The notes under the pieces: generated by a model | What the model was told of the DNA's origin: nothing | Database searches by the model: none | Seen by the model: only the letters and a program-made list of their open reading frames with translations | Source of the DNA: Ginglymostoma cirratum | Taxonomy: Eukaryota | Reading direction: 5' to 3' | Length of the DNA stretch: 64,000 nt | Assembly: GCA_024137785.1 (NCBI GenBank) | Contig: JAHRHZ010000009.1 | Span: forward strand, 6,063,990 to 6,127,989 | Program-made: the position numbers and the translations under genes | In this document: in pieces, positions 1-64,000 of the stretch | How positions within the stretch are numbered: position 1 is the stretch's first letter | Layout: the number at the start of each line of letters is the position of its first letter

Positions 1-104
1 AGCCTTACCTCCTCTGATTCCTGGGGTTGGCAGGACTGGCATGTGAAGGGGGTCAGGGATTATATTCACTGCAGTTAAGGGCAAAAAAAAGAGAGAGGTT
101 CCTA

Positions 105-400
105 GAAACCTGCAAAATTCTAACAGGGCCAGACAGGGTAAATGCTGGAAGGTATTCCCAGTGACCAGAACCAGGGATCACAGTCTGAGGATAAGGGATA
201 AGCCATTTCAGATTTGAGATACGGAAAATTTTCTTATACTGAAACTGGTGAACCTTTCAAATTCTCCACCAGAGAAAGCGGTTGAGGCCAAAGCATTCAA
301 TGTTTTCGAGAAACTGTGTTGGATCATGATCGTATTGAATGGTGGAGCAGGCTCGAGGGCTGAATGGTCTACTCATACTCCATTTGTCTAACTTTCTATG
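105..400 (+). mobile_element. CR1-type LINE 3' end fragment
   Basis: Decayed RT C-terminus and 3' tail (gacagggtaaatgctggaagg...gaatggtggagcaggctcgagggctgaatggtctact), shared with copies near 27900 and 53040. Confidence 0.75.
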
Positions 401-1518
401 GTCTAGCTTAGTTCAGTGATGGTTGACACCAGTTCAGCAACGTGGTTGACTGTCGTCTGGGCAGTAAATGCTAACCACAATCTCATCCTGTGTGTGAATT
501 TTTATCAAATGAAACTGGTTTATGGATAGCACTGTCTGAAACCACAAGGAAATGGACATGGAGAGTTACTGGTTCTTGTCTCAAGCAGGAGGATGATTTT
601 CAGCTGTTGCCTAGGAGGCAATGTCATCAGTGGCAGTAAATCTAAACACTCATCCATTTTTTTGTTTTGTCCACGCAAAGCTCATGCACCCACCAAAAAT
701 AGGTAACAACCTTTATAGCATGGTTAAATCAGGGTCCTATCCACAGCAATAGAATCAATAAGGCAATTGGATGGGCTTGAGGGAAAGAAGTGTACAGGGT
801 TTCAGGATAGAGCAGGGGAGTGGCTCTGGTTTGGTTGATCCACAGAAAACTGGAATTGATACAAAGGCCAAGTTTGTGTTTTGCTCCTTAACTGTGAGAA
901 TGGATGTCTTCAGTGGCATTGATGGGCAGCCCCATCAATGAGTGAACTCACCAAATCGAGTTCCAATCGGCTTAAGAGCTAACTGCTGAGCTTCTCGGTG
1001 TATTGCAGAGCCTGGATGCTGAAGTCCTGCCTCCCCAGAAGCTGCTGGCCAGTTAGCAGCCAATAGCTTTCTGGTGACGGAAATTGCCACTGAAGGCCTC
1101 GTCTGCAGGAAATCCAGCAGCAAGAAGCTAAGTCACTTTTTTCTTTCTTTCTTCTTTCACGCCCTGCAGGGTGAGAGTTGTGAGGAGGAGGTGGTTCAGC
1201 GGTAAGGGCTGAGAGGTATGATTCTTGGTCATCACCTCCCATCCCTGCCAGCCAGCCATCTAACTGATTAGCCAAAAAAGCAGGCAGGTTGCTTGGTATT
1301 CAAGTTGGTATACCAACCATTTGACTCCTTTCCTAGTAAGGTAGATAATTAGGCCAGTGAGGTGAGACACTTAAGTAGCCCTCAACTAATCACCTAAAGG
1401 GCATTAATAGCTAGAGATTTAAGAAAATTACCCATGGTTCTTCTTGCCTAGCACCTTATTGCTGAGGTGGCAAGAGGAGGATGGCTCACTCTCCAGGATC
1501 GACTCACCCAATTATTTC

Positions 1519-1799
1519 AAAACCAAAAGAACTGCGGGATACTGTAAATCAGAAACAAAAACAGAAATTGCTGGAAAAGTCCAGCAAGTCCAGCAGCATC
1601 TGTGGAGATAAACGTTTTGGGTCGGAGATCCTTCCTCTCCACCCCCCCCCCCCCAGCCTATCTTCTGCATGAAAACCGACATTTTCCTCGCTACCATCCG
1701 TTCTGAGGAAGGGTCACCGGACCCAATTTGTTAACTGATTTCCTTTCACAGATGCTTCCAGACCTGCTGAGCTTTTTCCAGCAATTTCTTTTCTTGTTT
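1519..1799. mobile_element. Penelope-like terminal-repeat derivative (family B), inverted pair with a C-rich spacer
   Basis: Left arm aaaaccaaaagaactgcg...gaaattgctggaaaag...gcatctgtg is complementary to right arm cacagatgc...tttccagcaatttc. Degenerate hammerhead-like ctgaggaagggtcaccggaccc at 1703-1724. Confidence 0.65.
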
Positions 1800-2739
1800 G
1801 CTCATCTCACCGACTTCTTCATTTCCAGGAAGGAGAAAAAGTACGCTGAGTTAATAACGCTAAAATTCTGACATTGTCATGAGTATTATGTGAGCTGAAG
1901 TCAATGGTTCTCTACTAGTTTGTACCAAGGGTTGAGTAGCCTATTTAGTGGTACTTTGATGGGAGCTTTAGGGACCAAGTTACAGCCTTGAAAACCATCA
2001 GACCGTGAGAGGTAGGAGGCAGGCATAGTGTATGTCTCATCTGCTGCCCACTTGGTGTGCCTCCAAATTAAAAACCATCCTCCGACCTTTATCCTTGCTA
2101 TTGTTTTAGCTTGCTTTTACTTCTGGATTGATTGAACTAATAATTATTTATTCTAATTCTCTCCTCTCTAACCTTGACAAGCATAATGATGCAATACTTG
2201 TGAAAGGATTTCACCCTCATACAAGGCAAGGAATGCCAAGAAATCTAATGAGCAGGATGGGGCAGGGCTGTAAAATTGGGCACCCTGATATGGCACTCCT
2301 CCTATTGTTTAACTTTCTCTCCCATCCTCATTGCAATTTTATCAGCAGTATGGCAGGGATTCTGTGTTCAAGTCTCACCAGCCCTGGAGGAACTGTATAA
2401 TGAAAAATAATTCTAACTCACAATGGGAAGGGCAATCAGTTTTCTGACTCACCTCAATCTCCTACTGACCCTGGCCTTGGTGATTCAAGCTTCCAATCAT
2501 GACACATACTAACTTAAACTTTTAAAGATTTAGCTGCAGCTGTCCCCTTATCTGGGTGGGTCTGCTGGAACCAGAGAATTGTCCATTTTGTGATTAGCTT
2601 AGAGCTCATAGAGGTAGGTTCATCTTCTAGCCCCCTCCCCAGAAGGGAGCAGAAATCCCACTCGTGAAATCAGCTGGCCAGCCGTTGTTAAATGGCAGTG
2701 GGGCAAACCAGCCAAGCTTGCTCTCAACATACAAGAGTC

Positions 2740-4260
2740 AATCATTTGGCATCTAGAACCTGTTGCACCATTCAATAAGATCACAGCTGATCTGATTGTA
2801 ACGTCAACTTCAGTACTCAACCTACTCCACCCACTCCCAACACAACACCCTTTAACTCCCTTGTTAGTTAAGAATCTAACTGTACATACATTAAAAATAT
2901 AATTCAGTGACCATGTCACCACCTGTCCTTGGTTCATCAGTTCCAAACCTTTGAGTGATTTCTTCTCATCCCTGTCATAAAAGGAAGATCCTATTTAATG
3001 TCTTTCACCAATCATCTGAGAATTTCACATTTTTTAATTAGATATTTTTCTCAGTTTTCTAAACAGCATTGGGTACAGGCACAGCTTGTCCAACCCATTC
3101 GTGCAAGATGATCCTATCATCCCAGCAAAGGGTCTAGTGAATTTTCTCTATACTGATTAAATGCAATTGTATCCTTCCTTTAAATAAGGAGACTAAAAGT
3201 CTACACAATACTTTACACAAGGTTTCACTAATGCCTGTATAACTGTAGCAAAAATTCTACTTTTATATTGCATTTGCCTTCTAATAAAGATCAACTTTCC
3301 AACTGCCTTCCTAAATACATGTTGTACCTACGTATTACCTTCCATCTGCAAGGACACCCAGATCCATCCATATCTCAGTATTCTAACAACAGCTGTCAAT
3401 TTAAATAATATCTCAGATTCTCCAGCATCGGCAGTTCCTACCAGCTCTGTAATAATTTAAATAATATGCTGCTTTTCTACTCTTCCTGACAAAGTGGATA
3501 AAATAAATATTTTCCTTATTTATACTCCACCTGCCAATTATTTGCCAACTCAGAGCCAACTTAGATTCCTTTGCAGACTCCTTATACTGCCTTCGCGACT
3601 TGCTTTCCTGCCAATCTTTGTGTTGTCAGAAAATTTCGCAGCCATACATTTGTTCCTTCATTCAATTGATTGATTTTCACCTCAGCACTAATCCCTCTAG
3701 CATTCCTCTCATTACATCTTGCTAACCTGAAAATGTCTACTCTGTTTCCTATAAGTTAACGAGTCCTTTATCCTCCTGATAGAATCAGTTTTCTTAATAT
3801 ATGTTAGCACCTACTGAGAGTTCTTATTTTGTGTAGCAATCTTTCAGGCAACCTAGTAGGTACATTTTGGAAATCAAAGTACACCATGTCCACGGGTTCC
3901 TCTTCTCCAAATTTCTTGTTAATTCCACATAGAACTCTAATAAAATAGTCAAACATGATTCCCTTGAAGAAAACCATGTTAACTTTGCTTAAATGTGTGG
4001 ATATTTTCTTAATGCCTCACAATATCCTCCTCAATATACTCGAGTATTTTGCTTACAACAAATGTTAAACTATTTGGTCTGTAGTTTCCTGCTTTCTGTC
4101 TCCCTCCTTTTCATGACTGGAGGAGTTGCATTTATTATTTTCCAATCTGATGGAACCTTTCCAGAATCTAAGAATTCTGAAAAATTTAAAACTAATGAAT
4201 CTGCTATGTTAGCAGCCTGTTCTTTTAGCAGCCTGGCAATTTATCATCATTTTATGTTCC
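2740..4260 (-). mobile_element. Old, heavily decayed CR1-type LINE
   Basis: Reverse-strand CR1 RT-like tracts (e.g. gtcaaacatgattcccttgaagaaaaccatgtt, gtgttgtcagaaaatttcgc); no open frame remains. Confidence 0.6.
3412..3453. mobile_element. 42-bp terminal fragment of Penelope-like family A with 14-bp TSD
   Basis: ctcagattctccagcatcggcagttcc matches 28165-28191. Flanked by the exact direct repeat aatttaaataatat at 3398-3411 and 3454-3467. Confidence 0.7.
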
Positions 4261-4984
4261 TCTCTCAATTTTTTTCTTTCTACATAATTATTTCTGTTAT
4301 TTGTATCCTCTACAGATAAAAGATATGTGTTCCCTTTATCCCCTATTTCCCTAATTTTTCCATCAGTAATTCATCAAATTATTCTCCAGAGAACCAATGT
4401 TTGCTTCTTGTTTTCCTTTCCAGCTAGCTTTTCCTCCTGCTCGAATGTCTCCTTTCATTGATATGATCACCCTTTGCTGTTTTTCACATATCCTGTCCAA
4501 TCTCATGACCTGCCTATATCTTCATGAAATTGTTTTATTCTTTCAATGGTGGTTGGAAAACTTAAATTCCTTCCCAAAAATCTAGAATTAAAAGATGGAA
4601 TTGATAAAAATGGCCATGATACTGTTGGAAAATTATAAAAGTACAACTGTTTCATTAATATCCTTCAGAAAGAAAGCCTACCATCTTAGTGCAGTCTACA
4701 TATGGCTGAAGACCCATCCTAACATAACTGATTTTTTTGTGCTCTGACTTTTAAAAGGAGGCCAATTGACATCTAGTGGCAAGTAAGAATGGCAATAATT
4801 GCAGGCCTTAATTTAAGTATCAATTCCTAAGACCAATTAACTTTAATTATTCCTCATACTGAAAGTAGTAAGGGGTGTTGGAGCATTAAAATTTATAGGA
4901 GCAGTTTCTTTTAGTTTTTGGATCCAACAATTCAGCCTCCTTTGCAGAGATTTGTCCCCTGTCTACACAAACGCTTGTAACCCC

Positions 4985-6700
4985 TTCATAGAGTCATATA
5001 CCATGGAAAAAGACCCTTCGGCCCAACCAGTCCACTCCGCACATAATTCCAAACTAAACTCGTTCCCACTTGCCTGCCTCTGGCCCATATCCATCTAAAT
5101 CTTTCCTATTCATGAAATTATCCAAATGTCTTAAACATTGTAATTGTGCTTATGCCCACCACTTCTGAGGAAGCTCATTCCACATGTGAACCACTCTCAA
5201 TGTTTAAAAAAAAATGCCCCCATGTCTCTTTAAATCTCTCTCTTCTCAGTTTTAAAAATGTGCCTCCTAGTCTTGAAATCCCCATCCTATGGAAAAGACA
5301 CATACCATTAACCCTATCTATACCTCTCATGATTTTATAAACTTCTATAACATCACCCCTCAACCTCCTACGCTCCAGACGAAAAAGTCCCAGCCTATCC
5401 AGCCTTTCCTTCATAATTTAAACCTTCCGTACCAAGCCACATCCTGGTAAATCTCTTCTGAATACTGTCCAGCTTAATAATATCCTTCCTGTAACAGGGT
5501 GACCAGAACTGCACACAGTACTCAGAAGAGGCCTCATCAATGTACTGTACAACCTCAAAATAAGGTCCCAACCTCTATACTTAAAGGTCTGAGCAATGCA
5601 GGCAAACGTGCTAAACACCTTTTTAACCACCCTGTCTCTATGTGATGCAAACTTCAAAGAATTATGTACGTGCATACCTACATCCGTTTGTTCCACAACA
5701 CTACCCAATGCCCTACCATTAACTGTATAAGTCCTACCCCTGCTTATTGTACCAAAGTGCAATACTTCCCATTTATCAAAATTTAGCTCCATCTACCATT
5801 TTTTAGCCCAATGACCCATTTGATCAAGATCCCTTTGTAATCTTAATCCTAGACAGAGAAGACGATTTTCCACGACACCAATTTTGGTGTCATCCACAAA
5901 CTTACTGATCATGTCTTCTATATTCTCCTCTAAACCATTTGTATAGATGACAAACAAAAGAGGACCCTGATGCCAGCCCTATGGAACACCACTGGTCACA
6001 GACCTCCAGTCCGAAAAGCAACCCTCCACCGTTACTCTGTCTCTTGCTGTTAAACCAATAATATAACAACTGGCTGGCTCATCCTGAATCCCATGTGACC
6101 TGACTTCAGTTCTTAGTCTACCATGCGGAACCTTGTTAAAGGCTTTACTAAAGTCCAAGTAAACAACATCTATTGCTTTGTCCTCATCAATCTTTTTTGG
6201 TAACTTCCTGAATAAAAGATCTTAATCAAGTTTGAGATACACAGTTTTCCTTGCTCAAAGCCATGCTGACTATCCCTAATCAACTTTTACCTCTCTACAT
6301 GTCCATAAGTCTTATATTTTAAAACAGCAATTTACCCACAACCGAAGCCGGAGACACAGCTCTATAGTTCCCCAGAGTTTCCGTATAAACCTTCTTAAAC
6401 AAAGGTACAATATTAGCCACCCTCCAGTCATGAGGCACCGCACCTGTAGTTACAGATGATGCAAATATTTCTGCAAGGGGTCTTGCTATTTTCTCCCTTA
6501 CTTCCCACAACGTTCTGGGATACGTTAGATCAGGTCCCAGAGATTTAACTACTTTTACATTCTACAGATCTTCTTGTTCTGTCATGTGAACTGTTTTTAA
6601 AACATCAAAATTTATTTCCCTGCATTCTTTAGCCTCAATTTCTTTCTCCACAGTAAAAACTGAAACAAAATATTCATTTAGTACCACTCCCATCTTCTGG
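4985..6700 (-). mobile_element. CR1-type LINE, 5'-truncated, frameshifted RT
   Basis: ORF fragments with CR1 RT motifs: DWRVANIVPLFKK (6319-6510), FDKWEVLHFG (5418-5792), ERLDRLGLFRLERRRLRGDVIEVYKIMRG (5175-5414). Confidence 0.92.
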
Positions 6701-6822
6701 AGTTTAACACTTTATATTATATGTTTCAATGGATTACTTTAGTAACTTAACACCAAATCTTATAATTTTGAAATTCCCTTCCGACATCTGTCACACTTTT
6801 TGGACACTTTCTTAAAACCTTT

Positions 6823-7058
6823 AAAAAATCTAAGAACTGTGGATGCTGGAGATCTGAAACAAAAACAGAAATTGCTGCTGAACTCCAGCATGTCTGGGAA
6901 CATCTGTGGAAAGAGAAACAGAGTTAACATCAGAAGTCCGGTGGCTCTGCTTCAGGACATTCTGAAACAGGTCACTGGTTCTGAAATTTTCATTTTGCTT
7001 TCTCTCCACAGGTGCTGCTTGACATAGAGTTTCTCCAGCAATTTCTGTTTTTTTTTGT
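6823..7058. mobile_element. Penelope-like inverted-pair element (diverged family B variant)
   Basis: aaaaacagaaattgctg...catctgtgga is complementary to tccacaggtg...cagcaatttctgttttt; same architecture as 1519-1799 and 45815-45988. Confidence 0.6.
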
Positions 7059-7499
7059 CTTAAAATGTACCTCTTTGACCACTGTTTTGATCATGTCCTA
7101 ACATGCAATTCAGTGTCAAATCTTGTTTGTGCTCTTAAGAAGCACACTGGATGTTTCCTCAATAACTAAGCATGATGACAATAGTGTATTGTTGTTAACC
7201 TGAAATAGAGTTTTATTTTGGTAACAATGCTGTCAGCAAAAGTACTAATGAACAAAAGTTTTGAATTATTTCTAAATCTATAATTTTTGACTGTGATAAT
7301 GTGATGTAGGTTACCGATGTGCTTAAATTGCATTTTGCATTGTAATATCTAATGCAAATAGTTCAGTTCACATATTGAAACATTGGAAATTCTTTTTATA
7401 ACTGTTAATTTAAGTTTTTAGCTTCAAATTTATGGTGTTTTTGAATAATTATAATAAAATATAAGTAAAAGTTAAATACAAGTATAAGTGGATTGTTAC

Positions 7500-7723
7500 T
7501 GTAGTGATTGGAACCAGGTGGATCTCATTGACTGCGATCCTGGATTGATGTTATTAACCTGGGCCAACTGAGGAGCCCTGGGTGATTAGACATGAACAGG
7601 AGATTCAGAATCTCCTTATATCAGGGACTGACTCCGAGCTGGCTGGCCACAGCCTGTGTACTGTGCGCATGTAAATAAAGGGTGACTTGGTGATGGGATA
7701 TTGGCCTCTGTGCAGTCATTTCA
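7500..7723 (+). mobile_element. Solo LTR (~224 bp)
   Basis: Starts TGTAGTG, ends ATTTCA, internal AATAAA at 7674-7679, flanked by gttac/gttat (5-bp TSD with 1 mismatch). A homologous copy lies on the - strand at 55203-55739. Confidence 0.7.
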
Positions 7724-8538
7724 GTTATGAATATATATATATCATTGAAGTATGGCTAAAGGTTATTTATTATAACTATTTCAATGAATATCTTTAATTT
7801 TGTTTAATATTATCCAAAATAATTTAATCTCCCTGTAAACTAAATTTAAAAATCCATTATTTCCATAATAGATCTGCTATCCTTTGTTGCAGTTGTTTAT
7901 CACTGAAATTCGTGAGTTGTTTTGACTCTTTTTTTCAGTAGGATTTGTTATTAGAGTTGACCTAAGAAGTTTGGGGGGAGAAAAACATTAATTCAATAAA
8001 ATGAGAAAACAAAGCAGATAGTTGGAGGGAATTTATTACAATGTCAACATAATTGACCATGCAGGATAAATATGTTCCCCAAAGGAACCAATTGAGATTA
8101 ACCACATATGACCCTCTCATTACCAGCGAGCAAGTTAAACATGAGAAAAAGGGAAATTGATAAGTACAACTGCCAAAGGGAGAAAGAAGGGTCTCCTCAG
8201 GATGGATACAAAAAAATTCCAATGAAGGTAATTCAAGAAAACAAGTGTTCAGGTTGGGGAATGATGATGGGTGTCGTAGCTGAAGCTATGCAGAAGAATT
8301 TTCAATTGTATATTTCTACACAATAACAGCAAGGGGTAAAAACCAAAAAACATTCACTGTGCTTCAAACTCATACTGAGCATGAAATATTAAGTATTCCA
8401 AATGGCTACTTTCTCTAAATATTCACAAAGCAAATCATGAACAAACACGTCTTCACCAAACCAATATATCCCAAGTAAAATCAGACTGAATAACAAATAA
8501 AATAGGAATCCAATTAATCGGGTTTAAAACAAATATAT

Positions 8539-10273
8539 GGGACTGAATCTAACTACTTTTGTCTGAGCCAGGGTTGTCGAGTCTCTGGGAGGGTTTGTCA
8601 CTACGCGACCTAGAGAGGTCTCTTGCCATATCATAGCAAACCTGCTTCATTAATTATCTACCATGGCCTCCATAATGTCTCTCAACCGATTTTCCACCTG
8701 TTGTTCCTGGAACAACTTCCCAATCAATATATATATCCTGGAATTGACTAGCATCTCTTGAGTCCACACTACCTTTTTTGTTAAAGATTTCCCAGTCATC
8801 CGAACAAGCTCTCAGTCTGAAGCTGCGTGCAGAGTTGCTGACACTTTTTCCAGATATGGAGAATGGGGAGAAATTGGCATCCTGCTTGGCCAGGGACCTG
8901 GAGATCCTGCTGGACAAGTGATGCCAATGAGGGACTTCCTCACCTGGGGCCAGCAGTGGAAGCCACAACACCAAACCATGCCAGCTTGGTCTGAGGTTGC
9001 CACCCAGTTAGTGCACCCTGAACTGTCTGGAGGAATACCCAACACCGTACAGAGAAGGTCAATGTACTCCACTCTGCCATCTGGCACAATTAGTTCTGGC
9101 ACATTCTCTGCAGTGCCTCAAGCTCACTCTATCTCTGCTACTGTACCCACCTCCCACTAAAGTTCATGCTCTATTACTCACACTATCACTTGTAACATCT
9201 TTCCCCACTTGCTGTCACCTCCCCCAGTGTCCAATAGCACTAACCTTGCATGCATGTCCTCTGTGCCTTCTCACTCACTCAGGCCTCCGTGCCACCAGCA
9301 CCAACAGTAACGGCTGTGTCGCCCACTTTCATCTCCCTTTAATACCCACCTCTCTCATATTCCAGGAGGTAAACAGCCCACAGCAGGGGCAGAAAGAGTC
9401 AAGACCGATAGATTGCTGCCCACCATTTGGTTCCACACCCCTTATGAGGAGAGGCTCGAGCAGGGACTGCACTAGGAATAGACTTACTGAACCTCTGAAC
9501 AAAGGCTGTCCCCCTTGACTTGACTGAGATCTGCCAACAACAGTGGCAAGCTTCCTATCTTTGTGTCTGCACTAAACAACATGGCAAGACAGCAGTAACA
9601 TGAAGATGACATCTATGGCTGAGGGAGCAAAGCACAAAATGGCACCTGCAAGTCAGCTCAAAGTGAGTGAGCACTATGAGAACAAGCAGACAGGATGAAA
9701 AAGCAGCCTGGTCCAATCGAGCATTCATGTTCCTGATTGTAATACTGCAGCAAGGAAACTGTGCAGTGATAGTTGCCCATGCAGCATTGAAGTGCAGAAG
9801 CATCCTGTAAATAAATCAAAGATATGCCGTGAGGATTATTAGAAGCTAGTACGTGTTGGATGCAAATGTCCATGGCAATGGGATGCACCTCTCCAGTGTC
9901 CACTGAGCATTCCCTGAGATGTTGGTGTCCAGTTTCCAACACTGAGGTTATTCACACAAGCCTCGAGGTGAATCTGCTGGGTACCCGGTCTGATTTCCAT
10001 GTTGGGGTTTCCCTTATCTAGCTCATTTGGTGAGTTTGATAAGATAGGGAGCTATATATTAATAAGGCAAGTGGTTGTTAACAAAATACTTAACAGGTGT
10101 TAATCACTGTAGGTTGGCATCTTGCTACTTACTACCAAGAATCTCCCCTTGCTGCTTGGGGTAACCATGAAAGATGGAGCAAGACAATCTTTACATCGAA
10201 ATTGGCCTAGCGACATTTGTCACCCAATTCTGCCACACATCTCTCCGTAGCCCATGATGCTCAGATTCCGCCC
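8539..10273. mobile_element. Probable PIF/Harbinger-like DNA transposon relic
   Basis: GC-richer block bounded by imperfect inverted ends (gggactgaatct / agattccgccc). ORF 8918-9160 contains KPQHQTMPAWSEVATQL, resembling a Myb/SANT-like DNA-binding helix of the type Harbinger elements encode. Weak and decayed. Confidence 0.4.
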
Positions 10274-10289
10274 ATGACGTGGATAGATT

Positions 10290-11760
10290 GTATTTTCTGG
10301 AGAATAGATAAAGAAGCTAGAGTAGAGATTTCACTGATTAATAATCATTGAGGGAGTTACTGGATGGTGAATGTACAAGAAAAACAGAAGTAAGTTGATG
10401 TGCTTACCATATTCAAAATGGGCATGAAATTGGACACAGGCAGTCACAGACTTGTCTTCCTTTTTTTAATGTAATGGAATTGGTTATCGTGTTACTTGGA
10501 GTATCATCTGTACAATAATTAGCTATGTAACTATCATCAGTGTGAATTCAGAAGTGAAGATTTTGCTTGACGAATTTGCTTGTCTACTTGAATAGATATG
10601 AAGTAAGTTCAATACATGGTGCACTGAAACCTTCAAAATATATGATTTTATTAGTTGGATTCAAAGGTGTGCATAATTAGAGTATGGATATATATAGGTT
10701 GGATAGGACATAGGTTGAATTATAGGTGACAATGAAAATAGTGGTTATGTTGAACTCAATTGGAATGGGAGTGGACTGATAGTAATCAAAGCTGGTGATG
10801 ATAGTTGTCTTAATTTGTACAGAGTACCTGGATCAGAAACTTTTATGTAAAGTAGCCAAATTTGCAGATGATAAAAACAGAACAGTTGGGGAAGGCGTTC
10901 AGAAATTGAGATGAGTTAGACAATGTGTTGTTAGTAGGTAGCCCAATTGGCAATAAAATTTGATGCAAACAAAATACCTGTCCATACATGAAGGAAAAGA
11001 TAGCGATGCTGACTCACAAATAAAAAAATGACTAAGAATGAAGTTGAAAAAGTTTTGGCCACCTTTAGTTAATATATTACAGCAATCAAAGCTAATAAGA
11101 TATTGAACTACATAGCTAAATGCTAGAGTATCAGGAAGAATAATGGTCACATTTTAATACTGCTTTTGTCAGGCTGCATGTTGAGTACTGCATTCAGTTC
11201 TAATCACCAAGAAAGGAAGATATGTTCTGGTGCTGGAGGCACAATAGCATAACTCTGATTCCCAGAGTAAGGGACTGAGTTCCGAGGAATAATTGAAGAA
11301 TGTTAAACTTATTTTCCTGAAAGAAATGTATGTGAGAGCTGATCTTACTGAAGTGAAAAGGATTGTTAACAGTATTGAAAAAGTGAACCCAACATGTTCC
11401 TTTAAGAATAAAACCAAAGAACTGAATTTACGCCAATGTTAAATTTTAAAACAGAAATCAGGAAGCTTTGTCAGGATACAAAAACATATGCATACACTTT
11501 GTGATGAGGAATCAACATATTTTAATGCATGGGAATAAAGGTTGAAAGAGGTGTAAAAGGAGTTGCAAGTTCATGAATTTTTTTTTACACTATTGGACAA
11601 GTCGATATCTATCTCAATGAGCAATTAACATGGTATAAACTTCCAGATAAGAGTCCAGGCTTGCTGCCTGCACCATTCAAAGGACAATTCGATGGTACAG
11701 TGGCATTAGGATCTATCTGAATGCATGAAACAAGATGAGGGTGAGTGGCCTTACTCATAC
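10290..11760 (+). mobile_element. Very old CR1-type LINE remnant
   Basis: Residual gccaaatttgcagatgata (AKFADD) at 10855-10873 and later CR1-like tracts (gagtactgcattcagttct). Confidence 0.55.
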
Positions 11761-13232
11761 AATAAATTGGATGAATGCCACACTAAATATTCTCAATTCC
11801 TTTCAAAGGATTTTTACAACCACCGTAGTAAAAATAACATCTTTAAATTAATGTTTTGAAATATAAATGGAGCACAGTGCTGATTATTTAATCTGAATAA
11901 TGGTTTTGAGAACAGTAGTGAATCTGAATCTTTGTCCAGCACTAACCTTTTTGATATGAAAAATGATTGACTTTTGTTAGCTGAGACAATTCACTTCAAT
12001 TTCTGAACATGCAGCCGTCTGATCTGGTTTATGTGACACTTTCCTCTATGAAGACATCATGTTAGGGCTCTCAAGTAAAAGGAATGATTTTCCAAGGACA
12101 TTGCATTATCCCCGACATCCACCCACTTTTTACTTCAGTGCGAATAGTCATTCTTGATCAGCTGTGTTTAGATAAATGGAAGTAGGCAGCCTTGCCAACA
12201 TCTACTACTTTACCTGAGAAACCGCTCAATTCTATAGCCATTTGCACAAATTATGACTTCAGATGAACTGCCATTGGACAGTATTCTGCCCAGAGAAATA
12301 AATAAATTAATTTAATGTTTGCTCCATCAACATTGCTGATATATTAACCTGAGGTTATTTGGTTAACAGCTTTAAAAGTGGTTAAAAAAATATTCAAGCT
12401 TACTAATCTAGCAATCTGATGAATGATACCTTTGTATAATGCATTGTCCATAAAATATACCTTTCTCTTTGTTAATGTGACAGTTAAGAGATTAGCTTTT
12501 ACACACATTACATTGAAGGATACTTTGTCATTTTGATTCTCCCTAATTAGTTTGGCAAGTCCAATTTCTATTTATTTACTGAAGAAAACCAACTGGCAGG
12601 ACTTGGGTTTGTGTATACCATTTGCCCACACTGATGATGTTTGATTTTGACCACAGCCAAACAGGAACTGTTAGACGGATCTTAGCTTTCTTACGCCATT
12701 AATGACAAAGACTATAAAGAAGGCTGTCTGTCTGAGTAGCTGTCGTATGTTGCTTTGTAGCTAGTTTAAGAGACTTTTGGGAGAAATCTGAGAGCAAGTC
12801 TCTCTCCATAAATTATGGAGATTTTCTTCTTTAGCATTTGGATGTCAGCTAATGCCCACCTGAAGAATACACAGCAAAATCAGACAGCACTGCACAGCAC
12901 TGACTGGAGCCAAATTGGCCAAATGGGAAATTAAGCAATTTCCTGAATGCCCCAATGAATGGTTCCAGAGTGCTTTATTATCTGCATCCTCCTCAATCCA
13001 TGAGCGTGCCAAAGTATTCCAATGCTTTTCGGGGACAGCAGAAGCCCATCTCCACTGGGACATAGTCAGTCCCACCTGACATTCCTTTGCACTTTCTCAA
13101 CTAAAAAAGAAAATGTCCCTCTTTCTCTTCTCATTTTGTTTCAGATGGGGCAGCATTGTACAGAATGCTGAGGCTAGATGGTCTGCACTTTGTATTTAAC
13201 GATTTTCTCATAGTAATAACATTGGTTTGCAG

Positions 13233-13373
13233 ATATACAATATGCATTATAGCATGAGCATCAATGGAAAGATAAAGGATGGATCTTTGGAAATTGACAC
13301 TGAGAACAACCTTGAAACATTCAGGACTGGAAGTGGCAGTGAAGAGGCAGTGGAGGTTCATGATTTTCAGACT
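13233..13373 (+). CDS. CNMD: Chondromodulin (CNMD/LECT1) coding exon, equivalent to human exon 3 (region leading into the BRICHOS domain)
   Basis: ttgcag|ATA...ACT|gtaagt; 141 nt, phase 0/0. Encodes IYNMHYSMSINGKIKDGSLEIDTENNLETFRTGSGSEEAVEVHDFQT, matching recalled human CNMD IYNVHYTMSINGKLQDGSMEIDAGNNLETFKMGSGAEEAIAVNDFQN. Confidence 0.97.
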
Positions 13374-13785
13374 GTAAGTCAAATAACTGTGTCTTCAATT
13401 ATGAGAACTCATTATTGTATGCCATCCAGTTTTTGACTTATCTGTAAGTACATTGTCAATAATAATCTGGTACATTGTACTATACGAATTACATTTATTT
13501 GCTTTTCATTGAAATCATTTGAAACAATATGCCTCATTAGAATTTATTCCCTATAAGATCAGTGCTCAAGACAGTTCACTGATTAGGGGCTTGTACTTGT
13601 AACCTTCCAACTGAGGGGTATAAGCAATATCGCTGAGCTCTGGCTACTTAGACAGCGATGACATAAGAACAAAATTAACAATGTGTGAGTGCAATTTTTG
13701 TTTTTGTTTTGTAGCATGTTTCAATGCAACTTGACAGGAAGTGTGGATGCAGTGTGTTTAATGGTAACTCATTTCTGTGTTACAG

Positions 13786-13899
13786 GGAATTACAGGAATT
13801 CACTTTGCTGGAGGAGAGAAATGTTACATCAAAGCCCAAGCTAAAGCACACCTGCCTGATATTGAGAACATGAAAACCGAAGCAATTGCAATTGAGCTT
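13786..13899 (+). CDS. CNMD: CNMD coding exon, equivalent to human exon 4 (BRICHOS domain)
   Basis: ttacag|GGA...CTT|gtaggt; 114 nt, phase 0/0. Encodes GITGIHFAGGEKCYIKAQAKAHLPDIENMKTEAIAIEL (human GITGIRFAGGEKCYIKAQVKARIPE...). Not in the ORF track; read directly from the sequence. Confidence 0.97.
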
Positions 13900-16800
13900 G
13901 TAGGTGTTACATGATTTTAATGTTTATAGTTTTAGAAGACTAAGACCCAGGTAACATAATCTTTAAATAGAGAAAGCAAGCATTTTGATGCCATTTCAAG
14001 TTAGGGCTTGTAGAATTTTTCGGTTGAATTGATGCATAATTTGCAGGTTCTCATTCCAGACCTCATTGCTATGTCAATCAACTGGAGATGCATTTTGCTG
14101 CAGGGCAAGTTTTTTTTTCCCCTTGAGTATGACATTCTCATTCAGAAGAGAATCTGGCCCAGTTGCCCAGATACTGTGAAATTCACACAATTGGACAGCT
14201 GAGAAAAACCATCTGAAGTCTACTCACCTACTGTCCCAGTGGGAAGGCAGGGTAATAAAAACCAAGATCTGTGTGCAGATATAAAAAGGTTGAAGATGCA
14301 TTGCATATCTTAAACAAGTAGGTTAATCAGGCAGATAAAATAGCACACAAGGTAATTAGTGAAAGCAGGGAGCAAATCCAACTTGGAAGTCTTTAATATT
14401 TGTCTCACCGGTTATTATGTTATATCCTTTGCATATGCCAGCCCTGAGCTAAGTCCATTTTAAGTGAATAGCAATGATATATTAAACCTTTGTTCTGTCT
14501 ATTAATTACCTGGGGTAATTAGTAGAATTACTGATATGCAAATTAGACTCAGATATGACAAATAGTCCCTTTTAAAAATATGTATCATGTCAAAAAAATT
14601 TGACATATTGAGACCTCCAGACACGTTTTAATCTCAAATGTAGTGTTTAATTAGACTTTAATTTTTGACAATACATGTAATATTTGACAGTTAGGGTCTT
14701 TGGACAAAATGGAAGTTGAGGAGTTATGTTCAATAAAAATTTTTAATTGACAATTTAATGTGCTTTTCAAAAACCTGATAAGGTTTAAAGAAGCGTACAT
14801 GTGAGTTCCTGGCTTGTGGGTTTCAAATGCTCTTTAGAAGATGTTCCAAATGTACATGCAGCATTATAACTTATCACAGGTAGTATTCTAATTTGCTGTA
14901 TCAATGTACAACAAGAATAATCAGTTTTAATACCTTTTTACACGTAAAACTGGTTTCTAATTCATTTTTAAATCACCAGAGAGAAATTGCTTCAGAGTGT
15001 TACCACTATCACAGAAAGGGTCAAAGTTCTAATTGTGATGGTGCCAGTGGCCATGAGGATGTCCCTATTGGTCTGTGACCCCACATGCACAGTCAAAGTA
15101 TTAAAGGCACCAGAAAGAAGTTCTGTTGAACCTCCAGAAATAGAATGAATATGGCTGCAAGTGAAGAAGTGACTTGCACAACAAAGAGCATAAAGCAAAT
15201 CAAATTGCATTTAGCAACCAGACATGATCGGCAACAGAAGGGGACTCCTGGCTGCTAAGAACGCCATCAGAAATAGAGATGGATGTGTCACATGTCTGCT
15301 GCCTTGCATTCTTAGAAGCATGAAAGGCTAAGGATATGGGCTTCCACAGCATCTATGGTAAGGGTCTCTATTATTGTCCTTTCAAGAACATTTCATTTCC
15401 TGATTTTTAACAGTTAGCCAATGATATCTATACTGAGTTTTTATTAAAAGTGGTTGAGCATTTGTTTATCTGTCATGTGCTAGCTGTGTTGCTGTGTTAC
15501 TGGAAAGGTAATTAATATGAATGATTGTTAGGAATGAAACATTGTTAATATGGATCTTTTCTCTCTGTGCAGATTAACCTGGGTTGTCTGAAGTCCAAGG
15601 ACATGCACCACATGCACTGTCACAGCAAATGCAAGTGCTATTTTATACAGCCTCAAATTAAATTGAGGCACCCAAATTAATAATGGTGACTGTATGATAT
15701 ATTAGTACACCATTCATTGAAGATGTAAGACAGCCACTAGTCAAGGGTAAATTGAAATAGCTGTTGCAAAGTCACAGGTAGTGCAAGATGGAGATGCTGA
15801 CATAAATGTAGCTGAGTATGGAGCTCAGACGGTTGGTTTTCATAAAGTTTCAGCAAAAACATCCTTCATCGATTTTGAAACACAAATAGGGAGTTGAAGA
15901 TAAATTTTCCTGCCCAATCTGTAGTTTTATGATTTGCCAATGCATATGTTAGGAGTGTTTTGCAAAGTCCTCTGACTCTCATTGCATTTCACCTGGAATC
16001 AACTTTTCATTTGCTTTGTGATCTGGATTTCAGCTCTTGGGAGCAGGTGGGGGGAGGGGGTGCACAAAGAAAATTCCAATTGAAAATAACAAATTAGAAA
16101 ATCTTAGTATTCCAGTAAGACTGATAAGTTTACTTATAATATATCCAGTAGCCCAGCCTTGACTGAAAAGTACGTAAGCCTAGAGCGCGTGCAGAACATT
16201 TGAAACATGGCCCTGTGAATATAGCCTCTTTTTGGTAATAATTTCTCTGGTCACCTCGGAGAAAGGCTGGAGAAACTTTTGCGGGGACGTGCAAAAGACA
16301 CAATATTCAGTTCAAATTGCAAGAGTTTGATGTTACTATATCCTTGTATTATGATTCAGTAGGGTTAGATATTGGGTAATACCGGCACATCTCTATCAGC
16401 AGTTCCCTTGGACTTCTTATAAGAGGGTGCACTCTAGAGCCTGCATTTTTCAAATGGACATTTAGGTATAATGAGGAATGACAGTAAATTTCAAGAACAA
16501 AAAATAATCCAATAATAGACAAGGAGCTATCTTTCATCAGGAGCTATCTGTAAATCAGTCAAGGAGATGTACTTAATTGAAGTGGGTTCTCAGAAGATGT
16601 CTGCAAAAATCCCAGGTTAGTACTGTTTTCACCCTGTAGTATATTGTTTGAGTACTTCAGAAAATTTTTCACTGATACTGAGCTTGACGCATCTCTTTCT
16701 ACTCATGTTAAAACAGGACCGTGATTTCTGTTGTCTGGAGAGCTTTCTTGGCTATTAGACTATATTACATAATAGTCCACATGATTAACACCTGCAGAAA

Positions 16801-17470
16801 AGTACACCAGTCAACTAGGTGAAGTTGACATGGTTAAATAATTTAAAATGTTACCGCCGGATTTTGCAATGATCAGAATTTCAGGAAACATTATTGGATC
16901 TGAAAAATAACAAAAAAGTGAATTTCTTGACTGTGTTCTCCTGTACGTTGTTGCTTTCTGGGATGCAGTTTCACAGCAAGCTCCCTTAAATATTTCACTA
17001 GAGAAGACCTCATCCATCTTTGCAGTGTCTGCAACACAAGCCACAGGGAACTGTCAAAATGATCTTATAAGTTACAGATCTGAGAAAAGATATTTGCAAG
17101 GAACTAAATCTGCAAGAAAAAGGCAGGAGGATCATGCAGCTCAACTTAGAGCTGTTAAGGTCGTGATGGATTAAGAGGAATCGGGTTTTGTTGACTGAGT
17201 GTAAATTCACAAGAATAAAATGAAAGTACATATAAGAAATTTTAAGCAGATAAACATTTAAGATTCATAAGCCATGCAAATCTATCAACAAACTGGAACT
17301 GAATAAATTAGTTATCATAATCTGAGCCATATGTGCATTTTTAAGTTTCAGTAATGCAGGCAAAATGCAATTTAGATCAATGTAACATCCACTCCAAATT
17401 AAACATGTGAACTTTATTGTGGCTTGAGTGTAAACAATTCCATCTATTAAATTCATTTAAAATCATTTTA

Positions 17471-17750
17471 GGGGCAGCACAGTGGGCCGCACTGCTGCCT
17501 TACAGCACCAGGAACCCAGGTTTGATTCCTGCCTCAGGCACCTGTCTCTGTGGGATTTGCATATTTCATCCCATGTCTGTGTGGGTTTCCTCCCATTGTA
17601 GCAGAGATATGCAGGTTTAGGTGGATTGGCCATGCTAAATTGGCCCATGGTGTCCAACATGTTCAGTCTAGGAAGATTAGACATAGTAGTGGGGTGGGTG
17701 TGGACTCAATGGGCTGAATGGCCTGCTTCCACACTGTAGAACTTCTATAA
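17471..17750 (+). mobile_element. HE1-type (V-domain) tRNA-derived SINE
   Basis: tRNA-like head (ggcagcacagtgg...ggtttgattcc), V-SINE-like core gtctgtgtgggtttcctcc and CR1-like tail atgggctgaatggcctgcttcc. Inverse copy at 56761-57055. Confidence 0.85.
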
Positions 17751-18884
17751 TTCACATGGAATCAGAGATGCTCTTTTCAAATGATTGTTTTTTTTTCCCT
17801 CCTAAAACAAGAAATTGCAGCTTTTTAAAAAATATATACATAAATTGTATGGCTTTTACCCACTAAACAAATTTAAACAGCAAGAGTAAATGCATTATCA
17901 TTCACGGTCTGTACTTTCCAATGCTGAGAGAATGAACATAACTTGTAGAGAATCCGGACGTGAGCTTGGAAGCAAAAAAAAGTACTGAGAAAAGCAAAAA
18001 ACCTCATCTAATTTATATACAGCATCCTACCTTAAGGCTTTCATAACCCTCAAATATAACATTCTGAGCAAAGGTCTCTACTCTTTCTTCAAGAGATCCA
18101 GACGCCAAGGCAAAACATTAACATTGGTGTGCACAACAAGTATGTGCTGCAGGAAATCATTTCTGCTAAATATCTCATTTGGCCATGCTCTAAGTTACTG
18201 TGTTATATTGGTGCAGCTAGCCTGAGTCATTAGGACAGCCTTATGACTCCACTAACCCTTTCTGTCTCCACAGGACCCTTCTCAATTTCATTTCCTGCAC
18301 CACTGAGAACCAACAGCCACTCCCTACCAACAGCCTGCACCCCAGGTGCCAACATGCCCATCTCCACTGCTAGACATGCACCCCAAATGACATTGTCCCC
18401 TCTTTCTCCTGCCACCCTCCCTGACGACCCACCTTCATGATGCCCAAGATCAAATTACAGAAGACCATAACACTTAACCACTTCATCTATCTGGCACCCT
18501 ATCCACCTAGCACCATAACCCCTTATGCTAATGTGCCACTAACCCTACACTTACCTATAAATGGGTTAGTATCTAGGAATCTAGCTGTGCTGCTGGATGT
18601 TGAGATTTAAATGTTACACTCCAACTGCTGCAAAAAGAAGTGTAATTACCCTGTGCTGTCAGGGAGCTGGTTGATTTCAGGTACATTACCCTTGAACTCC
18701 AGGTTAGAAATGCAGACCTCCATCCTCATGGGGAAAGAAAATCAGACAAGGATTGACAATCAGATTGCCAATCCTTAGAATATCCAGACCAATCACAATC
18801 AGTCCTTCAGATTCACACAGAACTAACTTGGTAGATTTTGTGCAAGTGGACACACTTGTTGTGCTTCGAATCGATCAATGAGGG

Positions 18885-19205
18885 AATGCGATGGCCTAGT
18901 GGTATTATTGCTGGACTGTTAGTCTAGAGACCCAAATAGCATTCTGGGGACCCAGGTTTGAATCCTGCCTCAGCAGATAGTGGAATTTGAACTCAATTAA
19001 GAATCTCATGAAGACTGTGATTCGATTGTCAGGAAAAACCCATCTGGCTCACTAATGTCCTGTAGGGAAGGAAGCTGCCATCCTTATCTGGTCTAGCCTG
19101 CATGTGACTATACCCATAGCAATGTAGTTGACTCTTAACTGCCCTGGCAATTAGGGATGGGCAATAAATGCTGCCTAGCCAGCGATGCCCTCGTCCCGTG
19201 AATGT
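18885..19205 (+). mobile_element. tRNA-derived SINE with L2-like tail
   Basis: A box tggcctagtgg, B box ggtttgaatcc, tail gggatgggcaataaatgctg. Homologous to 41895-42100(-) and 61915-62185(+). Confidence 0.8.
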
Positions 19206-19519
19206 ATTTTTTAAAAAATACTCTGGGGAAGCAATGCATTCAGCAACAGTTCTTAAAAGGGTTTAATTGAAGGAATGTTCAGCAAAAGATTCTACTGAAG
19301 ATAAGCAGTTCTTTGATGGTATTCTAGCTCAATTTCTCTTATAGTGTTATACTGGCCTCCAAGACAAAATGGTGCAAAATCATATAGAGCACAATCTCGC
19401 ATGCAGTTTCTCAAATAACTTGAACCCATCATGTTAAAGTTAAGCTTAAGAAGTCCAAAGGCGTAAGGCACAGTGATACTGAGCCTCTCACACACTCATA
19501 TCAAGCACTGTTTTATAAT

Positions 19520-20073
19520 TGTATCAGAGATAAAAGGTACTGCAGATGCTGGAGAATCCGAGATAACAAGCGTGGGGCTGGATGAACACAGCAGGNNNNN
19601 NNNNNNNNNNNNNNNNNNNNNNNNNNNNNNNNNNNNNNNNNNNNNNNNNNNNNNNNNNNNNNNNNNNNNNNNNNNNNNNNNNNNNNNNNNNNNNNNNNNN
19701 NNNNNNNNNNNNNNNNNNNNNNNNNNNNNNNNNNNNNNNNNNNNNNNNNNNNNNNNNNNNNNNNNNNNNNNNNNNNNNNNNNNNNNNNNNNNNNNNNNNN
19801 NNNNNNNNNNNNNNNNNNNNNNNNNNNNNNNNNNNNNNNNNNNNNNNNNNNNNNNNNNNNNNNNNNNNNNNNNNNNNNNNNNNNNNNNNNNNNNNNNNNN
19901 NNNNNNNNNNNNNNNNNNNNNNNNNNNNNNNNNNNNNNNNNNNNNNNNNNNNNNNNNNNNNNNNNNNNNNNNNNNNNNNNNNNNNNNNNNNNNNNAGGCC
20001 CGAAACGTCAAGTTTTCCTGCTCCTATGATGCTGCTTGACCTGCTGTGTTCATCCAGCCCCACACCTTGTTAT
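19520..20073. mobile_element. Young Penelope-like family A inverted-pair element spanning an assembly gap
   Basis: gataacaagcgtggggctggatgaacacagcagg [gap] ...cctgctgtgttcatccagccccacaccttgttatc are mutually complementary. Direct repeat cactgttttataat at 19506-19519 and 20074-20087. Confidence 0.75.
19596..19995. other. Assembly gap (400 N)
   Basis: Run of N; same length as the second gap, so probably a fixed placeholder. Confidence 1.
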
Positions 20074-20324
20074 CACTGTTTTATAATATTCACATTATGC
20101 AATAATGTACTGTGAGAAAGTCATCGAAGCACCTTCTGATTTTAATAACTAGAGAACATCAGGTCAATTGACGGATTGCTTGAAAATGTTCTTTGCAAAA
20201 TGAATTTTGAGATTTTAGAAAGGAAGAACAGACTTGTTTTCATGCACAGTTTCTTTAAGCATGCTTGTACCTCATGGTATCCTACCGCACAATCACATCT
20301 CTGCGAAGGTAAAGGAGAAAATAA

Positions 20325-20720
20325 ACTGGTATTTATAATATGCCTATCATATCCTCAGGATACACCAGAACATGAATTATTTTTGAAATACAGTCACAGT
20401 TATAAAGGCAATCACAGCAGCTAATTTGTACACGTGGTTCCACCAACGAAGAAAGAGTGAATGACAATATAACCTTTCTTCGTGGTATTATTTAAAGCAG
20501 AATCCTTTGTATGAACCACTTGTTTCCTGACACAATGCACTGCAAAGCCGGATTAGTATGGGCGTGTGCCATAACACATATGTGGACAAACAATTATTAT
20601 TCTGAAGTCTGCCATGGTACAGTATTCCTTTGTCACAGCTCATAATAGCAATCAGAATTTCTTTTGTCAGAAACCATACTGCTGCGGGAAGGGTCAGGTG
20701 TGTAAATCTAAGATGGTCCG
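20325..20720 (-). mobile_element. Decayed SINE with L2-type tail (possibly Deu-domain SINE)
   Basis: Reverse-oriented tail-like tract ggtatttataatatgcctatcat...gcagctaatttgtacac; recognition from memory only. Confidence 0.35.
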
Positions 20721-23700
20721 TAAGCAGCACCAACATGTTAGTTAATTGGAAAGAGATGTCCTTGCAGTAGAGATTCACAGATCTCGTAGTGTCCAAAGTT
20801 CAGTTCTGACACACATCAGTCAAGAAGAGACTGTGCTCGGCAAAGAAATGGGTGGAGTAGGAAAGGTTTGTGTTGCTATCCCTCAAGATAACAATGTATC
20901 CAGTCAAACTGAACCAAATGTCAGTAGGCAGAGAGAGAACAAGACTACAAAGTGACTACAAGCCTTGGACTGAGCAGGATCAAACAACTGGTAGGCCACC
21001 AGAGATCAAGGGGGATGCATAGAGTGAGTCACAGTACAATGGGTATGGTGGAGCAAGTGTTGGATTCCCACTGAAGTTAATATAGTCACATGATCCTGCA
21101 TGATCCCTGTCTTTGTTACAGAAACTAAGAATTCAGCACTCCCATGGCTGTCTGACATTCCTTTAAAACCCATTGTATGTGGTACTCTGATTATCAGTAT
21201 CCTAGAAAGCCACCAGTGAAACCTTCCAGCTAGCCAGCAATTTTATCCTTTTCATGAAATAATCAGTTTGGTGATGAAGTAGGCAGAATGTTATACATTA
21301 TCTGCATTGTAGCAACGCAAAGGAAAGCGGTATTTGCAGACCATACAACGATTTGAAAAAAAATCTCCTGTATTTAATTAATCTTTTGCTTGGAGGATTC
21401 ATCTGTAATTATTACAAGAGCTACAGGAGCACCACAGATTTCAATTGATGGATTAAGAGAAAGTACAGAGGGAAGAAAATTATTTAAGGGATTTTTTTTG
21501 ACAAGTTGTTTGAGAGCAAGCTTCCCAATTTCGGTGTCTGATGAACTGATCTTTGAAATGTTGTGTGAATGTTTCACCTATTCCTTCTTCATGGAATACT
21601 GCTTTTACCTTCCTGTTCTGGCATGGTGTTGTTTTTGTTGCCCCACAGGATGGTGGGATTCTGCAGAGCGAGTTTATACAGTGGCTGACAATAGTTTTGG
21701 TCAGTACTGCCATGTGCTCTCTGATGCATTGAGAAATATGCATCAGAAGCCATCCGCCCACTTCTAAAGTAGGGGTGTAACCGGAAAAAAAATCATTAGA
21801 ACTTCCAGAAGAGGAATTGATTCAAAGATGAGGGTCTCAGACCAGCTGCACAGAGTTTAGACAAAGAACTTCAATTTCATGTGTATCCTGTGCAAGATCT
21901 AAATGGCTGCAATTCACAAATCTCTGCAACTAGGTCCACAGCATTCTGGCAGAATTGACCATCCCTCTGGCTCTACCCCCCGAGAAAGATAGGCTGTACT
22001 AACTCTGACAGCCTCTATCCCTAGATCACTTTGTCATATGTTGCACTGACAGCTTGTGGTTTGGGGAAGAGTGCTGCTTGCAATCCTCTTTTCTATGCTC
22101 AGTTTAGGAGGCTGACCAATTAGCAGTTTTGGAGGATAAATAGGTATTGAGCTTTTATAAGAGGCATTTGTTTTATACAATGAGATATAGTTGATTGCAT
22201 TGATAGCAAATCAGTACAAGTTGCGTTGCCTTGTTTGGCGTAATTGTAAGGACTATTATGGGCTGGAGATGACCTGTCTTTATTGGCACCTTCTGCTGCA
22301 CTAACTTCACCGCCCAAACTCTGTGTGACATCATCAGATTGGGTAGAGTTAAATGCTGACTCAAAATCAACTCTTTTAGAACCATTAACTTATACGATGC
22401 ACTTTTCATACTCATACTGAGGAAAATTGGTTTACAATACTATTTGTTTGGAAACTTAAGTTAGTTACTTAAAATTTGAGGCTGTGGAAATTTTGACAGT
22501 GACTGTCAGCTGGCACTCTTCCCTGATAAATCTTACCCTCTGGAGGCACAGCCCTTCAGTCAATGCTCCTGGAATAGCATACTTGTGTAGAGAACAGCAA
22601 TAAGATAGTACTGTTCAAAGTATTTGCCGCCAGACGTCTTTGGACGCTGCTTTACTGTCATGTTTACTGGCATTCCTTAACTAAGTTCCAATGGAAACAT
22701 TGAATAGATATAATTTTAGGCAGAGATCAGAACGTTGAAACTCTACTATGTATTCGACTTGTCATTACAAGCAAGCAGAGTACTGCTTGTGCAATGTCTG
22801 TGTCTTGAAAATATTTCTGTTCAATTAGCAAAACATCTCAACAGTAAACAGCAAAGCTGTCTCCAGCATAACGTATGAATCCTAATCTTTCCACTACCCC
22901 TCGAGTTCTAACACTCCAGTCTGGAGTAACGCTTCCTTGAGGGAAATATGCATCTGTGCAAATGCTTGACAGAATAGGTTCAGAGAAAATAAGTGAAAAG
23001 ATCACTTGGAATCCCAAAATGCATATTATAATCTGAGAAAGAGGGAGATAAGAATATCACTCTTCCTGAAAATGTTGCTTCTAAAAATCCACTTGAGCAG
23101 TGTTTCAGAATGCCATCGAACAATGGAGCACTGCACTAACTTGATAGGAAGCAAAGACTTAATAAATGATGGCAAAAACTTTTGTCAGACACAGTGGCCC
23201 CGTCCCCCAACTTAACCTGTCAGTGAGAGCCCATCTCCACTGAGTTGGGAAGCCACAATCTAATTTTACAGTTGTCGAGCTGTTTATTGGTTTCGGCTGT
23301 TGCTTCCAGCTCATCTAAGTGAATGCCTTGCCTCTAATAGTTGCTGTTCAGTCAGATGTTTAGCTGTTATTCAGTCCCAGCAGCGTACTCGAGAACAGTA
23401 ACAATTACTGACATTGGTACATTTCACCTGGGCCAGCCAGGCTGTCTTGGGTGAGGCTTTGGGGGCAGCAGTTAGGTACCAGAGTTGGGGGGAAATGGGG
23501 AAGAGTGGGGCAGTGATTGACAGTGGAGAGGATACCTAACGGGCACAGCGTACCCGAACAGATGCTGCCTGATTTGCTGAGTATTTCTCTTTTAAATTTT
23601 CAGCTTTTATTTCAGATTTTCAGCATCTGTGGTTTTTCGCTTTTGCCCAGCTGGAGGCTTTATGACAGGAGGTAGAATTCTGTGTTCTCGACCATTGTAA

Positions 23701-25482
23701 CATAAGCTGAAAATGAGCTCCTGAGCATCACCAACCAGAGGTGCAATGGTTGGCTATCAAGCAGAGTATTATTGAATAAAACTGGGAAATCAAACCTGAC
23801 ATTCGGCTGAGTGCTACCTCTGAACACTGTACTTCATTAAAGTGCTTGTAGATGCTATATACATGCTAACATTTATCTGGAAGGAAAGGAGAGTGTGGAT
23901 TACATGTGTGTATTCTAAAGTGTACTATTAAAATCAATTGGTATGAAATTAAGATCATTAATGAATTGTCCTCCAGTACTTCAAGAGCTAGCAGTACACT
24001 TTTTAGTGTAGGCTGCTGTAAGAGATTTTGCAATATAGTTGATGACTATTCATTTAATATAAAGTATGAGGGAAAACAAAAACTGATTCCTTTGTGACAG
24101 CATTAACCTTTTCTATCTATTCCCAGAAACATTAATTTCAATATGTTGTTTTTCTTATGATCAATTATCTAAATTCTTTTTGTCATTTTAATTGAATACT
24201 TTCAATTTATATTCATTTAAGTATATTAAAACTTGAAACCTATCACAGGTTGTGTTTGTACATAAATATATTGAGCAGGCTCCTGATTAGAACATCTAAG
24301 CTTTATTGTATGTGAAATATATCTGAGAATTCTTGTGAAAAATAATTTTGGATAGCTGCTACCTTAAATTTTGTTTACATGAAATTGCCAAATAAATTGC
24401 CAACAGCTTGACAATTGTACTTCTGGATATGTGAGTGCAAGACCTTTAAGCAATAGCAAAGCATGTCTGTATGCCTGTCTGAGCAATACAAGGTGCCCTT
24501 TTCACAAGACGTTCTCCCGAATCCCCTTTCAGAAATGCCTAAAGGGAAACACTCAGAAACCTCTCATCAATCAATTAGATTAGAGAATTTTCCTTGAAGA
24601 AGTGGCATAGCAAGAGGTGGAAGTTTGCTGTTTCTGCACAATGGATGTACACTTGTGTAACCGTGAAGGAATGATATCTGCGATAACTTCAGCATGAGCT
24701 TGTCTCTGAAGTACAGCAGGGGGTTTGTCAGAGTTTGATGATAATTCCACCGTGTTCACATCCACAAGTGAATCCCTGCAGAAGCACTATTGTGCCAACA
24801 GTGCCATCATGTGGTAACATTCATGTAAATACCACTAATTCTCAAAGAGTCGTTTTAAGAGGGGAAGAGCACACGCAGCTCCACACCTGCTTTCACGTTG
24901 TCTGACGGTGGGGCACAGTTGCTTTGTCTCTGGCTGGCATTTATGTAATATTAGTTTTGGTTGGAACCTCGTAAGAAACTGGAGTCTGTGTTTGAAGAGA
25001 TGAACTCTCTGCCATCATTAGCTGCAATAGCCCAGTGACGAGATGTCATTAAATGCCAAGCATACACAATATAGCTGATTTTATAAAAATTCAGTAAATA
25101 TTCCTGTTTGGTGATTTTCAGGTTACATCTAAAAGAATAGGATTTCGAAAACAATCGCCAACAGTCTTTGGAACTTAATGTATTCAATAAAACTCATTTG
25201 GTAATATAAGACTCCACATATTTAAGTACCTTAAGTATTTGCAGTGAATAAAATCTGAATTAGTATAATAAAAGATTGCTTTTCTGGGAAGGCAGAGCTT
25301 TCTATCCATAAGAGAGAGAAAAACAAGTCTCTGCTTTCAACAAATGTTTGAATTGTTTTGGACAGTGATAGCAAAACTCCCTCTAGGTATTCTATTGTAT
25401 AACAGATCGTTGATGGCTGCACCATTGTTTGAATAATTGATAAACAATCTGCAATGCATTACCTACTATTCTCTTCTTTAAG

Positions 25483-25636
25483 GAAGATGAAATCATGCCT
25501 GCAAAGTTTGAAGAGGAATCTCTCATCTGGGTTGCTGCAAAGCAGCCAGTCAAAGATCACGGCTTCTTGAGTCCGAAGATTTTGGAATTGTGTGGTGCTC
25601 TCCCTGTATACTGGCTGCGTCCAATGTATACAAAAG
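25483..25636 (+). CDS. CNMD: CNMD coding exon, equivalent to human exon 5 (C-terminal half of BRICHOS)
   Basis: ctcttctttaag|GAA...AAAG|gtaacc; 154 nt, phase 0/1. Encodes EDEIMPAKFEEESLIWVAAKQPVKDHGFLSPKILELCGALPVYWLRPMYTK (human ...IMPVKYEENSLIWVAVDQPVKDNSFLSSKVLELCGDLPIFWLKPTYPK). Confidence 0.97.
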
Positions 25637-26463
25637 GTAACCAATGATGATGATGAAGCAATATCATTTTATTTGTAAAGGGTACATAGCAATGGCTTCA
25701 GGTGAAACAGAGGCCTGAATTTTCATTCTGAAGTTGGGAATGCAGAGTCGGGAAATTCCCAACTTTTGCAAATCCAACTCGGGAGAAAGTGCTCCACAGA
25801 GACATATTTTTATTCTGGAAGTTCAGAGGCTATCAAATTCAAAGTTGTATAAAAGGCCAGCCTCAGAGCTCCAGGGTGCTTAAGGAAGAGAACTGAGAGT
25901 CCTCACTCCTCTACACACTCCTCGTGCCTCATCCAGGCAAACCAATGTCACATCATGTTCCACACCCACTTCCCATGGCCCCGTATGCACCTGATGATAA
26001 CCTATGCACCTGTACACATCCCCATGACCCTTTTTGGAACCTATGCCAATTAATGGCAACCCATGCCAACACCTCACCATCCATTGTTCTCACATATTCC
26101 ATGACAGCACTGTTTCCTGCCACTCGGCCAGTTTTGTATCCATGCTGCTACTATCCCTTGAGCTCTAACATTGCTGGCAGGCCTGGTATGTAACGGTTTA
26201 TAAAATGCCTTTTGGAAGCCTATATGCACTACTTCATCCACCCTCTCTGCTACATCATCAAAAAGCTGAAGGAAGTTAATTAAATATGATTTGCCCTATT
26301 TTTAATTCTGTATATGGCCAATGGGTTCAGAAAATATTTGAGCCATAAATCTGGCCTGGGTTCAGCCCAAGTCCAATAAATGGATAACATTGCTTTTAAC
26401 CTATAAAAATAAAATTTTCTTGAGGGTTGTCAATTTGCCCTGTAATCACTGCATTGGTTACAG

Positions 26464-26708
26464 ACGGCCAAAGGAAGAAACGATCAGTGGAAGATGAAAG
26501 ACCTCGAATACTTGAACCCTACTACAGTGAGTATGACTACGGCATTGGGGCTGTAGACGAATATGGTCAAGTTGTGGGAGCAGCTGCTGAAGTTGACATT
26601 GACACAACTGATGTCCAAGCTCAGGATGCAAGAGCAGAACAAAGAGTGAATGACACAGCTCCAGAAGAAGGGGTTCCATCTACTTTCAATGCAGAAAACC
26701 CCTATCAT
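26464..26708 (+). CDS. CNMD: CNMD coding exon, equivalent to human exon 6 (furin site RKKR and N-terminal part of the mature peptide)
   Basis: ttacag|AC GGC CAA AGG AAG AAA CGA...TAT CAT|gtaagt; 245 nt, phase 1/0, compatible with both neighbours. Contains RKKR (human RERR), an N-glycosylation sequon NDT (human NET) and the end motif FNAENPYH (human FNPDNPYH). Confidence 0.93.
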
Positions 26709-27084
26709 GTAAGTATTAAATTGCCCTTGAGGCATTCAGGATTACTTTACAAGGATTGTACGCGACAGTTGATGAAATAACAGAGCCTAGATAAGCATGG
26801 GTTTCTGTGCCAGAAACTAATTTAACATGTTAAATAATGCATAAAAGAACTAGAAGCATGCAGCAGATTGTCAGTTGGCACTACAATGCCTGAGTCTCTG
26901 TAACATCTAGGTACTTTAATAAGTTCAAATCTTATGACAATGACTTTGTGTGGAGGGGCTGTTGATTGCGCAGTTATTGATGATATTGTCTGTTTTTTTT
27001 GTGTATATTCAGGATCTTATATGTGACACAACAGAACTGGGTGGTGGTTGGAAAATCAGTACAAAACCTGATTCATCCTTGATA

Positions 27085-27960
27085 AATATAGAATACACCT
27101 AAGCTGGAATGTGTGTTGTGAGAAAGACAGACAATGTCTTCGAGAGGATTTAGACAGGCTTAGTGATTGTGAAAGAACATGACAGATGGAATATAATGTG
27201 AGAAATTGTGAGGTTATCCACTTCGACCTGAAGAACACATGCAGATTATTACTTAAACGATGAGAGGTTGGAAAGCGTAGATATGTAAAGGGACTTGCTT
27301 GTGTGTCCTTGTCAATAAGTCACTGAAAGCTAACATGCAGGTATGGAAAGCTATTAGGATGGCTAATGAAATGTTAGCCATTAACAAAAGAGGATTTGCG
27401 TACAATAGAAGTGAAGTCTTGCTTTAAATATATAGGAGCTTGGTTACAACACGTCTGGACTACTGAGTATCTCAGTAAAGATATAATTGCTGTCGAATGA
27501 GTGCAAAAATGCTTCACCAGACTTAATCCCAGGATGGCAGGACTATCCTATGAAGAGAGATTAGTCAAACTGGGCCTGTATTCTTTAGAGTTCAGAAGGT
27601 GAGACGTGACCTCATTAAAACCTTCAAAATACTCAAAGGGCTAGACAGGGTAGATGGAGGTGAGATATTTCCCTGTTAGGGAGTCTGAAGCCACGAGCAC
27701 AATTTAAAAACAAAGGGATGCCATTTAGGAAGAAGGTGAAGAGATGTTACTTTGACTCATAGTGTGGTGAATCTTTGGAATCCTGAACCACATAAGGCTG
27801 TGAAAGCTCATTCTGAGTACGTGTAACGTAGAGATTTGATACATTTTTAATTATCAATGGCAGAAAGGGTTATGATCATGTGGGTAAAAGACATTGAAGT
27901 GTTTGATCAGCCATGATCATACAGTGCAGGCTTGATGGATTGAATGAACTCTTCCTGTTA
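27085..27960 (+). mobile_element. CR1-type LINE 3' portion
   Basis: cagatggaatataatgtgagaaattgtgaggttatccacttc (QMEYNV-CEVIHF-like) and tatgaagagagattagtcaaactgggcctgtattctttagag (YEERL-KLGLYSLE), followed by the 3' tail. Confidence 0.88.
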
Positions 27961-27968
27961 CTTTTGTT

Positions 27969-28199
27969 ATAACAAGGTGTAGAGCTGGATGAACACAGCA
28001 GCCAAGCAGCATCAGAACAGCAGGAAGGCTGACGTTCCTGGCCTAGATCCTTCTTCAGAAAAAATATTTTTTTCTGAAGAAGGGTCTAGGCCCAAAACGT
28101 CAGCCTTCCTGCTGTTCAGATGCTGCTTAGCCTGCTGTGTTCAGCCAGCTCTACACCTTGTTATCTCAGATTCTCCAGCATCTGCAGTTCCCACTATCT
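27969..28199. mobile_element. Complete palindromic Penelope-like family A element
   Basis: ~96-bp arms 27969-28064 / 28069-28164 centred on aaaaaatattttttt, plus a 35-bp extension. TSD ctgttacttttgtt (27955-27968) / ctgttccttttgtt (28200-28213). Confidence 0.8.
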
Positions 28200-28219
28200 C
28201 TGTTCCTTTTGTTGCTGTG

Positions 28220-29590
28220 TTTAGTCACTTGTCACCATGTGGATGGATCTCACTGGACGTCTGTTCTGAGCACATTCTTGCCACTTCTGCTAGTAGCCAT
28301 GTAACTCCTGTGGGATCCTGAATGCCCCGTTTTTATTTTTGGCAGTTCTTTACCTGCATTTCTATTTGTACGTATTAGTCACTTTATCTTGTGGTTTTAC
28401 AAGCTGCTCTTGGACTTCAAAAAGAATGCTTTGGGTTCGAGTTGTTAAATTAATGTACAATGATCTGTCTAACAAGAATTCCACTGGATATGGAATGATA
28501 GCATGCAGGGGCGTTTCTCTCATTGCAACATGCAGATGTGTAGATCTTGCTTAGTTTGCCTGCATCTGACCAATAGATTTTTGGACCCAGGACAATGTGG
28601 AGAAAACATAATGCAATTGATACACTGTTCCTCACATTTGTCCTGTCCGTAATTATCTCTTTGGCGATGCTGAATGAATTAAAAATGAGTTTAGAGTGTC
28701 CACGACATTTGTGCTTGTAGTGTAATGAAATTGATGAATGAGGGAGTACGTGGTAAAATAGTTAATGATGAGGATATAGTTATTCCCATGAACCTGAGAA
28801 AGGCCAAGTATGATTTTAGATGAAGGATGGGCAAGGACTTTGTAGTATCGGTGGTACTTTTGCACTGTGTGAGCGTACGATCTTGACATGCAACAAGGAT
28901 TTTGATGTCACTGGCCAATACCTGATTCTGTAGTGAGTTTCTTCTTACAGACAGTGACATTTGCTTTGTCTGAAACATGTCAATGCAATTTAGAAAGCAT
29001 CTTCAAGCTCAGTGTTAATGAAGTGTATATCTTTTGTTTTCACTGGGTTGAGTACCTTGTGACGTGACCAGTTTTTAACCTAAATGCATCGTCATAACCT
29101 TAGATTTCTATGAGGAGATGCTGCAAGCTTGAGGCTGCATTTATCAATGGTTTTCACCAACCCATCTGCAGTGATTTGTGGTCAACCTCTTGCTATAAAA
29201 TGTTTTCCCGAATGGATAATTATGAAAATGCATGACTCCAAAAAGTAAAGCTAATGTTTCCCATTCATTGGTTGAGTAGTTGAATTGTGCTACAGACAAT
29301 TGGTTTGCCTTTTTGAAAGGATGCATGCACCCTAACCTTTCTGTGAGGCATCTGTTTCCAAGGAAGTTGTTTCCCTAGGTTCATGTCATTACAAGTTTGA
29401 TACTTCCAATAGTGACTGATTTGGTGCTTCAAAGAAGTCCTTGTACCATAGGAAAGGCACTTCCTTGCTCAATCATTCCCTTGGTGGTAATGACTTTTGA
29501 GTAATAATTAGAAATGTGTGGTAACAAGAATTAAAAAGAACAAGGCATCTACAAAGACCATACTTACGTTGAGGAATTTCCCTGGGTTTC
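28220..29590 (-). mobile_element. Gypsy/Ty3-like pol relic (RNase H and integrase fragments)
   Basis: ORF 29144-29326 NYSTNEWETLALLFGVMHFHNYPFGKTF fits the Gypsy RNase H motif NYS-EKE-LA--FGV-HFH-YL-G--F. ORF 28653-28889 GNNYILIINYFTTY fits the integrase start G--YLLIVDYFS-Y. Confidence 0.7.
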
Positions 29591-29594
29591 AATG

Positions 29595-32275
29595 TCATAG
29601 AGATGTACAGCGTGAAACAGATGCTTCGGTCCAACTTGTCCATGGTGACCAGATATCCTAGATAAATCTAGTCCCATTTGCCAGCATTTGGCCCATATCC
29701 CTCTAAATCCTTCCTATTTATGTACTCATCCAGATGCCTTTTAAATGTTGTAATTGGACCAGCCTCCACCACTTCGTCTGGCAGCTTATTCCATACACGC
29801 ACCACCCTCTGCATGGAAAAGTTGTCCCTTAAGTCTCTTCTAAATATATGCCCTCTCACCTTAACCCTATGCCATCTAGTTTTGGACTCCCCTACCCTGG
29901 GAAAAAGACCTTGCCTATTTATCGTATCCATACCCCTCATGATTTTATAAACCTCGATATGGCCACCCCTCAGCCTCTGACACTGCAGGGAAAATAGCCC
30001 CAGCCTATTGAGCCTCTCCCTATAAGTCAAATCTTCCAACCCTGGCAACATCCTCATAAATATTTTCTGAACCCTTTCTAGTTTCACAACATCCTTCCTA
30101 TAGAAAGGAGGCCAAAATTGCTCGTAATACTCCAAAAGTGGGGTTGAACCAATAACTGTACAGCTGCAACATGACCTTCTAACTCCTACACTCAATGCAC
30201 TGACCAATAAAGGCAAGTATACCAAACGCCTTCTTTACTGTCGTTGCTATCTACGACTCTACTTTGAAGCAACTATGAACCTGCACTGCAAGGTCTCTTT
30301 GCTCAGCAACACTACACAGGAACTTATCATCAAGTGTATAAATCCTGATGTGATTTGCGTTTCCAAATGCAGCACCTCACATTTATCTAAATTAAATTCG
30401 TTCTTCCACTCCTGGGCCCATTGGCCCATCTGATCAATATCCCGTTGTGCTCTGAGGTAGCCTTCTTTGCTGTCCACTATGTCTCCAATATTAGTGTCAT
30501 CTGCAAACTTATAACCAAGCAGTGTGGACCCAGCACCAATCCTTGTGGCACACCGCTGGTCACAAGCCTCCAGACTGAAAAACAACCCTCCACCACAACC
30601 CTCTGTCTTCAACCTTTGAGCTAGTTCTTCCTGTATTCCATGTGATCTAACCTTGCTAACCAGTCTACCATGAGGAACCTTGTTGAACACCTTATTGATG
30701 TCTGCCTAGGTCACATCCACCATTCTGCCCTCATCAGTCCTCCAAATTGCTGCTTCACAGAATTCAATCAAGTTTGTGAGTCACGATTTCCCATGCGCAA
30801 AGCCATGTTAACTATTTCTAATCAATCCTTGCCTTTCCAAATACGTGTAAATCCTGTCCCTCAGGATTCCCTCCAACAGCTTGCCTGCCACTGATGTCAA
30901 GCTGATTGGTCTCTCATTCCCTGGCTTTTCCTTGCCACCTTTCTTAAATAGTGGCAGGACGTTAGCCAACCTCCAGTCTTTCAGCACCTCACCTGTGGCT
31001 ATTGATGATACAAATATCTCAGCAAGGGGCCCAGCAATCACTTCCCTAGCTTCCCACAGAGTTCTAGGGTACACCTGATCAGGTCCTGGGGACTTTTTCC
31101 ACCTTTATGCGTTTTAAGACATTCAGTACCTCCTCCTTTGTAATATGGACACTTTTCAAGATGTCGTTATTTATTTCCCCACATTCTCTATCTTCTATAT
31201 CCTTCTCCACAGTAAACACTGATGCAAAATACTCACTTATTATCTCCCCCATCTCCTGAGGTTCCACACATAGGTGGCCTTGCTGATCTTTAAGGGCCCC
31301 TATTCTCTCTTTCTACTTACTTTTTTGTCTGTAATGTATTTGTAGATTCTCCTTAACCCTATTTGCCAAAGCTATCTCATGTCCGCTTTTGCCCTCTTGA
31401 TTTCCCTCTTAAAGTATACTCCTACTGCCTTTATACTCTTCCAGGGATTCAGATTGATCCCTGCTGCCTATACCTCACATATGCCTCCTTTTTCTTGACC
31501 AAAACCTCAATTTCTCTAGTCATCCAGCATTCATTTCACCTACCAGCCTTTGCCCTTCACCCTAACAGGAACATACTGTCTCTGGACTCTCCTTATCTCA
31601 TTTTTTGAAAGCTTCCCATTGTCCAGCTGTCCCTTTACCTGTCAACGTCTGCCCCCAATCAACTTTTGAAAGTTCTTGCCTAATACTGTCAAAATTGACC
31701 TTCCTCCAATTTAGATCTTTAACTTTTTAAAATTCAGTCTATCCCTTTCCATCACTATTTTAAAACTAATAGAATTATGGTCACTTGCCCCAGAGTGCTC
31801 CCTCATTGACACCTCGGTCACCTGCCCTCCTTCATTTCCCTAGAGGAGGTCCAGTTTTGCACCTTCTCTAGTAGTTACATCCACATGCTGAATCAGAAAA
31901 TTTTCTTGTGGATGCTTAGCAAATTCCTTTCCATCCAAACCCTGAACACTATGGCAGTTCCAGTCTATGTTTGGAAAATTAAAACCCCCTTCATAATCAC
32001 CCTATTATTCCCACAGATAACTGAGACCCCCTTACAAATTTGTTTCTCAATTTCCTGCTGACTATTGGGGTTTATAGTACAATCCAAATAAGGTGACTAT
32101 GCCTTTCTTATTTCTCAGTTCCACCCAAATAACTTCCCTAGACATGTTCCCAGGAATATCCTCCCTAAGTACAGCCGCAATGTCATCCTTAATCAAAAAT
32201 GCCACTTCCCCTCCTGTCTTGCTCCCCTTTCTATCCTTCCTATAACATCTATACCCTGGAATGTTAAGCTGTCAG
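29595..32275 (-). mobile_element. CR1-type LINE, ~2.7 kb, frameshifted ORF2
   Basis: Successive ORF pieces: KDWRLANVLPLFKKG, FNKVPHGRLVSKV, KFADDT, FNLDKCEVLH, YRERLNRLGLFSL, YGPNAGKWD*. The 3' tail is near 29600. Confidence 0.95.
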
Positions 32276-32279
32276 AAAG

Positions 32280-33480
32280 TTCTCCAATTTAGTTGGATCA
32301 GGACCTATGCCTATCCTGGAATAAATAGAAGTATAACAGTTGATCTGACATGCTGATATAACACTTTTGACTGGTGAAAACAATCCTTCCACATGCAGCA
32401 ATAAGTGTAGATTATGATTGTGGTCTTGCTTTATTCCTCCTGTTTCAACAATGCTGTCAGTGACACAGGTACTTCACCATTTAGTGGATGTGACCTGATG
32501 GATATGAGCTTGAAAAATCCTGGTGCAGCACATAGCCTGTAGGGGAGTAATTGAAAACTGTATTGTTTCAATGGGGAACGCTATGTAGTGTCTGGGACTC
32601 CACTGCAAGATGTACTAACCAGTAACCATGCTTAAGCACCAAGTTTCAAAAAGTATTTCAGACCTGAACATCTTGGATTTAGCTTCTCTAACAAAGATAT
32701 ATTTTAAGGACACTGTTTTAAAGATGCATTCAGGTGTTGTGGATCGAGGTCCACACTCAATGATCCAGTCTTCTCATACATCAGTCTATGTGCTCCTGTA
32801 CTCCAGTCATGGCTTCCCCTATCTGTGGGATTAAGGTTGATTTTTAACTTCCCAGGAGCAGTATATTGGCACCTGCTCTCATATTAATCTTAGCAAATAA
32901 CGAAATTTTCTGAGGGCAGATCTTTTGAATTTTTGTAAACATTTCAGACAGTGTGATAACGTTGATATTTTCTTCAAGTTTAACAGTGTGGAACAAGTTC
33001 ATTACATTGTGTCTCATGATGTGTATCATCAGATTTTGTTTTTTCAATCAGTTCATGTGTACAATGTTAGCAGGATAAGGGGCTTCTTTTATTGGAGCTG
33101 GAACATATGCTTTCTGTGCGATTCGTTTGGATCACAGATCTTTGTAGCTGCATCAGCCTTTGCTTTAGTACACTGCTCCTGCCAAATGGCCTTTTCCATC
33201 AAATTACTTTTTTTCTGCCATGTACCATGCAAAATTAATTGAAAGCTGAGCATTTCCTTGGTGCATACAGAAGGCTATTCTAATTATCATGTTAACTATC
33301 GAATTTATACTTCGTACCTGTAAGCTCCGTCAGCCTGCGCAGATCATTTTATATTTATGTACATCGAAGCTTCAGGATTTCTTTGCTGCTGTAAGTCCAG
33401 GACTGTCCAGCAAATCTCTCTGGAAAGCTTCTGTATGTGGATGCAATCACCAACTCAACAACTCTGTTTGCTAACTCCCC
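32280..33480 (-). mobile_element. Probable continuation of the Gypsy relic beyond the CR1 insertion
   Basis: Abuts the LINE 5' end. Decayed coding-like tracts on the - strand (e.g. ...INMRAGANIL resembling the aspartic-protease DTGA-NI region). Weak. Confidence 0.35.
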
Positions 33481-36149
33481 GTCCGAAAATCACATAATGA
33501 CCCCGTTTTTCTGGATCTGCTCCCAAAGTAGTCTATGGCTTTTATCGAAATGACATCAGTTCTAGTCAATTAAAATGGAAATTTAATGTGACTCTGAATT
33601 GATCTCCTAATATGCTTCATATCTTTTCAGGACCTTTTAACTGTTCAGCTGTTAGTCCTGAAGTATTGTGTCTGTGTAGACACAGTTGATCACTTGACTT
33701 TCTCAAGTGAATTAAATTGGCCTCTTGAAAGGGATTTGTCTGCTTACCAGTAAACTTGTTTTCAACACACTGCAACACTAAGGAACATAAGGTTTGAAGC
33801 TTGTCTCGTGCACTTTAGCATTTTATTACTGTCACGCATATTTTTCACCTGTACATTTACTTGCTGGCTGACTGTTCAAGCACACTGTTTTCCACTACTT
33901 TTAATCGTATCATTTTAATGATAATGATCAATAATTAACCATTTGCCTGGCTTTGATTAACTCTTGTGGGTTAGTTTATTTTAATAGTGAAACACATTAC
34001 ATGTTATGAAGCAGACATTAAATAACACCATCTGATTTCTGGTTGTGCAGTTTGCGAGTCCAAAGCAGGCTAACCCGCCAGCCAGTGTCATAACAGCAGA
34101 ACGATATACACACAGTCAAAAGAATCCTGAAAGGTGCATTGCCTTAAAAGGCAAGCTACATGTTCATCAGTTAGCAGAAAAACTGGAGGCCATATGCTAA
34201 CAAAGGTACCAAAAACTGATGACTTGGCTTGTACCACAAGCTAGGGTAGTGAAAGAAAATATGACTCACAAAGTGAAATTGGATGAATATTTGAACAGGA
34301 AAAGTTTGCAGTTTGGAGAAAGAATGTGACTATTGGATAACTAATGCAAAGTGCCAGCATATTCTTGGTGGTCAAATGCCCTATTTCTGTGCTGAATCAT
34401 TCAATGATTGTCCTCTTCTAAATGTGAAATTCCTTGCACTTGTTAAGCTTGTATCCCATTACCCAGTCCCTGCACCTTCTCTGCAAACCCCCTTATCACA
34501 ACAAATATTCATAAGTCACGACACTGCTCAAGATCTAGTAAGTGCTTAGCTACATTCTCATGCATACAACATGGAATACAAACATTAGGCATGGATTCTG
34601 GTACAATAATATGTGCATTTGACAGTCAGCGACCTCAAACTGAACTGAAAGCAAAATTAGAGCAAATGGTGAAGACCTTCTTTGAGAAGGTGGCTACGAA
34701 GATAATGATGGAGCTGCAATCAAATTAATAGCTGACAAGGTAAGCACCTGTAATGTTTCCAAAAAAGGAAATCCTCTGGAAAGAAAAATTCAGGAGCATA
34801 AAGAATGTTGCATCTCCACTAAAACGTATAATGGCCAACATCCTATAGGTAGAAGTTAAATAGACATTGTTTGATTGGGACAAAAGCAAATCATTAGAAT
34901 GCTTGCCGCAGGTATAAAAATGGTGGAATTTGAACCAGTAATAATGGTCACATTTTTCACACTGTTAAAGATGAGAAAACCATATATTAAGTTTTCACTT
35001 TCCCTTTTCCCCTGGAGCCAGTTTCTCAAATGAATAGAACTTAAAAACAGCCAAAAGCAGCAGAATTGAGAGTTAAAAGAAGCATTATTTAGGATCTGAC
35101 TGATAAATATTGTACAACTTCAAATGGGTAACATTTGATAGAGATCATTTTGTAATCCTCCATCATGAGTTCCTGACTCCATAATGAGATGCATACAGAT
35201 AAGATATAAAGTTGGAAAACATGGAAGTGAAAATATATTGAAACTAATACATGATTCTTCTCCAATGCCAACACCCTCATACTGCAAAGCTTTTGGAAAA
35301 GAGAGTGTTTTCTGATACTTTCTCATTGACTTTTATCAATGGTGACAGTCCAAGACTTTGTTCATCCTGGAGATTATCGTCAGCACCTCACAGCATTCAG
35401 GTGAACTTTTCTGAGATAGGAAATAGTTAAAATAACAGTGGATAAAACCAGTTTGCAAACTAAAAAGAGATCTACTGGGGGAAATATGTCAAAAAAGAAG
35501 GAATTGATTTTAACATTACTCTCAATAAAATGATACAATCATTCTTACAAATCACTTTCCAGGATCAACAACTAGCAATATCTGAAATGCCCAAAATTCT
35601 GCTGGAAAAATATTTGAAATATCTGTCTGGAATCTAAATGCACACAATATCAGTAAGTCTACAATGCAAATCATTCTTAGTAACATTTCCAGAGGCAATA
35701 TCAACACTCATAAACATCAGACCCTCACCATGGCTGCTAGCCTCAGAATCAAAGTATAGGAGAAGTGATATTGTAATTGAACCAGACTCCTATGCTCAGT
35801 CAAAAGCACTGAGAATGTTATTAGCATCTTGTGCAAAAGTTTACAAACAACTGCACTTTATTTTATTATAATTCCTAGTTTTACAGTGTCACTGATGGTA
35901 CATTGACATACAAAGGTATGGAGGCAAAGGAAAAGAATGGCACTAAGCCATGATGCTCATTAAGAGAGACAGTGCAGACATGATGGACTGAATGGCCACT
36001 TTCTGCATCATAACACGTATGTGATTTTGTGATCAGAAAATGTTTAACTATGAATAAACCAATTGGGGTCTTTGGGTCGGCATGGACAAGATGAGCCGAA
36101 TAACCCCCTTCTGTCCTGTATCATTTCTGTGGTTCAATGGGTACAATAA

Positions 36150-36890
36150 TACAAGCCATTCCTTCACTTGTGGGACCTTGCTGTGGATCTTCTGTTAATC
36201 CCATAACCAACAGATCAGATCTCAGCCTAGCCGTCCTTTCACATCTCGTCATGAATGGTGATGAACAATTAAACAACTTGCTCGAGGAGAAGACCCCACA
36301 AATAACCCCATCCTCAATGATGAGAGAGCCCAGAACATCAGTGCAAAAGCACTTTGCATGCATCTGTAGCATTTATAAGCATCTTCAGCCAGAGGTGCCA
36401 AGTGGATGATGAATCATGGATGCCTGAAACAAAAACAGAAATTGCTGGAGAAACCTGGCAGGTCTGGCACCATCTGTGGAGAGAAAGCAGAGTTAACACC
36501 ATTGGACCTGAAATGTTAACTATACATGGATACCTCCTGAGGTCCACTGCATCACAGCTGCCACCCTTCAGCCAATACAATTCATTCCACGTGATATCAG
36601 GTAATGGCAGAGGGCATTTAATACTGCAAAAGCTATGAGCCTTGACAATATTCCAGCAATAATACTGAAAATGGTGCTCCAGAGCTGCCTGCTCCCTTAG
36701 CCAAGTGCTCCAGTATGGTTACAACACTTGCGTCTACCCAGCAATACAGGAAATGGCTCAAGAATGTCTTGCCCATAAAAAGGACCAGTTAGCAGTCCAT
36801 CAGTCTACTCTGAATTGTCCACAAAATTATAAAACTTGTCATTGACAGGGCTATCAGTTGGTATTTACTCAGCAACAACTTGGTTACTGA
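36150..36890 (+). mobile_element. L2/CR1-like LINE fragments interrupted by a family B Penelope-like fragment (~36415-36520)
   Basis: cttcagccaatacaattcattccacgtgatatc...gacaatattccagcaataatactgaa RT-like tract. Insert gaaacaaaaacagaaattgctggagaaacc...gagttaac. Confidence 0.6.
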
Positions 36891-37277
36891 TGCTGGAGAA
36901 GAAAAATCTATCAATCCTCCTGAAAGGCCCGACACTAATTTTTAACATGACTATTTATCCTAGACTCTCCAGCCAGTGAAACATTGAAACCGTTCTATTT
37001 AACATATCTATTCCCTTCCATCTTTTGGAAAAGGCATTCAAATGGCCCATTAACCTTAACAGAGTTTGCAGCTCTAGTTTATGTAATTCCTCCTTGAAAT
37101 GTAATCATTACAGTCTAGGTATCATTCTGGTGGAAGTATCTTGCACTTCCTTTAAGTCCAAAATGTTTTTTCTGGAGCCTTATGCTCAGGATCGCTCACA
37201 GTACCCCTGGTGAGGCTAATATGAGCTTTGTAGAATTTAAGCATGATCTAAGGGGAACCTCTTTCATGCAGAGGGAT

Positions 37278-37905
37278 TTTGTTTCTATTCATTTTTGGGA
37301 TGTGGGCATCGCTGGCTGGGACCGGCATTTCTTGCCCATCCCAAGTTGTCCTTGAGGAGGTGGTGGTGAGCTGTCTTCTTGAACTGCTGCAGTCCACCTG
37401 CTGTGGGTCGACCCACAATGCTATTGGGGAGGGAATTCCAGGATTTTGAACCAGCAACAGTGAAGGAGCAGCAATATATTTCCAAGTCATAATGGTGAGT
37501 GGCTTGGAGGGGAGCTTGGAGGTAGTGGTTACCCAAATGTCTGCTGCCCTTGACCTTCTATACGGAAGTGGTTTTGCATTTGGAAAGTGCTGTCTGAGGA
37601 TCTTTGGTGAATTTCTGCAGTGCATCTTATAGATAGGACACACTGCTGCTACTGAGTGTCAGTGGTGGAGGGAATGGGTGCTACATATATGGAATGAGCT
37701 GCCGGAGGAAGTGGTGAGGCTGGTACAATTACAACATTTAAAAGGTATCAGGATGGATACATGAATAGAAAGAATTTAGATAGATATGGGCCAAATGCTG
37801 GCAAATGGGACTAGATTAATTTAGGATATCTGTTCAGCATGGACGAGTTGGACCAAAGGATTTGTTTCCATGCTGAGCTCTCTATAACTCTGTACTCTAT
37901 AACAT
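37278..37905. mobile_element. L2-like 3' end (- strand, 37278-37680) joined to a CR1 3' end (+ strand, 37685-37905)
   Basis: ORF 37285-37536 SFTVAGSKSWNSLPNSIV...LQQFKKTAHHHLL is a typical L2 RT C-terminus. ggaatgagctgccggaggaagtgg...gggccaaatgctggcaaatgggactag is the CR1 C-terminus. Confidence 0.8.
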
Positions 37906-39289
37906 GCTGTCTCTATAACCCTGTGACCTCCACTACCATATATTTTAGTTCTGTAAGTACAAAGGTGATTATTCAATTAGCCTTTACATGTTGATTATTT
38001 TCTGCTGGGTTTTTGAGTTGGGAGAAATCACAGCTCTGTGATCACCATTCTCTGAATTTCAGTCTTGTGGGTTGGGTTGGGTGGGGTTGGAATGAGAGTC
38101 GCTGGGAAACCCAGAAAGAGCCAAAAATGCTGTCTGTTCTTGAGATGGCCTGCCCTGGAGTTCCTGTACCTTGTTCAAAGTTTAAAAGTAAGAATTAAAA
38201 CAGAAAACATTCCTCCTGCTCTCATCTCCTAACTCTACTCGCTCTCCATGCACCAGCCATGCCACCCTATTCCCATGTACCCCTCCCCATGGTTCAAAAT
38301 GCTCCTGTGTCAACCTATGCCTCTGTACTCGCCTCCCATGGCCTCTCACATCCCCTTGTCAATCTACTACTTGGCTTCCCATATCTCATATGGCCCATAT
38401 CATCCCCAGTGACTTTCAGACTTAGTGTATCTCAAACTCTCCCAACCACAGTCCCTTTCTGTCTCTTCACTCATTAACTCATGCCAATTCACTCATTATC
38501 CAGCGTGATTGGTGATCAAAAGGAATTCTGACAAAAAAAGTCACCAGTCTATTGACGATGACACTACCGAAAAAAACCTCTCACTGACGCAAAGAAACAC
38601 CTTATATTGAAATTGCTTCAACTAATCCCTAATGTAAACAAATATGCCAGTCAAGCACTTTATCCTTTATATCACCAAATATTTTGATTCAACAAGCAGT
38701 TGGATCGATCTAACTGGAACCGTACCTGAATAGGTACCTCAGCTCTCCAAAGGCGTACCTTGCCTATCTAAACAATATGCACTGAGAACAGACCTGCTGT
38801 TACCTGGCCTCATCTCCACGCTCCACATTCCAGACACCAGAGACTCTAAGATAACACAGTGTGGAGCTGGAGGAACACATTGGAAGCTGGAGACTCTCAT
38901 ACCTGATTTCAGGGGGGACATCAGTGGCAGCCACAGAAATTCTGAGATGGGACTTGAGATTCATAACAACTTCTAGCAATTTTTCCAACAATAGAGACAC
39001 TTTCTGTAACAGTCAAAATTAGAGTCTAACTTTCAGTGTCAGATTTTATTTAAACATCGTATTTAAATTCCACTAACTACTACAGTGGAATTTGAACCTG
39101 TACCCTAATCACCTTAGACTTTACCATTATTACGCCTTCCCTAAAGTCCTCTAAGTCTTTAATTACTCCACCCAGTAGTTTATGTCACAGTACATATGCT
39201 CATAGGCCACCACCATCATATCTTCCAAATTACATTACCTGCCTATTATCATTATTCCCTTTCTCTCAGTCAATTTTCCAAATAGGTTA

Positions 39290-40420
39290 ATGATTCCCAA
39301 TTGCTTTCAGTTCCATGAGCTTCAACTTTAGTTAAGTCTCTCAGAGGAATTCCATCAAATACCTTCATGAACTCCATGTAAGTTACAAGCATAGGTATTT
39401 CCTGTGCTTTATCTGTTCAAAAAAATCACATTCAGCAGGTATGATCTACCTCTGACAAATCTGTGGTGCTACTCTCCAACCAGCTAAAAATTTTCAAGGT
39501 GTTAAGTCACCAAACCCTTTCTTATAGACTTTTGCAATTTCCCAAAAAGACATGTTGGGTTGACTGGTCTTTATTTCCTTGAACTTTCTCTCATCTTACT
39601 TAAAACGCAGAGTGGCGTGCTCACTTCTCTGAAAAGAACGTTTCCTGAATGGAGAGAATGCTAGAAGTTTATAGGGCATCTGCAACACTCATTACTTCCT
39701 TTGAAACTTTGTGCTGTAAACATCTGATCCTGCTGGATTTGTCATTCTTTAGTGCTGTTTGGTTTCTTCAGTGCCTTAACTTTTTTTCTGGTAATCTTGG
39801 TGAGTCCCTGTTCCTGATACAGTATATATTTCCTTGTGACTGCTGGCATACAGACCTATTTGTTAATTTACTGAGAGCGATTAGTCAGTATGCCTGCCAT
39901 TTCCTTATTTTCATTAACAGCATCATCATTATCCATCTCCAAAGAGCTCCACGTTGCTTGTAACCAATCTTTTTACCCCAATATAATTCCTAATAATCGT
40001 ATGCTTTATTATATCATTTGTTATTTTCATTCATATTCTGTTTTGTAACTCATTGTCTGTTTGTTCTTTGCATTTATTTTCATTCACCAGAATTTTTTTA
40101 TATATATTTTTGTGTACTTGCTCTCTTAGTTTTATTTTGCTTCCTACCTTTCAGCCATTGAATGCAAATTTAGCAACTAGACCTCTGCCTCTCTGGGGCA
40201 TAAACTGGTTCTTTATACTATTAGATTATTTTCTTGCAACTCGCACGTATTGTCTACCGTTTAACCCATTCTCAGTCTTGCATATTTTCTGTTTACAGTC
40301 TCTGCCTCCATCATTTTGAAATCAACCTTAACCAAAATCTGAAGTAATAGCTGTTTCGCCTTGTCCTGTTCAAGCACTAGACTGAACTTGATCATGTCAT
40401 GTTTGCAATTAAGTAAATAT
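39290..40420 (-). mobile_element. Very old CR1-type LINE remnant
   Basis: Decayed reverse-strand RT/endonuclease-like tracts (tcaaataccttcatgaactccatgta; catctgatcctgctggatttgtc). Confidence 0.45.
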
Positions 40421-40818
40421 CCATGCACTGTTTGGCTTCTAATTAAATCTGGCTGTTGCGTTACTCACAGCTCAACCTAATACAACAGTCAGACCGGAAA
40501 AGGGGATTGCTCCTTTTCCTCTTCTTCAGTTGCTCATTTTACTCCGGGAGACAAGTGTAGTGCCTATATGATGTTAAGTTTGTGCAGACAATGATGAATC
40601 TTAAAACACTTTCTAGTGAGTACTGTATTGTTCCTCCAAGCAGCAAAAACGTTGAAGTGCCCAGTGGTCTACTCATCCAGATTCTGCAGCATTGTTTTTG
40701 GCCTGTGCATGCTGCCCAAATATGCCTGGTTTGTAAACTGCAATTATGAAGCCGGCCGGATTATCCCATGTTACCGCTTTCTGGCTTGTTGAGATGACTC
40801 AGATTATGGTAGTGATGA

Positions 40819-41690
40819 TTTAAAGGTGGCTATGGGTCAGGAACTTTTAGGAGTTGAGTTCCTTCCAGAGTGAAATAAATCACTGTTGTACAATGATTTG
40901 TAAGAGACTCTGCATGTAAACATCAGTAAATATATTTAAATACATGAAAATATCAGTGAATATATTTAATCTTGCTGAAGTAAAGCTGCCAGAACAAGAA
41001 CGTGGCTTTGCATCCCATGATGCAGGATGCATTGTATCACTTTTCAGATATTGCACATAATTTCTAAGATATAATGGAATCAAAATATATTTCACTCCTT
41101 CAGCATCCAGCTGCTGTGTGATCACATACAGCACATCACACAGGCCGCTGTGTGATGCAGACTACTGCAAAATGCCACGTCATAACCTACTACTGGTATA
41201 TGGGGCAGCGGCCTGTGTGATGTGCTGTATGTGATCACACAGTAGCTGGATGCTGAAGGAGTGAAATATATTTTGATTCCATTATATCTTAGAAATTATG
41301 TGCAATATCTGAAAAGTGATACAATGCATCCTGCATCATGGGATGCAAAGCCACGTTCTTGTTCTGGCAGCTTTACTTCAGCAAGATTAAATATATTCAC
41401 TGATATTTTCATGTATTTAAATATATTTACTGATGTTTACATGCAGAGTCTCTTACAAATCATTGTACAGCAGTGGAGGAGAGATATTTGGAATCAACCT
41501 GTTCAGAGGTGGTATTATGCATCTGTGGAGCAGGTGGGACTTGAACCTAGGCCTCCACAACCCAGAGGTAGGGACACTATCACAATAGCCCTGACGGTGA
41601 GGGCAGACTGCGTGATTTTACAATTATCACCTATTTCACTCTGGAAGGAACTCAACTCCTAAAAGTTCCTGACCCATAGCCACCTTTAAA
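40819..41690. repeat. Long nested inverted repeat (fold-back)
   Basis: Inner arms 40881-41150 / 41206-41475 (270 bp, 2 mismatches, no indels, 55-bp spacer). Outer arms 40819-40877 / 41632-41690 (59 bp, perfect). Confidence 0.97.
41490..41590 (-). mobile_element. tRNA-derived SINE head fragment inside the right side of the fold-back
   Basis: Reverse complement reads gtgatagtgtccctacctctgggttgtggaggcctaggttcaagtcccacctgctcca, with B box ggttcaagtcc. Confidence 0.6.
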
Positions 41691-41894
41691 GTTACATGTA
41701 GTGTCATCTATGCTGTGCTGTGAAGTTCTAGTTCTGGCAAATTTCTGTGAACCCCTGCTTAGAGAAACAGAAACATCTGACAATGTTGTTTGCTGAGATA
41801 GGGGTGTGGAAACTGCTATGGGTAGATATGGCCTCTTACTGAGGCTCCTTCTGACTATCTCCTCCCTGTTTAAGTAGATTGCCCTCTTCTGTGT

Positions 41895-42100
41895 CACTCC
41901 TCATTAGTGAACCAGGTGGGTTTTTCCCTGACAATCAACAATGGATCCATGGTCATCATTAGATTCTTAATTCCAGATATTTATTGGATTCAGATTCCAC
42001 CATCTGCCATGGCAGGATTTGAACCCAGGTCCCCAGAACATTATCTGGGTCTCTGGATTAACAGTCCAGCGATAATACCACTAGGTCATTGCCTCCCCCC
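41895..42100 (-). mobile_element. tRNA-derived SINE (same family as 18885-19205)
   Basis: Reverse complement has ggcaatgacctagtggtattatcgctggactgttaatccagagaccc...gggttcaaatcc. Confidence 0.8.
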
Positions 42101-42109
42101 ATAGACTGC

Positions 42110-42570
42110 ATCAATCCCTGAGGAGTTGTGAATGGCATTGAACATTTTGCAATTATCAGTGAACATCCCCACTTCTGACCTTACTGTGAAGGGAAGGTCT
42201 TTTCAGAAGCTGCTGAAGATGGTTGAAACTTGGGATACTACCTGCGGACTCCTGCAGCGATATGGTGTGGTTGAGATGATTGACATTCAATAAGCACAAT
42301 GATCTTCCTTTGTGCTAAGGTTTGACTCCAAATAATAGACAGTTTTCTCTGAGTCTCATTTACTACAGTTTGGCTGGCATTGCTTGATGCCAAACTCGAT
42401 CAAATGTTGCCTTGTTATCAAGGGAGTCATTTTTACTTCGCACTGAAATTCACCTCTTTTGTTCATACTTGAGCCAATGCTGTAATGAGTTCACGAGCTG
42501 AGTGGTCCTGCTGAAACCCAAACTGAATGTCAGTGAGCAGATGATTCCTTTACAGTCAACAACACCTTCC
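42110..42570 (-). mobile_element. L2/CR1-like LINE internal fragment
   Basis: Reverse-strand RT core including the GVPQGS-like region (ctacctgcggactcctgcag). Confidence 0.55.
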
Positions 42571-43061
42571 ACCACGGTTCCGTCTGACTGCATCAACCAA
42601 GGCTAAGACTGAATAATCTTCAAAGTCAGCATCAAAGCCTTTCCCACACAACACATCACTCCCTTAGGAGGTTTAGATCACTGCGCAAACTTCCAAACAC
42701 TTATGAACTCAGCAGGCTCTATGAATACATGTTCATGTATATGTGATGAAAATAAGATATTAGTGGAGGTGTTGAAGCTAAAATTGACTGACATCAAATC
42801 CACATGCCTGCTGATTGACATCAGAGACTCCTATGCCATGCTTCAGCTGCTGCTCCCAGCTCTCAGCCCCACATGACTGATCTGTCGAAAATGGAAATTG
42901 CTAGGGGACTCATTATTAATATGCACAGACAGTGTGGATTGTGTTTCAGCACCAAAATGCCATCCATAGTCTAGAAAATATGGGTGTTACATAACTAAAT
43001 GTTATACTAGGAATATTTTGATAGGTAGTGATCAACAAAAATACTTCCGCCTTTTGCTTAG

Positions 43062-43670
43062 TCATAAAGTCATACAGCATGAAAATAGACCCATCAGCCC
43101 AACTTGTCTGTGCCGACCAGGTTTCCTAAACTGGACTAGTCCCATTTGCCTGTGTTTGGTGCATATCCCTCTAAATATTACCTATTCATGTGCCTGTTCA
43201 AATGTCTTTTAAATGTTATAATTGTACTCACATCTACCACTTCTTCTGGTAATTCGTTCCACGACACCCTTTGTGGAAAAATTGTTGCCCCTCAGGTCCC
43301 TTTTAAATCTTTCCCCCTTCACCTTAAACCTATGTCCTCTAGTTTTGGAATCTCCTACCCTGGGGAAAAGATATTGGCTATTCACCTTATCTCTGCCCTT
43401 CATGATTTTATAAACCTCTACAAGGTCACTCCTCAGGGTCCTGTTCTCCAGGGGAAAATCATCCCAGCCTGCCCAGCCTCTCCTTACAACTCAAACACTC
43501 CAGTCTCAGTAACGTCCTTGTTAATCTTTTTTGCACCCTTTCCAGTTTAATAACATCCTTCCTATAGCAGGGCGACCAGAATTGTAAGCAGTGTTCCAAA
43601 TGTGGCCTTACCAATATCTTGTACGGCTGTAACATGAAGTCCCAACTCCTGTACTCAATGCTCTGACCTA
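43062..43670 (-). mobile_element. CR1-type LINE 3' part (host element, resumes at ~45088-45182)
   Basis: ORFs LVRPHLEHCLQFWSPCYRKDVIKLERVQKR and LFPRVGDSKTRGHRFKVKGERFKRDLRG. Same family as 29595-32275. Confidence 0.9.
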
Positions 43671-45090
43671 TAGGAACATAGGAATTAGGAGTGGGAGTCG
43701 GCAATTCAGCTCTTTAAGCCCCCTCTGCCATTTAACATGATTATGGCTGATCTTGTTCTGGTCTCAACTCCACTTTGCTGCCTGTTCCCCATATCCCTTT
43801 ATCCCGCTTTTCATCAGAAACATATTTATTTCTTTCTTGAATCTGTTGATTGATTCTGCCTCCACTGCTCTCTGTAGCAGTGAGTTCCACAGATTCACAA
43901 CCCTCTGAGAGAAGTAGTTTTTCCTCATCTCAGCTTTAAACCTATCTCCTCTCACTCTCTATCTATGACCTCTTGTTTGAGACTGTTCCACGTCCACCTT
44001 ATTGATCCCCTTTGGCACTTCCTATACTTCCTCTTCATTCTTCTGAACTCCAGCGAGTATAAGCCCAAGTTATTCAAACCCTCCTCATACAATGCCATCT
44101 CATCCCCCGAATCAACCTGGTGAACCTCCTCTGAACTGGCTTCAGTGTCACCACATCCTCCTTCAAGTGAGAAGACTAGAACTGGACACAGTATTTCAAA
44201 TGGTGTATCACTAGCACCTTACATAATTGTAGCACCACTTTTTTCACTTAAATAATCCAGTCCTTTTGTAATTAATGCCAGGAATCCATTTGCCTTTCTT
44301 ATTATCCGCGGCACTTGCATACCAGCTTCCTGCACTGAAAAACTCTGCACTGTTGGGCTTTGAATCTGCTTCGCATTGTTTTCCCAGCCAAAATGGACAA
44401 CTTCACAATTATCCACATTAAACTGCATCTGCCAGATTCTGGCCCATTCTGTTAGCCTATCAATATCCATCTGTAGACTCTTTACCTCCTCATCATTGCC
44501 TGCATTCCTACCTATTTTAGTATCACCAGTGAACTTTGCTATGTTACAATCTGCCCCCGTTTGTGGATCATTTATATAGTTTGTAATTGTTTGAGTTCTG
44601 AAAACTGAACCCTGTGGCACCCCATTAGTTACAGTTCACCATCTAGAGAAAGACCCATTTATCCCAACCTTCTGATTTGTGTCAGTCAACCAATCCTCTA
44701 AACAAGCCAACGCTCTACCCTTAACCCCCGGGATCTAACCTTCTGGATCATACTTTTATGTGGCACCTTGTCACCTTCTGGAAGTCTAGATATACCACAT
44801 CCACTGGATCCCCATTATCTACCTTGCTGGCTGCGTTCTGAAAGAATTCCAACAAGTTTGTCAAGCCCGACTTGCCATTCATGGAATTGAGCTTTGTTTT
44901 TCCAAATGTTCAGTCATCACCTCCTTTATGACTAACTCCAGCATTTTCCTCTACTGCAGAGGTCAAACTAACTGCTCAATTGTTTCCCATTTTTTGCCTA
45001 GCTCCTTCTTTCAGTAGGGGTGTCGCAGCAGCGTGTTTCCAATCCACTGGTACTTTTCCAGAATTCAGGGAAATTTGGAAAATTATAACC
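43671..45090 (-). mobile_element. Second CR1-type LINE nested in the first
   Basis: Has its own 3' tail (taggaacataggaattaggag...) and RT pieces PQGSV, AKFTGDTKIG, WQMQFNVDNCEVVHFG, FSQRVVNLWNSL. Confidence 0.88.
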
Positions 45091-45806
45091 AATGAAGGCA
45101 AGTATGCCAAACGCCTTCTTCACCACCCTGTCTACCTGTGATACCACATTCAAGGAACTATGTACCTGCACCCTAGGTCTTTGGTAGGGTTTCTGTGCTG
45201 TTGTGGATTTGTTTTAGATGTTGGTGCAGGTATACGGGAGATCTTGTGGCCCAGTGAGTTGCATTCCTGCTTTTGAGTTCGAAGTTCCAGAGATGTAAAT
45301 GCTTCTAATATACACCATTGATTGCAGGAAAAATGAGGTAAACGATGATGCTAAGAATATTGGAACCTCTCCCCTGAGTGAACACCACTACCTTCCATAT
45401 GTATAAGGTGCTGTATAATGAGATAGCTGAACATTTCCCCCTAATGTATTAGGTGAGTTTGACTGCATAGATGAATTGCTGTGTGGTAATGAGGAACAAT
45501 GTGTGTGAAATATCATTGGTGCAATGCCAATACTGCAGTGTTACACTCCCACACTAACTCAGGGTCATACCTCTCACTAATCCTGACTGTTCTTTCTAAA
45601 TCGTGGATATTACTTTGTAGTTTACATGTACATTTCCTGACTAAAATCTCAACTCAGGATTCTCCAAGAGGATGACTTTGACTTCTGGATGCCTGAGGAA
45701 TGAAATGAAAATTGACAGAAGACTGGGTCTTCGTACACAGTTTAAAGGCACCTATGGAAGAGGGTTTTCTATTTGCGCTCTGCATCGTAAAATTGTACAT
45801 CTATTT

Positions 45807-45988
45807 ACGAAGCGCCAAAACCAGAAATTGCTGGAAAAGCTCAGCAGCATCTGCTGAGAGAAATCAGAGTTAACGTTTCGGATCCAGTGACCCATCCTCA
45901 GAACGAGTTCTGAGTGGACCTGCTGAGCTTTTCCAGCAATTTCTGTTTTTGTTTCTGATTTCTAGCATCCACAGTTTTTTTGGCTTTT
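45807..45988. mobile_element. Penelope-like family B inverted-pair element
   Basis: cagaaattgctggaaaagctcagcag / ctgctgagcttttccagcaatttctg are perfect complements. Possible TSD atctattt at 45799-45806 and 45989-45996. Confidence 0.75.
45869..45904 (-). ncRNA. Minimal type I hammerhead ribozyme motif (family B), core intact
   Basis: - strand reads GUU CUGAGGA U GGGUC-ACUG-GAUCC GAAA C GUU AAC: CUGANGA box, 5-bp stem II, GAAA box, NUH triplet, stem I GUU/AAC. Activity is untested. Confidence 0.55.
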
Positions 45989-47559
45989 ATCTATTTCCAG
46001 CAGTTTGATGAATATACTGCCCGCAGCACACAGAAGAAAACTTCCTGGGTCAATCAATTAAGGAGTGAAGTGATGGTATTTATTGATATTGGTGCCACTG
46101 ACCACATTCCAATCTTGTGATATAAAATGGACCTGAGGAAGGAGGCAGCAGAAAAAGAACAAAAATTTCAAGAGTTTTGAAAAGCAGCATATTATGCTAC
46201 ACTAAATACTGTCCATTAAAAATGTATCATACAAAATAATTGATTCACTTGTAGATAATTCAATCTGGCAAATCTAATGTCAGGCAGTAATTATTCAGAG
46301 CTAATAGAGATGACAGAAAAATTACTTTTTGCTGGAATAGAGCACATTTAGTATGACGTTAATTTACAATAAAATTTCAGATATAATGATCAATATTTAT
46401 GTAGACTTCGCATGCATGGCTTACATCAATTAAAGTTTCTCTCTGTATTCTATCTGTTATTTAATTTAGCTGAGGATGTTTTTGATACCTTGGACTGGTT
46501 ATTTATGCATAGCACTGAGTGTCCTAATTAGAGTATAATAACCATGTCTAAATTAGTAAAAAGGCTCCAATGGTCTTGAAGCAATATCATAATTCTATTT
46601 TTTGCTGATCTGGTAGCAATATTTGTTCAAACTGAAATATATATTAATGCACAGGGCTGCCTTCTTTGCAAACAGAAAGAACATGTACAAACATTGCTCC
46701 TATTTTAATGCACTAAATTAGGTGACAGCTATACTTTGAATCATTTTTCAGAGCAATGTCTTGAGTAATCAGAGTCTTGGTTAAAGTTTAACTAAAGTCT
46801 GGCAGTTAATCATCAGTCATCATTAACCAGTGCATTATCCAAGGCAATGCCTTTGCTAATCGGAGTGCACTTGCCAGTTAATCAGCACTCTCATCTAATA
46901 CAGTATACACGTTTTTCCTTTCCTTTGGTATTGTCTTGATGAGTAAACGATTAAAAGACCTGGCAAAATGTGCCTCTTTCAGCAGTACTAACATTGACAG
47001 TTCTTAGGCTTTTAAGTAAACTTTGTTGAAATAAACCATCAGCTATTCAGGAGAATTAATAAACCCATTCACAATACTCCATTTCAGGTAGATTTAGAGC
47101 TGGAAGCAAATCTCAGACAATCTAACACTTTATGTCCAAGATAGCTTTTTTAAAAGTGTTTGTACATAGACCATTTAACAGAGCAGTTTACTGGTACAAA
47201 ATATGGTTATTCAACAATTAATTTCTGGTTGTGGGCATTGCTGCTCACTCTAAAAGGATGGCTGTGGGATGCAGCCTCTATTCTTTGTTAGTAATTTTAT
47301 GCAACTTTCTGAGCCACTTCATAGGGTAAGAGTCAGCCTTATTTGTCGTATAGGCCAGAACTATCTGACAATTTCTTCATCACTTTTACTGATCCCAGCA
47401 TTCATTTCATCGTACCATATCGGAATTTGAACTGATGGTCTACTTCATGTCTAGTCAAGCAACATAATTCATTATCTACCCTACTAAAGTAGTGATACTG
47501 CATAGCAATTTTCAATTACCATATTTTGGACGGCACAAATGTTTAATTATTTCATGACG

Positions 47560-47930
47560 GTAACATGTATTTTACCACCTTTTAATGCAATGAAGTGCTT
47601 CAGGGTGTTTCACAGGATTATTATAAATGAAATAATGACACTAAGGCATGTAAGGAGATATAAGGTCAGCTAATTAATCAAAGAGGTACATCTTAAGAAT
47701 GATCTTAAAGGAGAAAAACACGGTAGTGGAGAGTCAGAGAGGTGTAGACGCTTAGCCTGAACAGCTGGATGTAAAGCCATTCGCAGCACAGCAATTAAAA
47801 TGGGAGATGCACAAGATGCTAGAATTAGAGGTGTACAAATATTTCAGCAAGATGTTGGGCTGGGAAGATTACAGAGATGGGGAGGGGCACGGTCACGGAA
47901 GGATTTGAGACCAAGACCCATTGTAAGTCT
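47560..47930 (-). mobile_element. L2-like LINE 3' end remnant
   Basis: ggtgtttcacaggattattat...tgacactaagg tract; a related copy lies at ~57870-58070. Confidence 0.5.
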
Positions 47931-48104
47931 GTGAACTCGAAGGTAATAGTGAAATAGAGGGAATTAAGAGTTGAGATAACAGAATGATTCCAAGTTCAGC
48001 AATTAATGATACAATTTTCTGATCATTTTGAAAGGCTTATTATTTTGTTGATCTCTTCATGTCCAAGTATTCACTTTATATGTGATTTCAAAACAAAATA
48101 TGAA

Positions 48105-48940
48105 CATCAATGCAGAGAATATCAACAATATGAATTTCAATGCAGAGAATTGTGAGGTAATACATTTTCATAGAAGAAATATGAGGACACCGTTCAGGCT
48201 CAATTGTATAACTTTGAAGGGATACAGGAGCAGAGGGACCTCACAGTTAAATACATAATTTTCTGAAGGTGGACAGGCAAGTTGAAACAGTTGTTAAGAA
48301 TGCCTATAGGATGCTTAGGTTTATAAATAGAAGCATAGAGTATAAAAGCAACGAAATGATGCTACACTTCTACAAATCACTGGTCAGACCACATGTGGAG
48401 CATTGTGTTCTGTTCTTTATTTATTTTTATTTAAGGAAGGATGTTAAAGCCCTGAAGACAATGCAAAGGAAATTTATTAGAATGATGCCAGAAATGAGGG
48501 ATTTTAGACATAACGATTGAAGATATTAGGCTTCTTCTTCATGGAGCAGAGAAGATTGGGAGGCGACCTTAGATTGGTGTTCAAGATTATGAACAGTTTT
48601 GACAGGATAAAGATGAATAATTTGTTTTCGACTAGTTGTTATGACAGTAACTAGAGTTCTCAATTTCAAGATTGTCAACAAGACAGCTAGGAGTGAGACA
48701 AGGAGAAACTTCTTTACACAGAGAGTTGTTAGGATTTGGAATGTGCTGCCTGGGAGAATGATGAAGATGGATTCCATAGTTGGTTTCAGAAGAGAGCAGG
48801 ATATATATTTGAAAGTGATGAGTTTAGAGGACGACAGAGATAGGGCTGGAGAATATGACGAGTTGGGTAGCTCATTCAGGAGCTAGTACAAACATGATAG
48901 AGTGAATGGCCTCTTGTCCTGTGAAATACTATGATTCTAA
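48105..48940 (+). mobile_element. CR1-type LINE 3' portion
   Basis: ORFs AYRMLRFINRSIEYKS...YKSLVRPHVEHCV and RRNFFTQRVVRIWNVLP. Confidence 0.9.
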
Positions 48941-50690
48941 AATATATACCATGCCAGTACATTAGGAAATAAGATATTTTAATTCTTTGAAAAGCTGCAT
49001 TAATAAACCTGCTTACCTGCTTGGCCATGTTAGCTAATTAAAGCAGAGCGTCTACACTGTAGACTGCAGTACTGTCTGCTCAGGCCAAGTACATTTTCAC
49101 AGATTGATACTCTGCTCAGTACCCTCCAAACACCACATACATGTGTAGTGTCACATGACATGTTGGCTACATAATAAGAATTAAGTACTTGAGGAAATGT
49201 TTCTGAATCCATGATTCACCAGATCAGAATATTATTGTTGTATTTGATATGAAGTCTAAGCAGCAGGAGCTTCAAGGTAGTCACACGTTGGTTCCCTCAA
49301 TTTTTATTGCCACTGCGTGTTGGCCACAAATTCAAGATCCAAGCATATTACAACATGGATAAAGGAGTCATTAACCCGTTGTGCTTATTACTTTGAAAGA
49401 GCTCTTCATTAAGTCTCACTTTTCCATGCTTTACTCATAGTATTGCAAGTTTTTTTTATTTCCAAGTAATTATCAAATTTCTTTGGAAACATTACTATTG
49501 AATTTGCTTCCACCACCCTGTTAGACTATTCATTTCTCCATATCTCGACTCCAATTTGCTAATTACCTTAAATCTGTGCATCTTGCCTCCTGACCCTCAC
49601 TGGAAGCATTTTCTGTCTATCAACTCCATCAAAGTTCTTTGCAATTTTAAAATATTTCATTCTTTTGGCCATAAAAGTTTATATCACAGAATATTGGAAC
49701 AGCCCTGAACATGCCCTTCAACTTTGTTGATCTTGAGCAGGCCTTTTATGAAGAGTTAATGGGTGCATGTTAGCATACTGGTGCAGTAATTGATTTAAGT
49801 TTTCAGTTGAATGAACTGTAGTCTCAATCTCAGGAGACATACCCTGAAGACTTGCCAATGATTACATTTTTCATAACCCTTTCAATGAAATCTTTTGGGA
49901 CCATCGCTATGAAAGTAGCTTCTGTAGAGAGAACTGTAAATTTTCACCTTCTGACGCTAACAGTATCGGAACTACAACTGTCATGCAATGTTGGGAAAGT
50001 AACAAAGAAGACACTATCTACAGGAGGAGAGCAGTCTAGCCACAGAAGTGAATGTAGTAGACGTTCTGCCCAACATTTATTTTGCCTGAAAGTTAATTAG
50101 TAGCTTTCTAAAAAACAATTGTGTAAAATCATACACGCTGGCTGCCAGTCAAAAAAAGCCTTTTCTTCCATTAAACACAATTAATATGAGGGTAAAAATT
50201 ACTCATGGGAATGTTAATATGTAGCAATTTAATCATCTGCTACCTCTGTCTAAGTAGCAGAGTGAGGAATTTAATACAAATGCTTTAAAAATTGACATAA
50301 CACCATCATCGTAAATTTCTGCTCAGTATAAGTGAATTTTCTTATACTGCCTCTGATTCATCCATCAAAATTGACTAAGAAGCAGTCAGAAATTACGAAA
50401 CAAATACACCAAAATTGTGACGGATGAATGAGAGAAACTCCTACGCAAATTCACTTCTGCAGAATTTTACAAGTACACTAATCAAAGTGTAGCACAAGTT
50501 TTACATAAAAGCTATTAGTTGTAAGAATTATTGAAATTCCACTCAGTTATGATTTTGATTTGATCTTTACTCAGCTTTGGAATGAAATAAATCTTTCCCT
50601 GGAAAATGGCCAGGTTTTGTTTGGGATGGAGGTTAAAATGTTAAAAATCTGAAATACAAGTGCACTATATTCAAATTAGATTTCATTGGA

Positions 50691-50827
50691 TAAAAACCAA
50701 AAGAACTGACGATTAAAAGAAGTTCAGTTCTGAGGAAGGGGCACGGGACCCAAAGCGTTAACTCTGTTTTCTCCTTCACAGATGCTGCCAGACCTGCTGA
50801 GCTTTTCCAGCAACTTTGTTCTTGTTC
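50691..50827. mobile_element. Penelope-like family B element with perfect 14-bp TSD
   Basis: Short inverted stub aaaaaccaaaagaactg, then gttctgaggaaggggcacgggacccaaagcgttaac...ttccagcaactttg. TSD tagatttcattgga at 50677-50690 and 50828-50841. Confidence 0.78.
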
Positions 50828-51984
50828 TAGATTTCATTGGAGATAGGAGAGGGACCAAGGACAGCCAACCTTGCTTGAGAAAGGCAAGCTGCTACTTTAG
50901 ATATTAGAATGAAGCTGGGAGGCTCACACTTATCCATCATTTCAAAGTTAGCTTTGCCCAATCAAGTTTCTCAATTTTGGGAAAACCATTGGCTCCAGAA
51001 AACCCAGGACTCCTGGTGCCAGGAGATTAAAACTAAAACTGAACCTACTTGCTACATTTCAGCATTCCTCCCTTGATAGTTTACCACAATTGACACTCAG
51101 CTGGCTGTTCCAAACAGCCCACTCTCTCACCCTTAAGGCACCCACTCTCTTCCATGACCACCTTGCCTCCAGTTCCTCAGGCTTCTGAGTCCTGCATGCC
51201 AAGGTATGATTGCTAATGGAATCAGATTAGGGCTCTTATCTACCCAGCCTTGAAGCAACATTTCACAACCTCCTGGAAGCCAAGCTTGTCAATCAGGAAG
51301 GGTCAGTTCAGGCAGTCTGTGAATGATATCATTTGCTCATAGATTTTCAGAATATTGTAGGTCATGTACTGCTCTGGCAGGTTACAAGGGTAAAACACCC
51401 ATATTGTTCTCATGTCCAGTTTGGATCCAGTCTATTCTCTCACAGAGTTTATTTGGTGTAGTTTGGCGGTCACTATATTTTGTTTTAATTCTACCATTTA
51501 GAAAGTGGAGTTCTTTGGCTAGTTTGCAGCAAAACAAAACCTCTGAGAAATGGAAGGCACCAGTTTGGTTGCATAGTCTACTGAATGTTGCTGCAGAAAG
51601 CCCAAAACCCGGGGAGGTTATTGTTTCATGATGGGGTTATGTGGATATTGGAGATTATGCAGATGTTAGGGAAGGGCTGGGTAGTGGTGGTTAGAATTAG
51701 GAGAGACTGACTTGACCTTTGGTTGACTCTCAAGTACTTTGCCTTCAATGAAGCTTTATTACCTCCAATTGCAATTTCATGGGGGTTTGGTGAGCAGAGT
51801 GAGATCAAATCAAAGGTGTCCAAGGTTTTTTTGTGAGGGCCAATTGTATTATCAATTGTGGGGTAAGTGACATTTTGACCAGGGGTCAAGAGAGGGTTGC
51901 TGAAACTATACATCTAAAGGAAGGGGGGTATGAGCCTGTTGGTGAGTGAACATTAGTAAGAACTCACGAGTGGGGGTGACAATG

Positions 51985-52385
51985 ACTCTGTTCTCTTTGC
52001 CTCTGCCTCCTCCATTTTTCTGTCTCTACCCCACACACCTCTGTCTTTCTCAGCCCCTCCCTCTCTTCCCTGCTGTTTCCCATCTAACTTTTCACATCTC
52101 TCTCAGCCTCTGCATTCTCCCTTTTTTCCCAACCTGCATCTCTCACCTATTTAGCCCTCTTTTTCCTCTACCTCTCCTTCCTACTCAGTCTCTGTCTCCA
52201 TGTCTCTGTCTCTCTCTCTCTCTCACTCTTTCCATCTCCACCCCCACTGAACCCTGTTTCCATCCCTCCCTCTTTCTCTCTCCATAATCTCCCTTTCTCC
52301 CTATTTATTGCATCCCTCTCTTTTTTCTACTCTTCCCTTCCCTCTCTTTCCTCCTTCCCACCCTCTATCACTCATTGCTCTCTTC
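51985..52385. repeat. CT-rich low-complexity polypyrimidine tract
   Basis: About 400 bp dominated by C/T, including (tc)n near 52209-52224. Confidence 0.85.
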
Positions 52386-52689
52386 ATGGTGGCCGCCATT
52401 TTCTGGATATTTTCACTTCCCGGCTCCTATCCGGGTTACTGACTGTGCTAAGCCACTGGACGGTTCACAGATCCTCACAGAAATTCACATTTCACAATAT
52501 GACACTTCTCATTTTCAAAGGACTCCCCAGGCAGTTGATGAGCTGATACAAACCTTTGTCAGGTTGGACTGTGCCCAACGGGTCATACGATGGACAACCA
52601 AATTTTCAAAAGTAGTAGAACAATAGATCAGGCTGATTTGAAAATCCTGCACATGAAGATTAGAAGAAAACTTTAAAGGCCTTATAAGC

Positions 52690-53105
52690 AAAGACTAAAC
52701 AGGTTTTGATTCTACTCACTGGAGTTTAGAGGAATGAAGGGGATCTCATTGAAACATATAGGAATCTTAAGGGGTTCAACCAGGTAAGCACTGAGAGGAT
52801 GTTTCCCCGCCTGGGAGAATCTAGAACCAGAAGGCAGAATAAAGGGGCACCAATTTAAGACTGAGATAAGGAAGAATTTCTTCTCTCAGAGGATTGAGAG
52901 TCTTTGGAATGTGGGGGCCGAGCCCTTGTATATATTTATGGCTGTGGTCAATAAATCCTTGATTGGTCAGGGAATCAAGGCTTATGGGAAAGGGCAGGAA
53001 AGTGAATGTGAGAAATGTCGAATCAGCCATGATCCCATTGAGTGGCAGAGCAGGCTCAAAGGGCTGAGCGGCCTTCTTTTGTTCCTGCTTTTCGTGGTCT
53101 TATTC
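52690..53105 (+). mobile_element. CR1-type LINE 3' end
   Basis: ctactcactggagtttagaggaatgaagggg...aagaatttcttctctcagagg...cagccatgatcccattgagtggcagagcaggctc. Confidence 0.85.
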
Positions 53106-53296
53106 TTGTGCTGTTATGGTATTAAGCCATGGTGGTGAGGTTTAGCACCCATTGCCTTTCCTGGCAATAGTCAATAGACTAAGTGCAGTCAACTTAGTTA
53201 ACTTGTGAGACATGGGCTAACAAATCAGAAAATTTGCTGCCTGTTTGTATACATTGATGTGTTTTATAACAATACAATTCTGAAATCAGATGCAAT

Positions 53297-54002
53297 GGGC
53301 AGAATCTTCCATTATTTATTCAAAGTATAGTGATCAGTGTAAAAATAAGTGGGATATCCACCACCAGAATCCACCAGACCATGTGTCTGTCACGCATGTA
53401 CATGGTCATCTGATGGGCTTTCTATGAGGTTGTCTTCCCAGGACAATGATGTGCCGTCTCTCCTGGGCCACTCACAGGCTCACCGCCAGTGTGAAATGCA
53501 GAGTACTGGGGACGAAGTCATGGCTGCTCATGGAGCAGTGACCCAGAAGTCCAGGGGCAACAGGCAGAGCTAGTTTTGGGGATGGGGATGGGAGAACTGA
53601 TAAGGCTCACATGGAGAGGGGGGTTTCAGAGGGGTTAGCTTTTAGCTACCAGCTTCCTGACCTACTGTTGCCTCCAATTGTTCCGAGATTGGTGTAGATC
53701 AAGATCCTCCCTTACCAAACCTAAAGGATGGGTCACTTAATTGTACCAACCAGGAAGACTGCCAGTGTTCTTGCATGCTGGGAATAAAGTTAATCAGAGT
53801 GGTAGCACAAAGACGCCCTTAAGTGGTTATTAATTGTCCACTTAAGAGTCTCGATTGATAGCAAGGCATTAAAGCCTTTGCACTCAGAACTTCGTTCTTG
53901 TGATACACAGAGATGCCAGTGACCTCCCCAGTGCCAACCACTGTATGATCTTCCTCTTCTGACACTTTCTGTACTGCTTTTTGGAATGGGAAGATTCGGC
54001 CC
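53297..54002. mobile_element. Non-autonomous TIR element (probably Harbinger-type)
   Basis: 14-bp inverted ends gggcagaatcttcc (53297-53310) / ggaagattcggccc (53989-54002), 1 mismatch, around a GC-richer interior. No clean TSD. Confidence 0.55.
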
Positions 54003-54100
54003 GGTATCTTTCCTCACGTTTACCCTTTTGAAAATGTAAGCACGTGGTTATTGTTATCGTGTCTTGCTTTACCAAAAGCTCAAATTTAGAAGGAAAATGA

Positions 54101-54370
<270 letters not shown>

Positions 54371-55004
54371 GCTGCTGAAGAAGTCCCGTTTTTGAAATGA
54401 AGTGCAACCCAAAGGTTAATAATTATTGGCTATGAATTTTCATACATGATTATTGTTGGAGTGAATTTTCAAGAAGAGATGCAATTTAAAGTGCCTTTAT
54501 TAAAAACTATTCATTAAAGCACCTCGGTCAATGACCACATATTTTCTGCAGATGTACTGTTTGTAGAGTTTGGTTTAAAAATTGAAATACTCCAAACCCA
54601 ATTAAATTGTGTAAAGCTAAATGTGGTTAGGCCAAAAGTAGAATTACTTAAATGATCCTGTTTACTTAGAACATTGTACAGACATTTGAAATCGTGCAAT
54701 AAAGCATGCAGCAACATGTATGTATGTGTGCTTAGATCCTTATTTGTACAGATAATATGATCAATCGGTGGTGTATATGTAACTCTAAGATTAAAAAGGC
54801 CAATGAATACCATAGAACTAGATGACTAGGACTGTTAAATGCTTTTTGTTATTAAATTTCTAAAATCTTCATTTTCCAGTTATTAAAGAATGTTATGCAT
54901 TGTCGTGTGTTGGTCTTCAATTAAATTCAACTTTCTCCGCTATATGCAGCTTAAATATTCACAAGAAAAAAAAAATCAACACTTGGTTGTTTTTGGGAAA
55001 TAAA
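54371..55004 (+). promoter_or_regulatory. Putative CNMD 3' UTR with candidate polyadenylation signals
   Basis: Repeat-free AT-rich tract after the stop codon. AATAAA at 54698-54703 and 54999-55004, plus several ATTAAA (e.g. 54499-54504). The site actually used cannot be determined from sequence. Confidence 0.5.
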
Positions 55005-55202
55005 TCAAAATGTAAACTTTTTCCCTTTGACTGTTGGTGACAGAAAGTTTTTATTGAAGTGTGCATTGATGGTGAGCTTCATTTTCTCTGGGGTGCTCAG
55101 CTCTTGACATCAGCTGCATTTGCTTTAGATTAATAAAACAAAAATGATCAGGGCTTCCATAAAGGAAAAAAGGGACATCTGGAGGTATAATAGACTGTCT
55201 TT

Positions 55203-55739
55203 TGAAATAACTCCACAGAGGCTGGTATCTCATCAGTAAGTCACCCTTTATTTACATGAGGAGAGTCCATGATACTGATTCAGCTTCCTCAGAGCCAGCT
55301 TTCAGAGTGAGCAGATTTTTTGACACTCCTGTTCTCTTTGTCTTTCCACCCCAACGCTACCACTGCCCAACAGTAGTGCTTACATTTCTCCATAATACCC
55401 GTGGTTGTGTGTGTAAAGTGACTTAGTAAAAAGACACCTTTATTCAATATTTTCACCACCAGGAAAAACACCCATGTGGACAGTGAACCATTAACAAGCA
55501 AAGCCTGATAAAATGAAAATACATAATCCTTAAACTCGTAATTGGGAGTATGGGGATTGAACCGGTGTCCTTGATGTTATTAGCACCACACTTTAACCAT
55601 CTGAGCCAACCAACCAGCATACAAATATACTTGATCTTATCTGTCAGCCAGGGCTCTCTGATTGGACCAGATTAGCAGCCCAAATCAGGGAACTCATATT
55701 CTATGAGTTCCGCATGACTAACTTGTTACAATCACTACA
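55203..55739 (-). mobile_element. Solo LTR (family of 7500-7723) interrupted by a ~300-bp insertion
   Basis: Reverse complement starts tgtagtgattg and ends atttca; shares catgtaaataaagggtgactt with the 7500 copy. Confidence 0.68.
55546..55615 (-). pseudogene. tRNA-Ile(AAU)-derived sequence (SINE head or tRNA pseudogene)
   Basis: - strand tggttggctcagatggttaaagtgtggtgctAATaacatcaaggacaccggttcaatccccatact aligns with vertebrate tRNA-Ile GGTTAGCTCAGTTGGTTAGAGCGTGGTGCTAATAACGCCAAGGTCGCGGGTTCGATCCCCGTAC. CpG-type decay is visible and the acceptor stem is broken. Confidence 0.7.
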
Positions 55740-56760
55740 GCCTTAAACCTAGTGCTGAAAGGATGTTAATGATGATGGTAGAACTGTGGGAACAAGTTAT
55801 TCGCCAATAACTTACTCAGGCACATGAATGATTAGTCCTCACTGTGGAGTGAAGTATCTGAGTCATAACTGTAAAATAGTCCCAAAGCTAAAACAGAAGT
55901 GTATATTTGAAACCAAAACATTTTGTAATAGATTGTAACATCTCAGCTACTTAAAAGTGCAAGATCAAAAACAATTATTGGCTCCTTCATTGCTCTACTT
56001 CATTCTGTTGAACAGGCAGAAGGAGAAAAAAGATGAACAAATAACTGATAAAAGGAATAACATAATAGGTGTTTAACAAAACCCTAGGCTGGAATTTTAA
56101 CCTTTGCTAGGGACTGGAATGGAAGTAAGTGGACACAGAAGTTTGCACTATCAGCCTACATGCCAGTTCTTTGGGTCCTTCATACCTTGGGTCCATTGTC
56201 CAAGAGGTGAGATGGATGGGACAGCTAGAATACCCCCAGCAAATGACAGGTAGCCAAATGATCCTTTAAATGATTTTAAAGTTTCGTATTCCAAGGTTAT
56301 TTCAGAGGAGCCACCCAGTGATTCAAAAGACTGGACAACTCCATAAAATGCCTAGGATCAACACATAGCTTGTTCCCGTTCCTTCTCCTACAAAAATGGG
56401 AAATGCATTCCAGGGCAAGAATTACAATTTTTGGCTACTTTTTGGCATGACAGTTCAGCTTTTCATCCAGGCAAGATTCTGAACCTAGGATTTTCCAGTT
56501 GGCCTTTCCAGTTCCTAGGGCACAGCAAAAGACAGCTTAGCTTCCTCAAAGCAGCCATTCAGCAGCAGGACAAAGGTGAGGGTCTAGTTCTAGGCAGCAG
56601 CTGACAAAGGTTAGTTACACTGGGGCATTGACCATACTCCACCCAGCCCACAATCTAACAGGCATGTGCACCCATAAAAATCACAATGATCTAGAGCCTA
56701 CCAATATAGTCAATTAGCGTGAGCAGCAAGCATTGCTGTTGCAATTGTATGGACCATTTT

Positions 56761-57055
56761 CATAGAATCCCTACAGTGTAGAAGCAGGCCATTCAGTCCA
56801 TCACGTCCATACTAACTCTCCGAAGATCATCCCACCCAGACCCTATCCCTGCCTTTCCCATGGCTCATCTACCTAGCCTGCACATCCCTGGACACTGTGG
56901 CCAATCCACCTAACCGGCACATCTTGGAACTGTGGGAGGAAACTGGAGCACCTGGAAGAAACCCGCACAGGCACAAGCAGAATATGCAGATTCCACACAG
57001 ACACCTGTGGGTGGAATTGGACCTGAATCCCTGGTGCTGTGAGCCACTGTGCTTC
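56761..57055 (-). mobile_element. HE1-type SINE
   Basis: catagaatccctacagtgtagaagcaggccattcag...ggaggaaactggagcacctggaagaaacccgcac is the reverse complement of the family at 17471. Confidence 0.85.
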
Positions 57056-58734
57056 CCCTTTGATTTGGGCATCTGCTCTGCTACTAATGAAACCCTAAGC
57101 CAAAATTTTCTTGATGAAATTTAAGTAATGACTACAAATAATAACTGTATTAACTAATATGTGTGATATAACTAATATATAAACAATATCAACAATTTAA
57201 AGCTAATGTACTGACCATAACATGGGGCAACTAGTATTTATACATTTGTCTATTCTGAGTGGCAGTCAGAAGCTTTCTGTTCCCTGACAACTTGCTGTAC
57301 AAGACCTTCAATTCTTCTGCTTATATTAATGTAGGTTTGGGGCTCTGTTTTTGTATTGCCAGTTGGAGAAATGAGAGAAACAGGCAATCAACTTGGAGAA
57401 AATACTTTCTGTATGATCATTGCAGGAAAGGATGGAGAATCGTGAAGGGCTGGTTCTCTTCATGTCTGTGATTTTTATTTTCATGGGCTTTGCTGAAAGT
57501 TTTCAGGCACCTCTCCTCACTGGTGTAACAGTGATTCATCTCAAGGGAGAATATAACACTTTCCACAATGCCAATTTCTTCACACAGCCCATCCATGTCA
57601 ATGTCTTTAAAATTACACACTTGAATACCACTGCAAAACTTTTCAAAGGGCACAGCATTTGCAAGGCTAATTTGAACATTCAGCTGTGAAAACTGTTTTC
57701 AGGCAATTCATATCTGTCACTCAAGTACTTCATGAATTTTGTGAAAAGTCAAAAAGCCTCACTCACATCTTCCTGACATATTTGGTATTAATTTTTAGTC
57801 TGTCATTTATTGTGAGACAAAATAACGTATTCTGTATCAAGTCCCCAATCATGTCGCTTATAAAACGCCACAATTTATTTAGTATCTTTAAATAGTTATA
57901 TATCACAAGGTGTTTCGCAGGATCATTATTGAGTTTGACACTGAACCATTGAAAGAAGATATCAGGTTTGATGAGAAAAGCTTAATTGAAGTGGTAGGTT
58001 TTTAGAACTCTCTGAAAGAAAAGGTGAGAAAGGTAGAGAGGCAGGAAGGTGCAAAATCTAGAACTTGGAGTGCATGCTAAGGATGCTGAATGACTTTGCC
58101 TCCAAACCTTAAATATAGTCCAGAGTGTTGCTGAGAGAAGTAAAGTTCAGGCACTCGATTGGCAAATCATGTTTCCCCAAAATGCTTCTCTTGTGTGTTG
58201 GTACACTGTTCTCACCTACAATCTGAAAGTAGCTCGTCACAGGTATTCAGCATTTTGTAAATCTGACCGTAGCTAACATAAAGGAAGCCACCTGATCCCA
58301 TAGTGTCTTAATGGAATGTATTCCCCCTCTTTAATTAAGTCTGAGTATTCCTTCAATTGCTGTGTTTCTGGCATGTACCTTGAGTTTTTTTTTACGTCTA
58401 ACAAATTATCTTGTTGCATTTGCAAAATATGAGTCAAACAATTGCCTGCGGCCTATGATATGTTGAACAATTTCAGTTTTTGGTAAACTCTTGTGTTTTC
58501 CCATAATTAACACTCATGTTGTCGGCTGAATATTTGGAAAGTTGCTCTGGGTAGGGTTCAAAGGCACAGAGGTTGGATAATATTTTTACTCTAATTACAT
58601 TTGAGGTTGCCTAGTTATCACTGTGGAAATCCAACAGCAAATGCTGGAAGACTTTCTCATGTATTAAGAGCCATAGAAAAATAATAACTTGTTTAATATA
58701 ATTTAAGCATTTCTGTGCAAAATATAAACATAAG

Positions 58735-59200
58735 TCTGTAAAATGTAGGAGCAGAAGTAGGCCATTTAGCCAAATGAGTCTTCTCTGCCATTCAATGAGA
58801 TTATGACTGACCTGAAAATCCCTCATTTCAATTACCTGCCATTTCATCATATCATTGATTCCCTTACTGATTAAAAATCTGTCTATCTCAACCTCAACAG
58901 TATGCTAGCTTATGATCCATGCACGAGGACTCACAAAGCTACAGATTTCTTCACTTTTTTTTCATTTGAATCAGATCCAGCTTCTTTATTCCTCCTGCCA
59001 AAGTACTCACGTTTTCTCAAATTATTTTCCATATGCCAAATTTTTGCCCATTCACATAATCTGTCTATAACCATCTGCAGACTCTTTGTGTCATTCTTAC
59101 CATTGGTCTTCCTATGTATTTTTGTGTCAAGTGCAAACTTGGTGATAGTACATTTGCTTCAATCATCCATTTAATGAACATATATCGGAAATAATTGTGT
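58735..59200 (-). mobile_element. CR1-type LINE fragments (3' tail plus RT piece)
   Basis: taggagcagaagtaggccatttagcc tail; tttgtgtcaagtgcaaactt is the reverse of KFALDTK. Confidence 0.7.
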
Positions 59201-59429
59201 TTCACTTCCTTGTTAGCTATCCCTAGATAACTCCCCCATTCACAGATTTCAAATAATGCGTGTTGTCTTGCAAATTTAGTAAAGATTTGAGTTCACTTTA
59301 ACAGGTTCCCTGAATTGATCACAGTGTTGCAGTCTTATTAAATTCTTCCCACCTCGACTCACAGCTCAGCGCTGTCACAGCTTCAGTTGTCTCCCTACTT
59401 TCTTCTTCCCTTATCTAATCAGGCATCAA

Positions 59430-60050
59430 CTTAGCTACCAGAAACGACAACATCAAACCAAGCTGGTCAACCATGCAAAGTCCTCCTTACTAACATCTGG
59501 AGGTCTCAGGCCAAAATTGGGAGAGCTGTACTACAAACTAGTCAACAACAGCCTGACATAATCATAATTAGGGAATCATGTCTTACAGACAACATCCCAG
59601 ACAATATCATCACCATCCCTGTCACACCAGCAGGGCAGACCCACCAGAAACGGAAGCACAGTCATACACATTCTGGAGGGAGTTATAGGAGTCCTCATCC
59701 TTGTTCCCAACCCTGTGAAGTGCCATGGCATTGGGTCAAACATGAAGCCTCCTGATGCCTACGACCATCTGCATCCACCCCTTCAGTTGATGAAGTAGTA
59801 CTCCTTTATGTTGAACACCACTTGATGGACACACTGAGAATGGAAAGGGCACAGAATGTACTCCAAGCTGAAGATTTCAATCCATCATCAAGACTGGCTT
59901 GGCAGCACCAAGAATGATAATGAGTCGAGTGTTAACGGTCATGGCTGCTAGGCCAGGTCTGTAGCAGATGGTGAGCGAGCAAGAGGAGAAAACCTCCCTT
60001 ACCTTGCACTCAGCAATCTACCTGTTGCTGATGTGTCTGTCCATGAAGAT
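59430..60050 (+). mobile_element. LINE apurinic-endonuclease-domain remnant
   Basis: cttactaacatctggaggtctc...cagcctgacataatcataattagggaatcatgtctt (N--GL...PDII---ES-L-like) and later gatttcaat (DFN). Confidence 0.55.
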
Positions 60051-60266
60051 ACAGTTCATTGTAGGGATGAATTATTATCTTTACATTGATGTAATACATT
60101 GTACCATGTATTAGTCACACTGTGTTAAAATAGACAGACTTCAAACACATCTAGAAAGTGAAAACTGAGATAACAAGCATGGGGCTGGATGAACACAGCA
60201 GGTCAAGCAGCATCATAGGAGCAGGAAAACTTGACGTTTCGGGCCTAAACCCTTCTGATGAAGGGT

Positions 60267-60666
60267 NNNNNNNNNNNNNNNNNNNNNNNNNNNNNNNNNN
60301 NNNNNNNNNNNNNNNNNNNNNNNNNNNNNNNNNNNNNNNNNNNNNNNNNNNNNNNNNNNNNNNNNNNNNNNNNNNNNNNNNNNNNNNNNNNNNNNNNNNN
60401 NNNNNNNNNNNNNNNNNNNNNNNNNNNNNNNNNNNNNNNNNNNNNNNNNNNNNNNNNNNNNNNNNNNNNNNNNNNNNNNNNNNNNNNNNNNNNNNNNNNN
60501 NNNNNNNNNNNNNNNNNNNNNNNNNNNNNNNNNNNNNNNNNNNNNNNNNNNNNNNNNNNNNNNNNNNNNNNNNNNNNNNNNNNNNNNNNNNNNNNNNNNN
60601 NNNNNNNNNNNNNNNNNNNNNNNNNNNNNNNNNNNNNNNNNNNNNNNNNNNNNNNNNNNNNNNNNN
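60267..60666. other. Assembly gap (400 N)
   Basis: Run of N. Confidence 1.
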
Positions 60667-60715
60667 TGGGGCTGGATGAACACAGCAGGTCAAGCAGCAT
60701 CATAGGAGCAGGAAA

Positions 60716-60751
60716 ACTTGACGTTTCGGGCCTAAACCCTTCATCAGAAAT
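60716..60751 (-). ncRNA. Minimal type I hammerhead ribozyme motif (family A), core intact
   Basis: - strand reads AUUU CUGAUGA A GGGU-UUAG-GCCC GAAA C GUC AAGU; stem I AUUU/AAGU. Activity is untested. Confidence 0.6.
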
Positions 60752-60999
60752 GGGGGAGGGGAAGAGGGTTCTGAAATAAATAGGGAGAGAGGGGGAGGCG
60801 GATAGAGGAGAGGATAGGTGGAGAGGAGGCAGACAAGTCGAAGAGGCGGGGATGGAGCCAGTAAAGGTGAGTGTAGGTAGGGAGAAATTGTTCCCATGTA
60901 AACAGATCAAAAATAGAAGGCACAGACATAAAGGGATTTGCGAATGATGCAAGGGTGATACCAAGTTTCAACCAAAAAACTGAGAATGTCATTAGCATC

Positions 61000-61905
61000 T
61001 TTTTAAAAATCTGCTCATGGGATGTAGCTGTTGCTAGTTGAGCCAGCACTTATTATCCAACATTTACTTGCTGTTGAAAAGCTTGTGGTAAGCTGTCTTC
61101 CTGAATCACTGCTGTCTGTTGGCTATCTGTTGATCCATATGTCATTAGGGGAGGTGATCCAGGAATTTTGACTCAATATGACTGAAGGAACGGTAATATC
61201 TTTCCGAGTGGATGGGAGGGAACTTTCAGGTGGTGATGTTTCCATGTATCTACTGCTCTTGGCTTTCTGGAATGGACATAGATTTGGAAGGAGTTCTACT
61301 AGAGTCTTGGTGGATTTCTGCAGTGCATCTTGTAGGTGGAACACAGTTCTGCTGCTGAATGTTGATGACAGAGAGAGTAAATGTTTGTGGACCTGGACAA
61401 CATTCAGACATGGGTTGATAAAGTGCAAATAACATTCATACCCCACAAATGCCAGGCACTGGCCACCCCCAACAAAAGAGAATGTAACCACTGCTCAGAG
61501 GCATTGTCAAAAACAAATCCCTCATTGTCAATGTCCTGACCATTTACCAGAAACTGAACTTGACTAGCCCTATAAATACTGTGTCCACAAGAGCAGGTCA
61601 GGGGCTAGGAAATCCGTGGGAAATCACCTCCTGTCTTCTCAATGCCTGTCTATTGTCCACAAGGTGCAAGTCATAAAATGTATTGGGGTACCCTTTAATA
61701 GCCGAGATGACTGCTGTTCCAACAGCACACAAGAAGCTTGAATCCATCCAAAACAAAGCAGCTCTTTGAATTGGCACCCCACTCACCACGTTAAACATTC
61801 ACTCGTTCGTCACTGATGCACATTGACAGCAATGTATGTTAACTGTGAGAAGCACTGCTGTAACTCTCCTTCCAAGCATCTGACATTTACCATCGGGAAG
61901 GACTT
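61000..61905. mobile_element. L2-like LINE fragments in both orientations
   Basis: 61000-61390 matches 37290-37680. 61400-61900 is a + strand RT C-terminal tract (taacattcataccccacaaatgccaggca...aaagcagctctttgaattggcacccc). Confidence 0.7.
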
Positions 61906-61914
61906 GTGGCCAGG

Positions 61915-62185
61915 GCCTGGAGACTAATGTTCTGTGCTCATGTCCAACAGCAGCTGGCCAAATTTAATCAGATTAACCAATCTACAGATGTGGAATTGAA
62001 AGCTGGTCCCACTAATAATGACCATGAAGCCATTGGTGATCATTCTAACAAGAAAGTCTATTTCATCAATGTCCTTTAACTACAGACCCAAAGCAATGAC
62101 TCTTAACTGCCACTCAGTCCAAGAGCCAATAGGGATGGGCAACAAATGATGGTCTTATCGATGAGGCTCAAATCTCAAGAAAATA
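61915..62185 (+). mobile_element. Decayed tRNA-derived SINE (18885 family)
   Basis: gactcttaactgcc...agggatgggcaacaaatg tail. Confidence 0.6.
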
Positions 62186-62960
62186 ACAATGGAAAGAAGA
62201 TATTTGCAGTGAGACTGCTCCCTAGCTACTCATTGACCAAATCACAAATGCTTGATTATTTCCACATATTAGGGTTCTCCAACTTTTATTAAACCCTGGT
62301 GGCAACCCACAGAAAATTTCTGCCTCCTGCTGTATAATTTTTAATCAACCTGTTCTGACAGGTTATCAAATATGCCCTGAAATGTTGCTATGCAAGATTT
62401 GAGCACAGACCTTCTGGACCCAAGGGTAGCAACTCCACCAATGTGCCACAAGACTCTCTGTATCATTATAAAGAACTGCAAGTGAAGCGTTCCACTTTAT
62501 TGAGCTCACAAGGTTTGGTAATAGGGAGTTTAATGATTAAACTGCTAGAATGTGTACTATCAAATTAACAAGTCGGTATCCGCAGACAGCTCACAGCAAT
62601 TCTTTTTGAAGTGACTCCAAAGTCTAAGAAGAGTAAATAAGTGAAGCCTGGTGAAAAATCTTTATCAAGCATTTGTTACTGATTTCAGTGACAGGAATGT
62701 TCATGGATGTATGAACAGATGGGAAGTGTTGAATTGCAAATCACATTATTTCTCGTGAAATGTGCAGGACATCAGGCATGATTAACTGTGAATTTAAGGT
62801 TAACAAGGTACAGAGTTTGGATTTTCTATATCTGAATGTTAAGATTCAATAGGATGTTCCCATGGTTGGTTAGGTAAAATATTTATTTTCTCTTATTTAT
62901 CAACATACATAATAGGCCCATAACATTCAACAACATGCCTGCCCAGCATTACTGTGGGAT

Positions 62961-63150
62961 AAAAACAAAAATTGCTGGAGGAGCTAAGTGGGTCTGACAG
63001 CACCTCTGGGGTGAAAGGTTAACTTTGTGGATCCTGTTATCCTTCTTCAGAACTCTGTTTTCTCTCCACTGATGCTGCCAGACCCACTGAATTTCTCCAG
63101 AAATTCGTTTTTGGTTCTGATTTCCATCATCTGCAGTTCCATGGCATTTT
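62961..63150. mobile_element. Diverged Penelope-like family B inverted-pair element
   Basis: ctggaggagctaagtgggtctgacagca is complementary to tgctgccagacccactgaatttctccag. Confidence 0.6.
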
Positions 63151-63528
63151 GTTCACTGTAGGGACAATTGTCTTATGATCTATTCAGAAATGGAAACCAG
63201 ATTTCTTTTCTCAATTAGGCCCCTAAAATGAACGACAACAAGGCAGAGAGTAGTAACACAGTGAAAATGGAATTTTGCACTGACACGTGCAGTGCTTCTT
63301 GTATTTCAATTGTTCAAAATCAGTGAATGTTCAATTTATCTTAGCTATTAACAAAAGTAATATTAATTCCACCTTTTCCTGTTCCCAGGGGACATGTTGT
63401 TCATGTAGCTTACGGGTGACCACATAGAATGAGGAAACTAAGTTATTTTTATCATTGGCCATGCAAACAGAATCTCCTGAGCTAAAATGAAATCAATAGC
63501 AGGAAAATGTTTTCACTGAACCTAAAGT

Positions 63529-63566
63529 AATTTCTGATGAAGGGTCCAGGCCCGAAACGTCAAGTT
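63529..63566 (+). ncRNA. Minimal type I hammerhead ribozyme motif (family A), core intact
   Basis: AAUUU CUGAUGA(63534-40) A GGGU-CCAG-GCCC GAAA(63554-57) C GUC(63559-61) AAGUU; stem I has 5 bp including one G-U. Activity is untested. Confidence 0.6.
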
Positions 63567-63627
63567 TTCCTGCTCCTATGATGCTGCTTGGCCTGCTGTG
63601 TTCATCCAGCCCCACACCTTGTTATCT
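63532..63627 (+). mobile_element. Single-arm Penelope-like family A insertion with 10-bp TSD
   Basis: TSD ctaaagtaat at 63522-63531 and 63628-63637; body nearly identical to 19996-20074. Confidence 0.8.
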
Positions 63628-63714
63628 CTAAAGTAATCCAATGTTCTTTCATGATAAATATTTTCAATACTATATTAATCTGCTTAAAGATATTTAAGTT
63701 GAAGTTAGAGACAT

Positions 63715-63838
63715 TTGGTCAGAGTCATACCTGTCACATAGGAAGGAGGTTGTGGTTGTTGGAGGTCAGTCAACTCAGCTCGAGGACATCTCTACAAGAG
63801 TTCCTCAGGGTAGTGTCCTAGATCCACTCAGCTTCGGC
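63715..63838 (+). mobile_element. CR1 RT fragment (VPQGSVL region)
   Basis: gagttcctcagggtagtgtcctagatcca. Confidence 0.7.
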
Positions 63839-63842
63839 AATT

Positions 63843-64000
63843 AAAAACCAAAAGAATTGCTGTAAATCAGAAACAAAAACAGTGGTTGCTGGAAATGCAC
63901 AGCAGGTCTGACAGCATCTGTGAAGGGAAATCAGAGTTAACATTTCAGGTCCAGTGACCCCTCCTCTCAGCAAGGGTTATCGGACCCAAAACGTTAACTT
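63843..64000. mobile_element. Penelope-like family B inverted-pair element, cut by the window end
   Basis: aaaaccaaaagaattgctgtaaatcagaaacaaaaacag...gttaacatttcaggtccagtgaccc, then inverted gggttatcggacccaaaacgttaac. Confidence 0.7.

Follow-up and report, generated by a model that had tools for sequence, protein, structure and literature searches.

How did a long and nearly perfect inverted repeat come to lie within an intron of the shark CNMD gene, and does the RNA hairpin that it can encode have a function? The repeat is located in a 64-kb stretch of Ginglymostoma cirratum DNA, which is called the window herein. An earlier, sequence-only reading of this DNA offered three explanations for the structure: a very recent inverted duplication, a fold-back element, or a hairpin-RNA locus homogenized by gene conversion. 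Our analysis leads us to consider it probable that the structure is a real, lineage-specific, and probably neutral inverted duplication that was produced by fold-back DNA synthesis.

Host gene and organization of the inverted repeat

Five coding exons of CNMD were mapped on the + strand by tblastn with the closest protein, and the last of these exons is 95% identical to its best match, which is a Chiloscyllium plagiosum protein cluster. The last intron extends from position 26709 to 54145 on the + strand, as defined by the mapped flanking exons and by GT..AG ends that can be read directly. These data bear out the earlier placement of the repeat in this intron, where 14,111 bp separate the hairpin from the donor and 12,456 bp separate it from the acceptor.

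The inner arms of the repeat (40881–41150 and 41206–41475) are 270 bp each and carry only two differences (40886 T versus 41470 G, and 41113 G versus 41243 T) and no indels. Their identity is uninterrupted over at most 226 bp, and a spacer of 55 bp (41151–41205) separates them. A perfect 59-bp outer pair (40819–40877 and 41632–41690) flanks these arms. The earlier reading had every one of these coordinates exactly right, and the inverted repeat is real in this sequence and far above chance. To that first description can be added that the two halves of the hairpin are unequal, because the gap between the inner and outer arms is 156 bp on the right (41476–41631) and 3 bp on the left (40878–40880), and that a 10-bp mini-hairpin (41134–41143 paired with 41148–41157) is present at the left apex. 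A BLAST search of the region against the 64-kb window gave no further match to the arms (E<0.01), in agreement with the claim that they resemble none of the other repeats in the window.

The orthologous site in two relatives

Among 24 runs, the best were those of two organisms, designated A and B, with 0.19 and 0.13 of words shared with the window, respectively; none came near full identity. Contigs of four runs, one per organism, were aligned to positions 39700–41205, which include the left flank, the left arms, and the spacer. The other two organisms (C and D) gave only short pieces of approximately 37–57 bp among those listed, with no orthologous cover, and were left out. In A and in B, 30 of 30 bins of this region are covered.

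In organism A, one contig (record 28) passes from 59 bp of left flank (40761–40819) through 12 other letters into the spacer (41157–41205), and then changes strand into 41150–40881, which corresponds to the right arm with 10 differences. Likewise, one contig of organism B (record 1) carries 1.1 kb of flank up to 40819, followed by 20 other letters and by spacer positions 41168–41204, past which it changes strand into 41148–40881 with 18 differences and a 10-bp gap. From flank to spacer, the joints are recorded as "skips 337" in A and "skips 348" in B. The right inner arm (41206–41475, + strand) is therefore entered by opposite-strand joints at 41150/41205 in A and 41148/41204 in B, on the same contigs as the left flank, and is the ancestral template, which is ordinary intron DNA. 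The right outer arm (41632–41690, + strand), which is likewise ancestral template, is matched on the minus strand by a separate contig in both relatives, with 4 differences in 59 positions in A and 4 in 50 in B.

Because a single contig in each relative joins the flank, the spacer, and the right arm, both organisms have the right side as a single copy and no left arm. This is the comparison of orthologous introns that the earlier reading had proposed, and the absence of the left arm from this site in two relatives supports the very recent inverted duplication among the three options. Furthermore, depth over 40924–41025, which serves here for counting contigs and not for estimating copy number, equals that of a single contig (9.7 in A and 9.29 in B) and thus indicates that no further contigs at least 80% alike aligned there. 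At the level of contig alignments, these results show that the left arm was added as a reversed copy of neighboring single-copy intron DNA. Two species and distance-based rooting suggest the polarity of the change, with the insertion being derived in the lineage of the window.

The contig extents also bear on the 156-bp segment that separates the two right arms. The arm contigs of A and B both run 74 unmatched letters beyond the arm, and the outer-piece contigs of both start at the same inferred place, 41526. This pattern fits an ancestral 156-bp segment, in which case the contigs would break inside an ancestral repeat of approximately 150 bp that, judging by these extents, is present in the relatives.

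Smaller differences from the relatives are also evident. In organism B, 30 bp of the left flank (at 40693) and 10 bp of the arm (at 41096) are missing. The window reads CA at 40468–40469 and at 41056–41057, positions at which A and B both carry TG, and this pattern suggests that an ancestral CpG decayed on opposite strands.

Junctions of the insert

Between the flank and the spacer, organism A has GATGATGCTATG and organism B has GATGCTGTGGCAGAATCCCA. The window reads GCTGTG at 41147–41152 and GCAGAC at 41157–41162. Set against the joint letters of the relatives, both are ancestral, and so the new sequence, a reversed copy of the right-hand region that is absent in A and B, comprises the 327 bp at 40820–41146 (+ strand). 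The insertion site is a short GAT repeat that lost 0–6 bp, which is at most one or two GAT units.

Homologies at the junctions measure 4, 1–3, and 1 bp. The 4-bp homology is formed by the last positions of the inner copied arm (40881–41150, + strand), which are ancestral and could have served for priming: 41147–41150 is the exact inverse of 41206–41209, yielding an inverted microhomology across the loop. This 4-bp match is a composite of both relatives, in that its left half is found in B and its right half in A, with one mismatch on the left. The spacer that forms the loop is ancestral except for 41153–41156, and its match to A starts at 41157, that to B at 41168. These four extra bases, which complete the 10-bp mini-hairpin, are absent from both relatives and match 41218–41221 after a 5-bp common lead-in. 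They are probably a small templated addition made by quasi-palindrome correction.

At the other end of the insert, the outer copied piece (40819–40877, + strand) has 1 bp (40819) in common with the flank. This 1-bp sharing between junction and template implies that the TTAA at the left end is copied sequence rather than a target duplication. At the middle junction, the copy skips 156 bp and contains a 3-bp link (40878–40880, + strand). The same 6-mer occurs 15 bp into the skipped segment (chance of approximately 0.13), and the link may represent either filler or a short hop within the segment. A 23-mer spanning the junction had 0 matches among metagenome contigs, which is uninformative.

The skipped segment (41476–41631, minus strand) carries a B-box-like motif on the minus strand at 41537–41547, and the segment is presumably SINE-like. 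A search of Rfam yielded no matching family for it. We considered that its secondary structure might have driven the skip, but its folding is unexceptional (z = 0.19 and -0.16 versus 200 shuffles). The skip likewise does not correspond to a spliced intron, as the ends are not GT..AG on either strand.

Age and constraint of the arms

The two arms differ from one another at 2 of 329 sites (0.6%, 95% CI 0.07–2.2%), whereas the same sequence differs from that of A at 14 of 329 (4.3%; Fisher p = 0.004). Given no conversion, these divergences would place the age of the copy at about one-seventh of the split from A, with wide limits. The insert could be polymorphic in the species. Among the differences listed, A and B agree against the window at 41001, 41056, and 41057, and the window letter occurs in both arms at each of these positions, which indicates that these changes predate the copy.

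The divergence of the arm from the relatives is nearly the same as that of its flank. In A, the values are 14 of 329 for the arm and 50 of 1141 for the flank (4.3% versus 4.4%, p = 1.0), and in B they are 22 of 308 and 87 of 1083 (7.1% versus 8.0%, p = 0.72). As judged by these divergences, the arm is not better conserved than the flank and is unconstrained, of which the 10-bp loss inside the arm of B is a further sign.

A proposed route of formation

If fold-back DNA synthesis generated the insert, the process might have begun with a free 3′ end on the bottom strand near 41147, perhaps provided by a resected break or by a stalled nascent strand. Such an end would fold back over a loop of approximately 55 nt, pair through the 4-bp match between 41147–41150 and 41206–41209, and be elongated through the 270-bp arm with its own strand as template. 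Copying would then jump the 156-bp SINE-like segment and proceed for 59 more bases, and the copied end could be joined to the left flank again through 1 bp of homology. A further templated addition of 4 bp would perfect the 10-bp apical mini-hairpin. An inter-strand switch at a replication fork would be an alternative route that gives the same product and is indistinguishable from the first. The comparison with the relatives demonstrates the direction of copying, and the assignment of the strand and of enzymes is putative.

Several attributes of the insert are those of known mutation classes. The insert is the reverse complement of a nearby fragment, arranged in the order 1-4-3-2 with points at 40819, approximately 41147–41157, 41206, and 41690, and the allele in A and B has the template once without an inverted copy. 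This is a match to the 1-4-3-2 / 3-2-1-4 type of template switch (PMC5453318), a four-point type that makes up 31% of high-confidence human-chimp events (PMC5453318, PMC7954356). Template switches have been argued to be mainly inter-strand (PMC5453318), and those in apes have a median copied length of 12 and a maximum of 128 (PMC7954356). The shark event is not a single switch that copies a short fragment (at most 128 bp in apes): its copy is 327 bp, beyond the ape maximum, and is composed of at least two pieces. One additional jump or more (the 156-bp skip) is required, and this is explicitly outside the four-point model (PMC5453318).

Break-initiated fold-back in yeast provides another close parallel. 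There, the loop is 41 nt, priming uses a 10-bp imperfect match, the capture junction has 0–5 bp, and inserts range from 2 to approximately 150 bp (PMC11724301). As in yeast, the right end in the shark would fold on an inverted microhomology, here 4 bp (the composite of both relatives) over a loop of 55 nt, and would be captured by the left end, here on 1 bp. This class starts from a double-strand break and depends on Pol delta and end joining, a route whose product would match that of an inter-strand switch at a fork. Unlike the yeast events (PMC11724301), the shark copy is longer, is primed by a 4-bp match, includes an internal skip, and occurred in a vertebrate genome, where the enzymes are only putative. 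The shark event works like the template-switch and fold-back classes, and it is a multi-step event rather than a strict four-point one. The class of fold-back mutation is already known, and what is unusual here is the length combined with the internal skip. If it is indeed a neutral scar, the locus offers a clean, datable case of a fold-back templated insertion in a shark.

Alternative explanations for the structure

We must also consider that the repeat might be an artifact of the assembly or library. A chimeric fold-back molecule, or the right-hand region of a second haplotype inserted in reverse orientation, would then have entered the consensus, and the animal itself would have the single-copy arrangement only. 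Removal of the insert restores exactly the arrangement of relatives A and B, and heterozygosity could account for 2 differences in 329 bp. Amplification reportedly creates artificial palindromes, which counts for such an artifact. Furthermore, none of the 24 runs is from the species itself (best word share 0.19), and the new junctions are known from this assembly alone. The two 400-N gaps of the window both fall within copies of a palindromic repeat, and the second gap is bracketed by an exact duplicate of 76 bp (60180–60255 and 60667–60742). This duplicate is probably a scaffolding artifact, and together with the gaps it reveals that the assembly does err at repeats. However, elsewhere the assembly leaves gaps at palindromes rather than filling them, and there is no N inside the feature. 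An artifact would also require that three or four new joins arose in a span of 340 bp on overlaps of just 1–5 bp. Such overlaps are too short for an assembler to invent, from which we infer that the joins must have been in the reads. In addition, both sides of the insert return to ancestral sequence with no more than 6 bp lost. For these reasons, we consider an artifact unlikely, although with an appreciable residual chance.

Another proposal is that the fold-back is old, with its arms kept identical by gene conversion in the lineage of the window, and that it was precisely deleted in A and in B. Closely spaced inverted repeats are indeed unstable, and in yeast this instability drops 300-fold as the spacer grows from 12 to 100 bp (PMC10164571). 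By analogy, the 55-bp spacer may let the hairpin persist in DNA. An inclusion-exclusion estimate indicates that approximately 33–34 of the 49 listed differences of A are common to B, which leaves it possible that A and B are sisters. Yet the window is nearer to A (4.4%) than to B (8.0%), which favors B as the outgroup and means that two clean losses would be required. An old fold-back also leaves unexplained why the 156-bp segment is absent from the left arm alone, and we give this proposal only a very slim chance.

The ends of the repeat also invite an interpretation as a mobile element. The left end has TTAA followed by AGG and the right end has CCT followed by TTAA, resembling the TTAA target and RR termini of Kolobok elements. 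On this interpretation, the structure would be a non-autonomous Kolobok or T2-MITE with long terminal inverted repeats inserted at TTAA, into the right arm of which a SINE was later inserted. Kolobok elements are described as having a TTAA target and RR termini, and T2-MITEs as having AGGRR (PMC6004289). The shark feature is superficially like them in its TTAA flanks, AG termini, and long inverted arms. It differs from them (PMC6004289) in that its right arm is ancestral host DNA and it has neither an empty site nor a family. There is no TTAA duplication with an empty site in A or B, the whole right half of the structure is resident there, the left TTAA belongs to the copied sequence, and in each relative the arm is spanned by a single contig. 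The terminus does start with AG, but it reads AGGTG and not AGGRR. The terminal 20-mer has no second copy within the window at up to 4 mismatches, and neither the contigs of the relatives nor the 64-kb window contains a dispersed multi-copy family. The Kolobok/T2-MITE assignment is contradicted by the single-copy right half of the relatives, which is present without the left TTAA, and we find such an origin scarcely credible. With no empty site and no family, the fold-back element proposed by the sequence-only reading is likewise unsupported. A more general lesson is that an inverted repeat with TTAA/AGG ends can be mistaken for a Kolobok MITE.

Is the RNA hairpin functional?

The inverted duplication that we favor could still have acquired a role after it formed. 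It had been claimed that both arm differences form G-U pairs on the + strand, such that the sense duplex is unbroken. RNA folding agrees: the predicted structure for 40800–41710 has a free energy of -666 kcal/mol (z = -60, 20 shuffles), and its duplex is unbroken. Transitions account for 94 of the 144 listed differences from the relatives, and given this share the chance that two differences are both G-U on the + strand is approximately 11%. The G-U argument is weak.

Perhaps the same origin gave rise to a long-hairpin RNA locus that is only now being born, in which the product of a multi-step fold-back mutation has begun to give small RNAs, or an editing cluster by which CNMD processing is altered. 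The hairpin lies in sense with CNMD and its fold is extremely stable. Moreover, template switches have made intronic miRNA hairpins in primates, where 57 of 6,054 suitable template-switch hairpins are annotated miRNAs with stems of 30–55 bases (10.1101/2023.04.19.537475). Like those, the shark hairpin is perfect, would have formed in one step, and resides in a host intron in the sense orientation. Unlike them, its stem is 270 bp, far beyond this 30–55-base range (10.1101/2023.04.19.537475), and its processing is only putative. Other findings also speak against a function. The arm is without constraint, and both splice sites are over 12 kb away from the hairpin. The mapped CNMD span (window positions 13233–54367) contains ten further inverted pairs of at least 50 bp (73–90% identity), and so the CNMD pre-mRNA is already able to form other duplexes. 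A long hairpin in mouse is poorly diced in somatic cells, lightly edited, and well tolerated (PMC3245926). On balance, we consider a functional hairpin improbable, and nothing points to a function. The hairpin-RNA locus homogenized by gene conversion that the sequence-only reading had listed finds no support, in that no hairpin is present in A or B and the arm diverges at the rate of the flank.

If CNMD is transcribed through the insert, the pre-mRNA would form a long duplex, which might undergo A-to-I editing as a by-product and would then be degraded with the intron. The arms contain 172 adenosines. Should the hairpin prove to be processed, the alleles before and after the event would permit a direct test of how a new long dsRNA is handled in a vertebrate intron, and the relatives would supply the exact "before" allele as a natural control.

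Searches for known RNAs yielded no Rfam match at the gathering level in the whole window. The best miRNA candidate for the hairpin, mir-1421, scored 32 bits against a gathering threshold of 45, and we took this and the hits to mir-3179, SNORD95, and WT1-AS_5, all far under gathering, to be due to chance. A literature search for a hairpin in a shark chondromodulin intron gave none among the matches listed, and the search was a weak one because "shark" also catches "sharka".

Other repeats in the window

Several additional repeats occur in the window. One repeat of approximately 100 bp forms head-to-head palindromes at 27958–28172, 19525–20082, 60160–60751, and 63530–63636, with 90% identity over 197 bp at 27969–28164. 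This repeat, copies of which enclose both 400-N gaps, contains a motif that we take to be the hammerhead core of Penelope-like elements, and the repeat gave no Rfam match at the gathering level. One long repeat is represented by decayed copies at 4986–6710, 29595–31269, 43062–43672, and 37676–37888, some of them oriented oppositely, and their translations resemble what are presumably LINE reverse-transcriptase fragments. A degenerate palindrome at 6857–7056 (71% over 210 bp) is built from a second short repeat family.
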